A DNA stretch of 64,000 nucleotides from Myxococcota bacterium (GCA_965140415.1 OZ223209.1:3392001-3456000); one strand, 5' to 3'; positions 1-64,000 are shown, numbered from the stretch's first letter. Numbers and translations are program-made. Notes: a model not told the origin generated them from the letters alone.

Positions 1-138
1 ATCATGCTGCGGTAACCCGCGAGCATTGGCGTGTTCCATCGATAGCAACGGCAACAGAAGAGCAAACAACATGACAACAACGAAAGCACTTCGATTCCGA
101 TAGGTGATTTTGCTTCCGCTCCGGATCTCTGCCTCCAT
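1..138 (-). CDS. 5' part of a probable secreted protein, truncated by the window edge
   Basis: Manual translation from ATG at 138: MEAEIRSGSKITYRNRSAFVVVMLFALLLPLLSMEHANARGLPQHD. Hydrophobic stretch plus A-N-A cleavage-like site; starts 7 nt after the glmM stop. Confidence 0.55.
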   Translation of the reverse strand, partial: MEAEIRSGSKITYRNRSAFVVVMLFALLLPLLSMEHANARGLPQHD

Positions 139-145
139 TTATTAT

Positions 146-1504
146 TTAGTTCAACTCCTGATCGAGTGCGAAGATGATTTCATCGGCGTAGGTGTCGATC
201 TTTTCCGAATCCAAGCCTTCAACCATCACTCGAACCTTGTTCTCTGTTCCACTGTAGCGAACCAATACCCGACCGTCATTTCCCAGTTCGGATTCGATTC
301 TTTGGATGGTCTGAGTGACGTTATCCATTTCCTGCAAAGGTCGCTTGTAAGAAACCACAAGATTTTTCAATACCTGCGGGTAGCGCGTCATAATCGAAAC
401 CAACTCGTGCAACGAGCGCGAAGAATCGACGAGAATGCTTGTGATCTGAAGCGCAGCCAATACGCCATCGCCGGTGGTGCTTTTATCCAGGAAAATCAAA
501 TGTCCGGATTGCTCGCCGCCGAAGTTGAAACCATTTCGCCGCATCTCTTCGACCACGTACCGGTCGCCTACATCCGTCTTAACAACCTTAATTCCTTCCG
601 CTTCCATCGCCCGATCCAAGCCGATATTGCTCATCACGGTCGCGACCAGGGTGTTTTTGTTCAACGCCCCTTCTTCTTTCAGCTGTTTCGCACAGATCGC
701 CATAATCTGATCGCCATCGACCACTTGACCTCTGGCATCGACAAAGATCGCCCGATCCGCATCGCCATCGAAAGCCACACCCAAATGAGCATCATACTGC
801 AACACCAAGTCCCGTAATCCTTCAGGGTGCAGCGATCCAACCCGTTTATTGATGTTGCTCCCATTCGGTTCGACACCCACCGTAATCACCTTTGCACCCA
901 GCTCTTTGAAAACTCGCGGTGCCGTTTCATACGCAGCGCCATGGGCACAATCCAGAACGATCGTCAACCCGTCAAGGCGACGTCCCCCCATTGTCCCCAC
1001 TAGAGACTCGATATATCTGTTTATTCCATCATGCCATAGGCGCGCCTGGCCGACCTGGTGAGGCTCCACATGCAAATCCGTGATATTGCCATCCAAAATG
1101 ATTTTTTCGATATCCAGTTCCGTAAGATCGGGTAATTTGAAACCGTCATCGGAAAAGATCTTGATCCCGTTATCCACAAATTGGTTATGAGACGCGCTAA
1201 TCACCACACCGGCATCGGCTTTAAGTACCTGGGTCAAGAATGCCACGCCAGGAGTGGAGATCACTCCCAGTAAGACCGCCTCGCTACCCACCGCACACAA
1301 ACCGGCGGACAAAGCCCCCTCCAGCATCGTACCGGAAATCCGGGTGTCACGACCGATGCAAATTTTGGGTGTGGCACCGGCATCATGCCCATACTGCCGA
1401 AAATAGCTCCCAATCGAAGCCCCGACCTTGTAGGCAGTAGGAGCATCCATCGGGTAAACGTTGGCTTTCCCACGAATTCCATCGGTGCCAAACAGCTTGC
1501 GCAT
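146..1504 (-). CDS. glmM: phosphoglucosamine mutase
   Basis: N-terminal FGTDGIRG, catalytic SASHN, DGDADR metal loop, GGEQSGH, VRYSGTE. Confidence 0.97.
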   Translation of the reverse strand: MRKLFGTDGIRGKANVYPMDAPTAYKVGASIGSYFRQYGHDAGATPKICIGRDTRISGTMLEGALSAGLCAVGSEAVLLGVISTPGVAFLTQVLKADAGVVISASHNQFVDNGIKIFSDDGFKLPDLTELDIEKIILDGNITDLHVEPHQVGQARLWHDGINRYIESLVGTMGGRRLDGLTIVLDCAHGAAYETAPRVFKELGAKVITVGVEPNGSNINKRVGSLHPEGLRDLVLQYDAHLGVAFDGDADRAIFVDARGQVVDGDQIMAICAKQLKEEGALNKNTLVATVMSNIGLDRAMEAEGIKVVKTDVGDRYVVEEMRRNGFNFGGEQSGHLIFLDKSTTGDGVLAALQITSILVDSSRSLHELVSIMTRYPQVLKNLVVSYKRPLQEMDNVTQTIQRIESELGNDGRVLVRYSGTENKVRVMVEGLDSEKIDTYADEIIFALDQELN

Positions 1505-1546
1505 CGTTACACCTCAACAATTTGAATTGAATAAGGAAAATCGTCG

Positions 1547-2554
1547 CTAAGGAGCAGTCCCTTTTTTGATAGAGAGCTCACCTCGCATAATCACCAACCG
1601 GGCCGTATATGTCCCTGCTTTCAGTTTGACATCCTGTGGAAGTGTAGACAGATCGAACTCGACTTCACGAACGGTTTCCGTCCCGGCGACGTCCCCTTCT
1701 TCTTTTGAAGCATCGATGAAGGCTACAACTTGCTCTTCCGAAAGCTTGTCAACCGTCAAACGTGGTCCCATTACGGTTACTTGTATGGTCGAAGGCTTGA
1801 CCTGATGAACGTATTTCGTATTTCGGACAACCACGGGAACATTGTTGAACGTGCGCTCCGTTAAATCCTTTTTAATCGTCACCATCACCATAATGGGATC
1901 TTTTCGCGGGAAAAAGATGTTACGGGAAAGCCGAACGGGCTTGGCGGCAATCTGGAAACTTTCCTTTTTGCCTGAAACATCGATCTCTTCCGTAAGCACC
2001 TCGTCCACGATCATAATGTCACCTTCACCGCCCTCTACGGTGATACTCTCAGGATCGCAGGAAAGCGATTTAACGACATAACCGGCAGCCGTTGTTCCGG
2101 TCGTTACCGGAACAACGCGCACCATCTTGCTTTTTCGCACGGCCAGACTAATCGCGACTTCGGATGGATTGACCCGATTGAGCGTCAGGGTCGGTGGCAG
2201 GCGGAAACGATTCTCCTCGAAGTAAACCACAGACGGTCCCAACTCGAATTTCGAAAGATCAACGTTTAAGCGAAGGTTGTCGGTATCCCAGCCCTGCAAT
2301 GCCGCCCAAGGTCCGGAAACCGCAATCTTGATCTTATCCGGCACATCGGAAACCAGGAATTTCCCTTCGGGAACCATAAAGAAAACAGGCACTTCAACCG
2401 TTTTCGTAACGTCTTCATTTCCGAAAACAAAAATCCACAGTAATAGCGCGATCAAGAAAGAAAACAATTTCAGGCTTAAATTTTCCAACAATGACTGACG
2501 CAGCCACAGCTTGATTCGCCCAAACAGACTTGTTTTGTGGGTTCCAGCCGCCAT
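1547..2554 (-). CDS. cdaR: CdaR/YbbR-domain diadenylate cyclase regulator
   Basis: Single N-terminal TM (LKLFSFLIALLLWIFV) followed by YbbR-like beta repeats; lies between cdaA and glmM. Start placed at ATG 2554. Confidence 0.85.
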   Translation of the reverse strand: MAAGTHKTSLFGRIKLWLRQSLLENLSLKLFSFLIALLLWIFVFGNEDVTKTVEVPVFFMVPEGKFLVSDVPDKIKIAVSGPWAALQGWDTDNLRLNVDLSKFELGPSVVYFEENRFRLPPTLTLNRVNPSEVAISLAVRKSKMVRVVPVTTGTTAAGYVVKSLSCDPESITVEGGEGDIMIVDEVLTEEIDVSGKKESFQIAAKPVRLSRNIFFPRKDPIMVMVTIKKDLTERTFNNVPVVVRNTKYVHQVKPSTIQVTVMGPRLTVDKLSEEQVVAFIDASKEEGDVAGTETVREVEFDLSTLPQDVKLKAGTYTARLVIMRGELSIKKGTAP

Positions 2555-2555
2555 A

Positions 2556-3362
2556 TCAGGCCACCTTCCCCTTCGAACTGGCAACCGTAGACGGTCCCAG
2601 AGTGTTTACAAGAATCTTCTTTAACGTATTGCCATCCAGATCTCGGGTAATCCTTCCATCCATCACATACGATATCTTTCCTGTTTCCTCACTCACCACA
2701 ATCACCAAAGCATCGGTCTCTTCGGACACTCCGATTGCCGCCCTATGACGCGTTCCCAACTCGCGCGACAGGCGGGGATTATTCGAAAGAGGCAGGAAGC
2801 AACCGGCGTAGGTCATCCGTCCATTCTGAACGATAATCGCCCCGTCATGAATCGGCGAGGTCGGATGCATGATCGCCATAATCAATTCCCGCGTGACTTT
2901 GGAATCGATCGACGTACCTTCCTCCGTGAATTCCGTCAAATCGGCATCCCGCTCGATTACGATCAATGCACCAATTCGTTTGTTCGAAAGCGAGGTGCTG
3001 GCCTTCACCAGTTCCTCGATGAAAAACACCTCTTCCAATGTGCTGATGCCTTTGAAAAACGGATTTCGGCCCACACGGGACAAGCCTCGCCGGATATCGT
3101 GCTGAAAAACGACGATCAGGATCAAGATGAACGAGTTCACAAAGTAGTTGAGCATCCAGCCAAGAGTAACCAGACCGAGCCACTTCGATAAGGCAAAGGC
3201 CATAATCACAAGAATCAACCCGACCAGCACTCGAACGGTGCGCGTCCCTCGAATCAGCAATAAAACGCGGTAAACCGCATACCAGACCAACAGTAAATCC
3301 AATACTGTAATAAAGATTCTGCTTAAATCGCTATTCAGATTCAAATTGAGCAGTTCGTTCAT
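2556..3362 (-). CDS. cdaA: diadenylate cyclase (c-di-AMP synthase)
   Basis: Three N-terminal TMs; DAC motifs HDGA and GTRHRAA; VSEETG. Confidence 0.95.
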   Translation of the reverse strand: MNELLNLNLNSDLSRIFITVLDLLLVWYAVYRVLLLIRGTRTVRVLVGLILVIMAFALSKWLGLVTLGWMLNYFVNSFILILIVVFQHDIRRGLSRVGRNPFFKGISTLEEVFFIEELVKASTSLSNKRIGALIVIERDADLTEFTEEGTSIDSKVTRELIMAIMHPTSPIHDGAIIVQNGRMTYAGCFLPLSNNPRLSRELGTRHRAAIGVSEETDALVIVVSEETGKISYVMDGRITRDLDGNTLKKILVNTLGPSTVASSKGKVA

Positions 3363-3390
3363 CACCGCCAGTTATTCCTTAGCAACGAGC

Positions 3391-4233
3391 CTATTTCCTG
3401 ATGATCGCATCACTTATTTTGCATACCCGAACCGATTCCAGGACGTCATGTACCCGAACGATATTAGCGCCGTTCAACACACTTGCTGTCACCGCCGCCA
3501 AAGTGCCTTCAAGTCGCTCACCTACCGGCAGGTCAAGCACCGCACCGATAAACGATTTTCTAGACGGTCCCACCAGCAGCGGGCAACCCAACTCTAGAAA
3601 TCGGCTCAACTGCCTGATGAGTTGAAAGTTTTGTTCGACCGATTTCCCGAAACCGATCCCCGGATCTAGGATGATTTTGTTTTTCTCGATACCGGCGGAA
3701 TGAGCCGCCTCGATTCTCTCAGCGAAGTATTGGAACACATCCTCCACCACATCATCGTACTGAAACGTCTTCTGCATCGTCTTCGGCTTATCCGCCGTGT
3801 GCATAATCACAACCGGAACCTTGCGTTCGGCGACAAGAGAAGCCATTTCCGGCTCGAACGTCATTCCCGAAATATCGTTGACAATATTCGCGCCTGCATC
3901 CAGCGCAGCGCGAGCCACCTCCACCTTGGTCGTATCGATGGAAAGAGGAACCGTTTGCATCGAGCTCAACTCTCGAATAACCGGAACCACCCGGTCGATT
4001 TCTTCCTTTTCCGATACGGAATCGCTTCCCGGGCGGGTAGACTCGCCTCCCACATCCAGGATATCTGCGCCATCCTTTTGCATTTGCAAGGCATGATCGA
4101 TCGCCGTTTTCGCATCGAAAAAACGTCCGCCATCCGAAAAAGAATCCGGAGTTACGTTCAGAATTCCCATCACGTACGTACGCAGATTAAAATCTAAAGA
4201 TGCGCACCCGACTTCCATACTCGCGATACTCAT
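3391..4233 (-). CDS. folP: dihydropteroate synthase
   Basis: MGILNVTPDSFSDGG, GGESTRPG, DPGIGFGK, SRKSF, VRVHDV. Confidence 0.97.
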   Translation of the reverse strand: MSIASMEVGCASLDFNLRTYVMGILNVTPDSFSDGGRFFDAKTAIDHALQMQKDGADILDVGGESTRPGSDSVSEKEEIDRVVPVIRELSSMQTVPLSIDTTKVEVARAALDAGANIVNDISGMTFEPEMASLVAERKVPVVIMHTADKPKTMQKTFQYDDVVEDVFQYFAERIEAAHSAGIEKNKIILDPGIGFGKSVEQNFQLIRQLSRFLELGCPLLVGPSRKSFIGAVLDLPVGERLEGTLAAVTASVLNGANIVRVHDVLESVRVCKISDAIIRK

Positions 4234-4295
4234 CGACTAACCCCGCCAATTTCCCTGCAAAATCGAACGTGTTAAAACGAAATTCGATTATCTGG

Positions 4296-6242
4296 CTATC
4301 CGGTTTCTTCGGATTTCTTTAAATTCGACGGCAAAATCACACCGGCTTCCGCCTTGGCGTCGGATTGAAGATCCTCTTCCTTTTCGGAAACATCCGGCTT
4401 CTTGCTCGATCCGGGATCGGACGTTTTCCGCTCGATCGACTTGCCTTCCATGATCTGATCGACTTCAGAAGCATCGATCGTCTCGTATTCCAGCAAAGCT
4501 TCCGCCATGGCGTGCAGCTTATCGACATTGTCCGCCAGAGTATTCTTGGCATCCTCATAGCAGTTCTCGACAAGCATTCTGATTTCTTCATCGATGTCGC
4601 GAGCCACTTCATTCGAGTAGTTATTCTGGCGCGTGATTTCCCGCCCCAGGAACAGATGCTCTTCTTTCTTGCCGAAAGTCAACGGACCCAGTTTGTCGCT
4701 CATTCCCCATTCGCACACCATGCGATGCGCCAACTCGGAGGCACGCTGGATATCGTTTCCCGCACCGGTTGTCTTTTCATCGAAAATGAGTTCTTCTGCC
4801 GCTCGTCCGCCCATGGCATAACGAATCGTATTCAGGATGTACGAGCGGGAATGGTTGTACTTATCCTCTTGCGGCAGGGTCTGTGTCAGTCCGAGCGCCA
4901 TGCCGCGCGGAATGATCGTCACCTTTTGGACGGGGTCATAGTTGTCCAACATGGCTGCAACGATGGCATGTCCGGCCTCATGGTAGGCGGTAATCTTCTT
5001 TTCCTCGTCGCTGATAATCATCGAGCGGCGCTCGGTGCCGAGCAGAATCTTGTCTTTTGCCGCTTCGAAGTCGACCATCTCCACACTTTCCTGGCCTCTG
5101 CGAGCCGCCTGCAAAGCCGCCTCGTTGACCAGGTTTTCTAAGTCCGCACCGGAAAATCCAGGCGTTCCTCTCGCGATCACGGACAAATCGACGCTTTCCG
5201 CCAATGGAACACGCCCGGTATGCACTTTCAGGATGCCATGCCGCCCGTTCAGGTCAGGATTCGGCACGACCACTCGTCGGTCAAAGCGACCCGGTCGAAG
5301 CAAAGCCGGATCAAGCACGTCGGGGCGGTTCGTCGCCGCAACCATGATGACACCCTCGTTGGACTCGAAACCGTCCATCTCCACCAGCAGTTGGTTGAGT
5401 GTTTGCTCCCGCTCATCGTGTCCGCCGCCCAAACCGGCGCCACGGTGACGTCCAACCGCATCGATTTCATCGATGAAAATAATACAGGGAGCATTCTTTT
5501 TCCCCTGCTCGAAGAGATCGCGAACGCGGCTCGCGCCCACACCGACGAACATTTCCACGAAATCCGAACCGGAGATCGAGAAGAACGGCACATCCGCCTC
5601 ACCGGCAATCGCGCGAGCGAGCAGTGTCTTTCCAGTTCCCGGTGCGCCCATTAGCAATACGCCCTTGGGAATACGTCCCCCCAGCGAAGTGAAACGCTTG
5701 GGATCTTTCAGGAATTCGATAATCTCTTCCACTTCTTCTTTTGCTTCTTCAATTCCGGCCACGTCCTTGAACGTAACTTTCTTGGATGGCGAACTAAGCA
5801 ATTTTGCACGGGATTTCCCAAAGGACATCGCCTTGCCGCCACCCGACTGAAGCTGGCGCATGAAAAAGAAGAAAATCGCAAAGAGGAAAATCATCGGCAA
5901 CCAGGAGATCAGGAACTGCTGCCAGAAAGCGGCTTCTTCCTCTTTCTCATAGCGAACGATGGTTCCGCCTTCGATCAATTTGTCTAAGTACTTCTCTAAA
6001 ACCGGGCCTTCCGTCCGAAAACGTGTCCCATCATCGAGCACACCTTCGATTACCGATCCTTTTACCAGAACCTCAGCAACTCGTTCTGTACTTTCCGGCT
6101 GGCTTTTTTCGAGGAACGAAACGAACTCGTTAAATGTGATTTCTTTGCGATTCGAACGCGGGTCGTTGATCATGTACATGATGCTCAACAGCATCAGGAT
6201 CAACAGAATCCAAAGAATGGCTGTCTTTTGTGATTGTTTCAA
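4296..6242 (-). CDS. ftsH: ATP-dependent zinc metalloprotease FtsH
   Basis: Two TMs, Walker A GAPGTGKT, Walker B IFIDEID, SRH region RPGRFDR, HEAGH zinc motif. Confidence 0.98.
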
Positions 6243-6573
6243 ACCTAACTCTCTTTATTTTCTTGCTTTTTGTTGCTTCCCAGTTTGTGTCTCGACATTC
6301 GACCGTCCTGAATTAAATATAATAGCATAAGGACTTGGAATATCCAAACAATATTAGCTTTCTCAGGTCCTCAAGTACTACTTTTTCAGAGCGATTCACA
6401 AACAAAATTATGCCCGTTTTCGTGCCGACACAACCCATCTCCAATTTATAACAACTTCTACCCTGAAAATAGTCCACAAATTCGAAATAAATACCGACTT
6501 CAAGGCGGCAAATTCTCCCGCCCAAGGGAAATCCCTCTCCCCATAAAAGCTTTCGTTTCTTCGCGCTTTTCTG

Positions 6574-6602
6574 TTGAACTTCTTATCGTAAATTAGTATA
6601 GT
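6574..6602 (+). promoter_or_regulatory. putative sigma70 promoter of the large lipoprotein gene
   Basis: TTGAAC-17 nt-TATAGT; RBS AGGAG before ATG 6657. Confidence 0.55.
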
Positions 6603-6656
6603 CCATTCAATATCTTTTAATGATATTCTATTCGCAAACACAGGAGAGCTAAAATC

Positions 6657-9600
6657 ATGAAAAAAGCAAGATGGATCATACTGTTGGCCTTCTTTGTCTT
6701 TGTCGCAACGGCTTCAGGTTGCGGCGACAACGGAAGCGATGACCCGGATGGTGATCAGGAAACGGCTTCTGAAGACGATTCTTCAGAGGACGCAGACAGC
6801 GACTGGCCACCTTTCATCGACGGCGATCAGACTGACGGCGATCAAACCGACGGCGATCAAACCGACGGCGATCAAACTGATGGCGATCAAACTGACGGCG
6901 ATCAAACTGACGGCGATCAAACCGACGGCGATCAAACTGATGGCGATCAAACTGACGGCGATCAGATTGATGGTGACGGTATCGATGGCGATCAGCCGGA
7001 TGGAGATCTAATCGACGGTGACGGTATCGATGGCGATCAGCCGGATGGAGATCTAATCGACGGTGACGGTATCGACGGCGATGTCGTTGATGGCGACTAC
7101 GTCGATGGCGATACTGACGATGAAGAGCCCGGAATTACGGAATGTCGTCAACTGGATGGCGGCCAATCCGGCGAAGTCTGTACCGTCGAGCAGGGAAATG
7201 ACGTCCTGCTCATCCGAGGCAACCTGCTTACACCGACCGGTGTACTTGTTGGTGGCGATCTGCTGATTTCGGCTGGCGGCACGATTTTGTGTGTGGACTG
7301 CGACTGCACGGACGAAGCGGAAGCAGACGGAGCGACGGTAATCACCTGCCCCGAAGGCGTGGTGTCACCCGGTTTGATCAACGCCCACGACCATATGACC
7401 TTCACCCAGAATTCTCCTGGAAGCTGGGGCACGGAGCGTTACGAGCAGCGCCACGACTGGCGCAAAGGCAAGCGCGGTCATACGAAGATTTCCGTTCCCG
7501 GCTATGCCAATGGTCGCGAGATGGCCTGGGGCGAATTGCGTCAGGTGCTTAGCGGAACGACTTCCATCGCCGGATCGGGCGGTGCATCCGGTTTCCTGCG
7601 AAACCTGGACAGCGTCAGCAACCAGGAACAGCTTAACCAGGACATGGTGGACTACAGCACGTTCCCGCTGGGAGACAGCGACGGCACCCAGTTGACCGAC
7701 AGCTGCAACTATCCCGACGTCGAGCAGCCGGGGGAAGTGTTGGATGTGGATTGTTACCTGCCTCATGTGGCGGAAGGCATTGACGCCGTAGCCCGTAACG
7801 AATTTCTCTGTGTCAGCGATCCTCAGTACGGAGTGGACTTGACCGAGGCGAACAGCGCCTATATTCACGCGGTGGGCTTGCGCGCGATCGATGGCCAGGA
7901 ACTGGCAACCAACGGCACCTCCGTGGTATGGTCGCCGCGCACCAATGTTTCGCTTTACGGCAACACCGCGCCGGTTACGATGTTCGATGCTCAGGGCGTT
8001 TTGATCGGACTGGGAACCGACTGGACCGCCTCCGGCTCTGTCAACATGCTGCGCGAATTGCAATGCGCCTCATTCCTGAATAACAACTATTACAATCACT
8101 ACTTCAGCTATCGCGAACTGTGGCTGATGGCCACTCGAAACAGCGCAATGGCTTTGGCCGTAGACGACGCCATCGGCGAATTGCGCGTCGGCCTGGTAGC
8201 GGATATCGCGATATACAACGGCATCGGCTTCGAGAATTACTACGAAGCGGTGGTCGAAGCCGAGATTCAGAATGTGACCCTCGTTCTGCGTGCCGGCTGG
8301 CCGATTTCCGGTGACACCAACATCATGGCCTTGATCCCCAACGGTCAAACCGGTTGCGAAGCCGTTCCCGGCGACGTTTGCTCGGTGAGCAAGACCGTTT
8401 GCGCGCTTCGGGAAACCGGTTACACCTACAGCGCATTAGCTGCGGAAAACACCGAATCTTACGGCCTTTTCTTCTGCGGCGTGCCGACCAACGAGCCATC
8501 CTGCGTACCCTTCCGAAACGGAGAATCGGTCGTCGGTATGCGCTATACAGGCGTGATAACAGACACCGACCGCGACGGCGACGGCATCGCGGACGCCGAA
8601 GATAACTGCCCGGATATCTTCAACCCGATCCGGCCTTTGGATAATGACATTCAGGCCGATCACGACCAGGACGGCGTTGGCGATGTATGCGATGTCTGCC
8701 CGATGGACGCCGACACCAGCAATTGCTCGGTGCCCAATCCAAACGACCGGGATGGCGACGGCTACGAAAACAGCGAGGATAATTGCCCGAGCGACTATAA
8801 CCCGGGCCAGGAAGATGACGACAACGACGAAATCGGTAATCTCTGCGATGCCTGCCCGAATGTATACAATCCGAACAACACGCCCTGCCCTGCCAGCATC
8901 TACGACATCAAGCACGGCGATCTCGATGTCGGCACGAGAGTTGAAATCACCGGTATCGTCACTGCCGTCAGCGGTGGAAAATTCTTCGTTCAAACTCCGG
9001 AAGCGGATTACGATGCGACCTACGGCGCGCAATACAGCGCGGTTTACGTTTACATCCCTGCCTACCTCGAAGAAAACTTCACCCTGCCTGTAATCGGCGA
9101 TCTGGTTGTCGTTGGTGCGACCATCAACAACTATTATGGTCAGATCCAATTGGACAGCGTAGAAAGTCTGGTCATTTCGGATAACAACCAGACTCTGCCC
9201 GAACCCGTTGTCGTTGCCGCAGCGGATGTCGCGACCGACGGCAGCCAAGCTGCAGCATTGGAAGCCGTTCTGCTTACCGTCGAAGATGGCGAAATCACCT
9301 TGTTGAATCCGCCCGCCGGCTCCGGCGATCAAGACCCCACCAACGAGTTCGTTCTTGAAAGCTCGCTTCGCGTAAACGACTTCTTCTTCCTGGCAGATCC
9401 CTTCCCGGAGATCGGCGATGTGCTGACCGTGACCGGCGTGCTGCGCTATGCCAATGGTGATTCCAAGCTTGAACCGCGCGATACAAACGATATCGTATAC
9501 GTAACAACTGCGCCTCCGGTACTCGAGACCTTCGGTCCCTCGCCGGTTTACATCGACGAAGGTGAAACCGATGCCGTAACAATCCCGGAACTGGTTATCA

Positions 9601-10631
9601 CGTTGAATCGCCCGGCGCCAGAAGGAGGAACCGTGGTCGATCTGGAAAGCGACACGCCCTCCGTTCTGTCGGTGGATAGCAGTATCACCGTTGCAGCAGG
9701 CGAGCGTACGGCGACCGTGCTCGTCACGGGCGTTTTGGGAAGTCAGACTCCCGCCACGATTACCGCCTCTTTAGGCGATGACACACTGGATGCGGAAGTG
9801 GTCGTCATTTCTCCGACCCGCGTTCCCAAGCCGGTTGGCCTGTCCCCGGACCCGGTTGCGATTCTGGTTGATGGCGTTGCGGAAGTCACGGTAACGCTGG
9901 ACATTCCGGCCCGGTCGGGCGGCACGACCTGCGACATTCTCGTAACCGACACGCAAATTGTGACAGCCCCAGCCGACGTCACGGTGCCTGAAGGCGAATT
10001 CTCCGCCATGTTCGATATGACGGCGCAAGGCGAAGGTGAAACGGACTTCAGCGTTTCCACGCTGGCTGGCGAAGTTACCGCCGACATCGTCGTTTCCGAT
10101 ACACCCGCGCTGGGCCTGATTCTTTCGGAAGTTTACTACGACCACCCCAGCACCGATGACAGCTACGAGTGGATCGAAATCTACAACGGCAGCGGCCAGG
10201 CTCAGGATCTGTCCGGCTACTCGATCGGCAACGGCGGAACCGACTACACCTACTTGGTTGTGCAATTATCCGGTACGATTGAAAACGGCGAATGCTTCGT
10301 CATCGGTGGACCGTTGGCCAATGACGACAACGGCAATCCCACTTACGATCAATCGATCAACTTCGATCCTGATTTGCAGAATTCGGGAGACACCGCAGAC
10401 GGCGTGGCGCTTTTCAACGTGCCGGCCAACCAGGTTACAGCCGCAACGGTGCCAATCGATGCCGTGATCTATGGAACGACCAACACGAATAATCTTCTCG
10501 ATGAATCCGGCTCGGCTGGCAATGTGGATGTCGGCGATGCTTCCGCGACTTCCTCTATCTCGAGAACGTCAACGGGCTGGGAAATTTTAAGTTCACCCAC
10601 GCCGAACGATTGCTCCGCGTTGATGAGATAG
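6657..10631 (+). CDS. large multidomain lipoprotein: DGD-repeat tether, amidohydrolase, thrombospondin type-3 repeats, OB-fold/Ig-like region, lamin-tail domain
   Basis: Lipobox ATASGC; amidohydrolase metal ligands NAHDH, HVAEG, IHAVG, GTDW; DxDGDGxxDxxDNCP repeats; C-terminal LILSEVYYD...YEWIEIYN typical of LTD. Confidence 0.85.
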   Translation: MKKARWIILLAFFVFVATASGCGDNGSDDPDGDQETASEDDSSEDADSDWPPFIDGDQTDGDQTDGDQTDGDQTDGDQTDGDQTDGDQTDGDQTDGDQTDGDQIDGDGIDGDQPDGDLIDGDGIDGDQPDGDLIDGDGIDGDVVDGDYVDGDTDDEEPGITECRQLDGGQSGEVCTVEQGNDVLLIRGNLLTPTGVLVGGDLLISAGGTILCVDCDCTDEAEADGATVITCPEGVVSPGLINAHDHMTFTQNSPGSWGTERYEQRHDWRKGKRGHTKISVPGYANGREMAWGELRQVLSGTTSIAGSGGASGFLRNLDSVSNQEQLNQDMVDYSTFPLGDSDGTQLTDSCNYPDVEQPGEVLDVDCYLPHVAEGIDAVARNEFLCVSDPQYGVDLTEANSAYIHAVGLRAIDGQELATNGTSVVWSPRTNVSLYGNTAPVTMFDAQGVLIGLGTDWTASGSVNMLRELQCASFLNNNYYNHYFSYRELWLMATRNSAMALAVDDAIGELRVGLVADIAIYNGIGFENYYEAVVEAEIQNVTLVLRAGWPISGDTNIMALIPNGQTGCEAVPGDVCSVSKTVCALRETGYTYSALAAENTESYGLFFCGVPTNEPSCVPFRNGESVVGMRYTGVITDTDRDGDGIADAEDNCPDIFNPIRPLDNDIQADHDQDGVGDVCDVCPMDADTSNCSVPNPNDRDGDGYENSEDNCPSDYNPGQEDDDNDEIGNLCDACPNVYNPNNTPCPASIYDIKHGDLDVGTRVEITGIVTAVSGGKFFVQTPEADYDATYGAQYSAVYVYIPAYLEENFTLPVIGDLVVVGATINNYYGQIQLDSVESLVISDNNQTLPEPVVVAAADVATDGSQAAALEAVLLTVEDGEITLLNPPAGSGDQDPTNEFVLESSLRVNDFFFLADPFPEIGDVLTVTGVLRYANGDSKLEPRDTNDIVYVTTAPPVLETFGPSPVYIDEGETDAVTIPELVITLNRPAPEGGTVVDLESDTPSVLSVDSSITVAAGERTATVLVTGVLGSQTPATITASLGDDTLDAEVVVISPTRVPKPVGLSPDPVAILVDGVAEVTVTLDIPARSGGTTCDILVTDTQIVTAPADVTVPEGEFSAMFDMTAQGEGETDFSVSTLAGEVTADIVVSDTPALGLILSEVYYDHPSTDDSYEWIEIYNGSGQAQDLSGYSIGNGGTDYTYLVVQLSGTIENGECFVIGGPLANDDNGNPTYDQSINFDPDLQNSGDTADGVALFNVPANQVTAATVPIDAVIYGTTNTNNLLDESGSAGNVDVGDASATSSISRTSTGWEILSSPTPNDCSALMR
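6819..7118 (+). repeat. coding tandem repeat, 20 x 15 bp (DGDxx pentapeptide)
   Basis: Units like GACGGCGATCAAAC(T/C): nine DGDQT, then DGDQI/GI/QP/LI/GI/QP/LI/GI/VV/YV/TD; nested 45-bp higher-order duplication at 6969-7058. Confidence 0.95.
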
Positions 10632-10653
10632 CAAACAAGTTTCCATAACCACG

Positions 10654-10689
10654 AAAACGGCGCGTCTGTAACAAGGCGCGCCGTTTTTT
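10654..10689 (+). terminator. intrinsic terminator, probably bidirectional
   Basis: AAAACGGCGCGTCT-GTAACA-AGGCGCGCCGTTTTTT just after the stop at 10631. Confidence 0.85.
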
Positions 10690-10846
10690 GTTGTGCGACT
10701 GCGCCTCGACAAGATTGACTTACTTATACGCCACGCCTGCCGACTTCCAACCTCTGTTGGATGACTGTATTTTTATATGGTTTTATTCATGCAAGAATGA
10801 TTCAATCAATTACGAAAACAGGATTAAACGAGTAGGATTCCTCGAC

Positions 10847-11023
10847 ATGCACAGAAGTCATATTCACAGAAATAATAGTAAACAAGAAACAGAGAATTCA
10901 GAAACGAAACATCGAAAATTACCAAGAGACGATAATTTTGATCTTTTCATCAAGGGATTCACAGATTTTATTATTGGCGCATTAACCATCGGAACGATTC
11001 TCTACTTCTTATTCTGGTCTTAA
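10847..11023 (+). CDS. small hypothetical protein with a C-terminal TM helix (58 aa)
   Basis: ATG 10847 with weak AGGA upstream; ends FIIGALTIGTILYFLFWS; AT-rich. Confidence 0.4.
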   Translation: MHRSHIHRNNSKQETENSETKHRKLPRDDNFDLFIKGFTDFIIGALTIGTILYFLFWS

Positions 11024-11377
11024 GTATATCCTTGCAGAAAAACAACTAAGTGTTGGATATGCAATTTTCCGATGCCTTTACACGTCCTGCCGGTCCGAAT
11101 TTGGTCGCCACGACGTGTAAATTGACACCGAGTAAGACCGAAAAACCCAATGAAAAACTCTAAAAAATCTCGTCTGAAACGATTGTACTGGTCGTTTACG
11201 GTCAGTTAGTGTGCTTTTGGCGCCCTTTGCGGCAGGGGGCTTTACAAGTTACAGTTCTGGGCGGATCAAGTGCTAAACAGTCGTTTAATTTCCATCCTGA
11301 TTCCCGATTTTTGTATTTTTGACTCCCAACCAGATATATCACAAGATATTGCAATTATCTTTCAAAGTGGGCGACGT

Positions 11378-11460
11378 GTGGCATGGGCGAAGCGAAGAAA
11401 AACGGAGCTTGCCCATGTGGATTTCGAACACGGGCAAGCCTGCTGCTTAGCCCGCGCCAC
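11378..11460. repeat. REP doublet (REPIN-like), GTGG type
   Basis: GTGG-CATGGGCGAAGC..GCTTGCCCATG at 11378-11417 and an inverted copy GTGG-CGCGGGCTAAGC..GCTTGCCCGTG at 11460-11429; each is internally palindromic. Confidence 0.7.
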
Positions 11461-11592
11461 CCTGAAATCAGACTATCCCGCAACACCTTGCGCCACCCCT
11501 CCCAACCAGCCACCATACTCCATCCTGGACGAGAAATGCCCGACCTGTTACACTCTTTTTACTCGCTCGTTAAATCATGGAGGAAACAGCGG

Positions 11593-12669
11593 ATGTTATT
11601 TCCAAGGAACGTGCTGGGCGGATTTCTGATTGCAATCATGCTGCTCGTCGGCTGCTCCAGCGACGAGGTCGATTCCATTACAACGGATGGCGATTTAATT
11701 GATGGCGACGTTGACATGGAAATCGAAATAGAATCCGATTCCATTGGCAGCATCGACTTCACGGTGGTGACGTTCAATACGGGAACCAGCGAAGGCATGG
11801 GGCACGACGAAGGCCCGGACGATGGCTATACGGAAGTTCAAGCTGCGATTTCAGATGAATGGTACGGCGACGGCCTGGCATGGAATCCGGCGATTGCGGC
11901 CACATCCGAGTTTTTCACCGAAGTCGATCCCGACATCGTGGTGTTTCAAGAAATTTTCTACAGCGGCGAATGCGTCGATATTCCAGAGGATGCACACAGC
12001 GATTTCGTTTGCGAAACCTGGCAGGCGGGCGATCCGACTGTGGCACAAATCGTATTGGGCGACGACTGGCAGGTGCTCTGTCATTTGGGAAAATCGGATA
12101 AATGCGCGGCGGTGAATCGACGCTTCGGCAGTTTTCGCGGCTGCGAAAGCGACTTCTGCTTGGAAGGTCTAGACGGCTTCAAAGTCGAAGGCTGTGGGTC
12201 GGGATCGCGTATCGGCCGAGGAGTCATCGAGCTGGTTTCAGGCGGGACACTCACGCTGGTCAACGTTCATGGATCTTCAGGTATAAAAACCGACGACAAA
12301 GAGTGTCGCGAAAAACAATTCAGTCAGGTTTTCGAAGATTTCGGCGACGGTCAACCGGCGGCGAATGGCAGTGTCAATCTCATTCTCGGCGACTTCAACA
12401 CCGACCCGGCGCGCATGCAGGAATCCGATCCCAGCGCTCAAAAGATCAACGAGCATGTAGGAGAAGGAAAAACCTTTCATTTTCATACGGAAGTCGGAAC
12501 GGATGTCACCGGCACCTATGCGGGCTTATTCAATATCGATCACGTAATAAGCGATTCTCTAAGCGGGGACTGCTGGCACGCAGGAGTAAGCGAAGGACAT
12601 CCAGCCGTTACGGAGGCAAAGTATTTCGATCACGTCCCCGCCGTTTGCAGGCTTTCTTTAAAACCATGA
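11593..12669 (+). CDS. endonuclease/exonuclease/phosphatase (EEP) family lipoprotein
   Basis: Start ATG 11593 after GGAGG; lipobox LLVGC; VVTFN, DIVVFQE, NVH, GDFN, IDHV, DHVPA motifs. Confidence 0.85.
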   Translation: MLFPRNVLGGFLIAIMLLVGCSSDEVDSITTDGDLIDGDVDMEIEIESDSIGSIDFTVVTFNTGTSEGMGHDEGPDDGYTEVQAAISDEWYGDGLAWNPAIAATSEFFTEVDPDIVVFQEIFYSGECVDIPEDAHSDFVCETWQAGDPTVAQIVLGDDWQVLCHLGKSDKCAAVNRRFGSFRGCESDFCLEGLDGFKVEGCGSGSRIGRGVIELVSGGTLTLVNVHGSSGIKTDDKECREKQFSQVFEDFGDGQPAANGSVNLILGDFNTDPARMQESDPSAQKINEHVGEGKTFHFHTEVGTDVTGTYAGLFNIDHVISDSLSGDCWHAGVSEGHPAVTEAKYFDHVPAVCRLSLKP

Positions 12670-12697
12670 TGACAAAAGAACCTGAAACAGAAAAAGC

Positions 12698-13780
12698 CTA
12701 CAACCACTTTTTTTTCTTCAGGTAAACAATGAAGCCTAGAGCAACTGCGGCCATGCCACCTAATGCGAAAAAATAACCGTAACGAAATTCCAACTCAGGC
12801 ATGTATTTGAAGTTCATGCCATACAATCCGGCGATAAAGCTTAGTGGAATGAAGATCGTTGCAATCAGGGTCAAGACGCGCATCACTTCGTTCATCCGGT
12901 TACTGATGCTGGACAGGTAGACATCGATCAAGCCGGTTGTAATATCGCGGTAGTGCTCCACCAATTCGATGACTTGAAGCACATGGTCCTGACAGTCGCG
13001 AATGAACAATGCGTTTTCGCCCTGGAAATGCGCGGATTCTTCACGCAACAACGTACTGACCAGTTCCCGCATCGGCCACACGGTACGTCGGATGTTGACC
13101 AGATCACGCTTGATCGAATGCAGCCTGGCCACCGTCGATTTCTCCGGTTCTTCCAAGACCTCTTCTTCCAGATCCTCCAAACGTTCGCCGAAGGTTTCCA
13201 ACAATGGATAAAAATGATCCACAACGGAATCCAGCAGCGCATAGGAGAGATAACCGGAGCCAACGCGAATGCGCCGCTTGCCTTTTCGTAAACGATCGCG
13301 AACGCCATCGAAGCAATCGCCCGGACGCTCCTGAAAACTCAGTACGAAATGATCTCCGACAAACAAGCTGATCTGTTCGCTGCTCAAGCCGGGATCGAGC
13401 GTGACATAACGCAGCACCATAAACGTCGTGTCGTCATAATCTTCCACCTTGCAACGCTGGTTGACATTCAATACGTCTTCCAAGGCCAAGCGGTGCAAGT
13501 TGAAATGTTCGCCAAGCTGCTGGATGACGGTGAGATCCTCCATACCAACGACATTCACCCAGACGCACGGCCACTTCTTCATCAACCCCGTCAAATCATC
13601 TACCTGTCGGATGATGCATTCTTCATACTCATCCGGCTCGCTTTCGGGTCGATAGCCGAAGCATTCTATTGTTGTGGGTACGGCATTCGGATGAGCGACC
13701 AAGGTTCCAGGTGCGACGCCCGGCTGAATCGAGCGCCCTTCCGGTCGCAATAGACTTTTCAAGGTCCACCACTGTTTCAT
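12698..13780 (-). CDS. corA: magnesium/cobalt transporter CorA
   Basis: LALEDVLN, FQERPGD, YGMNFKYMPEL signature, two C-terminal TMs. Confidence 0.95.
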   Translation of the reverse strand: MKQWWTLKSLLRPEGRSIQPGVAPGTLVAHPNAVPTTIECFGYRPESEPDEYEECIIRQVDDLTGLMKKWPCVWVNVVGMEDLTVIQQLGEHFNLHRLALEDVLNVNQRCKVEDYDDTTFMVLRYVTLDPGLSSEQISLFVGDHFVLSFQERPGDCFDGVRDRLRKGKRRIRVGSGYLSYALLDSVVDHFYPLLETFGERLEDLEEEVLEEPEKSTVARLHSIKRDLVNIRRTVWPMRELVSTLLREESAHFQGENALFIRDCQDHVLQVIELVEHYRDITTGLIDVYLSSISNRMNEVMRVLTLIATIFIPLSFIAGLYGMNFKYMPELEFRYGYFFALGGMAAVALGFIVYLKKKKWL

Positions 13781-13797
13781 GTCGTCGCCCCTTTTCT

Positions 13798-14691
13798 CTA
13801 ATTCACTGCCGCCTTGCCCAAGTTACTCAGCGCCTCGGATACCGGCGCATCCAGATGCACGTCTACCTGCGGGAACGCAATGACGATACCCGCCTCTTTA
13901 AAGGCAAACCAGATCGCCTCTCGCAGTTCGGCCATGAACAAGCGCTGACGCCAGGGTTCGCTCAGCGAAAGAAACACGCTGAAATTGACGGAAGAATCCC
14001 CAAACTCCTGCATCATGACGCGCGGCTCGGTTCCTTTCAGTTTCCAAGGCATGGCGTTTGCCGTTTCCAACAAAACCTTCTTTACCTTGGCCATATCCGA
14101 ACTGTAGCTGACTCCGACACTCACTCCGGTTGAATAAACGCTGTCTTTCATCGTGAAGTTCTTTACCGTGGCCTGCGAAAAGATGGCGTTGGGAATGATC
14201 AGGTCTTCATCGCGCCAGGTACGCACGACGGTGGTGCGAATGCGCATGTCCATGACTTTGACCACGTTGCCATCGACCTCTAAAATATCGCCGGGTTTGA
14301 TACTGCGCTCGACCAGCAGAATGATGCCCGAAACGAAATTCTGGATCACATTCTGCATGGCGAAACCAATTGCGATGGCAAACACGGCTCCGGCGGCGAA
14401 CAACGCGCTCATGTCGATGCCGATCGTTTGCAATCCGATTCCAAAACCAACCAGCATGATCATGTAGTGAATCAAACGCTTTATTGCTTCAAAGGTGCCT
14501 TCCTGACCTGCGAATCGCTTGGCAAATGCGCGCTCGGAAGCTCGCTGAATCACGTAGGAAAGCACGACACTGCCGGCAATGATAATGAGAAATACGACAA
14601 TCGAAAGTATCGTGACTTCGGTACCGGCAAGTTTAAACAGCGGTTTCGTCATTCCTTTGTCCATCCAACCCAACACGGCATCCACTTCCAT
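13798..14691 (-). CDS. mscS: small-conductance mechanosensitive channel (MscS family)
   Basis: Three TMs, IGFAMQNVIQNFVSGIILL, IPN, FGDSSVNF, IAFPQ. Confidence 0.9.
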   Translation of the reverse strand: MEVDAVLGWMDKGMTKPLFKLAGTEVTILSIVVFLIIIAGSVVLSYVIQRASERAFAKRFAGQEGTFEAIKRLIHYMIMLVGFGIGLQTIGIDMSALFAAGAVFAIAIGFAMQNVIQNFVSGIILLVERSIKPGDILEVDGNVVKVMDMRIRTTVVRTWRDEDLIIPNAIFSQATVKNFTMKDSVYSTGVSVGVSYSSDMAKVKKVLLETANAMPWKLKGTEPRVMMQEFGDSSVNFSVFLSLSEPWRQRLFMAELREAIWFAFKEAGIVIAFPQVDVHLDAPVSEALSNLGKAAVN

Positions 14692-14924
14692 TATGACCTC
14701 CCCAAGTTCAGATCGCCATGAGTTTCACTGGTTGGCATAGTATACCACCAAGCCAATCGATCATACAAAAAAGGAGCGACAGGACTGCCACTCCAAATAA
14801 CCTTACGAATTGTCGGCAAGCTACTTTTTTCCAATCCACAAGGCTCACCATCGAGGAAGGGAAAAGAAAGCCACCCGCACTTTTCATTCGAATTGGGAGA
14901 AAGCCTCGGAAACGGAAGTTGGAT

Positions 14925-15506
14925 CTACTTTTTCGGCTCCAGAGCCTTCAAGACATCGAACAGCTTCTGATTTGTTGGAATGTCCGACATGCCATTGCTG
15001 TAATAGGCGTAGACCAGTTTTCCGCCTTGATCCACAATAAACAGGGCGGGCATCAAGCCTAGTTTGGACGCTTTCCATTGCTGGTGATACAGATCTCCAA
15101 GCGTAGCTTCCGGGTCGGGAATACCGATATAGGGCAAGTTCTCTTTTTGCCAGTATGATTTCACTTTTTCAACAGAGTGACGAGCCACGACAGCGATGTT
15201 TGCGTGATGTTCCTGAAACGTACTGAAATCGTCTCGCATCTGACCTAGATGCTCACGGCTGTAAGGTCAACCAAAACCCCGCAGGAAAACCAAAACCACC
15301 GGACCGTTCTGCTGTAATTCGGAAAGCTTGACTTGTTTGCCGTCAAAAGACGTGGCCGTGAAACCGGGGGCCGTTTTTCCAACTGCCAACAGATTTTCGT
15401 TTTTATCCGTCGCAGAACACGCAGAGAGGGACAAGAACAGCCCAAGCATTAGGAGAAATGTCATCGTGACATGCCATCTCGAACGATATGATGCGGTTAT
15501 CTTCAT
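14925..15506 (-). CDS. AhpC/TSA peroxiredoxin-like selenoprotein (lipoprotein), Sec encoded by UGA at 15269-15267, 193 aa
   Basis: Track ORFs 15267-15506 and 14925-15239 share one frame, reading VVLVFLRGFG-TGA-PYSREHLGQMRDDF. The TGA falls at the catalytic Cys position; lipobox LSAC. Confidence 0.85.
15236..15252 (-). promoter_or_regulatory. putative bacterial SECIS hairpin
   Basis: mRNA sense GCAUCU-AGGUC-AGAUGC; stem starts 14 nt after the UGA; G-containing apical loop. Confidence 0.7.
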
Positions 15507-15588
15507 TTTATCCCCTTTCGGAAAATGAGTTCATCTTCTTAACTTGGAGTGAAAATCGCGACGTTTCATTTCATAAATCGGTTAAAAA

Positions 15589-16461
15589 TCACGTGGTTCG
15601 CTTTTCCTTTTCGTCTTCCAGCTTCGTTCCGCAAATTCGGCAATACCGGGCGTCTTCCTGATGCCCCCGGGCATGACACTGCGTACAGTTTCTCTTCATG
15701 ACCGACTGCTTGGACGCTTCCGCCATTTCAACGGTCACAATGCCGGTTGGAACGGCGATAATGCCATAGCCCAGGATCATCACAAACGATGCGATGGCGC
15801 GACCAAGAACCGTTTGCGGGGCGATATCGCCGTAGCCTACTGTGGTGAGGGTGACGATGGCCCAGTAGATGCCGGCGGGGATGCTGGCGAATCCATTTTC
15901 TGGCCCTTCGATCAAGTACATCAGACTACCCATGGAAACGACAATCGCCAGCACTGCGCCAAGAAAGACGGTTATTTTAAGCCGACTCGCCTTCATGGCA
16001 ACCATCAGGATACCGGCGGCGTTCATGTAGCGCGTCAGTTTGAAAATACGGAAAATCCGCAGCAAACGGAAGACTCGAATGACGAGCAGAGATTGCGCAC
16101 CACTGATCAACAGGCTTAAAAAAGTCGGCAGGATGGCGAGCAGATCGACAATCCCAAAGAAACTCAATGCATATGCCAAAGGACGCCTTACGGAAATCAG
16201 GCGAAAGATGTATTCCACACTGAATAGTAGCGTAAAGATCCATTCGACAATGTAGAGCAACTTGCGGTGCTCCGAACGAATCTCGGGTACGCTTTCCATC
16301 GAGACGGCGATCACGCTCAACACGATGGCGACCAGCAATAGTACATCAAACAGCTTGCCAGATGGCGTATCCGATTCGAAAATGATTTCATATAGCAAGC
16401 GCCTTGGATTGCGCTCCGGTTTTTGTTCGCTATCCGGCTGCATCGTTCTCTCAGAAGCCAT
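15589..16461 (-). CDS. voltage-gated-type potassium channel (6TM ion transporter) with C-terminal zinc ribbon
   Basis: S4-like RVFRLLRIFRIFK, TVGYGD filter, CxxC...CxxC. Start reassigned to ATG 16461 (or 16443). Confidence 0.9.
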   Translation of the reverse strand: MASERTMQPDSEQKPERNPRRLLYEIIFESDTPSGKLFDVLLLVAIVLSVIAVSMESVPEIRSEHRKLLYIVEWIFTLLFSVEYIFRLISVRRPLAYALSFFGIVDLLAILPTFLSLLISGAQSLLVIRVFRLLRIFRIFKLTRYMNAAGILMVAMKASRLKITVFLGAVLAIVVSMGSLMYLIEGPENGFASIPAGIYWAIVTLTTVGYGDIAPQTVLGRAIASFVMILGYGIIAVPTGIVTVEMAEASKQSVMKRNCTQCHARGHQEDARYCRICGTKLEDEKEKRTT

Positions 16462-16665
16462 TATGTTCAGGTTCCACTTTAATTTTGATATCGATCGGCT
16501 TGTATGAAACCAGAAGCCGCAGCACCCTCTATAGTGTGATAACTTTGTGAAAGCATAGTTGAATATCGCGAATAAATCAAATATCCCCGTCCAGCCATTC
16601 GGCTCTTCTTGACTTTCTGCTGCCCTGCTCCTAAAATTCTTTTTTTCTCGATCAGAGGTTTTAGA

Positions 16666-17838
16666 ATGACACAGCGTTTCGATCCCACCGAATTGGGACG
16701 TATCGTAATCAAAATCGGCAGTAGTTCCATCGTGGATGCAGATGGGCGCGTCAATCTCGGTTTTCTGGGAAATCTGGTAACCAAGGTACAGGATTTGCAC
16801 CGACGCGGCGTGGGAGTGGTCCTGGTTTCCTCCGGGGCGATTGCCATGGGATATACTCACCTTGGATTCACACAGCGCCCCTCCGAAATTCCTTCCCGGC
16901 AGGCTTGCGCTGCGCTGGGCCAGATGAAGCTCATGGGGCTGTATCAAAGCCTGTTCGATACCAACAAGCTGCAAACGGCGCAGGTCTTATTGACGCGCGA
17001 AGACATGCAGCACCGCCGACGCTATTTAAACGCCCGCGAAGCGCTGTTGCGGTTGATCGAATTGAACGTGATTCCAATCGTAAATGAGAACGATTCGGTC
17101 GCAGTAGAGGAAATCCAATACGGGGACAACGACCTTTTAAGCGCCTTGGTAGCGGGGGCTGTGGATGCGGATCTGCTGGTATTACTGACGAATGTCGAAG
17201 GCTTGCTACTGCCCGATGAAAGCGGTTCGCCCAGCCTGGTTTCGACCGTGAATCAACCTTTGGATCAGATTCTAAACCAGGTAAGCAATGAAAAAAGTGC
17301 AATGGGCAGCGGCGGTATGCATTCCAAATTGGAAGCCGCCGACATCTGCCGTACCTATGGCATCCACTGCGTGATCGCCAAGGCGAAAGGCAGCGTGTTA
17401 AAACAGGTTCTGCAAGGCGAGCAGACCGGCACCCATTTCCCCCCGGTGGTTCACAAACTGGTGCCGAAACAGCGCTGGATCCATCAAGCGGCGGGCACAC
17501 AAGGTGGAATAAAAATCGATGAAGGAGCGAGTAAAGCCGTTCTCGATCATCGGAAAAGCCTGCTGCCCAAAGGGGTCTTGTCCGTCGATGGTTCCTTTAT
17601 CCGTGGCGCCGTTATTGCGATTAAAAATGAAAACGGTCAGGAAATTGCGCGAGGTGTCACCCGCTACAATTCCAAAGATCTTCAAAAAATCCAAGGGTGT
17701 TTTGGCCACGAAATCGAATCGATTTTAGGCTACACATTCGGAGACGAAGTCGTCCACTGCGATAACCTAGTACCGACCTTGCATAACGGCAACGGTTCGT
17801 CTTTTTTTGCCAGTAAAGAAGGGAGCAGTTATGAGTGA
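16666..17838 (+). CDS. proB: glutamate 5-kinase
   Basis: IVIKIGSS, VSSGA, NEND, GDND, GSGGM, C-terminal PUA domain; ATG 16666 after GAGG. Confidence 0.95.
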   Translation: MTQRFDPTELGRIVIKIGSSSIVDADGRVNLGFLGNLVTKVQDLHRRGVGVVLVSSGAIAMGYTHLGFTQRPSEIPSRQACAALGQMKLMGLYQSLFDTNKLQTAQVLLTREDMQHRRRYLNAREALLRLIELNVIPIVNENDSVAVEEIQYGDNDLLSALVAGAVDADLLVLLTNVEGLLLPDESGSPSLVSTVNQPLDQILNQVSNEKSAMGSGGMHSKLEAADICRTYGIHCVIAKAKGSVLKQVLQGEQTGTHFPPVVHKLVPKQRWIHQAAGTQGGIKIDEGASKAVLDHRKSLLPKGVLSVDGSFIRGAVIAIKNENGQEIARGVTRYNSKDLQKIQGCFGHEIESILGYTFGDEVVHCDNLVPTLHNGNGSSFFASKEGSSYE

Positions 17839-19078
17839 GATCAAATCGATCCTTTCAAAAGCCCGCCAGGCCAGCCATCAACTGGCCAATGCCGCTACGG
17901 AAGTTAAAAATGCCGCGCTGCTTCAGATTGCGGAGGACCTGCTCTCTTCGATGCCCGCACTGCTTCAGGCAAATGAACTCGACCTGCAAGCTGCGCGTGA
18001 GGCCGGTAAAAGTGAAGCCCTGATCGACCGGCTGGCGCTATCGGAAGACCGCTTGAAGGGCATGGCCGCCAGCCTGCGAGAAATCGCCACCCTGCCCGAT
18101 CCGATTGGGGAAATTTACGATCTCACAAGCCGCCCCAGTGGCATTCAAGTAGGACGCATGCGCATTCCGCTGGGCGTTATCGGCATCATTTTCGAAGCGC
18201 GCCCAAACGTCGTGACGGATGCCGGTGCGCTTTGCCTGAAGAGCGGCAATGCGGTGATTCTGCGCGGCGGCTCCGAAGCTCAGCACAGCAACAAGGCACT
18301 GGGAGCCTTGATCGAAAACTCACTACAAAAAGCCGCCCTTCCCCCCGAGTGCATTCAGGTTGTCGGGAATCCGGATCGCCAGCTCGTTCTCGATCTGCTG
18401 ACGGCCCGGGGACAGGTGGATCTGGTGATTCCTCGCGGCGGAGAGAGCCTGATTCGCTTCGTTAACGAGCACGCCACGGTTCCGCTTGTGTTCCACTACA
18501 AGGGTGTATGCCATGCGTTCGTAGATAAAGACGCCGATCTAAACAAGGCGCTACCGATTATTCTAAACGCAAAGACGCAACGTCCGGGCGTTTGCAACGC
18601 CTTAGAAACCCTGCTCATCCACCAAGATATCGCAGCAGATTTCTTGCCGGAAGTCGTTGCGGCTCTACGCGAGAACAAAGTGGAAGTACGCGGTTGCGAG
18701 CGCAGCCAAAAACGGCTGCCGGATCTGGCAGGTGCCACGGAAGAAGACTGGGCCGCCGAATACCTGGATCTGATTCTCTCCATTCGCATCGTCGATGACT
18801 TCGAGCAGGCCGCCGAACACATTCGCCGCTACGGCTCCAACCATACGGAAACCATCGTTACAGAAAATTACAGCACGGCAGGACGTTTTCTGCGCGAGAT
18901 TCAATCGTCCTGCGTGGCCGTCAACGCCTCCACGCGCTTTAACGACGGAGGTGAACTCGGTCTGGGAGCGGAAATCGGTATCAGTACGACCAAAATGCAC
19001 GCCTATGGTCCGATGGGATTACGGGAATTGACTGCCAGTAAGTTTATCGTTCTGGGAAATGGACAGGTTCGAAAATAG
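17831..19078 (+). CDS. proA: gamma-glutamyl phosphate reductase
   Basis: PLGVIGIIFEARPNV, IPRGG, VCNALE, NASTRFNDG, GAEIGISTTKMHAYGPMG. Confidence 0.97.
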   Translation: MSEIKSILSKARQASHQLANAATEVKNAALLQIAEDLLSSMPALLQANELDLQAAREAGKSEALIDRLALSEDRLKGMAASLREIATLPDPIGEIYDLTSRPSGIQVGRMRIPLGVIGIIFEARPNVVTDAGALCLKSGNAVILRGGSEAQHSNKALGALIENSLQKAALPPECIQVVGNPDRQLVLDLLTARGQVDLVIPRGGESLIRFVNEHATVPLVFHYKGVCHAFVDKDADLNKALPIILNAKTQRPGVCNALETLLIHQDIAADFLPEVVAALRENKVEVRGCERSQKRLPDLAGATEEDWAAEYLDLILSIRIVDDFEQAAEHIRRYGSNHTETIVTENYSTAGRFLREIQSSCVAVNASTRFNDGGELGLGAEIGISTTKMHAYGPMGLRELTASKFIVLGNGQVRK

Positions 19079-19368
19079 GTTATCAAGAACACAGCAGCAA
19101 CCCGTTCACAAAACCAGAAAACGCTGCTTCCGTATTCTTGATAATTACGGTTGAAATAGAAATGGAAGGATGCTAGCTTAAAAGAACCATCATATCAGTC
19201 CTGTGTGTGGCGCGAACGACAAATAGATTGTATATGATGGTTCTCGGTTTAATTTGATGCGATGTAATTTCGGGGTGGTAAACGACAGCGAGAAGGCAAG
19301 TTCGAAACACCTTGGCCTGAAGTAACGATTTGCTTTTTGACTGGATGAACTTCCAAAAGGGAGGCACT

Positions 19369-20055
19369 ATGTCGGATCTGAAGCAGCGACAGGAAGAACG
19401 AATTTCTTCGCGCTACTTGATTTACTTCGGCGAGAAAGAACCGGAATTTGCTGGTTTTATCAAGAACTTGTCGCAAAAAGGGCTTGCAATCGTCAGTGGC
19501 AAATCATTTGATGCAGGCACTCGCCTTACCATGCTGTTGCACAGTCGTTACGACGAAGACCCGATCTCCCTTACCGGCATCGTCCGCCGCATGGATAATC
19601 GCCTTAGCCAATGGCTGCAACGCGTGATCGGTCAAATCGAAATGGGAATCGAGTTGGAAGAACCTCCCAATGAATATCTCGATTTCATCGAAAGGATCAT
19701 TCAGGAGCAGCAAGAGGTTCGCCACCAGACACGCTTCGACAAAGTCTTTCACGTCAGTTTCTTTCAATTCAACATGCTGCTTGAAGAAGTTTCCTTGAAT
19801 ATCAGCCGGGGCGGAGTATTCATTTCCTCGACCAATCCGCCGTATCCGGGAGAAACGGTACAACTGAAGATTGAAATTGAAGACATCAACGAATCCATCG
19901 ATGTCGAGGCCCAGGTCGTTCGCACCATCACACCGGATGATGCCAAACGCCGGGGGCTCGTTCCCGGTTTCGGGGCGAAATTCCTGCATTTCAACAGTGA
20001 GGATCAAGGCACGCTTAACGCATTCATAAATCAGATGGATAAGCGCTCAAACTGA
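19369..20055 (+). CDS. tandem PilZ-domain protein (c-di-GMP receptor-like)
   Basis: RQEER..NLSQKG and RHQTR..NISRGG motif pairs; GFGAKF; GGAGG RBS. Confidence 0.85.
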   Translation: MSDLKQRQEERISSRYLIYFGEKEPEFAGFIKNLSQKGLAIVSGKSFDAGTRLTMLLHSRYDEDPISLTGIVRRMDNRLSQWLQRVIGQIEMGIELEEPPNEYLDFIERIIQEQQEVRHQTRFDKVFHVSFFQFNMLLEEVSLNISRGGVFISSTNPPYPGETVQLKIEIEDINESIDVEAQVVRTITPDDAKRRGLVPGFGAKFLHFNSEDQGTLNAFINQMDKRSN

Positions 20056-20396
20056 TTTTTTTTGAACGGGTCTATGTTTCCAGGACAAAGGAACGAGGGG
20101 TAATAAATTCAAGGATTGAACTCGCCCGATTTAAAAAGGCTGAGCATCGCATTTTGTCATAAGCGAGAACGGAAACTATTCATCGTTTATGCAGAAAACG
20201 AAATATCTTATGACGTGGTTTTCCTTGACACTATGGACTATTTCGGAATATCTTCTCAAAACTATGGATAGTTATCAAACAGGGGACACTTGTATTCCAT
20301 AGACGGTTCCATGATTTAGAGATAATGATGAAAAATTGTTTTTTTCATTCGACTTTCACTGCTTGATTGCAGGTCTTATGGCAAAGGACAAACGCC

Positions 20397-20843
20397 ATGT
20401 CAGACACACAGGTACGTAGGGCGGCATTACTCAAACTCGTCCAAGACAATCGAATCCGATCTCAGACTCGATTGATACAAATGCTAAAAAAGCAGGGAAT
20501 CCGAGCCACCCAGGCCACGATTTCCCGCGATATTCACAACTTGGGACTGGTCAAAGCGTTTGGATATTATTCATTACCGGGTAAAGTAGCCCAGGTTTCC
20601 AATCCTGCTGAATTGCTGAAGGGGAAAATCTTAAGTTTCCGGAGAGCAGGAAACAATCTCGTTGTCATTCACACTCATCCAGGTGAAGCCGGTTTTGTCG
20701 GACATGTTTTAGACAGTGCAGGCTGGTCATCCATCGCAGGAACCGTTGCCGGTGATGACACGATCTTTGTGGCTTGCGATTCCGCTGCATCCAGCACGGA
20801 GATCCGTCAGCGCCTGGGAGACTTTGCTCCCGAAGTCGTGTAG
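20397..20843 (+). CDS. argR: arginine repressor
   Basis: wHTH TQATISRDI; C-terminal GTVAGDDTIF arginine-binding motif. Confidence 0.92.
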   Translation: MSDTQVRRAALLKLVQDNRIRSQTRLIQMLKKQGIRATQATISRDIHNLGLVKAFGYYSLPGKVAQVSNPAELLKGKILSFRRAGNNLVVIHTHPGEAGFVGHVLDSAGWSSIAGTVAGDDTIFVACDSAASSTEIRQRLGDFAPEVV

Positions 20844-20919
20844 ATCTCTTTCGCGCTTCTTTCTGATTCCGTTCATCTCTTAAAGCAGTAGTTTTAAACG
20901 ATATGTGTTTTTGATTTCC

Positions 20920-20985
20920 GTAGCGGCGGAGCGTAGGCCCGCCGTTTTTTTAGCATTTCTCGGCGGGTTCTCGCCTCGCCGCTAC
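20920..20985. repeat. REP doublet (REPIN-like), GTAG type
   Basis: GTAGCGGCGGAGCGTAGGCCCGCCG (20920-20944) and inverted GTAGCGGCGAGGCGAGAACCCGCCG (20985-20961), separated by a 16-nt AT-rich spacer. Confidence 0.75.
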
Positions 20986-21037
20986 AAAAGGACATCGCGA
21001 ATAGCGGATCGCAACTTCTTTAGAGTATCAATCGTTT

Positions 21038-22159
21038 TCAGCCCAAGTCAAACTTATGGTGTTTTTGCCAGAACTCCACGACCTGCTCCAGCGGAAGAGC
21101 GGGAACGAAATGATTGTTGACTCCGGTGATATCATCCGCCATGCAGATCGCATTTAAAATCGCTTCTTCCGTCGCTTCGATCGCCGCCTGATAAATGGGA
21201 TTGATGTACTGATCGTTTAAAACGGTTAGTTGGTAGGTTCGCTTTCGGGTTCTTCTGGGCACGGTGTTCGCCGTTGTCAACCCGACAATAATCTCACCGG
21301 ACCCATGTGCGGCAAAACTTCCGACTCGACCAATCCCCAACGCGACTCGTTTGCATACACGGCTGATTTGCAGGGATATCATCGGAGCATCGGTAGCGAA
21401 CACCGCAATAATGCTGCCATAGTTCTGAACTCGTTTGCTCAATTCCTGAAAGCGCGGAGCGATATGCTCGCCAAACGGCAACCCGGCAATACGAAGGTCA
21501 CGCATGTACCCGAAATTGCTCATCACCAAAACACCGACCGTGTAACCGCCATGCCGACCAGGAAGACGACGTGAGGCGGTTCCGATTCCGCCACTGAAGT
21601 CACAGGTCATCATGCCGGTGCCTCCGCCGACATTTCCTTCGGCAACCGGACCACGATTTGCACACTTCAAAGCCTCGTACACATGTTCGGCCTTGACATG
21701 TCGCCCGGCGATATCGTTCAACCAGGAATCGTCACATTCACCGACCAAAGGCAGAGGAACGTCTTGCTCGGAACCGATACCGGGGTAACGCTCGACCAGA
21801 TACTTGATCAACCCTTGCGAACAGGAACCTACCGAAAGGGTATTCGTCAATAGAATCGGAGTTTCGATCAATCCCCATTCGGTTGCCTGAGTCAATCCGG
21901 TCATTTCACCGGCACCATTTAAAACGAAACCTCCGCCGACCACCCTTTCATTGAACACGTCTCCATTAGAAGGATGAATCGCGGTCACGCCAGTGCGTAT
22001 CGGTCCCTTTCCTCGACGCAGCTTGCCTTCGCCTTCAATGATTGTAGAATGACCGACGAGAATCCCCTTGACGTCGGTGATGCTATTCTTTTCACCCGGC
22101 TCGAAGCGCCCCAAGGACATTCCAAGTTCCCGAAACCGCTTTCGTTCCATTGGCATCAC
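21038..22159 (-). CDS. DmpA/P1-family (S58) aminopeptidase
   Basis: NSITDVKGILVGH, TGVTAI, NGAGEMTG, ECDD, EGNVGGGTGM, autocleavage site HG/SGE. Confidence 0.92.
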   Translation of the reverse strand: MMPMERKRFRELGMSLGRFEPGEKNSITDVKGILVGHSTIIEGEGKLRRGKGPIRTGVTAIHPSNGDVFNERVVGGGFVLNGAGEMTGLTQATEWGLIETPILLTNTLSVGSCSQGLIKYLVERYPGIGSEQDVPLPLVGECDDSWLNDIAGRHVKAEHVYEALKCANRGPVAEGNVGGGTGMMTCDFSGGIGTASRRLPGRHGGYTVGVLVMSNFGYMRDLRIAGLPFGEHIAPRFQELSKRVQNYGSIIAVFATDAPMISLQISRVCKRVALGIGRVGSFAAHGSGEIIVGLTTANTVPRRTRKRTYQLTVLNDQYINPIYQAAIEATEEAILNAICMADDITGVNNHFVPALPLEQVVEFWQKHHKFDLG

Positions 22160-24213
22160 TCTACCGCTTTCTTCTCTGTGGCCTGCTGCTTGCGTTTATG
22201 CTTGAGCCGTTTGATCGCCGGGGCCATAATGTTTCCGACCAGCGTCCGGTAATCCATGCCCGCCGCTTCCGAAATCAGACACAGATCGGACCAACCCGGA
22301 GTAAGCCCCGGCAAAGGATTGCACTCGATAAAATGCACTTTGCCCTTGGCATCGAGCCGCACGTCAATGCGCGCCACATCCGAACATCCCAATGCCATGT
22401 AAGCGGATCGCGCCACTTTTTCCAGCTCCTTGCGAAGCTTTTCATCCACTTTTGCCGGTGCGTCGTAGCGGATCTCGTTTGTCTGATCCAGCTTATGCCC
22501 AAAGCTATAAACGGGTCGCTTTGTTTCGGGATTCAAATAAACGATTTCCATGGGGGGAAACACTTTGGGTCGGTTCTGCCCGATCAGGCCCAAGGTGAAC
22601 TCTCGCCCCGGAAGGAACTCTTCCACCAGTACCGGCTGATGATACTTCTCGATCAACTGAACGGCCAGTTTGCGCAGATCTTCTTCATTCTCAACAACGC
22701 TGATCCCCATTACCCCTTTTGAACTGCCCTCTTCATTCGGCTTCAGAATCACAGGGAACCGCATTCGCTTGGGAATGTGTTCGTTTCCTTTTCGCATGAG
22801 AATAAAAGCGGGGGTCGGCACTCCGGCCTGCCGTACTACTCGTTTTGCCAGCGCCTTGTCAAGTGCAATGGAGAGCGTCGCAGGGTCCGACCCAGTATAC
22901 TCGACATCGATCAATTCCAGCAATGCCGGAATTTGAGCTTCTCGGCTTCTACCGCGAAGACCTTCGGCAATATTGAAAACAAGATCCAACTGCGACGAGG
23001 CCAAAATGCTTGGCAGTTCAGACGTCGCTTCGAGATAGACGACTTCATGACCATACGACTCGATGGCCTTTCCAATGGCCTGAATCGTCTTGGGAGAATC
23101 GTACTCCGCATCCTTGTCATCGTCATCTTCTTCTTTGGGTACGACTCGTTTCTCATTGTAGGTCAGACCGATGACAAGACGATCCTTGGGACTTCGGTAG
23201 GCCTTTTTATCCAAAGGCAGGTTGTATCGGGTTGCCGCGCTCTTGATAATCGCCTTAAGAACGGCATCCATATTCTTGAAACCGGCTTTTTCTGCGGAAA
23301 CGTAAATTCCCGCCCCGACCTCCAGACTGGGAAGCGCATTGATTTCGATGAAGTAAACCTGGCCATCCCGCCCGATTCGATAATCGATACGACCAAGGTC
23401 TCGTACCCCGATCACCTCGAAAATCGTTTCGGAAAATTTCCGGATCGCTTTCTTCTGTGCGCTGGTCAATTCGGCTGGCGCTCGCAACGAAACAGCATCG
23501 TAATTTACGTGCTTCAACTCATAGTCGTAAATGTTATACCGATCTTCCTGACCTTCCGGCAGATCGAAAACATACTCGGCAGCCGGTAGAATACCATCCT
23601 TGATTGCGGAAGCCTTTTCGATGAAAGGAACGACAATATCCCGACCCTCGATATATTCTTCGATCAGTAAACCGGAAGGATAGCGGTCGATCAGGACTTT
23701 AACCTTCTCAACAAGTTCCGTTGGAGTCTGTACGATAGAATCCTGCGTAATACCTTTCGAGCTTCCTTCGAAATTGGGCTTTACAATGACCGGGTAGTTA
23801 AATTCGTTGGGAGGCGTCCAGTTTTCCAGGTCTTTCACAAAACTCCAGCGAGGCGTTAGAACCCCATAGGCGGCCAACATCTGCTTGGTCATCACCTTGT
23901 CCAAGGTCAGCGTACACACGTAGGCGTCGGACCCAGTATAAGGAAGACCTAGCTGCTCGAAAAGGGCGGGATAAAACGCTTCCCGATAGCGCCCGTTTCG
24001 ACCTTCGGCAGTATTGAACACCAGGTTCGGGTTCAACGCTTCCAGCCTTGCAATAAGCTGAGACGCATTCCCGGAAACCTCTACCAATTCAACCTTATGA
24101 CCCAACCTTTCAAGAGACTGAGCAATGGCCTGAATGGTTTCAGGCCGATCAAATTCGGCTTCTTCCTCACTATCCGTCAACTGGATATTGTGAGTGAATG
24201 CAATCTTCATCAC
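22156..24213 (-). CDS. tandem (two-domain) D-Ala-D-Ala-ligase-like ATP-grasp enzyme
   Basis: Two full copies of VFNxAEG..REA..PAL..YTGSD, KPNxEGSSKG, RIDxR and IExNxLP. Confidence 0.88.
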   Translation of the reverse strand: MMKIAFTHNIQLTDSEEEAEFDRPETIQAIAQSLERLGHKVELVEVSGNASQLIARLEALNPNLVFNTAEGRNGRYREAFYPALFEQLGLPYTGSDAYVCTLTLDKVMTKQMLAAYGVLTPRWSFVKDLENWTPPNEFNYPVIVKPNFEGSSKGITQDSIVQTPTELVEKVKVLIDRYPSGLLIEEYIEGRDIVVPFIEKASAIKDGILPAAEYVFDLPEGQEDRYNIYDYELKHVNYDAVSLRAPAELTSAQKKAIRKFSETIFEVIGVRDLGRIDYRIGRDGQVYFIEINALPSLEVGAGIYVSAEKAGFKNMDAVLKAIIKSAATRYNLPLDKKAYRSPKDRLVIGLTYNEKRVVPKEEDDDDKDAEYDSPKTIQAIGKAIESYGHEVVYLEATSELPSILASSQLDLVFNIAEGLRGRSREAQIPALLELIDVEYTGSDPATLSIALDKALAKRVVRQAGVPTPAFILMRKGNEHIPKRMRFPVILKPNEEGSSKGVMGISVVENEEDLRKLAVQLIEKYHQPVLVEEFLPGREFTLGLIGQNRPKVFPPMEIVYLNPETKRPVYSFGHKLDQTNEIRYDAPAKVDEKLRKELEKVARSAYMALGCSDVARIDVRLDAKGKVHFIECNPLPGLTPGWSDLCLISEAAGMDYRTLVGNIMAPAIKRLKHKRKQQATEKKAVE

Positions 24214-24263
24214 CCTCCCCCTTCCGCCAAATTGTCACTTCACAATCGGCACGTTGTATATAC

Positions 24264-24650
24264 TTATGCTTCTTCTGTCTTTGGTAGCCACTGATCGATC
24301 AAAGCCCGATCAACGCGCTCCCAATCGGGATTAACAAAAGCTTCCCCGTTCCATTCGAATGTCACGCGGTCAAATGTCTCTTCGTAGAAATCCAGTTTAG
24401 AACCACGATCAGGGCAATGTTCGACAAACAGCATGTGTTCGTGCGGGCGTTCGTATTCCTTCAGCAGTCGGGTAGCCAGTTGAGCGACGAATTGAGTTAC
24501 GGAGGTTCCCGGGTTTTTATCGTAAAGTTCCGTTGCGATTACGATCAGCCTGTTTTCTTCTTCAACAACCTTGATGCCACAAACGGAGGGAGTCCCCCAT
24601 TGTCCTTCGAACTCGTACAGGCGATCAATGTAGCGATAATCGGTTTTCAT
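24264..24650 (-). CDS. hypothetical protein (128 aa)
   Basis: ATG 24650; co-oriented between the radical SAM and ATP-grasp genes; NPGTSVT and EHCPDRG motifs; no family recognised. Confidence 0.7.
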   Translation of the reverse strand: MKTDYRYIDRLYEFEGQWGTPSVCGIKVVEEENRLIVIATELYDKNPGTSVTQFVAQLATRLLKEYERPHEHMLFVEHCPDRGSKLDFYEETFDRVTFEWNGEAFVNPDWERVDRALIDQWLPKTEEA

Positions 24651-24681
24651 CTTTCGGTTCCATCTTCCAAGGACATCATTC

Positions 24682-25962
24682 CTACAGGTCTTCACCACGT
24701 TGCACTTGCTGTCCAAAACTCTGATTAATCAAATCCCGACGACGAGCTTGATAGGTTCCCAGTTTCTTCTCGCGTTCAACCGCTTTTCGGAGCAGGCGAT
24801 ACATTTTAACCTGCTGAGGCTCATCTTTATAAAACTCTTTCCAGGCAAACTCATACAGTTCCTGCAAACGTTCCGGGGTCATGTGCTTGGGCTGAAAAAC
24901 GACTTGACCCGCATTGTACTCATTCCAATCGAAGCTGAAAATCCGTTTCTGCTTCATGAGATCGTCATAGGCTTTGGTATGCGGGAAGGGAGTCAGCACG
25001 GTAAATTCCGCCAGATCGAGATCGATTTCCAACAAGAAGTCGATCAGTCGCAGGATGTCGTCTTCCGTTTGGTTGTCCATACCAAGCAGGATGGTACCTT
25101 CGACTCCGATGCCATAGTCATGATATCGCTTGATGCGTTCCTTGATGTAATCCGAGGTATCAAAGACAGCTTGATACACATACCAGGCGCCGGCCTGGGC
25201 GGCTAGATCCAAGACTTCCGGTTTGTCTTCTATGGTGTGACTGCACCAGGTTTTCTTGAATGGAATCATCTCTCTAAAAAGATCTTTTTCCCATTCCGTG
25301 TTTTGCGCAAGTGAATTATCGACAATAAACAGACGGTTGTTTTCGATGGTTGCCAGTTCTTCGACGACTCGATCAAGAGGCCGAGCCCGAAACTCTCGCC
25401 CACCTAAAAAGGCGACGGCGCACGGATAACACGCAAATCTGCAACCACGGGAGGCGTGGAATAAGTCCACCATACGCAAGCCACGATGGTAGTACAGATC
25501 CTCATTCAGAATTTCCCGCCTGGCAGGACCGACCCATTCAATCGGTGGGCGATCATTTATAAAATTGTAGAGCGGCTTCAGGTTTCCTGAATGAAAGTCA
25601 TCGAAAACACCTTGCATGCGCCCTTCGGATTCTCCCAGGAAAACCGCATCGGCATGTTTCATTGTTTCTTCTGCATGAAGCATCGTAGAAATGCCGCCGA
25701 AAATGACCTTTATACCGCGAGCCCGATACTCATCCGCGATCTGCCAACCCCGTTTCACCTGTGTGGTCAGCATCATCGAAATACCGACGAAATCGACAGG
25801 ATCGTCGAAGCTGAAACTCTGCAAGTTTTCATCTATAAATTCCACCTCGACATCTTCTGGCAACGTCGCAGCAAAAACGACCGGCCCATGCGGTGGAAGG
25901 TTAAACGTAGTTTGACCGGGAAGCTTTTCCCAACGCGGATAGATCAATCGGAAACGTGTCAT
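24682..25962 (-). CDS. B12-binding-domain radical SAM protein
   Basis: N-terminal cobalamin-binding-like region (GGISTML, GESEG), SRGCRFACYPC (CxxxCxxC), LTPFPHT. Confidence 0.88.
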   Translation of the reverse strand: MTRFRLIYPRWEKLPGQTTFNLPPHGPVVFAATLPEDVEVEFIDENLQSFSFDDPVDFVGISMMLTTQVKRGWQIADEYRARGIKVIFGGISTMLHAEETMKHADAVFLGESEGRMQGVFDDFHSGNLKPLYNFINDRPPIEWVGPARREILNEDLYYHRGLRMVDLFHASRGCRFACYPCAVAFLGGREFRARPLDRVVEELATIENNRLFIVDNSLAQNTEWEKDLFREMIPFKKTWCSHTIEDKPEVLDLAAQAGAWYVYQAVFDTSDYIKERIKRYHDYGIGVEGTILLGMDNQTEDDILRLIDFLLEIDLDLAEFTVLTPFPHTKAYDDLMKQKRIFSFDWNEYNAGQVVFQPKHMTPERLQELYEFAWKEFYKDEPQQVKMYRLLRKAVEREKKLGTYQARRRDLINQSFGQQVQRGEDL

Positions 25963-26073
25963 AATGTACTCTATTATCCCTTAACTTTTGGCAACTTGCG
26001 ATGAAACGGCGCTCAGTCTAATAGAATTTTTTTATTGAAGCAATAGTGAATTCTATTTTCTTCCCTTTTCAAC

Positions 26074-26102
26074 AAAAACGCCCCGGTCAACAGACCGGGG
26101 CG
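26074..26102 (-). terminator. intrinsic terminator of hppA
   Basis: CGCCCCGGTC-4 nt-GACCGGGGCG followed by TTTTT on the minus strand. Confidence 0.85.
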
Positions 26103-26123
26103 CGTGTCAGCATGTTAATCGGC

Positions 26124-28313
<2,190 letters not shown>

Positions 28314-28379
28314 GGTCCCTTCACCTCCTTGGTTTGGCCCATCGGGCCAGGTTGACACTAAAACAACATTAACTAGAAA

Positions 28380-28970
28380 CTACAAACAACTTGCCTCAAC
28401 CTTGAAATACCTTTTATTGTACTTATTTGCAGCTCGAACAACCCCTTCCGTCGCCGCAGCAAAAACGGCATCCGAACCGTGGTCAATCCATTGCTCTAAC
28501 AATGGTTTTTCCTCCGGGTAGAACGAGTGCAGCACAAATTTCGTAATGACTTCATCATGTTTCGGTCGACCAATGCCCATTCGGACTCTCACGAAAAGGT
28601 CCGATCCAAGCTGTTCTCTGGTAGACTTTATTCCCTTGTGGCCGCCATCGGATCCTCCGATTTTGACTTTGATCTGGCCGAACTCGAGATCGAGGTCATC
28701 ATGAACTACGATAATATTTTCAACAGGAGTACGATAAAAAGAAGCGGCAAGGCGAACAGCCTCACCGCTTCGATTCATGTAAGTTTGCGGTTTAACAAGT
28801 AACAATTGATCAGTTCCTCGCCGAGCCATGCCAACTTCCGAACGGAATTTTCTTTGCTCAACGCGCACCCCCAATCGTTTGGCCAGGCGATCAACGATCA
28901 TATACCCCAAATTGTGACGAGTGTTCAAATATTCTTCGCCAGGGTTGCCTAAGCCAACAATCAGTATCAA
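28380..28970 (-). CDS. pth: peptidyl-tRNA hydrolase
   Basis: VGLGNPG, TRHN, KPQTYMN, HDDLD, GGHKG. Confidence 0.97.
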   Translation of the reverse strand: MILIVGLGNPGEEYLNTRHNLGYMIVDRLAKRLGVRVEQRKFRSEVGMARRGTDQLLLVKPQTYMNRSGEAVRLAASFYRTPVENIIVVHDDLDLEFGQIKVKIGGSDGGHKGIKSTREQLGSDLFVRVRMGIGRPKHDEVITKFVLHSFYPEEKPLLEQWIDHGSDAVFAAATEGVVRAANKYNKRYFKVEASCL

Positions 28971-29611
28971 TTGGCGGCTTCCTGTTCCGCACCAGCAGCC
29001 TCTTCACCTTCAGCAGCCTCGGCTTCTTCGCCTTCAGCCTCTTCGTCCTCGGCGACGTCGCGGCTGCTGGTTACCTGAATCATCACTTCGTTGTCACGAT
29101 GCAGGTAAGAGATACCCTCCACCTTCGGAAGGTCGACGGTCTTAAGTTGCTCACCCACTTCCAGTTCCGAAATGTCAAGCACGATTTCACTTGGCAGAAT
29201 CTGCGGAGCACAATGCAGCTTCACCTTTCGGGTAACCTGTTGCATGCTTCCACCCTTTTGGACACCAATCGCTTTTCCAGTGGGGAACAACGGCACCTGG
29301 AAATCGACTTCCTGTCCTTCTTCAACCCGATAGAAGTCCAAATGGAGCAGTTTTCTCGAAAGCGGCTCCACCTGCACGTCTTTGATCAGGCACAGGTAAG
29401 ACTGCCCGTCCACTTCCACCTGCAACAGTGAATTTCTCTTGAATGGGTTGTCAATCGCTTTCGAGAAATCAGTTGGAGAAACCAACAAGTGGATCGGCTC
29501 CAGCTTATTTCCATAAAGCACAGCAGGCACCAGCCCGCTGTTACGATAGCTGCGGGCAGCACTCTTATTTGTTTTTTCGCGTTTTTGAACGTTCAAGCTA
29601 ATCGGATCCAT
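28967..29611 (-). CDS. rplY: 50S ribosomal protein L25/Ctc
   Basis: VPAVLYG, HLDF, acidic tail; prs-rplY-pth synteny. Confidence 0.95.
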   Translation of the reverse strand: MDPISLNVQKREKTNKSAARSYRNSGLVPAVLYGNKLEPIHLLVSPTDFSKAIDNPFKRNSLLQVEVDGQSYLCLIKDVQVEPLSRKLLHLDFYRVEEGQEVDFQVPLFPTGKAIGVQKGGSMQQVTRKVKLHCAPQILPSEIVLDISELEVGEQLKTVDLPKVEGISYLHRDNEVMIQVTSSRDVAEDEEAEGEEAEAAEGEEAAGAEQEAAN

Positions 29612-29664
29612 TAGACTCCTCCGTGGAAACCTTCTACAAGATCATACTTATTTTGGATTATTTT

Positions 29665-30654
29665 TCAAACCGAATCTGGAAACAATTCACTGATCGACTC
29701 GTTCGTCGTCAATCGTCGAATGGATTCCGCCAATAATTCGGCTATCGAAACGACTGTTATCTTTTTGCACGCTTTTGCATCATCACGCAAGGGAATTGTG
29801 TCTGTGACAATCAATCTTTCGATCGGACTCTTCTCGATTCTCTCGACAGCGGGTCCGGAAAGGACTGGATGAGTGCAACAAGCCCACACACTTTTTGCAC
29901 CGAGATCCTTGATTGCCTGGGCGGCTTTGGTCAACGTTCCTGCGGTATCCACCATGTCATCCAGCAATACGGCGTCACGCCCTTTGACCTTACCGATAAC
30001 GTTCATGACATCAGACACATTGGCTTCCGGTCGGCGCTTATCCACAACGGCCAGACGTGCATCAAGTTGATTTGCAAACAAACGCGTTCTTTCCGCACCT
30101 CCTGCGTCAGGCGAAACCATGATAATGTTGGATTGGCCGGTTTGCGGATCGTATGTTTTCCGCCATAAAGCCTCTTTCAGATATGAAACCAGAACCTTGG
30201 CTCCGTACAGGTTGTCCACCGCAGAATCAAAAAAGCCTTGAATCTGGTTCGCATGCAGATCGATGGAAACGACCCGCCGTACCCCGGCAGTTTGAAGCAG
30301 ATCCGCTACCAGCTTCGCCGTAATCGGCGTTCTCGGTGCACCCTTACGATCCTGTCTCGCGTAACCATAATAAGGGATGATCGCCGTAATCGAAGCAGCC
30401 GATGCACGCTTTACGGCATCCACCATAATCAGCAGCTCCATCAGGTGATCGTTTGCGGGAGGGCTGATCGGCTGAATGATGAACACATCACGATTACGGA
30501 TGTTATCCAAGATTTTGAGATTGATCTCGCCATCGGCAAAACGACCGACTACCGCTCTACCAAGCGGAAAATCCAAATATTTGCAGATATTCTCGGCCAG
30601 TGGCCGATTCGCATTGCCGGAAAAGAGCCGGATGTTATCCAATGATTTGTACAT
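29665..30654 (-). CDS. prs: ribose-phosphate pyrophosphokinase
   Basis: FADGE, PYYGYARQDRK, DLHANQIQGFF, SPDAGG, DDMVDTAGT. Confidence 0.97.
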   Translation of the reverse strand: MYKSLDNIRLFSGNANRPLAENICKYLDFPLGRAVVGRFADGEINLKILDNIRNRDVFIIQPISPPANDHLMELLIMVDAVKRASAASITAIIPYYGYARQDRKGAPRTPITAKLVADLLQTAGVRRVVSIDLHANQIQGFFDSAVDNLYGAKVLVSYLKEALWRKTYDPQTGQSNIIMVSPDAGGAERTRLFANQLDARLAVVDKRRPEANVSDVMNVIGKVKGRDAVLLDDMVDTAGTLTKAAQAIKDLGAKSVWACCTHPVLSGPAVERIEKSPIERLIVTDTIPLRDDAKACKKITVVSIAELLAESIRRLTTNESISELFPDSV

Positions 30655-30765
30655 GGTCGCTACCCTTGCAAAAACGTGATCACTGCCATTCTACGCTGTT
30701 GCCTACCATCGCCGCAACGCCACCCTTGGAGCCAGAACTGCATGGGTTGGAACATGTAAAAAAGA

Positions 30766-30840
30766 TGGCTGGGGTGGCAGGATTCGAACCTGCGAATGCT
30801 GGAACCAAAATCCAGTGTCTTACCACTTGACGACACCCCA
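30766..30840 (-). tRNA. tRNA-Gln(TTG)
   Basis: TGGGGTGTCGTCAAGTGGTAAGACACTGGATTTTGGTTCCAGCATTCGCAGGTTCGAATCCTGCCACCCCAGCCA: cloverleaf, TTG anticodon, encoded CCA. Confidence 0.97.
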
Positions 30841-30892
30841 ACGCCTACGCGTGCAACGAACAATTCATACTGAGTCGCTGCCTGAAGGAAAT

Positions 30893-31189
30893 CTACTCCA
30901 TGTCGTAGTCGACAACGGGAGCACCTCCGTCATGCACGCTCATTTCACTTCGATAGGCTTCAAGGACGATGCCTTCCATCTCATCACGGCATTCCGAATT
31001 CAGCGGATGGGCAATGTCTTTGAACGTACCGTCCTTGCGCTTCTTACTAGGCATTGCCACAAAATAGCCGTTGTTGCCATTGATGATCTTCAAATCGCGG
31101 ACGATGAAGCAATCATCCAGGGTGATGGTTACATAAGCCTTCAATCGCTCCTCGTTGACTGGAAAAACCTTAACTTCGGTGATTTCCAT
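30893..31189 (-). CDS. spoVG: SpoVG family protein
   Basis: MEITEVKV, LKAYVTITLDD, FVAMPS, FKDIAHP. Confidence 0.93.
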   Translation of the reverse strand: MEITEVKVFPVNEERLKAYVTITLDDCFIVRDLKIINGNNGYFVAMPSKKRKDGTFKDIAHPLNSECRDEMEGIVLEAYRSEMSVHDGGAPVVDYDME

Positions 31190-31191
31190 GA

Positions 31192-32100
31192 CTACCCATC
31201 CTCGCTCTCTAGGTTGGAATTGGATGCCATCCACAACGATGCTTCAGGAAACAGTCGTTGCAAATTCAACATTGCCTGGCTAGCAATATCCTGTTCTTCG
31301 AACAGGCCGAACAGCGTTGCTCCACTACCGCTCATCAACGCTTTCATGGCACCCTGTTGAAGCAGAGCCTCTTTCATTTTTAAAAGATCCGTGAACGTTA
31401 GAAAGGTCACAGACTCCAGGTCGTTACGCATCAGGCCTGCCACCGCCTTCCGCCCGAGGAAGCGATTGGGTTTCCTACCATCATTGCTGGACTTTGTCAA
31501 CCTAATGTCGCCAAGTTTTTCATAAACCCATTGGGTACGCACCGGATACCCTGGATTAATCAAAACAAACCAGCATGGCTCTAACTCAACATTCCCTCGA
31601 ATATATTCTCCGATGCCGCCGACCCAGCAGCATCGGCCATGAAAACAAGCCGGCACATCCGCACCAAGCTCAACACAACCAGACAATATTTGCGATGATG
31701 AAACGGGAAAACCATAAAGCCGTTGTAGCAGTCGCAACACACACGCGGCATCGCTACTGCCACCACCCAGCCCTCCTGCAACAGGAATCCGTTTCTCAAT
31801 CTCGATCTTGAGATTCAATTCCGCTTCAGGTATTTTCGAAACGGCAGCATACCAATAAGCCGCCTTCACAGCCAGATTGTCAGCACGCTCCAGCTCTTCA
31901 TATCCTGGGCAAAGGATCTGCACCCCCCCGGATCTTTTTTTCTCAACGGTTATCCGATCGGCCAGATCAATCGGACAAACCAACGACTCAAGCAGGTGAT
32001 ATCCGTCCTCTCTCAAGCCAACGATGCGTAGACAAAGATTCAATTTTGCCAGTGCAACTCCATTTACGCGCCGTGAAGAGTTCCTCTTGATATTATTCAT
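31192..32100 (-). CDS. ispE: 4-diphosphocytidyl-2-C-methyl-D-erythritol kinase
   Basis: AKLNLCL, GYHLLES, IPVAGGLGGGSSDAA, LGADVP, MSGSG. Confidence 0.95.
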   Translation of the reverse strand: MNNIKRNSSRRVNGVALAKLNLCLRIVGLREDGYHLLESLVCPIDLADRITVEKKRSGGVQILCPGYEELERADNLAVKAAYWYAAVSKIPEAELNLKIEIEKRIPVAGGLGGGSSDAACVLRLLQRLYGFPVSSSQILSGCVELGADVPACFHGRCCWVGGIGEYIRGNVELEPCWFVLINPGYPVRTQWVYEKLGDIRLTKSSNDGRKPNRFLGRKAVAGLMRNDLESVTFLTFTDLLKMKEALLQQGAMKALMSGSGATLFGLFEEQDIASQAMLNLQRLFPEASLWMASNSNLESEDG

Positions 32101-32383
32101 TCTGGCACTTCACACTGAACGGACATTCATTTATTCCATGTAGCACATCTTCATTTTAGGTGCAACTCATTTTTTCCTTTCTTTTACAAGGCTTACAATC
32201 CAGCTCGATCCAGGCATTTTTCTACAGGAAGAGTAGGATTAATACAATATGCAGCCCAAATCCTTACTCTGAGTAAAAAACGAAAGTGAATGTGCTTTCT
32301 CGGATTGTGCTGTTTTATTCATTTTACACTCCCCTATTCCACCAGATTCTGTCGACCAGGCAGAAAAAGACGAGGCTGCGGAG

Positions 32384-32412
32384 TTGACAAGCACACATTT
32401 GTGTGTTTTACT
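32384..32412 (+). promoter_or_regulatory. lexA promoter with palindromic operator candidate CACACA-TT-TGTGTG (32392-32405)
   Basis: Perfect TTGACA -35, palindrome in the spacer, TTTACT at 17-nt spacing, AGGAGG RBS. Confidence 0.65.
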
Positions 32413-32430
32413 GATTTCAGGAGGTTCAGA

Positions 32431-33027
32431 ATGGCACGCTCGACTCGTGAAAACGTTTACCGCTTTGTTCGCGAACGAATCCTAGCGGGAATGCCACCAA
32501 CCGTTCGGGAGGTTCAAGCCCAATTCGGATTCAGTAGCGTCGCATCGGCCCGCCAGCACCTGGACAATCTGACAGACGCAGGAAAACTCGTAAAAGAGAA
32601 AGGCATTTCCAGAGGCTTCCGTTTACCGGAACAGAAAAACGGCAGACCACCCACTCGGCATGTACCCATCATGGGCCACATTCAAGCCGGGCAGCCGATC
32701 TTGGCGGTGGAAGACATCGAAGGCACGATTCCCATTGCGGAAAACGGCCTGCACGAAAATGTCTTCGCTCTGCGCGTTCGTGGCGACAGCATGAAGGATG
32801 CCGGAATTCTGGCAGGCGATCTGGTAATCGTTCGCCCGCAACCGGATGCCAATAGCGGGGACATCGTAGCCGCCCTGATCGGAGATGAAGCCACCATAAA
32901 GAGGTTACATAAAAATAGAAACCATATTGAACTTCAACCCGCGAATCCGAATTATTCTCCAATCGTCCTGAATCCCGAGAATGGCCAACTGCTGGGAAAG
33001 GTTATCGAAGTCAGGCGTCATCTGTAA
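32431..33027 (+). CDS. lexA: SOS repressor LexA
   Basis: PPTVRE HTH, Ala-Gly cleavage site (IQAGQP), catalytic Ser (GDSM) and Lys (TIKR). Confidence 0.95.
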   Translation: MARSTRENVYRFVRERILAGMPPTVREVQAQFGFSSVASARQHLDNLTDAGKLVKEKGISRGFRLPEQKNGRPPTRHVPIMGHIQAGQPILAVEDIEGTIPIAENGLHENVFALRVRGDSMKDAGILAGDLVIVRPQPDANSGDIVAALIGDEATIKRLHKNRNHIELQPANPNYSPIVLNPENGQLLGKVIEVRRHL

Positions 33028-33036
33028 GGAATCATC

Positions 33037-33873
33037 ATGTGTTCGTCTCGAAATTCCAATTTAGCGCACTCCAATCTGCTCGTCGGTTGCAGTGGCTATT
33101 CTTATCGCGAGTGGATCGAGGCGGGCGTGTATCCTCCAACGACCAAGCAAGCAGAAATGCTGACACGCTATGCAGAACAGTTCCCCATCGTGGAACTGAA
33201 TTACACCTGGTATCGAATGCCAACAGCGGAACTGATTGAGCACCAATGCAAGCAGGCTCCGGAGGGCTTCCTTTTTACGGTCAAGCTGACCAATACCCTG
33301 ACGCACGAAATCGATACAAGCAGTTGGAAGGAAAACATCGTTCGCTATCGAGATGCCCTGGCTCCCATGATGCAAAACGGCCAGTTGGTGGCAGTCCTGA
33401 TTCAACTACCTCCGTCATTCGATCGCTCCGCAGCTCGTAGAAAATACCTGGCCTCGCTGCTGAACCATCTTGAAGGCTTGCCTTTGGCGGTGGAATTCAG
33501 GCACAGTTCGTGGGTGAACGACCGCGTATTCGCCGAACTCGAACGACGCAACGTCACATTGGTTACGGTAGATGAGCCACGCTTGTCGTACCTATTTCCA
33601 ACGTTGGATGTCGTAACGAATCCCGATCTGGCTTATATCCGTTTTCATGGACGCAACGCCGATGGCTGGCGGAACAAGCCCAACTGTCATCCCTTTGACT
33701 ACAATTACTCAGATACGGAATTGATCCCCTGGGCCAAGGAAACCATCAACAACATGATGACACGCGCCAAAAAAGGGGTCGTGTTCTTCAACAATCATGT
33801 GGCCGGACAAGCCCCCAGAAATGCGAATAAGCTCATCGAAATATTGACGGAACAGGGGCTGGTTGGAAGCTGA
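33037..33873 (+). CDS. DUF72 family protein (TIM barrel)
   Basis: VGCSGYSYREW, VELNYTWY, LIQLPPSF, VEFRH, YIRFHGRN, FFNNH. Confidence 0.9.
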   Translation: MCSSRNSNLAHSNLLVGCSGYSYREWIEAGVYPPTTKQAEMLTRYAEQFPIVELNYTWYRMPTAELIEHQCKQAPEGFLFTVKLTNTLTHEIDTSSWKENIVRYRDALAPMMQNGQLVAVLIQLPPSFDRSAARRKYLASLLNHLEGLPLAVEFRHSSWVNDRVFAELERRNVTLVTVDEPRLSYLFPTLDVVTNPDLAYIRFHGRNADGWRNKPNCHPFDYNYSDTELIPWAKETINNMMTRAKKGVVFFNNHVAGQAPRNANKLIEILTEQGLVGS

Positions 33874-33875
33874 TA

Positions 33876-35063
33876 ATGGGCGCCAGAGATATTTTACATT
33901 TGAATGTGGCTGACTTCGCCGTAGAGGTGGAGCGCCTGGTGGATACTCGGTTAAAATTCCGCCCCGTAATTGTGGTCCCGGAAGGAGCCGCCAGAGCAAC
34001 GGTATTCGATCATAGCGAAGAAGCCTTCAAGTCCGGCGTGCGAAAAGGAATGTCCTTGCAGCGAGCCTTGCGCCACTGCCCGGATGCCACGGTGCTACCT
34101 CCACATATCGATCGCTACGAGCGGGCCATGAAAGAGATGCTCAAGCGAACCCTGCCGTATTCCCCACTGATCGAACAAGCGGATACCCAGGGGCACTTGT
34201 TTGTGGATCTGAGCGGCACGTCACGATTACACGGAAAAGCGGAGGATATCGGGCAGAAGCTCCGCAATGCCCTAAAGAACGACATCGGCTTCGATCCGAT
34301 CTGGACCGTCGCTCCCAATAAGCTACTCGCCAAAGTTGCCTCCAGGCTGGTCAAGCCGACCGGCGAGCGAACGGTCTCAAGCGATGAAGCGCAGCAACTC
34401 CTGCATCCGCTCCCTCTGCATCTGATTCCGGGGCTGGAACGGCGGGACATCATGCGTTTTCGAGAATTGAGCATTCGCTACGTGGGTGAAGCCACCGAGC
34501 TTGAAGCGGAACAACTTGAAGTGCTTTTCGGAAACAGGCATTATTACATTCATGCCATTTTAAGAGGAGAAGATAATTCCCCGGTGCTGCCGGTGGGAAA
34601 TAAAGCCCCGCAAGTCGTCATGGAGCACAGTTTCGGAAACGATACGAACGAGATTCACATCATAGAAGGTGTCCTGTATTCTCTTGTGGAACATGTAGGC
34701 GCGGAACTTCGTAAGCGTCAACTGGCCACAACTCGAATCTCAATCGGCCTGGACTATTCCGATGGCAAACGCATCTTTCGGCATGTACCCCTGCATCCGG
34801 CCACGACCGATGACTTTCACCTGTTTGGCAATATCCGCAAGCTTCTTCAAAAGGCATGGACACGACGAGTGAGAATCCGCCATCTTCAAGTCAGGGCCGA
34901 TCGCCTGACGTACCCGCCCGTCCCACAATTGGACTTGTTTGAAGATACAAAGCAAAAGGATAACGACAAGAAGAACCTGATCGACGCCCTGGATTCCATC
35001 CGCAACCGATTCGGTTTTTCCTCCATCAACATGGGACGGACACTTTCAAGGCCATATTCATGA
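33876..35063 (+). CDS. Y-family polymerase homolog, probably catalytically inactive (ImuB-like)
   Basis: DinB fold (NKLLAKVAS, IPGL). Catalytic motifs altered: HLNVADF in place of HxDxDxF, and no SIDE. C-terminal QLDLF clamp-binding motif. Confidence 0.85.
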   Translation: MGARDILHLNVADFAVEVERLVDTRLKFRPVIVVPEGAARATVFDHSEEAFKSGVRKGMSLQRALRHCPDATVLPPHIDRYERAMKEMLKRTLPYSPLIEQADTQGHLFVDLSGTSRLHGKAEDIGQKLRNALKNDIGFDPIWTVAPNKLLAKVASRLVKPTGERTVSSDEAQQLLHPLPLHLIPGLERRDIMRFRELSIRYVGEATELEAEQLEVLFGNRHYYIHAILRGEDNSPVLPVGNKAPQVVMEHSFGNDTNEIHIIEGVLYSLVEHVGAELRKRQLATTRISIGLDYSDGKRIFRHVPLHPATTDDFHLFGNIRKLLQKAWTRRVRIRHLQVRADRLTYPPVPQLDLFEDTKQKDNDKKNLIDALDSIRNRFGFSSINMGRTLSRPYS

Positions 35064-38059
35064 TTCCACTCACCACCCGCTCTCATTATTCGTTGATGTG
35101 GGGAACCGCATCGCCGGAAGAACTGGTTTCGGCGGCCAAACGCTGCGGATACGACCGACTGGCGTTAACCGATACCGATAATCTGTACGGTCTCTGGCCG
35201 TTTCTGCACGCCTGCAAACGAGAAGGACTTACACCAATTGTCGGAGCGGAAGTAACCGATCCGAAAACACACGAAAGAATCATTTGTCTGGTAGAGAATA
35301 AAACGGGGTACACGAATTTATGCCGCCTGATTACCGAACGGCAGTGCAATAACCGATTCTCTTTGAAGGAAAGTCTGCCCAGTTTATCCAAGGGACTACA
35401 GGTTCTGACGCAGTCTGAAACACTGCTGCGCCTTTTCAAGGAACAAGAGGTGTCGGTATGGGCCGCTCTACCACGTAAACCGACAGGGAAAGGTCTTAAG
35501 CTCCGTTTGGCCGCCAAACAACTTGAGGTACCCTCCATTGCCACTCCCGGCAGTTTTTTTATCGAGCCCAAAGACTACACCGTCCATCGCCTGCAACGAG
35601 CCATCGCACTCAACACCTCCCTGTCACGCCTTTCCCCTAAAGATGTTGCGCCGGAGAACGCCTGGCTGGCACCATCGATGGAATACATTCGTCGCTTCGA
35701 TGTCTGGCCGGACGCCATTCGGGAGAGTTACAGGCTGGCGGAACAACTGTCGTTTACAGGCCCGGAATTCGGTCTTGTGCTGCCTAGTTGGAACGGGCGC
35801 AGCGAAGCGGAATCTTCTTTGGAACTTCGTACGAAGGCATATGAAGGCGCTCGCGCCCGATACGGAACAAATCTTCCAGACGCCGTAACGCAGCGCCTGG
35901 ACCACGAGCTTTCTGCCATTCGCAGCAAAGGCTTTTCGGCTTATTTTCTGATTGTACAGGATATTATCAAACACAGTCCCCGTATTTGCGGACGCGGTTC
36001 GGGAGCCGCTTCAATCGTCGCGTATTCTTTGGGAATCACCAATGTCTGTCCACTCAAATACAATCTGTATTTCGAGCGTTTTTTAAATCCCGGCAGAAAG
36101 GATGCTCCGGATATCGATGTGGATTTCGCCTGGGACGAGCGGGATGCGGTACAACTGGCCGTTCTTGAGAAATACCACGCACACGCCGCCATGGTGTGCA
36201 ACCACGTAATGATTCAACCTCGCTCGGCAATTCGGGAGATCGCCAAGGTGTACGGGCTCACCGATCGCGAAATCGGACAGGTCACCAAACGCCTGCCGTG
36301 GTTCTGGCAGGTCATGGATGCCACGGATGAAAACGCCCTGCTTACGAGGTTGAAATCGCTTCCACAATTGAAAGAGCTGGACTTTCCCGAACCCTGGCCG
36401 GATATCATTCGCCTGGCTCAACGCCTGATCGACACCCCACGAAACCTGTCCGTGCATTCCGGCGGCATCGTCATTACACCGAAACCGATAAGCGAGTATG
36501 TCCCGGTGGAAATCGCGCCCAAAGGCGTACCCATTATCCAGTGGGAAAAAGACGGCACAGAAGACAGCGGCCTGCTTAAAATCGATCTGCTGGGAAACCG
36601 CAGTTTAGGGGTGATTCGAGACACGATTCAAACGATAAAGCGAAACGGTAAAACCATTGATGAAACCCATTGGGAGCCGGAAGATGACCGCACCACCCAA
36701 AGCCGCGTTTCCAACGGCGAAACCATGGGATGTTTTTACATCGAATCGCCAGCTACCAAACTTCTGCAAAAAAAGTCCGGTGTCGGCGACTACGAACATA
36801 TGGTGATTCACACATCCATCATTCGCCCGGCGGCGAATCGCTGGATCAATGAATATCTTGCACGACTGAAGGGAGAACCCTGGCAGGCGATTCATCCTTT
36901 GCTTGAAGGCGTACTGGATGAAACCTACGGCATCATGGTCTATCAGGAACACGTATCGCTGGCGGCAGTCGCTCTGGCAGGTTTTTCACACGCGGATGCA
37001 GACGGTTTACGCAAGGTCATGAGCCGTAAGGACAAGGCCCGAAAACTGGTGGATTACTTCAACCGCTTTGCCCAAGGCGCCAGGCAAAACGGCGTAACGG
37101 ACGAGCAGATCAAACAAGTATGGGATATGATTCTTTCTTTTGACGGCTATTCGTTTTGCAAACCACATTCGGCCAGCTATATCCGGGTGTCGTTTCAAGC
37201 GGCGTATCTGAAATCTCATTATCCTGCGGCATTTATGGCTGCCGTCATTTCCAACCAGGGAGGTTTTTATTCCACCTTTGCGTATGTGTCCGAAGCCAGA
37301 CGCATGGGAGTAACGATTTCCCCCCCGGATATCAACGCAAGCGAGATACGCTGGAGCAGCGATAACCATTCGATGCGTGTCGGCTTGATGACGATCAAGC
37401 ATGTAAGCGCCGAAACCCAGGCAAGAATCGTTTCCGAAAGGGAAAAGCAGCCGTATCGAGATTTAAAGAGTTTCCTGGACCGGGTGCGTCCCGATGAAGA
37501 AGAGGCCCGCTCCATGATTCACGCCGGAGCATTCGATGCGCTGCACCCGGACATTTCACATGCTGCGTTGTTATGGGAACTGGCAGTCTGGAAAAAGAGA
37601 CAACGCAAACCGGGAAAACAGACCGATTTATTCAGCGAAAGAGAAGCTGTCACTCGCCCACCCGTCTTCCCACATGAAAACGAGATCGACCGGCTGCGCA
37701 GGGAGTTTGCCACATTGGGATTTCTATGTGACCGCCACCCGATGGAATTGTTCAATGAAAAGCTGAAACGGCAACGAACGGTCAAGGCCATCGAGCTGAA
37801 CCGCTACGCAGGCAAGCGCATAAAAGTCGCTGGGTTGTTGATCACCGGAAAGGTTGTCTCCACCTACAAGGGTGACCCGATGGAATTCATCACGTTCGAG
37901 GATGAAACGGGAATCGTCGAAACCACCTTTTTCCCAAAAGTGTATCGAAAGTTTTGTTCCATTCTCGACCGCAACCGCCCTTTTTTGCTGACCGGAATCG
38001 TTGACGAACAATTCGGAGCCTGTACGCTGACGGTACACGAAGTAGCTCCCATAACATGA
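35060..38059 (+). CDS. dnaE2: error-prone DNA polymerase III alpha (DnaE2/ImuC-like)
   Basis: PHP domain, GRGSGA, PDIDVDF, KIDLLG, YSFCKPH, OB-fold; overlaps the upstream gene in the SOS cassette. Confidence 0.9.
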   Translation: MIPLTTRSHYSLMWGTASPEELVSAAKRCGYDRLALTDTDNLYGLWPFLHACKREGLTPIVGAEVTDPKTHERIICLVENKTGYTNLCRLITERQCNNRFSLKESLPSLSKGLQVLTQSETLLRLFKEQEVSVWAALPRKPTGKGLKLRLAAKQLEVPSIATPGSFFIEPKDYTVHRLQRAIALNTSLSRLSPKDVAPENAWLAPSMEYIRRFDVWPDAIRESYRLAEQLSFTGPEFGLVLPSWNGRSEAESSLELRTKAYEGARARYGTNLPDAVTQRLDHELSAIRSKGFSAYFLIVQDIIKHSPRICGRGSGAASIVAYSLGITNVCPLKYNLYFERFLNPGRKDAPDIDVDFAWDERDAVQLAVLEKYHAHAAMVCNHVMIQPRSAIREIAKVYGLTDREIGQVTKRLPWFWQVMDATDENALLTRLKSLPQLKELDFPEPWPDIIRLAQRLIDTPRNLSVHSGGIVITPKPISEYVPVEIAPKGVPIIQWEKDGTEDSGLLKIDLLGNRSLGVIRDTIQTIKRNGKTIDETHWEPEDDRTTQSRVSNGETMGCFYIESPATKLLQKKSGVGDYEHMVIHTSIIRPAANRWINEYLARLKGEPWQAIHPLLEGVLDETYGIMVYQEHVSLAAVALAGFSHADADGLRKVMSRKDKARKLVDYFNRFAQGARQNGVTDEQIKQVWDMILSFDGYSFCKPHSASYIRVSFQAAYLKSHYPAAFMAAVISNQGGFYSTFAYVSEARRMGVTISPPDINASEIRWSSDNHSMRVGLMTIKHVSAETQARIVSEREKQPYRDLKSFLDRVRPDEEEARSMIHAGAFDALHPDISHAALLWELAVWKKRQRKPGKQTDLFSEREAVTRPPVFPHENEIDRLRREFATLGFLCDRHPMELFNEKLKRQRTVKAIELNRYAGKRIKVAGLLITGKVVSTYKGDPMEFITFEDETGIVETTFFPKVYRKFCSILDRNRPFLLTGIVDEQFGACTLTVHEVAPIT

Positions 38060-38332
38060 CGGAGAATCGCTCCCCACGCGACAGTCACTGCGATTTCGCC
38101 ATGATTTTCAACGGCATCCGGCGTTTATTTTAGGAGCAGCAGTGTTTTTGGGGCAGATTGAACGCCGTTTTACTCTGTCGCTCCGACAAGTCGAGGCATC
38201 AATATTCGAGCTACCATGTCCGATTTTACTGGCAAAACATTTTTGTTTTGCTATAGGCTCTTAGGACATCATTCGGATTCCCTAAAGAATCCGACTCTTC
38301 GCCGGCCTTGTCACACGATCATGGAGGTTAGT

Positions 38333-39766
38333 ATGAGTGAACAGTTCGAGAAGGTAAAAAAGCTGTGCGAACGTGAGAAAGTGGAAATCATCGACTTGAA
38401 ATACACGGATTTATTCGGGCGCTGGTATCACTTGACCTTGCCTGCTTCACGTCTGGATGAAAAACTGTTTGTGGAAGGAGAATCATTCGACGCATCTTCG
38501 GTTCCCGGTTACAAGTCCGTAGAAGCCGGCGACATGAACATGGTGCCAGTCATTGAATCCATGGAGCTTGACCCGTTCTGGGAAAAACCAACAGTCAGCT
38601 TTATCTGCGATATCATCGAAACGGATACCCTGGAGGATTTCGGGCGTCATCCGCGAGGTGTGGCCAAACGTGCGGAAGCTTATCTTCGCGAAGAAGGTAT
38701 CGCCGAAAAAAGCATGTGGGGACCTGAACTGGAGTTCTATATTTTCGACTCCGTCAACGTCAAGGAAGACATCAACACGAGTTTCTACATGATCGACTCC
38801 GCAGAGGCGGACTGGAACAGCCAGATGGAAGGAAACAACCTTGGCAACAAGATCCCGCGCCAGGGCGGCTATCATGCCATTCCTCCTTTGGATGCCATGT
38901 TCAATCTCCGCGCCGAAATGGCTTCCATGATGGAAGCCAAAGGCATCCCCGTTCGCTATCATCACCACGAAGTAGGTGGACCCGGTCAGTCGGAAATCGA
39001 AATCAATCTGAATACACTGACATTGATGGGCGACCGCGCCATGCGAGCCAAGTACATTATCAAGAACCTGGCCTATCGCCACAACAAGACCGTCACATTC
39101 ATGCCTAAGCCACTGTTCAACGAAGCCGGTAGCGGTATGCATTTCCATCAGTTTTTAATCGGAGAAAACGGAAAAAATCTCTTTTACGAAAAGGGCAGTT
39201 ACGCGGACCTGTCCGAATTGGCGCTGTATTACATCGGAGGACTACTGGCACATGGACGAGCCTTGCTGGCATTCACCAACCCTTCGACCAACAGTTACAA
39301 AAGACTGGTGCCCGGTTTCGAAGCGCCAACCAAATTGTTCTTCGGGCTGGCCAATCGTTCCGCCGCCGTACGCATTCCCAAATTCGCCAAGACGGAATCC
39401 AACAAACGCATCGAGTTCCGCCCTCCCGATGGCACCTGCAATCTGTACTTCGCCATGGCGGCGCAACTGATGGCCGGAATCGACGGCATCCGAAACAAAA
39501 TCGACCCCCGCAAGCTAGGCATGGGCCCCTTCGATATGGATGTCCGCGACATCCCCACCGAACAATTGGACGAGATCCTCTCTGTACCGACTTCGTTGGT
39601 GGAAGCCTGTCAAGCGCTGGAAAGCGACCATGAGTTCCTGCTACAGGGCGGCGTGTTCAGCAAAGATCTGATCGACACCTGGATCGACTACAAGGTCAAT
39701 CACGAACATCTGGCCGTGCGTAATCGTCCCCACCCATATGAAATCAAACTGTATTTCGACACCTGA
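38333..39766 (+). CDS. glnA: glutamine synthetase type I
   Basis: FDASS, GPELEF, HHHEV, TFMPKP, GSGMHFH, NSYKRLVPGFEAP, NRSAAVRIP, RIEFR; start ATG 38333 after GGAGG. Confidence 0.96.
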   Translation: MSEQFEKVKKLCEREKVEIIDLKYTDLFGRWYHLTLPASRLDEKLFVEGESFDASSVPGYKSVEAGDMNMVPVIESMELDPFWEKPTVSFICDIIETDTLEDFGRHPRGVAKRAEAYLREEGIAEKSMWGPELEFYIFDSVNVKEDINTSFYMIDSAEADWNSQMEGNNLGNKIPRQGGYHAIPPLDAMFNLRAEMASMMEAKGIPVRYHHHEVGGPGQSEIEINLNTLTLMGDRAMRAKYIIKNLAYRHNKTVTFMPKPLFNEAGSGMHFHQFLIGENGKNLFYEKGSYADLSELALYYIGGLLAHGRALLAFTNPSTNSYKRLVPGFEAPTKLFFGLANRSAAVRIPKFAKTESNKRIEFRPPDGTCNLYFAMAAQLMAGIDGIRNKIDPRKLGMGPFDMDVRDIPTEQLDEILSVPTSLVEACQALESDHEFLLQGGVFSKDLIDTWIDYKVNHEHLAVRNRPHPYEIKLYFDT

Positions 39767-39797
39767 TTCCAATCAGGACCGATTGAGAAAAGCACGC

Positions 39798-39829
39798 GCC
39801 CCCATACTGAAATGTTGGGGGCATTTTTC
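39798..39829 (+). terminator. terminator between convergent glnA and yhaN-like gene
   Basis: GCCCCCA...TGGGGGC followed by ATTTTT. Confidence 0.7.
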
Positions 39830-39831
39830 AT

Positions 39832-42800
39832 TTATTCCTGGATCTGCTGTAATTCGGCCAGATATGAGTTCGTCAGAGAGTGCGTTTGAATGCGCTCTGG
39901 TGGAATGGCTTCCATGGCCAGATATTGCATGTGAGCGTTGTGAGTAAAAAATAGAACCTGTGTCTTTAAGGACAAATCCGCAAGAACGCTTAAAGCGGCT
40001 TTCGCCCGCTCATCGTCAAAGTGAATCAGTAGGTCATCCAGAATCAACGGCATGATTACCCCTTGCTCCAATAAGCGCAGCAACGTTGCCAGGCGCAACG
40101 CAAGATACAACTGATCGCGTGTACCATCGCTAATGTCATCGACTAAAACCTGCTGTTCATCCCTGCGAACGCCAACAAGAACCTGCTTGTCCTTCGCATC
40201 GAAATCCGTTCGCAGTGATTGAAACGAATTCTGTGTCAATCGATTGAACAAATCGGAAGCGGTATTCAAAATCGGGTTTTGATTTTCCTCCCGGTAGCGC
40301 TCGATTTCGCTTTGAAGCAGCAATTCCGCCAGTCGCAATTGCTTGTAGCGCCCGGAAAGGGTTTCTATCTGGGCGATGGAAGCCTGCACTTCTGCATGAA
40401 GTTCGGCAGCTTTCGACTCGCCATCCATTGAATCCAACCGGCTCTGCGCCTGCCCGATAGCCTGATTCAATTCGTCACGCTCTTTCGACGTTTCTTCCAG
40501 GCGTTCATGAAGTTCCGAAATAGCAGCCGTGATTTCATCCACATCCACCTGTTCCAATTCCGCGAGGAACTCGTCCAATCCCGTACCGCCACTTAGCAGT
40601 TGCAGTTTTTCGTCGATGCTTTCCAGCTTTCGCCTTAAGTTCAAGGATTGCTCCACCCGTTTTTCAACTTCAGGTAAGTCTTCCTCCGACTTGCAATCCG
40701 CTCGTTTACACAGGTCACTTAAAGTCTGTTGAGCGGCACGCATACCGACTTCAGCTTCTTCCGCTTCCTGCCTCTTTTCGGCCAGTCGGCTTTCCAGTTC
40801 TTTGGTATGTACGACATCCCGACGGGCGTTTTTCAGCTCGTCATTCAAAATCAACAGGAACTGCAAGGGAGACATGTTCCCAATTTCTCTAGCCAGTTTC
40901 TTCGCCAACTGTTCGACCCGATGAATAAATGTTTCAACCTGCTTCTGCATGCCGAGAATGCGGTTGTCCAATTCCCTGATTTTGTCGATATCCTCACAAA
41001 CTCGATCTTGCACATCCAACACGTCTTGAACTTCAGCAGGAGTCAGCTCCGATGTCATTGCAACTTCCTGCAACGCCTTTTCCCATTGCTGTTGCCAATC
41101 CGACAATTCATCCTTAGCCAAAGCAACATGCTGCTCGGCTTGCAGAAATTCCCGGTTCTGTGTTGCCAACTCCTCTGCCAGGGCGACATGCTGTGCTTCT
41201 CGTTGCTGTGCAAGCTCAATTCGCTTGCGGGTTGTACTTAAAAGATCGGTCAGCATAACGCTTTTCGATTCCAGGGGAGAACCGATTTTTCCAAACTGTT
41301 CTAGTAACGATTTGCAATAACCGTCGATCAGTTCCTCTTGCTGCGTTAGATTTTGGCGCGCTTCGCGTATCGCTTTAACATCGGCAGCCAATTTGGATTG
41401 GGCATGTTTCCATGGAATCATTTCGTTGGGAGGCAGCAATCGATCCAGTTTCACATTTTCCCACAACTGCTGCCAGTGCAACATCTGCTCTTCGCGCTCA
41501 TGTGCAATCTGCTGCTGCCGTGCTTCCAGATCGTTCAAGGCTTGCTCCAACTCGGCCTTTCGCAGCAAGCGCTGTTCCTGTTGGGCAATCCGATCCGAAC
41601 TCAACCGAAGATCATCGGCCACACGATCCGCCTGAAGCACCTGAACCTCATAGCTACTTGCCATTTGCGGAGGGTCCAGTTTCTCGGATTCAACATCTTC
41701 TCCCAACCAACAGGCTTTGATCTGCTCCCAGTTCCGATCACGATTCGTGCGGGTGTCCTGCAACTCCTGCAAAGTTGGCAGGCGTCCATCCAGTTTAATC
41801 GCCTCCAACTCTCTGGCAATTCCAGCTAACTCCGACTTGCGTTCGGAAATGGCATTAGTGATCTGCAAGTCGTTATTATCCAGCTTTTCAAATTGATTTC
41901 CAAAACGCTGTAGGCTTTCCAATTCGGGTACGGAAAGTGTTTCAAGATCTTCCAAAGCCCCACTAAACAGCCCAAGCTTTTTTAAATCGATGTGCGCCTG
42001 TTCTACCATCGCATCGACATGTGAACGAGTTGTCTTTAAGGCTTCTAGCAAATCTCCTTTGCTGCGAATGGTTTCCAGCAGTTCCGGTAAATTCCCAACA
42101 TCCAGCCGTTCCGGCAGCGTTTCTTTCTGCTGCTGCAAGCGAGTATGTTTTACCTGGGCTTCCGCCAGCTTGCGTTGAGACTGGCGTAGCGATTCTTGCA
42201 AGGTCGCGCGCCGTTCACCCAGGCTGCGCAGCCTCGTTTTCATCGCGCGACTTACTCGCAGTGTGTCGGCCTGAGTCAGCGTGATGTCCGGTCTCCAGTC
42301 TTTCAGAGCGGAAACCGCCTGCAACTCGAAATGGTTGCGTTGCTGTTCGCGCTTAGGAAGATCCTCCAACGCCCGTTCGATCAGTCCCGATTCGCGCATC
42401 AAGGCATCCACTTCACTCGCCTGTTCCATCAATCCTTCTGGAATCGAGATCGATGCCCGTTGTTTTTCCAAGCGCTCGCATTCCACACGCAGCTTTTCCA
42501 GCAAAGCGGAACACCGGCGATGTTCCTTCTGCGCATCCGACCTGATCGTGCCGAATTCCGAATCCAAACTTGGAACCTCACCCAATCCGGCAAGTAAACC
42601 TAACGTATCTTTTCTTGGTCCTAAAAATGAAAGCGCACCCTGAATTCGCTTGTGATGAGTCAATTCCTTATTGAGTTTCTGAAGCACCTGCTGCATGCCC
42701 TCGGATTTCCGCTTCAAATCGCTCAGTTCTTCATTCATCCGTAGCCAGTCGGCGCCTGACAGGGCGATATCGTTAATTTCTTTTCGCTGCTTTTTCACTT

Positions 42801-43356
42801 GCGATAAAAGCTGATTGATCTTTGGATTCTTTCCACGTTCGGAAAACAACTCATTGGCCTGCTTATGAAAATCGTTCAAGATCTCACGCAGGTTCGAAAG
42901 ACCACTTCCCGCAGCAAAAAGCGTTTCACCTACCTCCCCTTTATCCGCCAGGATCATGCGTCCCCCTTCTCGAAGGCGAACATGATCCAACCCGAACTGC
43001 ATCAAAAAGCTCTGCCGGTCCACGCCAATCAGCATCTCTTCGAGCGACTGTTCAGCGATGAGCTTTTCCGACCAATCCAATAAGGTATTTTTATTTCCTT
43101 TTCTTCTCAAGAATTCTAATTTCTTGTCCCCTAAGCAGACACGCGCTCCTACTCGAAATTTCTTGTACATATGTAGAAAGTCATCCCCCTGGCTGTCAAT
43201 GCCATACAACATCCCAGTTATTGCGCGCAGGGCGGAGCTTTTTCCCGCTTCGTTCAGTCCGAAAATCAAATGAAAACCAGCATCCGTTGTAGAGAAATCC
43301 AGCGTCTGTTCTGTAAACGGTCCAAAGGCTTTCAGGTAGAGCACGTCGAATTTCAT
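39832..43356 (-). CDS. YhaN-like SMC/Rad50-type coiled-coil ATPase
   Basis: Walker A GLNEAGKSS, long coiled coil, signature SDGTRDQLYLALRLA, Walker B LILDD, FTH. Confidence 0.9.
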   Translation of the reverse strand: MKFDVLYLKAFGPFTEQTLDFSTTDAGFHLIFGLNEAGKSSALRAITGMLYGIDSQGDDFLHMYKKFRVGARVCLGDKKLEFLRRKGNKNTLLDWSEKLIAEQSLEEMLIGVDRQSFLMQFGLDHVRLREGGRMILADKGEVGETLFAAGSGLSNLREILNDFHKQANELFSERGKNPKINQLLSQVKKQRKEINDIALSGADWLRMNEELSDLKRKSEGMQQVLQKLNKELTHHKRIQGALSFLGPRKDTLGLLAGLGEVPSLDSEFGTIRSDAQKEHRRCSALLEKLRVECERLEKQRASISIPEGLMEQASEVDALMRESGLIERALEDLPKREQQRNHFELQAVSALKDWRPDITLTQADTLRVSRAMKTRLRSLGERRATLQESLRQSQRKLAEAQVKHTRLQQQKETLPERLDVGNLPELLETIRSKGDLLEALKTTRSHVDAMVEQAHIDLKKLGLFSGALEDLETLSVPELESLQRFGNQFEKLDNNDLQITNAISERKSELAGIARELEAIKLDGRLPTLQELQDTRTNRDRNWEQIKACWLGEDVESEKLDPPQMASSYEVQVLQADRVADDLRLSSDRIAQQEQRLLRKAELEQALNDLEARQQQIAHEREEQMLHWQQLWENVKLDRLLPPNEMIPWKHAQSKLAADVKAIREARQNLTQQEELIDGYCKSLLEQFGKIGSPLESKSVMLTDLLSTTRKRIELAQQREAQHVALAEELATQNREFLQAEQHVALAKDELSDWQQQWEKALQEVAMTSELTPAEVQDVLDVQDRVCEDIDKIRELDNRILGMQKQVETFIHRVEQLAKKLAREIGNMSPLQFLLILNDELKNARRDVVHTKELESRLAEKRQEAEEAEVGMRAAQQTLSDLCKRADCKSEEDLPEVEKRVEQSLNLRRKLESIDEKLQLLSGGTGLDEFLAELEQVDVDEITAAISELHERLEETSKERDELNQAIGQAQSRLDSMDGESKAAELHAEVQASIAQIETLSGRYKQLRLAELLLQSEIERYREENQNPILNTASDLFNRLTQNSFQSLRTDFDAKDKQVLVGVRRDEQQVLVDDISDGTRDQLYLALRLATLLRLLEQGVIMPLILDDLLIHFDDERAKAALSVLADLSLKTQVLFFTHNAHMQYLAMEAIPPERIQTHSLTNSYLAELQQIQE

Positions 43357-44618
43357 TGCGCCCCTCCCGCTTTAAGCAGAGAGGCCATGACCAACTGCCT
43401 GGCCTGTTCGATCAATTCCCGATGCTCGCTTTCTCCATCTTCCGGTTGTTCCAGCCCCTGCGTTTTCAGCATCGGACGAAGCTTGGCATCGATGCCTTGC
43501 ACGGCCTGCTGCACCAAAACATCAAACGCTTCAGGCTCTACTTCCATTTCGTACAATCCCCTGAACAGTTCCCCAAGTGCATCTTCGCGTTGCAGCAGGT
43601 TTTCTTTGCTTAAGGGGAACTCCGTTTCAAAGCGGATTTTCTCTACCCAAACCTGCCCTGCCCCGGCATCCGTTGCTGCGGCTCGGATTTCCGCCATCCA
43701 GTAATCAAAATCGCGTTGGACTTCCGCATGCATTTTCGTTTGACCATGCAAAGTCAACCGAAGAGCCAAAGTCAATTTCGAAAACTTCTTTCGGATTTCT
43801 TCTACCGCATCGATGACAGCAGCAATCAGTTCCCCAGTATCCGTGATGCCTTCGACATCCACCTGTAGGTGTTCCCATTGCAGAACATGCAACGGAATCG
43901 TTTCGAGATGTACCTGGTTTTCATTCACTGTTACCAACATGCATCCTTTTTCTCCGGTTTCCTTGGCATGTCGCCCCTGAATGTTACCAGGAAAGACGAT
44001 CCAAGGTTCTTCGTGAACGACGGAGCCCTGATGAATATGTCCCAACGCCCAGTAGTCATACCCTTTTTCCAACAAATCATTCAGGCTGCAAGGCGCATAG
44101 GCATGATGCCCTTCATATCCGCTCAGGCTGGTATGCAGCAAACCGATGTTAAACAATCCGGGGAGAGCCTGCGGGTAGGCAGAGGCCAGATTTTCCGTAA
44201 CCGCCGCAGTTTTGAAACCCTGCCCATGAATTGCTACCCCAAGCTTGTCTAAAAGGATAGTTTCCGGCTTGTTGACGTTCAAGCGAGTGACATTTTCCGG
44301 CAGTCGCAAATCGGAAACAATGCGCCCTTGGGCATCATGGTTTCCCTGAATCAAGACGACAGGAATCTCCGCCTGTCTGAGACGCGCCATTTCCTTTACG
44401 AAAAACAGACCGGTCTGATAATCCTTCCAATCTCCATCGAAAATATCGCCTGCGATCAATACAAAATCCACCTCATGCTTTATTGCCGAATCGACAAGGT
44501 TAACCAATGCCTGGCGCGGAGCCGATCGAAGTTGATCCACCGGTGCGCCTTCATAGCGCTCCAACCCCAATAACGGGCTATCCAGGTGAATATCGGCAGC
44601 ATGTATGAATCGGAACAT
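43353..44618 (-). CDS. YhaO-like Mre11/SbcD metallophosphoesterase nuclease
   Basis: ADIHLD, AGDIFD, GNHD, LLHTS, ALGHIH, PGNIQGRH; ATGA overlap with the ATPase gene. Confidence 0.92.
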   Translation of the reverse strand: MFRFIHAADIHLDSPLLGLERYEGAPVDQLRSAPRQALVNLVDSAIKHEVDFVLIAGDIFDGDWKDYQTGLFFVKEMARLRQAEIPVVLIQGNHDAQGRIVSDLRLPENVTRLNVNKPETILLDKLGVAIHGQGFKTAAVTENLASAYPQALPGLFNIGLLHTSLSGYEGHHAYAPCSLNDLLEKGYDYWALGHIHQGSVVHEEPWIVFPGNIQGRHAKETGEKGCMLVTVNENQVHLETIPLHVLQWEHLQVDVEGITDTGELIAAVIDAVEEIRKKFSKLTLALRLTLHGQTKMHAEVQRDFDYWMAEIRAAATDAGAGQVWVEKIRFETEFPLSKENLLQREDALGELFRGLYEMEVEPEAFDVLVQQAVQGIDAKLRPMLKTQGLEQPEDGESEHRELIEQARQLVMASLLKAGGAQ

Positions 44619-44904
44619 TGCATCTCTCCCATAAGTCGCGCAGTTTACATCACTCCAGGTGGAACTGCCATGCCATATACTTCATTGAATTCACAAGCAA
44701 TTTTCATAGTAAACGTAAACACGGCTATAACCATGGAGTTAGACCCCATTCTGCATCTAATTGGAATTGCAAGCAATACGAAACTCGCTGTTTTTTATTC
44801 CCTGCTCATCACAAGCATTTCGCTATTCTTGGAATATTACCCAATGCGAACCTGTTCAAATAAGTATGGGCAATGTAGTCCAACTTAACCATCGGAGGCA
44901 GTAC

Positions 44905-45306
44905 ATGGGACAAGGCTTACGTGTTACGTTTCGTCATGTCGAAGAACCTGAAGATGTTCAATCCTTTATTTATCGGGAGGCCAACAAACTTCGGAAGAAA
45001 TTTGGAGAACCCCTTGCCTTTGAAGTTGTGGTGGATCGACCGCATCGAAGCCGACAGAACGGCAACCGCCACGATGTCCGTATCCGCGCAAAAGCGCCAG
45101 GAAGGAAAACCTTTTTCGCTCGCGGCCGCGAACCCAACAATTACGTGCAAAACGTCTTTGTTGCATTGGAAGATGCATTCAATGCCCTGGAACAAAAGCT
45201 TCGCCATTCCATCAATCCCAGACGGCGAGACAACTTGAAAATGGAAATGCAACCAGAGGCAGAACCATTCTCAGGTATGGACCTGGAAGAAGAAGTCTAT
45301 TACTAA
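44905..45306 (+). CDS. HPF/RaiA-family ribosome-associated protein
   Basis: VTFRHVE, H..R..GNRHDVRI, VALEDAFNALEQKL; GGAGG RBS before ATG 44905. Confidence 0.75.
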   Translation: MGQGLRVTFRHVEEPEDVQSFIYREANKLRKKFGEPLAFEVVVDRPHRSRQNGNRHDVRIRAKAPGRKTFFARGREPNNYVQNVFVALEDAFNALEQKLRHSINPRRRDNLKMEMQPEAEPFSGMDLEEEVYY

Positions 45307-45329
45307 ATCGTACATGCTTTTCTTTTAAA

Positions 45330-45365
45330 ACCCTACAAGACAGACATCATCACGTCTTGTAGGGT
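45330..45365. terminator. hairpin between convergent genes
   Basis: ACCCTACAAGAC-12 nt-GTCTTGTAGGGT, with outer AAATCGTACA/TGTACGATTT pairing. Confidence 0.65.
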
Positions 45366-45421
45366 CTTGTACGATTTACGCGTTTATCCGTTAATGCGTA
45401 TGATAACGGAACCGCTTTTGT

Positions 45422-46699
45422 CTACTCATCAAACGGCAAACCGGAGGTTTCCAATAGCGCCAGCATCACAGAGCCCAAACCATAAGAAATATCATCTACC
45501 TGGTTGATGGCCGCATAGACTTCGAATGTGCCAGGATTGGTCGGCCCGGAAGTCCCCGTAACCACAGGACGATCCATGGCGTCTCGTGTGATCCTTGCCT
45601 TGATACCTTCCATTGCCTTTTCGATAACAGGCAATACAGTCTCGTCCTGTAACCCATACCGGTAGGCTCTCGCCAAAGCGAATGCGACCAGGGCAGAAGC
45701 GCTGGTTTCCAGGTAGGTTTCGTCGGGACGATTCAAGATTGTCCACCACAAACCGGTTTGTTCATCCTGAACGGCAAGAAACGCATCAACCTGTTTCTCA
45801 ATGGCCGTACGTAGCGTTTCGATATTTTCTCCTCGGTTACGACGCACGCGCAGGTGATCGTAGGTCGCCGCCGTGACCCAGGCATTCCCTCGCGCCCAGA
45901 ACACATTGTCTTCTTGCTCGAAAGACGTCTGATAGGCGTGCTTGTAGAAACCACCCTCTTTTTGTAGTACATCGCTGAAGATTTCAAACTGCTCGACGTA
46001 ATCATCAAGGCTTTCGACTTCACCGGAGTATTCCCCCCACTTCGTCATCACATTACCGAACATGAACAGTGAATCCACCCATAACGTCACACCGAGCGCA
46101 TCGAAGGTTCCCAGGTGATTCAAGCCGCCTTCATCGGTGCGATGCGCCACCTCATCGAGGTAGTAAAATGCATCATCAAGCACCGTGCGATATTTTGCTT
46201 CGTCGAAATCCTGCAACACCGCCAAGGCAACCGCCGCCGGAGCGCAGGTGTCGCTGGTACCGATTAAATAGCCTTCTTCGATGTGGTGATCGATCCAGGC
46301 TTTGTAATAGTCCCGGTAATCGGTATCTCCTGTTATGCGGTACAGTTCCACCAGTCCCAGCATCATCACGGTTTCGCCCCAACTCCAGGCGACACTTTCC
46401 GCAGTATGCAATGCCATCTGTTTTTGTGCGATTTCGATCGCCAACGCGACTTGCGCGCTTTGTGGGTCTCGTTTACTCGCATAACAGTTCGCATCCGGCG
46501 GAGTATCCAGCTCGCAATAGTCGAACGCCTCCTTCCAGACAAGCTCCGTTTCCTGTTCCAACTCTCCATCGATGTCCGAATCGCCATCTGCGGGAGCCTG
46601 GCCTTCCGTATCCGAACCACAGCCAGTCAAGAACGGCAAAGAGCATAAGAACAGTACCAATACAACAACATGCATGGATTTCATCATGAACGTTCGCAT
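45422..46699 (-). CDS. GH105/GH88-like unsaturated glycuronyl hydrolase, lipoprotein
   Basis: Lipobox LTGC; LWVDSLFM, FWARGNAW, GLW, YLETSASA motifs. Confidence 0.85.
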   Translation of the reverse strand: MRTFMMKSMHVVVLVLFLCSLPFLTGCGSDTEGQAPADGDSDIDGELEQETELVWKEAFDYCELDTPPDANCYASKRDPQSAQVALAIEIAQKQMALHTAESVAWSWGETVMMLGLVELYRITGDTDYRDYYKAWIDHHIEEGYLIGTSDTCAPAAVALAVLQDFDEAKYRTVLDDAFYYLDEVAHRTDEGGLNHLGTFDALGVTLWVDSLFMFGNVMTKWGEYSGEVESLDDYVEQFEIFSDVLQKEGGFYKHAYQTSFEQEDNVFWARGNAWVTAATYDHLRVRRNRGENIETLRTAIEKQVDAFLAVQDEQTGLWWTILNRPDETYLETSASALVAFALARAYRYGLQDETVLPVIEKAMEGIKARITRDAMDRPVVTGTSGPTNPGTFEVYAAINQVDDISYGLGSVMLALLETSGLPFDE

Positions 46700-46744
46700 T
46701 CTTTTTCCTTTTCAATCGAGTACAGGCACAGCTAACAGGTACAT

Positions 46745-49087
46745 TTATTCAGCGCCAACAGTAACCACATCACCGGTTTCGTTTTCGAACACACTGCTGG
46801 AATTTACTTTCAGGAAACTTCCACGCGCCATAAGCGACATCGATTTGTCACCTGATAGTGTAGTGAATACGAAAGCGGCATCGGTTTCAATGGCACTTCC
46901 ATTACTCAATGTCAATTGCTCGGGCGCATCCGACTGGCGAAGCAGTAACAAGTCTTCACCACCTGCATACGTTACAAGCCAAGCCGTGACACCCGATGCA
47001 ACAGAATCGACGGTCAAAGCCGTAACCGTCAAACGGCCGTCTTCCGCTCCCGCTGTCGCACCAACCCGATAGGGAGCCGCGATTGCCAGAAAACCTGGCG
47101 ATATCGCCGTGATTTCACCATCCATTACACCATGATACTCCACGCCATTGCCGAAACTGTGAACACGCGGGGCATCATCTTCGACATTGGGCGGTTCCGA
47201 AAACGTTAAACCCGGTTCCGTACTTGATAAATAAACGTCAACACCGGCTTGGGTTCGCTCCCAAGTTGCACCGGATGACGTTAAATTATACGTCCCCCCT
47301 GAACTGTACCCGGCATAGCCATGCAAGCGCCAGCGATGCTTTCTAGCCTCCGTTACCGGAGTAACTATCCGATCCACAACAGCCAGATAGCGACCATGCA
47401 GCATCAGCATCGAACGCTCCGTTCGCGACACATCGATATCCTGCCAAGCTTCAACATAGGCGAGATCATCGTATAAGACCTCGTTCTTCAAAAAGGCGTC
47501 CGCTCCTCCGAAATTCAGTAGCAACCCCTTCGGTGGCACTTCCTCCCCTTCAATGGTCAACAGGTTGTGTGCATCTGTCTGTGCTGTAACCGCATTGTTG
47601 GCCTTGTTGGGTTTGTAATAGCCAGGATCAATAAGCAGATACTCCCCATAAGCCGAGAAGGTGAAGGAGCCATCGTCGATGTGGTCATGAATGTCGGTGC
47701 GCACTGCACCATGTTCGGCGGTCAGCATCGCCCAGCGAGCATCCTCATCCCATCCACTACGGAAGATCGCCTGCCCGGCGGTCGGCATAACGCGGTGGGT
47801 CCAAGTTGGGAAAACCGGTTCCATATCCTCGCTTACCCATAGTAAATGCTCCACCTGCAAGTCCATCCCGCCGCCCATGTTCATGTGGTTGTTATACCAA
47901 TCCCACAACAGTTCAGGTCGATTTTGCAATGTGGCCATAATCCCCGATCCATTTTGGTCCATCAGATTGGAATCTTCCATTGGTGGGCGACGCCCATCAG
48001 GCATCCGCAGTGCTAAAAACCAATCTGATGTGTTCTGAAACCGATCGGCGTAAAGTGGGTTTTGGAAAACGAAAGGTTCTCCGTCCGTACACTCATATCC
48101 GGCCCAATGTCCTTCGTCCTGCCGATTGATACAATCACGCAGAAGCGTCCGGCTTTCTCCGATACGATTTTCCCAGGCCAAGAAAAGCGCCAGCGAAGGA
48201 GCATAGGCAAAACGGAAATACAGTGGACCTTCACACACACCGCCATCTTCCGCCACATATTGACCATCCGGTCCCCACAGATAATCCAGTTCGCTAAACG
48301 CCCAGTTCGCCCATTGCTCGGCTTCCGGATATTCCGGGAAAGCCATGGCAACATAGCCAATTGCAACTGCCGTGCGAATGGGGTGATTGTTCTGAGTCAG
48401 GTGAATAGACATGATCCGGTTGATTTCATCGAGAACGTAATCGTGATAGAAGGCGCTTGTGATGGTCGTCAGTTTGTCTTCCACTGCTTGGGCTTCGTCT
48501 TCCGGAATCATGTTGGCTCCACGCAACAGATCCAGAGCATTGCTGTATCCAACCAAGGTTGTCGTAATACGAATGTCGATATCGAAATCGGTGTGGCTCG
48601 CATAGTTATCAGACAGTTTATCCATGAAATCACGAGCTTTTTCCGCCATGTCGACATCGTCAAGCAACCAAGCCAGAAAAGCGGCGGCCTGTGCGACTTG
48701 TGCATTCCTCTGTTCGTTACTGTCGAATGTATCCGGTTCCGGGAAATCATAATGATCTCGCGCCGCATATCCTTGAATCTGCTCCAGAATCTGGCTGTAA
48801 GGTTCCCTGGTGATACGATCCAGCAATCGAGCCTTATCTTCCGGTTTGACCAGCAGACTCGGCGCGAAATCCGGTCGAGGCGGCAGACCGGCAGCAGGCA
48901 GCGTGTCCTGCTCTTCGGAATCCGAGAGTTCCTCCTCTATTCCGTCTCTATCAATATCGCCTGACTCGATTTCAACGGAATCCAGATCGCCGTCGATTTG
49001 TGTATTTTCGCTGTCATCACTGCATCCAATTAGCGAGATCAGCAAGGAGCAGGTTACAAAGAGTATCAGTGCCGTTGATCTAAACAT
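46745..49087 (-). CDS. heparinase II/III-family polysaccharide lyase, lipoprotein
   Basis: Lipobox LIGC; NNH, EGPLY, FRSGW, HDHIDDGSF, IDPGY, AHN motifs. Confidence 0.85.
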   Translation of the reverse strand: MFRSTALILFVTCSLLISLIGCSDDSENTQIDGDLDSVEIESGDIDRDGIEEELSDSEEQDTLPAAGLPPRPDFAPSLLVKPEDKARLLDRITREPYSQILEQIQGYAARDHYDFPEPDTFDSNEQRNAQVAQAAAFLAWLLDDVDMAEKARDFMDKLSDNYASHTDFDIDIRITTTLVGYSNALDLLRGANMIPEDEAQAVEDKLTTITSAFYHDYVLDEINRIMSIHLTQNNHPIRTAVAIGYVAMAFPEYPEAEQWANWAFSELDYLWGPDGQYVAEDGGVCEGPLYFRFAYAPSLALFLAWENRIGESRTLLRDCINRQDEGHWAGYECTDGEPFVFQNPLYADRFQNTSDWFLALRMPDGRRPPMEDSNLMDQNGSGIMATLQNRPELLWDWYNNHMNMGGGMDLQVEHLLWVSEDMEPVFPTWTHRVMPTAGQAIFRSGWDEDARWAMLTAEHGAVRTDIHDHIDDGSFTFSAYGEYLLIDPGYYKPNKANNAVTAQTDAHNLLTIEGEEVPPKGLLLNFGGADAFLKNEVLYDDLAYVEAWQDIDVSRTERSMLMLHGRYLAVVDRIVTPVTEARKHRWRLHGYAGYSSGGTYNLTSSGATWERTQAGVDVYLSSTEPGLTFSEPPNVEDDAPRVHSFGNGVEYHGVMDGEITAISPGFLAIAAPYRVGATAGAEDGRLTVTALTVDSVASGVTAWLVTYAGGEDLLLLRQSDAPEQLTLSNGSAIETDAAFVFTTLSGDKSMSLMARGSFLKVNSSSVFENETGDVVTVGAE

Positions 49088-49292
49088 GTCACCACCAGTT
49101 GTTAAGAGATAAAAATCCTGTGTCGCTCAACCCATTTTGTATTAATCGCGAGTATTATAGCAAACCATATGGAAATTTCCAGGCAATCATAGAACGTATG
49201 CACAAAGTGAACGAAATAATTATTGAATATTCGACGCAATGCGGCATAATGGCTTCGTTCTTTTCATAAACCCAAGTGAAGGCGGTAGAGTC

Positions 49293-50537
49293 ATGGCTAA
49301 GAAAAAAGGGAAACCGATTCAAGATGAACGAAGCTATGTCAAGAATCTAATTGCGTCTATCATCGACCGTTGTCCACGTCGTCAGCCAACAAGTGAAGAT
49401 GAACGACGCTCCCAGGAAATGATGGCCGAAGAGTTCAAGAAACTTGGGCTTGATACCGAATTTCACTCTTTTCAGTTCAATGACAATTTGTATGCCAATA
49501 TCGCCCTGCACTTCGGTATGAGCACGGCGGGGACACTCGTATCCGGTCTCTTCCCTGCATTGGGATTGGCTCTACATACCACTGCTACAGGTTCCTACGT
49601 AGCGGAATCGACACGCAAAGGCTATTTTCTCCGTCGCCTCTTGAAATTCAAGCCATCGCAGAATCTGCTGGCAACCATCCCGGCTAAAGATGAACCCAAA
49701 CTGCGGATCGTGCTGATCAGCCATGCCGATGCGGCTTTCACCGGATTTCTTTTCAGTGACCGCATGGTAAAGATGTCCGCAAAAAGTACCCTTCCCGCGT
49801 TGAAACGCTCGATGGCCTTAACCACCCAAACTTCCGGTGCTTTGATGGGGTTCGACTCACTACGAATGCTACTGGGACCGCTTGCTATTCCCTTGCGACC
49901 TTTAGAATACCTACTGACCCTGCCCTCTTTACTGGCGTTTCTGCTCAATATCGAAATGGTGATCCGCAATGAAATCGTTCCCGGCGCCAACGATAACCTG
50001 AGTGGCACCGCAGCCCTGCCCATATTGGCGCAACGTTTGATCGCGCGTAAACCAGAGGACGTCGAATTGGTTTTCGCAGTAAGCGGCTGCGAAGAAGCCA
50101 GCCTGGGCGGCGCCGACGCGCTGGCGCGAGAAATGGAATCGAAGTGGGATAAAGCAAACACGGTGATCCTGGGTCTGGATGGTCTGACCAACGGCGACTT
50201 GAATTACATCCACACCGAAGGCGAAGTCATTCGCACGCCGGTTCCCAAATGGCTGAGTGACACCATTGACGATGTTGCCGCATCGGAGGAGCGCTTTGCC
50301 GATGAAGTGAAGGGCTTTGAAGTTCCTGTAGGCGGTTCTGACGTCGCGGCCTTTCTCGCACATGGCTGGGATGGAGTCTGCCTGGCTTGCGTCGATCCAA
50401 CCATCGGCGCACCGAGACATTATCACCAGCGAAGCGACACGGTTGAAAACCTGGACATGGACAAATTGATGTACAGCATCGACTTTGCCGAGAAATTGGT
50501 GGATGCAATTATTGAACGGCGTTTGCCAACAGCCTGA
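49293..50537 (+). CDS. M28-family metallopeptidase with hydrophobic segments
   Basis: SHAD, GANDNLSG, GCEE, SDV, HYHQRSDT. Confidence 0.85.
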   Translation: MAKKKGKPIQDERSYVKNLIASIIDRCPRRQPTSEDERRSQEMMAEEFKKLGLDTEFHSFQFNDNLYANIALHFGMSTAGTLVSGLFPALGLALHTTATGSYVAESTRKGYFLRRLLKFKPSQNLLATIPAKDEPKLRIVLISHADAAFTGFLFSDRMVKMSAKSTLPALKRSMALTTQTSGALMGFDSLRMLLGPLAIPLRPLEYLLTLPSLLAFLLNIEMVIRNEIVPGANDNLSGTAALPILAQRLIARKPEDVELVFAVSGCEEASLGGADALAREMESKWDKANTVILGLDGLTNGDLNYIHTEGEVIRTPVPKWLSDTIDDVAASEERFADEVKGFEVPVGGSDVAAFLAHGWDGVCLACVDPTIGAPRHYHQRSDTVENLDMDKLMYSIDFAEKLVDAIIERRLPTA

Positions 50538-50544
50538 AAATGCT

Positions 50545-51066
50545 TCACTTAGCTGTTGGCTTGTAGTGAAGAAGACATTCTTTCACGGTAGCGGACAATT
50601 CGTAGGCAATCTGGCTTGCAATGGTTATTGCGCTTTTAGGCAACTCAGCAGGAGTGAATCGCACGTTATTCCGGTCCATACCTTCCCAGTGCAGCAATAA
50701 CCGGGTTCTCGGCAGGTGCGAGCAATCACTAACCACTTGAATCTGCTTTGGATTCATCTTTTCTGACAGTTCTGTCAGCAGCATGGCTTGTTCACGGGTT
50801 GTGGTCGTCTCTGTTTCATACCAGATCATGTCGGACGGAATCCCCTGTTCAATAAGCCAGTTGCGCATAGTATCGGCTTCCGCATACTCATTCAACACGG
50901 CAGCGCCCATAAGTAAGACACATTGCTGAGGTTGCGACTCCCAACACTCCAGCGCTTTGCTGCAACGGCGAAACAATGGTGGAGACAATGTCCCTTCGTC
51001 TGTCGCCGGCGCACCCAATACGACTATCCACAATCTGTTTTCCAATATTTTTGTACTGCTATTCAT
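50545..51066 (-). CDS. YdcF/DUF218 family protein
   Basis: IVVLG, EADTMR, TTTREQA, VSDCSHLPR. Confidence 0.75.
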   Translation of the reverse strand: MNSSTKILENRLWIVVLGAPATDEGTLSPPLFRRCSKALECWESQPQQCVLLMGAAVLNEYAEADTMRNWLIEQGIPSDMIWYETETTTTREQAMLLTELSEKMNPKQIQVVSDCSHLPRTRLLLHWEGMDRNNVRFTPAELPKSAITIASQIAYELSATVKECLLHYKPTAK

Positions 51067-51358
51067 AGTTTTCTTGCCTTTTAGGAAAAAAGGAACAATT
51101 TTCTGTGAATTTTCTATCATAGGTTTTTAGGATTTGCTATCAGACGAGCGAAAAGCGATAAATATCGCGTTTCTATTGTCGAATAGAAACATCCAATAAG
51201 GAAAGCCAACAATGACGAAACCGGTTTATTCCTATGGTAACATTATTAACATTATTGACAATTTAAATTCTTTTCTGCTATGGTCGATCAGTTCAATTTG
51301 TAAATATTGTTAGTTCGTTCTCTCATTACCATCAGAAGCTCATTTGAAAGGAACGCCC

Positions 51359-52051
51359 GTGACGCCCACCAGCCGCTATAATAATCGGATCAGTAAGCGA
51401 ATTCCCATTCACTTTGGAACACCAACCCCAACAAACCTTGGATTTATTAAAAATCTCTCGCTAAAAGGAGTTGCAATATCCAGCAGGGTGACCTATGCGC
51501 CACTTACCACAATTGCCGTGCGTATCGACCACGGGGAATACGCAATCCCTTTAGATGGCCGGGTCCGCTGGGCAGTGGACAAAAAGCAGTTACAGAGTCG
51601 CATGGTCAGCGATGCCATTGTCAATTTCGATATGGGTATTGAATTCATCAACAGATCAGACAAGTACCTGGATCTGCTTGCAGAACTCGTCAGTCATTTC
51701 GATGAAAACCGCAGAGAGCGCCGTTTCGAAATGATTCTGCGAGTCACGTTTGAAACCCCGGAGGAAGTATACCAGGAATATACCAACAACATCTCGCTAG
51801 GCGGCATGTTCATTGCCACCCGCAACCCACCACAACTCAACACCGATGTTGACGTGCAGCTTTTCCTTGGAGATATCTTAGAGTTGATCCAGGTCCGCTC
51901 ACGAGTCGTACACGTTGTCTCTGATGAGATGGCAGAAAGCACGGGAATGAACCCCGGCATCGGAATTCAGTTCATCAAGTTCCATGGAGACGATGAAACT
52001 CGCTTTCAAAAATATATCGATGAATTGAAGAGCCGCTTCGAAACCATTTAG
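51359..52051 (+). CDS. tandem PilZ-domain protein, paralog of 19369-20055
   Basis: RYNNR..NLSLKG and RRERR..NISLGG, GIGIQF; GTG start; promoter TTGACA-18-TATGGT at 51255-51284. Confidence 0.85.
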   Translation: MTPTSRYNNRISKRIPIHFGTPTPTNLGFIKNLSLKGVAISSRVTYAPLTTIAVRIDHGEYAIPLDGRVRWAVDKKQLQSRMVSDAIVNFDMGIEFINRSDKYLDLLAELVSHFDENRRERRFEMILRVTFETPEEVYQEYTNNISLGGMFIATRNPPQLNTDVDVQLFLGDILELIQVRSRVVHVVSDEMAESTGMNPGIGIQFIKFHGDDETRFQKYIDELKSRFETI

Positions 52052-52082
52052 CGAACGTAAAGCGGCTGTTTTTGCAGAAACA

Positions 52083-52136
52083 CCAGCAAACTCCCTATCA
52101 GGGAAAAGAGTATTCTTTCCCTGAAAGGCTGCTGGA
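52083..52136. terminator. long hairpin between convergent genes
   Basis: CCAGCA..TCAGGGAAAAGA-GTAT-TCTTTCCCTGA..TGCTGG. Confidence 0.6.
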
Positions 52137-52145
52137 TTAGAACAC

Positions 52146-52577
52146 TTACCAACCCTTTTTCTTTAAAATCTCATCGATTGCCTGCGCAGAACGTTCCTCC
52201 ATCAGGACCATTCGTTGAACCGCAGCATCGCCTATCATGTCTGTAAGCTTTTGAATATCAACGGGTTTCTCTAAAAACTCCGTTGCTCCGGCTTTAATTG
52301 CTTCGATCCCTTTCGAAATCGTCCCATGGCCGGTTAAAATAATAACCTGCTGATCGGCATCACCGGTAAGCATTTGTTTCAACGTTTCGATCCCATCCAT
52401 TCCGGGCATCTGTAGGTCGAGTATTACCGCGTCGAAACGATGCTCTTCAGCCAGTTTTATCGCATCCGGTCCATTGTTGGCGGTGAACACATTCAGATCC
52501 CGCAACTCCAGCCGTTCGGAAAGCGTCTCCGTAAAATCCTTTTCATCATCAACAAGCAACACTTTTGCATTTGCCAT
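52146..52577 (-). CDS. single-domain response regulator
   Basis: LLVDDE, LDLQMPGMDG, LTGHG, EKP; no output domain. Confidence 0.92.
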   Translation of the reverse strand: MANAKVLLVDDEKDFTETLSERLELRDLNVFTANNGPDAIKLAEEHRFDAVILDLQMPGMDGIETLKQMLTGDADQQVIILTGHGTISKGIEAIKAGATEFLEKPVDIQKLTDMIGDAAVQRMVLMEERSAQAIDEILKKKGW

Positions 52578-52594
52578 ATCCGAATCCTTTCATC

Positions 52595-53278
52595 CTACCT
52601 GGCAACTTCCGAGCTTTTAGGAATCGTCAATTGAATTGATGATCTTGAGTCTTCCTTACTCACAACAACTCTACCGCCACTGTCTTTCACTAATTCCAAA
52701 AACATATGCCATTCCGGCAATTTTTCAATAAAATCTCCGTTGGCATCGCACTGAAGCAGAATATTCACATTCTTCGCACCTGGTTGAATACTCATGTCGA
52801 TTGCGAGTGTATCCGATGATGCCTTCATCAGCATTTCGAGGCAAGCGAAAAGTGCATGACGAAAAGCGAAAGGATCTGCGGTTATCCGAATGTCTTCTTC
52901 CGGTGTTTCAAAATGAAATTTCGCCTGCCTTCGATCGATCAATCGGCTGGTTAAAACGTGCATATTCTCGGCAACATCGCGCACGTCAAATTCCAGTTCC
53001 GGTTCATCAACACTATGCGCAAAACGGTTCATATTGGAAATCAGCTCTTTGCCTCTTGCCACGTGGCGGGCGATATTTTCCGTGATCTTTCGCAGCTTTT
53101 CCGGTTTGATCGGTTTGCCTTTTTCCGCAAGGATAGTAAGATCCTGAAGCAGTCCCGACAATTCCCCGATAATCGTAATGACATTATTGAACTCATGAGA
53201 AACATTCGCCATGATTTTACCGAAGAACGAAAGGTCATTCTGGCGACGTTGCTCCATGTTTTTTCGTAAAATGTCCAT
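52595..53278 (-). CDS. HisKA-containing protein with degenerate ATPase domain (pseudokinase, putative phosphotransferase)
   Basis: H-box SHEFNN intact; N, G1, F and G2 boxes not recognisable. Confidence 0.75.
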   Translation of the reverse strand: MDILRKNMEQRRQNDLSFFGKIMANVSHEFNNVITIIGELSGLLQDLTILAEKGKPIKPEKLRKITENIARHVARGKELISNMNRFAHSVDEPELEFDVRDVAENMHVLTSRLIDRRQAKFHFETPEEDIRITADPFAFRHALFACLEMLMKASSDTLAIDMSIQPGAKNVNILLQCDANGDFIEKLPEWHMFLELVKDSGGRVVVSKEDSRSSIQLTIPKSSEVAR

Positions 53279-53286
53279 ACACACCG

Positions 53287-53664
53287 TTACTTTCGATAAA
53301 GCGAGATAGCTTCATTCATTTTTACGATAAGATCGTCCAAGTTGATAGGTTTTATCAAATAATCAATCGCTCCGGCCTTGAAACCTTCTTCACTGGCCTC
53401 GGGCGACATGTGACCGGTTAACAGAATTACAGGAAGTGTTGGATGAATTTCCTTAATCCGCTTCATCACTTCAACACCATCTTCACCCTTTAATTTCACA
53501 TCCAGCACGACAATGTCGAAAGACGCGTTCCGTATCTGTTCGATAGCATGGTCACCGGAATTCACACCAACTGCATCCACACCACGAAGTTCAAGGCGCT
53601 CTACCAAGGTGGAAACGAGATCATCTTCGTCGTCTACAATAAGAACCTTCAACACATCGGCCAT
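53287..53664 (-). CDS. single-domain response regulator
   Basis: LIVDDE, LDVKL, LTGH, IKP. Confidence 0.92.
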   Translation of the reverse strand: MADVLKVLIVDDEDDLVSTLVERLELRGVDAVGVNSGDHAIEQIRNASFDIVVLDVKLKGEDGVEVMKRIKEIHPTLPVILLTGHMSPEASEEGFKAGAIDYLIKPINLDDLIVKMNEAISLYRK

Positions 53665-53677
53665 ACATGTTCTCCTT

Positions 53678-55384
53678 TCACGACTGCCTCTGCACCGGTA
53701 GGGTAACCGTAAAACTTGTCCCTTTTCCGATTTCGCTTTCAACCGAGATCGTGCCGCGAAGTTTCTGAACGATTCCGTATGTGATCGAAAGTCCTAATCC
53801 GGTTCCCTTGTTTTTCTTAGTGGTAAAAAACGGTTCGAAAACTCTTTCCAGATCTTTTTTCGGGATTCCAACACCATCATCCGCAATCGTAATTGCGACC
53901 TTTTCAGAAAGGACCGTCTCGATTGTGATGATCAGCTGTCCACCCTTTTTCATTGCATCGAATGCGTTATTGATGAGGTTTAAGAACAACTGCTGCAATT
54001 GTCCTTTATCACTGTGAATTGTGGGCAACGTCTCCGACACTCTCATATCGACATTGATATCTCGATAGGATGCCTCTTTTTCCAGAAAACCCAATACATC
54101 ATGAATCAAGGCATCAATCGCGACGGGTTCGTGCTTGACATCCATATGCCGGGCAAACCCAAGTAGTCGGTGAGTGATATCGCTACAACGATTAACAGAC
54201 TGAATAATCTTATCAGTTTGTTTTACCAGCTTTTCCTTATTCGGCAAATCTCCAGACATCGCCAGGATATCCGTTATCAATCCGGCTTTCTCGTTGATAA
54301 TGGCCAGCGGGTTGTTGATTTCGTGGGCGACACCCGAGGCCAAACGACCAATGGATGCCATGCGATTGGTGTGCTCGATGTTATGGAGTGTCGCTTCGCG
54401 TCGCAGATCCGCTTCTCGAATGCGCCTTACCCAACTCGCAGTAATACGCATAATCAACAACAAAACAGCGATCACGCTCACAATCAGAATAGCCAGCATC
54501 TCTCCTTGATATGCCAACCACCCCGCCATCATATTCCGTTGGTTAACGAGGATAATGAAAATGAAAGGGGAATTCTCTATATAGGCCGAACCCATAAAAT
54601 ACTTCTGATCTTTTACGACCATTTCCTCGAACAATTCGGAACTTTCGCTATATGGAGGAATCTCACCGCTAAAGGTACCCAATGCTACACCGCAAAGCCG
54701 TGACGGTGTCTGCAAATGCCCTTCTTTGTTGATCAGAAAAGCATCGCTGTGACGTTTCGGTCCGGCGATCTGAATTTGTTTGGCTATACCCTCGATGTCA
54801 ATTGTGGCACGGAAAATCAAGGGTTTCCCTCTGGCCACATCTCGTTTGACCGCAATAATGAAATGAGGGAGTTTTCTGTGACCCAGGAACACATCACTGA
54901 CGTAGACATCTCGAACAAGAGATTTGTTGAACCAGTCCTGATCGCGGTAATCCTTGCCATGCAAATCGTAGGGACCGGCATAGGTCTGCATAATACCATT
55001 GGAATCCACCACACCGATATCAACAAGCCCGCCAAATGAACGACGCATCCGTGTAAAAATTCCTGCAAGTTTGTCCGGATCAAAAAGATCTTCCGGCTGT
55101 TCCCGAGAAACAACATATTGCGCGGCTGAAATCCGTTCCGCCAAAAACGATTCCAGCGATCGCTTTGTGATTGCTGTAATACGCTGAATGGGTTGGGTAA
55201 TTTCTTTCCGGAAGGACTGATGGTACAGGTAATAGTTAACACCGGTAATCGTTAATAATGGAATGATGCACACCGCAGCAACTGCTAAAACGGTATTGCG
55301 CCACATCCGCCGATATCGTGAAGGAAGCCCTTTGTCGTCTATCGGATCTTCAATAAAAACAAATTTTTCAACTAGCCGTCCCAA
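53678..55384 (-). CDS. membrane sensor histidine kinase with Cache-like periplasmic domain
   Basis: Two TMs, YxDQDWF and SDVFLGHR Cache-like motifs, AHEINNPL, NLINNA, DDGVG, FFTTK, GTGLGL; TTG start. Confidence 0.92.
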   Translation of the reverse strand: MGRLVEKFVFIEDPIDDKGLPSRYRRMWRNTVLAVAAVCIIPLLTITGVNYYLYHQSFRKEITQPIQRITAITKRSLESFLAERISAAQYVVSREQPEDLFDPDKLAGIFTRMRRSFGGLVDIGVVDSNGIMQTYAGPYDLHGKDYRDQDWFNKSLVRDVYVSDVFLGHRKLPHFIIAVKRDVARGKPLIFRATIDIEGIAKQIQIAGPKRHSDAFLINKEGHLQTPSRLCGVALGTFSGEIPPYSESSELFEEMVVKDQKYFMGSAYIENSPFIFIILVNQRNMMAGWLAYQGEMLAILIVSVIAVLLLIMRITASWVRRIREADLRREATLHNIEHTNRMASIGRLASGVAHEINNPLAIINEKAGLITDILAMSGDLPNKEKLVKQTDKIIQSVNRCSDITHRLLGFARHMDVKHEPVAIDALIHDVLGFLEKEASYRDINVDMRVSETLPTIHSDKGQLQQLFLNLINNAFDAMKKGGQLIITIETVLSEKVAITIADDGVGIPKKDLERVFEPFFTTKKNKGTGLGLSITYGIVQKLRGTISVESEIGKGTSFTVTLPVQRQS

Positions 55385-55421
55385 ACCCCATGAACCTCCA
55401 AGGTTACGTGCTCGCTTTCGA

Positions 55422-56633
55422 TTATTCTTTCTCTTCCTTTTTCGCTACGAGTTTCGCTTCTCTCATGGTTTTTGATAAAAGCTCGATATCGACAGGCTTT
55501 TCCAAATATGCAAAAGCACCGAGGGACATGCAGAGTTCCTTGTCTTTCTCGCTGCCATGACCGGTAAGGACAATGACTTCAACTTCTGGATGCTCTCCCT
55601 TGACACGCCGTAACACTTCGATACCATCGATTCCAGGCATCTTCAGATCCAGCACCATCACTTCCGGCTCTTCTTCTTTCAACAAGCTCAATGCTTCCTC
55701 ACCGCTATACGCGACAGCCGGCTCCATGTCGCGCATTTCCAGTCGTTCGGAAAGAGTCATTACGAAGTCTTTTTCATCGTCCACCAACAGCACCTTATCC
55801 GGCAGATCGAAATCGACATCGGCAAGAATGGAGGTCGGACGATAGTTAGGACCGGTTTTAACATTCACGTCATTCACACCATTCACCTTCCCCAAGAGTT
55901 TCTTCAACTCGGTTTCCAATTTCTCTAGACGCATGACATATTCATCGACCAGTACGGTGATAACTCCTGCCTCACAGGAAACGGCATGAAAATATCCCGC
56001 TTCAACCAGCGCCAACTCACCTTTGGCCGCAATGACGAAATCCGCAAGTGCGGCTTCGGAGGCCGCCGTATAAGCCATGATCCCTTTCTGGGCGTTTTCG
56101 ATAATCAGATCCACCGCCTTGTCAATTCCCGTCTCGTTGACCGGAATCTTCAGGTCGTACAACGTCTGATCCCAAGGCTGCACTCCAAACAGCCTTTTAC
56201 TCCATTGGGCGCGCTTCAAATCTTCTTCACGCACCTTCTGTTGCGCGGCATCCAAACGAATACCTTGTTCTTTTTTTAACTGCTCTGCCCGATATTCCGG
56301 ATCGCTCAATAGGCACACACGCAACACATGACCGATATTGCGCGGAATCAATTGCGAGGCAAACCCATGTAGAATCTGCTTATCGGCAAGCATTTCTGCC
56401 AATTGAAGTTTGAGCTTTGCAAGATTCTGCTCACGACGATGCGTGAACTTGTTAAACAGAAACGGAGGCCCCTCCATCGCCCGTGCTAATTGATCCGTTG
56501 CGATTTTGAAACGTTCCGAGGTTTTCTCGAACAGAAGGTCGTCGATTCGGTCCCATTGGGTCTTTTTCGCGATCTGATTCGCGATTTCATCAGCTTGGGA
56601 AAAAGCAGCACTGAAAATCGAAATAATAGGCAT
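55422..56633 (-). CDS. cytidylate-kinase-like domain fused to C-terminal receiver domain
   Basis: N-terminal CMK-like fold with degenerate P-loop (LRVCL, YDLKI), short beta domain, REC (LLVDDE, LDLKMPG, LTGHG, EKP). Confidence 0.8.
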   Translation of the reverse strand: MPIISIFSAAFSQADEIANQIAKKTQWDRIDDLLFEKTSERFKIATDQLARAMEGPPFLFNKFTHRREQNLAKLKLQLAEMLADKQILHGFASQLIPRNIGHVLRVCLLSDPEYRAEQLKKEQGIRLDAAQQKVREEDLKRAQWSKRLFGVQPWDQTLYDLKIPVNETGIDKAVDLIIENAQKGIMAYTAASEAALADFVIAAKGELALVEAGYFHAVSCEAGVITVLVDEYVMRLEKLETELKKLLGKVNGVNDVNVKTGPNYRPTSILADVDFDLPDKVLLVDDEKDFVMTLSERLEMRDMEPAVAYSGEEALSLLKEEEPEVMVLDLKMPGIDGIEVLRRVKGEHPEVEVIVLTGHGSEKDKELCMSLGAFAYLEKPVDIELLSKTMREAKLVAKKEEKE

Positions 56634-56701
56634 CGCTCATCTCTTTCATCTAATCAGGCCCACAAGGAAAACATATAAACTTTTTTTCTATCGACAAGGG
56701 C

Positions 56702-56718
56702 TGTGGTATAGTACCACA
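56702..56718. promoter_or_regulatory. palindrome forming overlapping extended -10 elements (bidirectional promoter) or an operator
   Basis: TGTGGTA-TAG-TACCACA reads TGnTATAGT on plus and TGnTACTAT on minus, between divergent genes. Confidence 0.55.
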
Positions 56719-56784
56719 ACTTTTATAGCTGGTCGCAGCTTTTTTCAACATCAATGATGTCCAAACACGAGGAATAGTAAGCAT

Positions 56785-59370
56785 ATGTTGACTCGATTTC
56801 TCCCCTTTTTAGAATGGTTTAAAGGGTACAATCTAGGCGCTCTTCGAGCAGACTTCCTAGCGGGCCTGACTGTTGCACTGGTTTTAATCCCCCAATCGAT
56901 GGCATACGCTCAGTTGGCAGGTCTTCCCGCCTATTATGGTTTGTACGCTTCGTTCTTGCCCCCTATGATAGCCGCCCTATTCGGCTCAAGCCGTCAACTG
57001 GCAACCGGACCAGTGGCAATTGTCTCATTGATGACAGCAGCAACGCTGGAACCTCTAGCCACAACAGGCAGCGAGGCATTCATCACTTATGCTGTTTTTC
57101 TTGCACTACTGGTCGGTCTGTTCCAGCTTTCCCTTGGTGTTTTGCGCTTGGGAGTTATCGTCAATTTCCTCTCCCATCCGGTTGTAATCGGTTTTACCAA
57201 TGCTGCGGCCATCATCATTGCAACCAGTCAGCTTTCAAAAATGTTCGGAGTGTCGGTTGATAAGGCCGAACACCATTACGAAACGATCTGGCGTGTACTT
57301 GTCGCCGCCTGGCATTTTACGCACTGGCCGACATTCATACTAGGTGTAATCGCCTTTGCGATTATGATCGTATTGAAGAAAATCAATCCCAAAATACCTT
57401 ATGTACTGGCAGCGGTTGTCGTTACAACCGTGATTTCCTGGATGATCGGACTGGAAAACAACCAGAAAATTTCGTTGGACCAAATCGATTCACAGGAAAT
57501 CCAACAGAAAATAGAGGTTTTCAACAAGGATATTAAAGACATCGAGCTAGCCTCCGAAGCCCGCGCCATCATCAATCCCCAAGTTGAAAAGCTGGAAACC
57601 TCGGGTTCCGCACAAGTCTGCATGACTTGCCATACCCAGCACGACGTCAATCTGGATCAGTTGCGAAGTGACACCCCGGTCCGCCTGGAAGAAACGGTAT
57701 TACCCAAAACAAGCATGCAACTACATGCAATGGCCGGACTTCTGGACAAACAGGTCGGTCAGTTAAAGGAAAAAGCATCCGAAGTCAGAACGGAATTACG
57801 CGATCTCGAATTCAAGAAAGTAGAATCAAACGGCTCTGTTCGATTCGCATTGTTCGATCAGGAAAACGATACGGGTACAATCTGGAGATTGAAAGTCGGA
57901 AACAAGCCGCTCGACTTGCAAAAACTGGTGTTTATCGGCGGAGGCGCCGTTGTCGGATCTATCCCCAGCGGTCTGCCAAAGCTTTCTCTTCCCAAATGGG
58001 ACTCTTCCGTTTTCGGAAGATTGTTTGTTGCAGCAATCATTATTTCGATTTTGGGCTTTATGGAAGCGATTTCGATCGCCAAAGCCATGGCGGCCAGAAC
58101 CGGTCAGCGCTTAGATCCTAATCAAGAATTGATCGGTCAGGGTATCGCCAACATTCTCGGTTCCTGCGGGCAGAGTTACGCCGTTTCCGGATCATTCTCA
58201 CGTTCCGCAGTCAACATTCAGGCAGGAGCGATTTCCGGGCTTTCCAGCGTATTCACTAGTAGTCTGGTCGTGATCGTGCTGCTATTCTTCACCCCACTGC
58301 TGTACTTCTTACCTCAATCCGTTCTCGCAGCGGTCATTATGATGGCTGTCGTGGGTCTGATCAACTTCAAGGGCGTCGTTCACGCCTACCGAGTCAAACG
58401 TTCAGACGGCATCATCAGCCTAATTTCTTTCGCTGCGACCTTGGTCTTTGCGCCACATCTCGACAAAGGCATTCTGATCGGCGTCATTTTATCGGTCGGC
58501 ATTTTCCTATACGGCAAGATGAAGCCAGTCGTCGCGGAACTGTCACTCTGGAAAGATGGTCATCTTCACAACGCAAAACGTTTGCGGCTTCAACAGTGCA
58601 AACACCTGGCGGTCATCCGCTTCGACGGTCCACTGTTCTTCGCCAATTCCAGTTACCTTGAAGATGAAGTCCTTGACCGGGTCCGCTCGTTGCCTGATTT
58701 GAAGGCGATTCTCTTCAAAGCAGACGGCATCAGCGAAATCGACGCATCCGGCGAAGATACGCTTTCCCTTTTGATCGAGCGTCTGCGTTCGGGTGGATAC
58801 GACGTCTACTTTGCAGGCTTGAACGAACGTGTCATTGATGCTCTACACCGCTCACACCTTTACGAACGTATTGGAGAGGATCATCTCTTCATGACCGTTA
58901 CACAGGCGGTAGAGGCGCTCTGGCCGAAATTGCATGAAAACTCAGATGAAAAAGCATGTCCTTTGCGTCAGGTTGTTTCTCTGGAACAAGAGATCAGCGA
59001 ACCTGCATTACGCGTGCTGCTCGTAGACGACGAAAAGGAATTCGTCGATACGTTAGCGAAACGGATGGGTCGACGCAATATGGATGTCGATGTGTGCTAC
59101 AACGGCACCGATGCTCTCCAGCATGTTCACGACAACGAGTATGACACCGTAATTCTGGATCTGAAACTCGGTAACGAACGCGGCGAGGATATCCTAATTA
59201 AAATGCAGGATATTCATCCCGGATTGTCCGTTATCCTTCTGACCGGACATGCAACGGTAGATTCCGCAGTCGAAGCCATGAAGCACGGCGCATACGACTA
59301 CCTACTGAAGCCATGCGAACTAGAGGAACTTGTCGCGAAAATTCGTCAGGCACACAGTGAAAAGCAATAG
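56785..59370 (+). CDS. SulP/SLC26 anion transporter with CxxCH-containing loop insertion, STAS and C-terminal receiver domain
   Basis: PQSMAYAQLAGLP, GSSRQLATGP, NQELIGQG, GSFSRSAVN; CMTCH at residues 279-283; STAS FDGPLFFAN; REC LLVDDE..LDLKL..LTGH..LKP. Confidence 0.92.
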   Translation: MLTRFLPFLEWFKGYNLGALRADFLAGLTVALVLIPQSMAYAQLAGLPAYYGLYASFLPPMIAALFGSSRQLATGPVAIVSLMTAATLEPLATTGSEAFITYAVFLALLVGLFQLSLGVLRLGVIVNFLSHPVVIGFTNAAAIIIATSQLSKMFGVSVDKAEHHYETIWRVLVAAWHFTHWPTFILGVIAFAIMIVLKKINPKIPYVLAAVVVTTVISWMIGLENNQKISLDQIDSQEIQQKIEVFNKDIKDIELASEARAIINPQVEKLETSGSAQVCMTCHTQHDVNLDQLRSDTPVRLEETVLPKTSMQLHAMAGLLDKQVGQLKEKASEVRTELRDLEFKKVESNGSVRFALFDQENDTGTIWRLKVGNKPLDLQKLVFIGGGAVVGSIPSGLPKLSLPKWDSSVFGRLFVAAIIISILGFMEAISIAKAMAARTGQRLDPNQELIGQGIANILGSCGQSYAVSGSFSRSAVNIQAGAISGLSSVFTSSLVVIVLLFFTPLLYFLPQSVLAAVIMMAVVGLINFKGVVHAYRVKRSDGIISLISFAATLVFAPHLDKGILIGVILSVGIFLYGKMKPVVAELSLWKDGHLHNAKRLRLQQCKHLAVIRFDGPLFFANSSYLEDEVLDRVRSLPDLKAILFKADGISEIDASGEDTLSLLIERLRSGGYDVYFAGLNERVIDALHRSHLYERIGEDHLFMTVTQAVEALWPKLHENSDEKACPLRQVVSLEQEISEPALRVLLVDDEKEFVDTLAKRMGRRNMDVDVCYNGTDALQHVHDNEYDTVILDLKLGNERGEDILIKMQDIHPGLSVILLTGHATVDSAVEAMKHGAYDYLLKPCELEELVAKIRQAHSEKQ

Positions 59371-59458
59371 GTGAAAAAGAAACGGGATCTTATTGGTTTT
59401 TTCAGAAGTTTATGTCTTCATACAAGATCGAGCGGGATTGCAATCCCGCTCGTATCAT

Positions 59459-59482
59459 TTCCAATCAGGACGCAATCCAGCA
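59459..59482. repeat. perfect 24-bp palindrome (terminator or REP-like) between convergent genes
   Basis: CGAGCGGGATTGCAATCCCGCTCG. Confidence 0.7.
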
Positions 59483-59527
59483 TCCACCACCGTGATCTGA
59501 TAATGGCAAGGGTTAGAACATCATTAA

Positions 59528-61333
59528 CTACACTTGCTGTTTGGTAGGCAAGTCCAAGTGAAAGCGAGTAAATTCCCCCATGCGACTCTCAACAGAGAGA
59601 GCACCGTGGTGTTCTCTGACAATTCCAAAGCTGACAGACAATCCGAGTCCAGTTCCTTTATCTTTCGGTTTTGTGGTGAAAAATGCATCGAAGATTTTCG
59701 ACTGAATTTCTTCAGAAATGCCCGTTCCATTATCTTCTACTGTCGTGCGTATCAGCGCTTCATTATTCGTTTCAATTTTAGAAACAGTGATGAGAATCCG
59801 TTTGATTCCATCTTGTTGACCATATCGAGTGTTCAAAGAATCACGGGCATTGGTCATCAAATTCACCAAAACCTGCTGAATTTGCGAGGCACGACAAAAA
59901 ACGATAGGGGATGTACACTGGAGTGAATTTTCTACTTGTATCCCACTTTTTCTGATTGCATTTTGCATCAACGACAAAGCTGCTTCAACGATCTCTCCCA
60001 TATCGACAGCACTAGGTGGATCTTTATCCACACGCGAAAATGAAAGGAAATTTCGGCTAATTGACTCTATTCGCCTGCTTTCCAGAACAATTTCATTACC
60101 ATAGCGCCCCAATGGACTATCTGCGCTCGCTTTTTTCGTAATCAATTGAGCATAGTTTAAAATAGAATTGATCGGGTTATTGATCTCATGAGACACACCG
60201 CTTGCCAGTTCTCCAATCGTCTCCAATTTCTGTTTTTGACGAAGTTGCTCCTCGACTAAGCGTAAATCCTCTTCCGCTTGAATTCTACGGCTGATATCCC
60301 GTACGAATACGAAAACGACCTCCTCATTTTCCAGTTTGGCAAACTGAGTATTGACTTCCGTTGGGAACACGGAGCCATCTTTACGTCTTCCCTGTGCTTC
60401 CACATAAATGCGTCCGGTTGTGACATGTTGATCCATGATGTCGCTAAAGTTTTGTGCGACCTGTTCAGGCACCAACAGCTTGGCAGATAAACCAACTAGT
60501 TCTGACTTATTGTAACCGTGCATTTCACATGCTGCGATATTGCAATCAATGATCGTTCCATCAATCGTTTCTAAAAAGACACCGTCTTTGGAAGTGTTGA
60601 ATAATGTTCTGTAACGTTCTTCAGACTTTCTCAGATTCTTTTCCTGATCTCTACGAGAAAGCTCGGCATCGATCAATTCACGCTTGATTCGAGTCTGGCG
60701 ACGTTCATAGCTGAAAAAGATGAGACCAACGACCAAAAGGATAAACGATGCGAAAATGATTAAGCCGATATGTATGAGGTCAGAATCGCGTCTGTTATCA
60801 ACAACGGATTGATTCACCTTTTCCGATATCGCATGTATGCGGTTCCGGATCGAATCAAACACGATTTTGCACTTTATATCTATGCTTTTAAGATCTTGCT
60901 TTTGCTTGATATTCTTGATCTTTTCATCAACCAGCAAGCGAAATTCTTTCAAGTCAGAAAGAATCACCTCAACATCATTTGCCGTTGCTGTAGCAGTTGC
61001 TGAAAACAAACCGAAATACTTGGATGTCAGAGCTTGATGCAGCAGCTTGACGTTCCACTCCACTTCATCGAGAATTAAGCCTACTTCATCATCATTTTCA
61101 TCTACATTCTTCTCCACCAACGAGACAGTTCGTTGTATTTCGTCTAGCCGATAAATGGCTTCATAGGTGGCTTGAAGCGCCGTAACATTTCGAGTTGTAG
61201 CAGATAACCCCAAAAACCAACTGCCGAGGAAGATGCCGAAAAGGATCACGGCAAACAAAAAGAAAATCAGATAAACAGACCAGGGAAAAGAAGATGAAAC
61301 GTTATCTGTAATTGTCGTATTTCGCTGTTTCAT
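59528..61333 (-). CDS. membrane PAS-domain sensor histidine kinase
   Basis: Two TMs, PAS (RKDGSVFP, VRDIS), SHEINNP, NLMTNA, DNGTG, FFTTK, GTGLGL. Confidence 0.92.
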   Translation of the reverse strand: MKQRNTTITDNVSSSFPWSVYLIFFLFAVILFGIFLGSWFLGLSATTRNVTALQATYEAIYRLDEIQRTVSLVEKNVDENDDEVGLILDEVEWNVKLLHQALTSKYFGLFSATATATANDVEVILSDLKEFRLLVDEKIKNIKQKQDLKSIDIKCKIVFDSIRNRIHAISEKVNQSVVDNRRDSDLIHIGLIIFASFILLVVGLIFFSYERRQTRIKRELIDAELSRRDQEKNLRKSEERYRTLFNTSKDGVFLETIDGTIIDCNIAACEMHGYNKSELVGLSAKLLVPEQVAQNFSDIMDQHVTTGRIYVEAQGRRKDGSVFPTEVNTQFAKLENEEVVFVFVRDISRRIQAEEDLRLVEEQLRQKQKLETIGELASGVSHEINNPINSILNYAQLITKKASADSPLGRYGNEIVLESRRIESISRNFLSFSRVDKDPPSAVDMGEIVEAALSLMQNAIRKSGIQVENSLQCTSPIVFCRASQIQQVLVNLMTNARDSLNTRYGQQDGIKRILITVSKIETNNEALIRTTVEDNGTGISEEIQSKIFDAFFTTKPKDKGTGLGLSVSFGIVREHHGALSVESRMGEFTRFHLDLPTKQQV

Positions 61334-61632
61334 GGCACTCCAGCAACAAAACCTCAATGGGTTTGGAATTGCTACTTTACTTTTTACGCATGATGAGTTC
61401 TTGCCCGCAATTATCTCAAAGATGCTAATCGAGATTTACAGTATTGTCAAACATCTTGGAACTGGCACACAATGATAGCCAAAAGTTATTATTCATTTCC
61501 TTGTCGCAAACATTATGAGGCCAATACTTACATCACACGTATCTTTGTCTACTAAAATCGTTGACCTATGTTGCGCTCAATGGTAGCTTACAAAATCTTT
61601 TTCCTTGCCGTGATTCCTCACATGGAGGTCAA

Positions 61633-64000
61633 ATGGAGCATCGAGCGAATTTATACATCGGCATTCTGCTGATTTCTCTAGCGACGTTGGCGCTGGAAAT
61701 TTTACAAGTACGCATTTTCTCCGTAATGCTGTGGCATCACCTTGCCTATATGGTGATTACCGTTACACTTTTAGGCTTCGGTGCAGCAGGAGCATATGTC
61801 GCTGTCAAAGGAACGGGAGGAGAAGAGCGAGTGCGCAGCCGGGCGGCCTGGTCGGCTTTGCTGGCCTCATTAACCACTCTGGTCGGATTTACCGCTGTTA
61901 CGCGCATTCCACTGGATACCTATATGGTTTCTTCTTCCCTTCAATTGAGCTTTATCTTTTTGTACTACGCCTTTCTTATTTTCCCCTATTTCTTCATGGC
62001 GTTAACAATTACGTTACTGCTCAGTCACTACTCATCGATCGTTCACCGCTTATATTTCTGGAACCTGATCGGTTCTGCTATCGGTTGTCTGGCATTCCTG
62101 GCGTTCCTGTACACGCTTGGGGGTGAAGCTTCCGTATTGGCGATTGCCGCAATTGCCGCACTAGCGGCAGTTGTCCTGTTCCCGAAACAAGAAAAACGCA
62201 ACCTGGCGATTTCAGTCGCAACTGTCGTATTGATGCTGGTCCTGATTCCGGTAGCGGGAAAAATCATCACGGTCCGCCCTGCCCCATCCAAAGCATTGGG
62301 CATGTTTATGGCGAACACGCCCGACTTGAAAATTGAAAGCACGCAATGGGATCCGGTGGCGCGCATCGACATCATCAGTTCGCCATCCTTTAAAGATCTG
62401 CTCAAATACCACGATGCAGAAGTAAAGAAGATTTTCACCATCGACGGAGATGCCTACACTTTCGTTTTCGATCCGCACCGCCCCTATCCGGAAGTAAAGG
62501 AACTGGGAAAATCCTTATACGGTTCGGCCTATTTCCTGAAAAACAAGCCTAAAGTCGCCATTATCGGTTTAGGTGGTACAACCGACATTATGACGGCTTT
62601 GCATTTCCAATCCCGTGAAATCACCGGGGTTGAAATCAATCAGGCGATGATCGATGCTGCCAATTTCGTATTTAAAGACAATCCCTACCACCCCTATAAA
62701 GATCCTTCCGTAACCATCGTTCACCAAGAAGGTCGTTCGTTCCTGCGCCGCTCAAACGAAACCTACGACATCATTCAAATGTCCGGCGTCGACACCTGGT
62801 CCGCTCTTTCCACCGGAGCTTACGTTCTTTCGGAGAACTATCTGTATACGAGGGAAGCCTTCCAGGAATATTACAGCCATCTCAGTGATAACGGTATCTT
62901 GTGCATGATCCGCTGGATCTTCGATCCGCCCCGCGAGTGCCTGCGACTCGTGACCGTGCAATCCAACCTGTTAAAAGACATGGGCTATCGGATGCCCTGG
63001 AATCACTTTGTGGTACTAAAACAAGGGTTATTGGCATCGGTACTGACGAAAGTCTCTCCTTTTACTAAAGGCGAAATTCAAAACCTGAAACGCCTTCTAG
63101 CGGACAAACCCGAAATCTCTTTGATGTATGCTCCAGGCGAACAGGGCCAGAACCCCTTCTACCGCTATTTCGGAGCCATGAAAGCGGATCGCGGAAACGC
63201 TTTCATCGACTTATACCCGTTCAAACTGGATACGGTAACGGATGATCGTCCCTTCTTCTTCGAATTTTACAAATGGCAGGACATGTTCAAGTCGTTCTTC
63301 GGGCAGGGTGGTTACTTGGCAGCAGCCAGCCCAATCGGCTACATCATTCTCGTGCTTTCGCTAAGCCAGGCTTTCCTTTTCGGCTGTCTATTCATTCTGT
63401 TACCACTCTGGCGTTTCAAACGTAACGGTTTGTCGTTGGAAGGTTCAGGTCGCGTGATCGTCTTCTTCTCTGCTCTAGGACTGGGATTCATGTTCGTTGA
63501 AGTAGCGCTGATGCAAAAGTTTGTCCTGTTCCTGGGACATCCCACCTACTCCATCGCCGTGACCCTGTTCTCGTTACTGGTATTTAGCGGTATTGGATCG
63601 ATGATCGCAGGTAAACTCAAGATTGCACCGAAAAAACTCATTTTGTTTTCCATCATGGCTGTTTCAGCTATCGTGATTCTATACAGCATCATCCTTACCC
63701 CCTTCTTCAACACCGCATTGGGCCAGCCAATCGTCCTGCGCATGCTGATTTCGATTCTGGTTCTCGCGCCTTTGGGGGTAGCGATGGGTATGCCGTTCCC
63801 AACCGGTATTTCCTTTATCGGTACACGCTCACAGGCTTTTGTCCCCTGGGCTTTCGGCATTAACGGCGTTGCAAGCGTTGTCGCCTCGATCCTTTGTATT
63901 ATCGTTGCGTTGTCGGCAGGATTTACCACCGTGTTATACACGGCGGTAGCAATATATCTAGTTGGAGGCTTTTTGCTGTATACTCTGCCAGAAACGAATG
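61633..64000 (+). CDS. polytopic membrane protein with spermidine-synthase-like SAM-dependent domain, truncated at the window end and absent from the ORF track
   Basis: GGAGG then ATG 61633: MEHRANLYIGILLISLATLALEILQVRIFSVMLWHHLAY...; IIGLGG..EIN..EGRSFL..YDII; TDDRPFF; GLGFMFVE; WAFGING. I saw no stop codon before the edge. Confidence 0.85.
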   Translation, partial: MEHRANLYIGILLISLATLALEILQVRIFSVMLWHHLAYMVITVTLLGFGAAGAYVAVKGTGGEERVRSRAAWSALLASLTTLVGFTAVTRIPLDTYMVSSSLQLSFIFLYYAFLIFPYFFMALTITLLLSHYSSIVHRLYFWNLIGSAIGCLAFLAFLYTLGGEASVLAIAAIAALAAVVLFPKQEKRNLAISVATVVLMLVLIPVAGKIITVRPAPSKALGMFMANTPDLKIESTQWDPVARIDIISSPSFKDLLKYHDAEVKKIFTIDGDAYTFVFDPHRPYPEVKELGKSLYGSAYFLKNKPKVAIIGLGGTTDIMTALHFQSREITGVEINQAMIDAANFVFKDNPYHPYKDPSVTIVHQEGRSFLRRSNETYDIIQMSGVDTWSALSTGAYVLSENYLYTREAFQEYYSHLSDNGILCMIRWIFDPPRECLRLVTVQSNLLKDMGYRMPWNHFVVLKQGLLASVLTKVSPFTKGEIQNLKRLLADKPEISLMYAPGEQGQNPFYRYFGAMKADRGNAFIDLYPFKLDTVTDDRPFFFEFYKWQDMFKSFFGQGGYLAAASPIGYIILVLSLSQAFLFGCLFILLPLWRFKRNGLSLEGSGRVIVFFSALGLGFMFVEVALMQKFVLFLGHPTYSIAVTLFSLLVFSGIGSMIAGKLKIAPKKLILFSIMAVSAIVILYSIILTPFFNTALGQPIVLRMLISILVLAPLGVAMGMPFPTGISFIGTRSQAFVPWAFGINGVASVVASILCIIVALSAGFTTVLYTAVAIYLVGGFLLYTLPETN

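Follow-up and report, generated by a model that had tools for sequence, protein, structure and literature searches.

A SulP/SLC26 transporter of a Myxococcota bacterium with a predicted heme c site at the tip of an extracytoplasmic stalk

A 64,000-nucleotide stretch of DNA from a Myxococcota bacterium (GCA_965140415.1, OZ223209.1:3392001-3456000; the window) encodes a SulP/SLC26 transporter interrupted by a long stalk, predicted to be extracytoplasmic, whose tip carries a conserved CxxCH motif. Our best reading of this protein, to which we assign a probability of roughly one half, is that a periplasmic heme c on the stalk senses redox state or a ligand and tunes sulfate uptake. The features of the gene and its neighbors are collected in Table 1. 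The Pfam Sulfate_transp profile (PF00916) matches at 362 bits in two stretches separated by the loop, TIGR00815 matches at 454.7 bits, above its cut-off of 380.45, and the AlphaFold2 model of the whole protein resembles the SLC26 structures 7v73 and 7lhv (E ~1e-28, TM-score ~0.8 of the target). The protein is a member of the SulP/SLC26 family. It has the same fold and STAS domain as the solved structures (AtSULTR4;1, 7LHV; prestin, 7V73; SLC26Dg, 5DA0; BicA, 6KI1), and differs from them in its extra 166-residue CxxCH stalk in the TM7-TM8 loop and its C-terminal receiver (REC) domain.

Table 1. Features of the sulP gene and the adjacent signaling genes, in coordinates of the window.
Feature	Position	Strand	Remarks
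sulP gene	56785..59370	+	861 aa: SLC26/SulP membrane domain, periplasmic stalk (predicted), STAS, REC
TM1-TM7	56833..57447	+	aa 17-221; carries Q37, Y41, A78
TM7-TM8 insertion, predicted extracytoplasmic	57451..57948	+	aa 223-388 (166 residues); modeled as small beta-rich base + antiparallel helical hairpin
Ascending stalk helix	57493..57600	+	aa 237-272; common to heme-less forms
Heme-type sub-insert	57604..57696	+	about aa 274-304, hairpin tip; absent from heme-less forms
CxxCH motif C279-M-T-C282-H283	57619..57633	+	probable site of heme c attachment, with proximal His; short helix aa 276-284
Descending stalk helix	57703..57804	+	aa 307-340; returns via beta base to TM8
L313-H314-x-x-A317-G318-L319	57721..57741	+	probable distal His ligand; small residues on same helix face
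TM8-TM14	58003..58521	+	aa 407-579; carries E427 and S470-F471-S472-R473
STAS domain (PF01740)	58594..58908	+	Pfam, residues 604-708
Receiver (REC) domain	59008..59346	+	Pfam, residues 744-854
Perfect 7-3-7 palindrome	56702..56718	.	between divergent genes
Cytidylate-kinase-like + REC protein	55422..56633	-	Pfam; first gene of divergent cluster
Membrane histidine kinase	53678..55384	-	Pfam; no dCache_1 match at E 0.1
Stand-alone receiver protein	53287..53742	-	Pfam
HisKA-like protein (kinase-like helper)	52595..53284	-	no Pfam HATPase match
Stand-alone receiver protein	52146..52577	-	Pfam

The original prediction, made from the sequence alone, described a loop of about 165 residues in a SulP transporter, a CMTCH motif within it, and a family in which this loop is normally short. 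All three descriptions were accurate. The insertion lies between TM7 and the VVGSIP motif, the coordinates given for CMTCH were exactly right, and all 21 ordinary SulPs parsed from 30 loci have only 3-5 residues over the same alignment span. Only ~30 residues of the insertion (274-304) are specific to the heme type; the rest (~140 aa) is common to a widespread heme-less SulP form, and both residues 274-304 and the heme-type residue pattern are missing from 82 heme-less loops. By alignment, a ~30-residue insert and a remodelled helix face set the heme type apart. AlphaFold2 gave a mean pLDDT of 81 for the whole protein and 82 for the loop alone. In the loop-only model the two long helices have a pLDDT of about 90-97 over most of their length; the tip falls to 45-60, and the stretch 285-306 is of low confidence. 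The low confidence could be compatible with an absent cofactor, yet it is no evidence for one. A complex prediction with two loop copies and heme scored 0.01 and carries no weight in either direction. The models depict the loop as a helical-hairpin stalk with CxxCH at its tip.

The loop had also been proposed to be extracytoplasmic, and this prediction is supported by homology and charge. In AtSULTR4;1, the core consists of TM1-4 and 8-11 and the gate of TM5-7 and 12-14; three loops link the two, two of them extracellular and one intracellular, and TM5-6 is likewise joined on the extracellular side (PMC8298490, available text). This topology and the helix count place the TM7-TM8 loop outside. 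The link between TM6 and TM7 has three K/R and no D/E, and the stretch past TM7 has one K/R and three D/E. We did not detect a hydrophobic segment in the loop; mean hydropathy is at most 0.2 for windows centered on residues 224-374.

A lone CxxCH can arise at random in a large genome, and 32 ORFs of at least 300 aa in the host genome carry exactly one. Whether the motif arose by chance in a single divergent loop was evaluated by shuffling and by conservation. Of 100,000 shuffled loops that retained the two Cys and three His, 28 contained CxxCH. A search with the loop region returned 280 proteins, and the best 120 of these were classified by loop length. The loop is ~170 aa in 38 of the listed matches, all 38 with CxxCH at the same site, and about 145 aa in the other 82, none of which has it. 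An enlarged set of 203 sequences (further search hits plus six locus ORFs) contains 170 that span the loop. The motif is present in 64 of 64 loops of at least 150 aa and in 0 of 100 medium (~140-aa) loops; the remainder comprises one extra CxxCH loop with an aligned length of 138 aa and five short or partial rows (CxxCH in 0/5). One representative hit, P0144, is an unrelated repeat protein and was removed, and L006 has the motif but lies outside the parsed protein set used for loop counts, conservation and the tree. Part of the enlarged set came from a motif-favoring profile. An independent check used 66 metagenome loci seeded with six P0061 peptides from outside the motif. CxxCH with a downstream His occurs in 17/17 long loops, many from closely related loci, in 0/25 medium loops and in 0/9 short loops; 15 loci do not span the region. 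Conservation among insertion-bearing homologs, proposed at the outset as the way to check the motif, is thus complete in the long loops of both collections. Among 38 heme-type loops with <70% identity, C279, C282 and H283 are each kept in 38/38, and the X positions are occupied by 27 different pairs. CxxCH is invariant in 21 heme-type loops with <50% pairwise identity, and 58 of 65 heme-type loops contain exactly two Cys. This conservation excludes a chance origin, and the perfect link between motif and sub-insert argues the same way; we consider coincidence extremely improbable.

The original prediction listed Met as well as His residues of MQLHAM, downstream of the motif, as possible distal ligands. 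Only the His stood. In the same <70% identity loops, H314 (57724-57726) is kept in 36/38, A317 in 34/38 and G318 in 37/38, and none of these positions is conserved in the 82 heme-less loops. Met311 (57715) is kept in 3/38 and Met316 (57730) in 23/38, which rules out Met as the distal ligand. Of 72 proteins, 70 have a His 25-34 residues past the motif; in the remaining two there is a His nearby. The pattern makes His314 the likely distal (sixth) heme ligand.

The host encodes the means to attach heme. Confirmation of ccm or ccs genes had been suggested as a further check, and the genome contains CcsA (PF01578 over cut-off) with the WWD motif; the 458-aa ORF upstream of it is CcsB-like by position alone. 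All 8 heme-type genomes score over cut-off for PF01578, and the 10 stalk-bearing genomes other than the host all have it whether they are heme-type or heme-less, so it does not discriminate the heme type. Fifteen ORFs of the host genome carry five or more CxxCH motifs, or close to that number, and 12 ORFs of at least 300 aa carry two or more. CcsBA requires little more of its substrate than CXXCH (PMC8112865, available text), and because it recognizes so little else, heme would be expected on a periplasmic CxxCH in this host. These data argue that the conserved CxxCH at the stalk tip is very probably a site of covalent heme c attachment.

Structural comparison of the loop bears on whether the site holds something other than heme. 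The zinc hook of Rad50 is a CxxC located where an antiparallel helical hairpin or coiled coil turns back. The model of the loop shares the placement of CxxC at a hairpin tip, and the Rad50 hook structure 7zqy matches it at Z 9.4, which raises the alternative that the tip binds zinc or forms a disulfide in place of heme, either as a mononuclear Cys2His2 site or as a Rad50-like hook sharing Zn2+ between two tips. The 7zqy match does not stand out from some 50 unrelated hairpins with similar scores: the best 50 VIA-align matches listed are generic hairpins at Z 9.3-10.4. No cytochrome fold is found among them, a point in favor of zinc or a disulfide that nevertheless leaves every reading standing. 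Foldseek found nothing at E 0.001, the ESM Atlas search gave no usable match, the loop has no Pfam match to a Cache domain, and a Pfam match to MtrC/MtrF is weak (E 0.026, under cut-off). The loop differs from the Rad50 hook in the invariant His that follows CxxC (38/38), which neither a hook nor a disulfide would need, in the second, near-invariant His (36/38), in its predicted extracytoplasmic location, and in carrying the motif on a short helix. The site is also placed on the side of the membrane where CcsBA joins heme to CXXCH. We regard zinc or a disulfide as quite unlikely.

The long loop itself has relatives. Among the heme-less proteins that also bear the stalk are homologs of 706-718 aa, with 55-61% identity, from Desulfovibrionaceae, Desulfobacterales and other taxa. 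Group Ci SulPs of sulfate reducers are described as proteins of ~710 aa whose insertion measures about 90 aa and includes an additional TM helix (Marietou et al. 2018, PMC5840216, available portion). The heme-less stalk form is probably group Ci, an equation made by length and taxa. The insertion here differs from the available description of group Ci in being soluble and in having the ~30-residue CxxCH tip; neither hydropathy nor the AlphaFold2 models show an extra TM helix here. The words "heme" and "cytochrome" are absent from the main text of PMC5840216 in its available portion. The architecture had been put forward as one not recognized as described; this still applies to the heme insert, and the long loop has a heme-less counterpart in group Ci as that source presents it. 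Our searches, which left most subscription journals outside, found no literature joining SulP/SLC26 proteins with heme c. FTR1/PbrT-type iron permeases and anammox ammonium transporters may also bear heme c, though our searches returned no paper confirming it. On present comparisons, what is known is the SulP/SLC26 family and the heme-less stalk, and what appears new is the ~30-residue heme insert.

How the heme insert came to its present distribution can be read in two ways. A tree built without the loop columns requires three changes of the heme label over the whole core. A single heme clade is not rejected (p-AU 0.52) in a test that left out two mosaic rows and 23 others (near-copies, long branches and most outgroups). 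Together these results would allow either gain or loss of the insert. The mosaic rows, P0061 and P0197, are closest to heme-type proteins over TM1-7 and the loop, and their TM8-14 are 82% identical to heme-less L009. This group is a probable mosaic of a heme-type TM1-7 and loop on a heme-less C-terminal half, which suggests that the heme loop module is portable and retained.

The transporter was compared with AtSULTR4;1 at the substrate site. In the alignment, Q112, Y116 and A153 of AtSULTR4;1 correspond to Q37, Y41 and A78 here, E347 to E427, and S390-R393 to S470-F471-S472-R473. All of the sulfate-site residues and the TM8 proton Glu are therefore common to the two proteins. Of 55 full-length heme-type proteins, 54-55 retain each of these positions, and all 55 retain E427 and S470-F471-S472-R473. 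The site residues alone do not fix selectivity (PMC8298490, available text). The protein is predicted to be an H+/sulfate importer.

The host is likely a sulfate reducer, judging from its gene content. The genome encodes sat, aprA and dsrD, and dsrD adjoins dsrA and a second Dsr-like gene; this set makes reductive sulfate respiration likely. We found no other SulP: blastp of the genome's ORFs returned only this protein. The closest named relatives are Myxococcota MAGs, and the heme-type proteins among the matches listed include one from Acidobacteriota and one from Planctomycetes. The stalk loop was matched in 11 of 401 genomes of the phylum, eight heme-type and three heme-less; six of the eight heme-type genomes come from one order and are not independent. 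DsrA is over cut-off in 17 of the 401 genomes, and all 11 genomes with a stalk SulP are within those 17. We did not find the stalk loop with this query in the other 384 genomes. The heme-type sulP of G040 lies next to cysG, sat, qmo-like genes, aprA and dsrAB. The identity of the sulfate importers of sulfate reducers and the control of uptake are unsettled questions. SulP assignments in these organisms have been called speculative, and none of the three D. vulgaris SulP genes is essential (PMC5840216, available portion). Here one SulP tracks DsrA across the phylum sample and offers a spectroscopic handle.

Single periplasmic c-type hemes act as redox or gas sensors in DcrA, in GSU0582 and GSU0935 (PMC8396549), and in sCache_heme (PMC12889525), according to the available text of these sources. 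In sCache_heme a short CXXCH helix is put into an existing scaffold, as is apparently the case here. The sensors as described there have PAS/Cache folds, a sixth ligand that is Met, Cys or water, and outputs that feed chemoreceptors or kinases; in contrast, the protein here would place the heme on a helical hairpin of a secondary transporter with a sixth ligand that is probably His. The loop models as a long hairpin on a small beta base and not as the Cache/PAS fold that defines sCache_heme. The location of the stalk within the gate-core linker, the status of the protein as the host's only SulP, and the occurrence of heme c sensors in related membrane proteins are the grounds for the sensing reading.

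A mechanism for sensing can be outlined. The loop would be exported, and CcsBA would join heme to C279 and C282. The axial ligands would be H283 and H314, and the heme would pack on A317 and G318. Periplasmic multiheme cytochromes or oxidants would set the redox state of the iron; alternatively, a small ligand would displace His314. The change at the tip would shift the descending helix. Because the stalk sits in the linker between the gate (TM7) and the core (TM8, with E427), movement of this helix would bias the transport cycle. Sulfate activation costs ATP. Sulfate would be imported when reductant is available, and import would be halted under oxidizing conditions. The fused REC domain would supply a second, cytoplasmic input from the neighboring kinase. 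The strongest form of this scheme, in which the transporter is directly gated by a covalent bis-His heme c and the stalk is a new minimal heme-c fold moving between sulP genes through recombination, is tentative, and we hold it with some doubt. Among the stalk forms examined, the heme-less ones are commoner (100/165) and share the operon, which speaks against gating and indicates that heme is not needed for transport. Also against gating, the modeled tip is far from the membrane, which makes coupling speculative.

The heme might instead serve electron transfer or structure, as a low-potential bis-His center that docks cytochromes or stabilizes the tip and leaves transport unaffected. The invariant His/His pair and the many multiheme cytochromes of the genome fit this idea, and stable axial ligation in sCache_heme is associated with a redox role and not with gas binding (PMC12889525, available text). 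It is at odds with a lone heme on a transporter that has no other redox center and no evident electron sink, and with a position between gate and core in a protein that bears REC or additional STAS domains. We judge this role unlikely. A stable bis-His heme fits electron transfer as much as sensing.

The REC domain retains D748-D749, D792, T820 and K842, which we take to be its functional motif positions. REC fusion is found in 25 of 38 heme-type proteins among the matches listed, and the rest carry one or more STAS domains in its place. The heme-less protein P0102 is also REC-fused, and the listed heme-type proteins without REC, together with P0102, rule out a coupling of the heme to the REC fusion. 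The proposed order of TM domain, heme loop, STAS and REC is thus present in the 861-aa protein, but as a combination in which REC is independent of the heme.

Five divergent genes upstream of sulP (52146-56633) form a signaling cluster. The gene for the cytidylate-kinase-like/REC protein also lies beside sulP in L016-L019, L026, L067, L078, L079, L082 and L095, and most of the signaling set recurs beside sulP in L016-L019 and L022. The set is co-oriented behind tetR-sulP in the heme-type loci L067, L078, L079, L082 and L095, and likewise in heme-less L025. Histidine kinase homologs beside other sulP genes match dCache_1. A Desulfobacteraceae sulP cluster is reported with a Cache-type kinase, response regulators, tetR and an upstream palindrome (Sci Adv 2025, PMC11887813, available portion), and the word "heme" is absent from the main text of that portion. 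The arrangement here resembles that cluster in pairing sulP with a kinase, receivers and an upstream palindrome. It differs from the cluster described there in having no tetR neighbor, in its divergent signaling genes, and in the fusion of one receiver to the transporter.

This neighborhood raises the alternative that the heme c signals to the co-encoded histidine kinase. The stalk would touch the periplasmic domain of the kinase, and the transporter would be a co-sensor feeding the receivers, its own REC included. The cytidylate-kinase-like/REC gene, kinase and receivers stay near sulP whether divergent or co-oriented, retention of the stalk in heme-less forms suggests a common partner, and sulP clusters are tied to Cache kinases in the available portion of PMC11887813. 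A heme-type gene in the 10-kb locus L024 has no receiver or kinase motif with it, however, and the heme-type gene of G040 is flanked on one side by the sulfate-reduction genes named above and on the other by the contig end. We consider signaling to the kinase rather unlikely.

If the preferred reading of a sensing heme that tunes uptake is correct, heme on an SLC26 protein would be a new regulatory mode for the family and would suggest how sulfate reducers beyond the classical Desulfobacterota handle shifting redox conditions. Under direct gating, the heme state would turn sulfate import, the opening step of dissimilatory sulfate reduction, on or off. The loop is small and soluble, and the natural heme-less versions would serve as controls.

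The palindrome upstream of sulP may be an operator or overlapping divergent -10 elements. It is present as a single copy in the genome at 0-1 mismatches, which rules it out as the site of a genome-wide regulon. Conserved Cys and His residues are found around the STAS domain, with C605 inside it and H717 and C725 directly downstream; a metal site or a disulfide is possible for this group.

The STAS region of the window protein carries two cysteines and a histidine (C605, H717 and C725) that are conserved in 55 of 55 heme-type SulP homologs, those with CxxCH in the long stalk loop, and in 83–85 of 86 heme-less proteins. Heme-type SulPs with tandem STAS repeats are 1040–1500 aa long, and the repeats replace the receiver domain; P0044 has six STAS stretches. 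In tandem-STAS proteins, the Cys, His and Cys recur with every STAS copy. The three residues possibly form a cytoplasmic metal site or a redox switch.

Features in the window and at compared SulP loci
Feature	Position	Strand	Context
Tandem PilZ-domain protein	51344-52051	+	convergent with signalling cluster
Kinase-like protein, HisKA-like helix	52595-53284	-	
Cytidylate-kinase-like domain–receiver fusion	55422-56633	-	
Perfect 7-3-7 palindrome	56702-56718		between sulP and divergent signalling genes
C605, H717, C725	58597-58959		within STAS and just past its end
Heme-type SulPs with several tandem STAS repeats	P0027, P0031, P0044, P0128, P0187; L023:367-3498		
Compact sulfate-reduction cluster	L032 = G040:C80:3000-22999		immediately downstream of heme-type sulP

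Among the heme-less stalk loops (e.g. P0037-P0065), 41 of 82, about half, carry a His in the position that follows the heme-type His314 column, and many have a His close to the hairpin tip. The SulPs of P0061, P0197, L067, L078, L079 and L082 are probably recombinants, their sequences pairing a heme-type N-terminal half and loop with a heme-less-type C-terminal half. They are encoded in a tetR-sulP operon.

No tetR was found among the scanned ORFs neighbouring the window sulP and the palindrome. The palindrome is single copy genome-wide at 0–1 mismatches, and loci L016-L018 retain it with ≤2 mismatches. It may serve as an operator, or it may consist of two extended -10 elements that overlap.

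The cytidylate-kinase-like/receiver gene is a conserved neighbour of sulP at both heme and heme-less loci; a speculative role for its product is as a sensor of either an adenylate or a sulfur nucleotide. The kinase-like gene is also present in L017-L019, and its product gave no Pfam match for HATPase and is possibly a pseudokinase or phosphatase. The PilZ gene was not found at the corresponding position in L016-L019.

DsrD was looked for in the G040 and G003 genomes and found in neither. The G040 cluster encodes cysG, a CGGC protein, sat, qmo-like genes, aprA, LysR, dsrAB, and DsrL-like and DsrN-like proteins.
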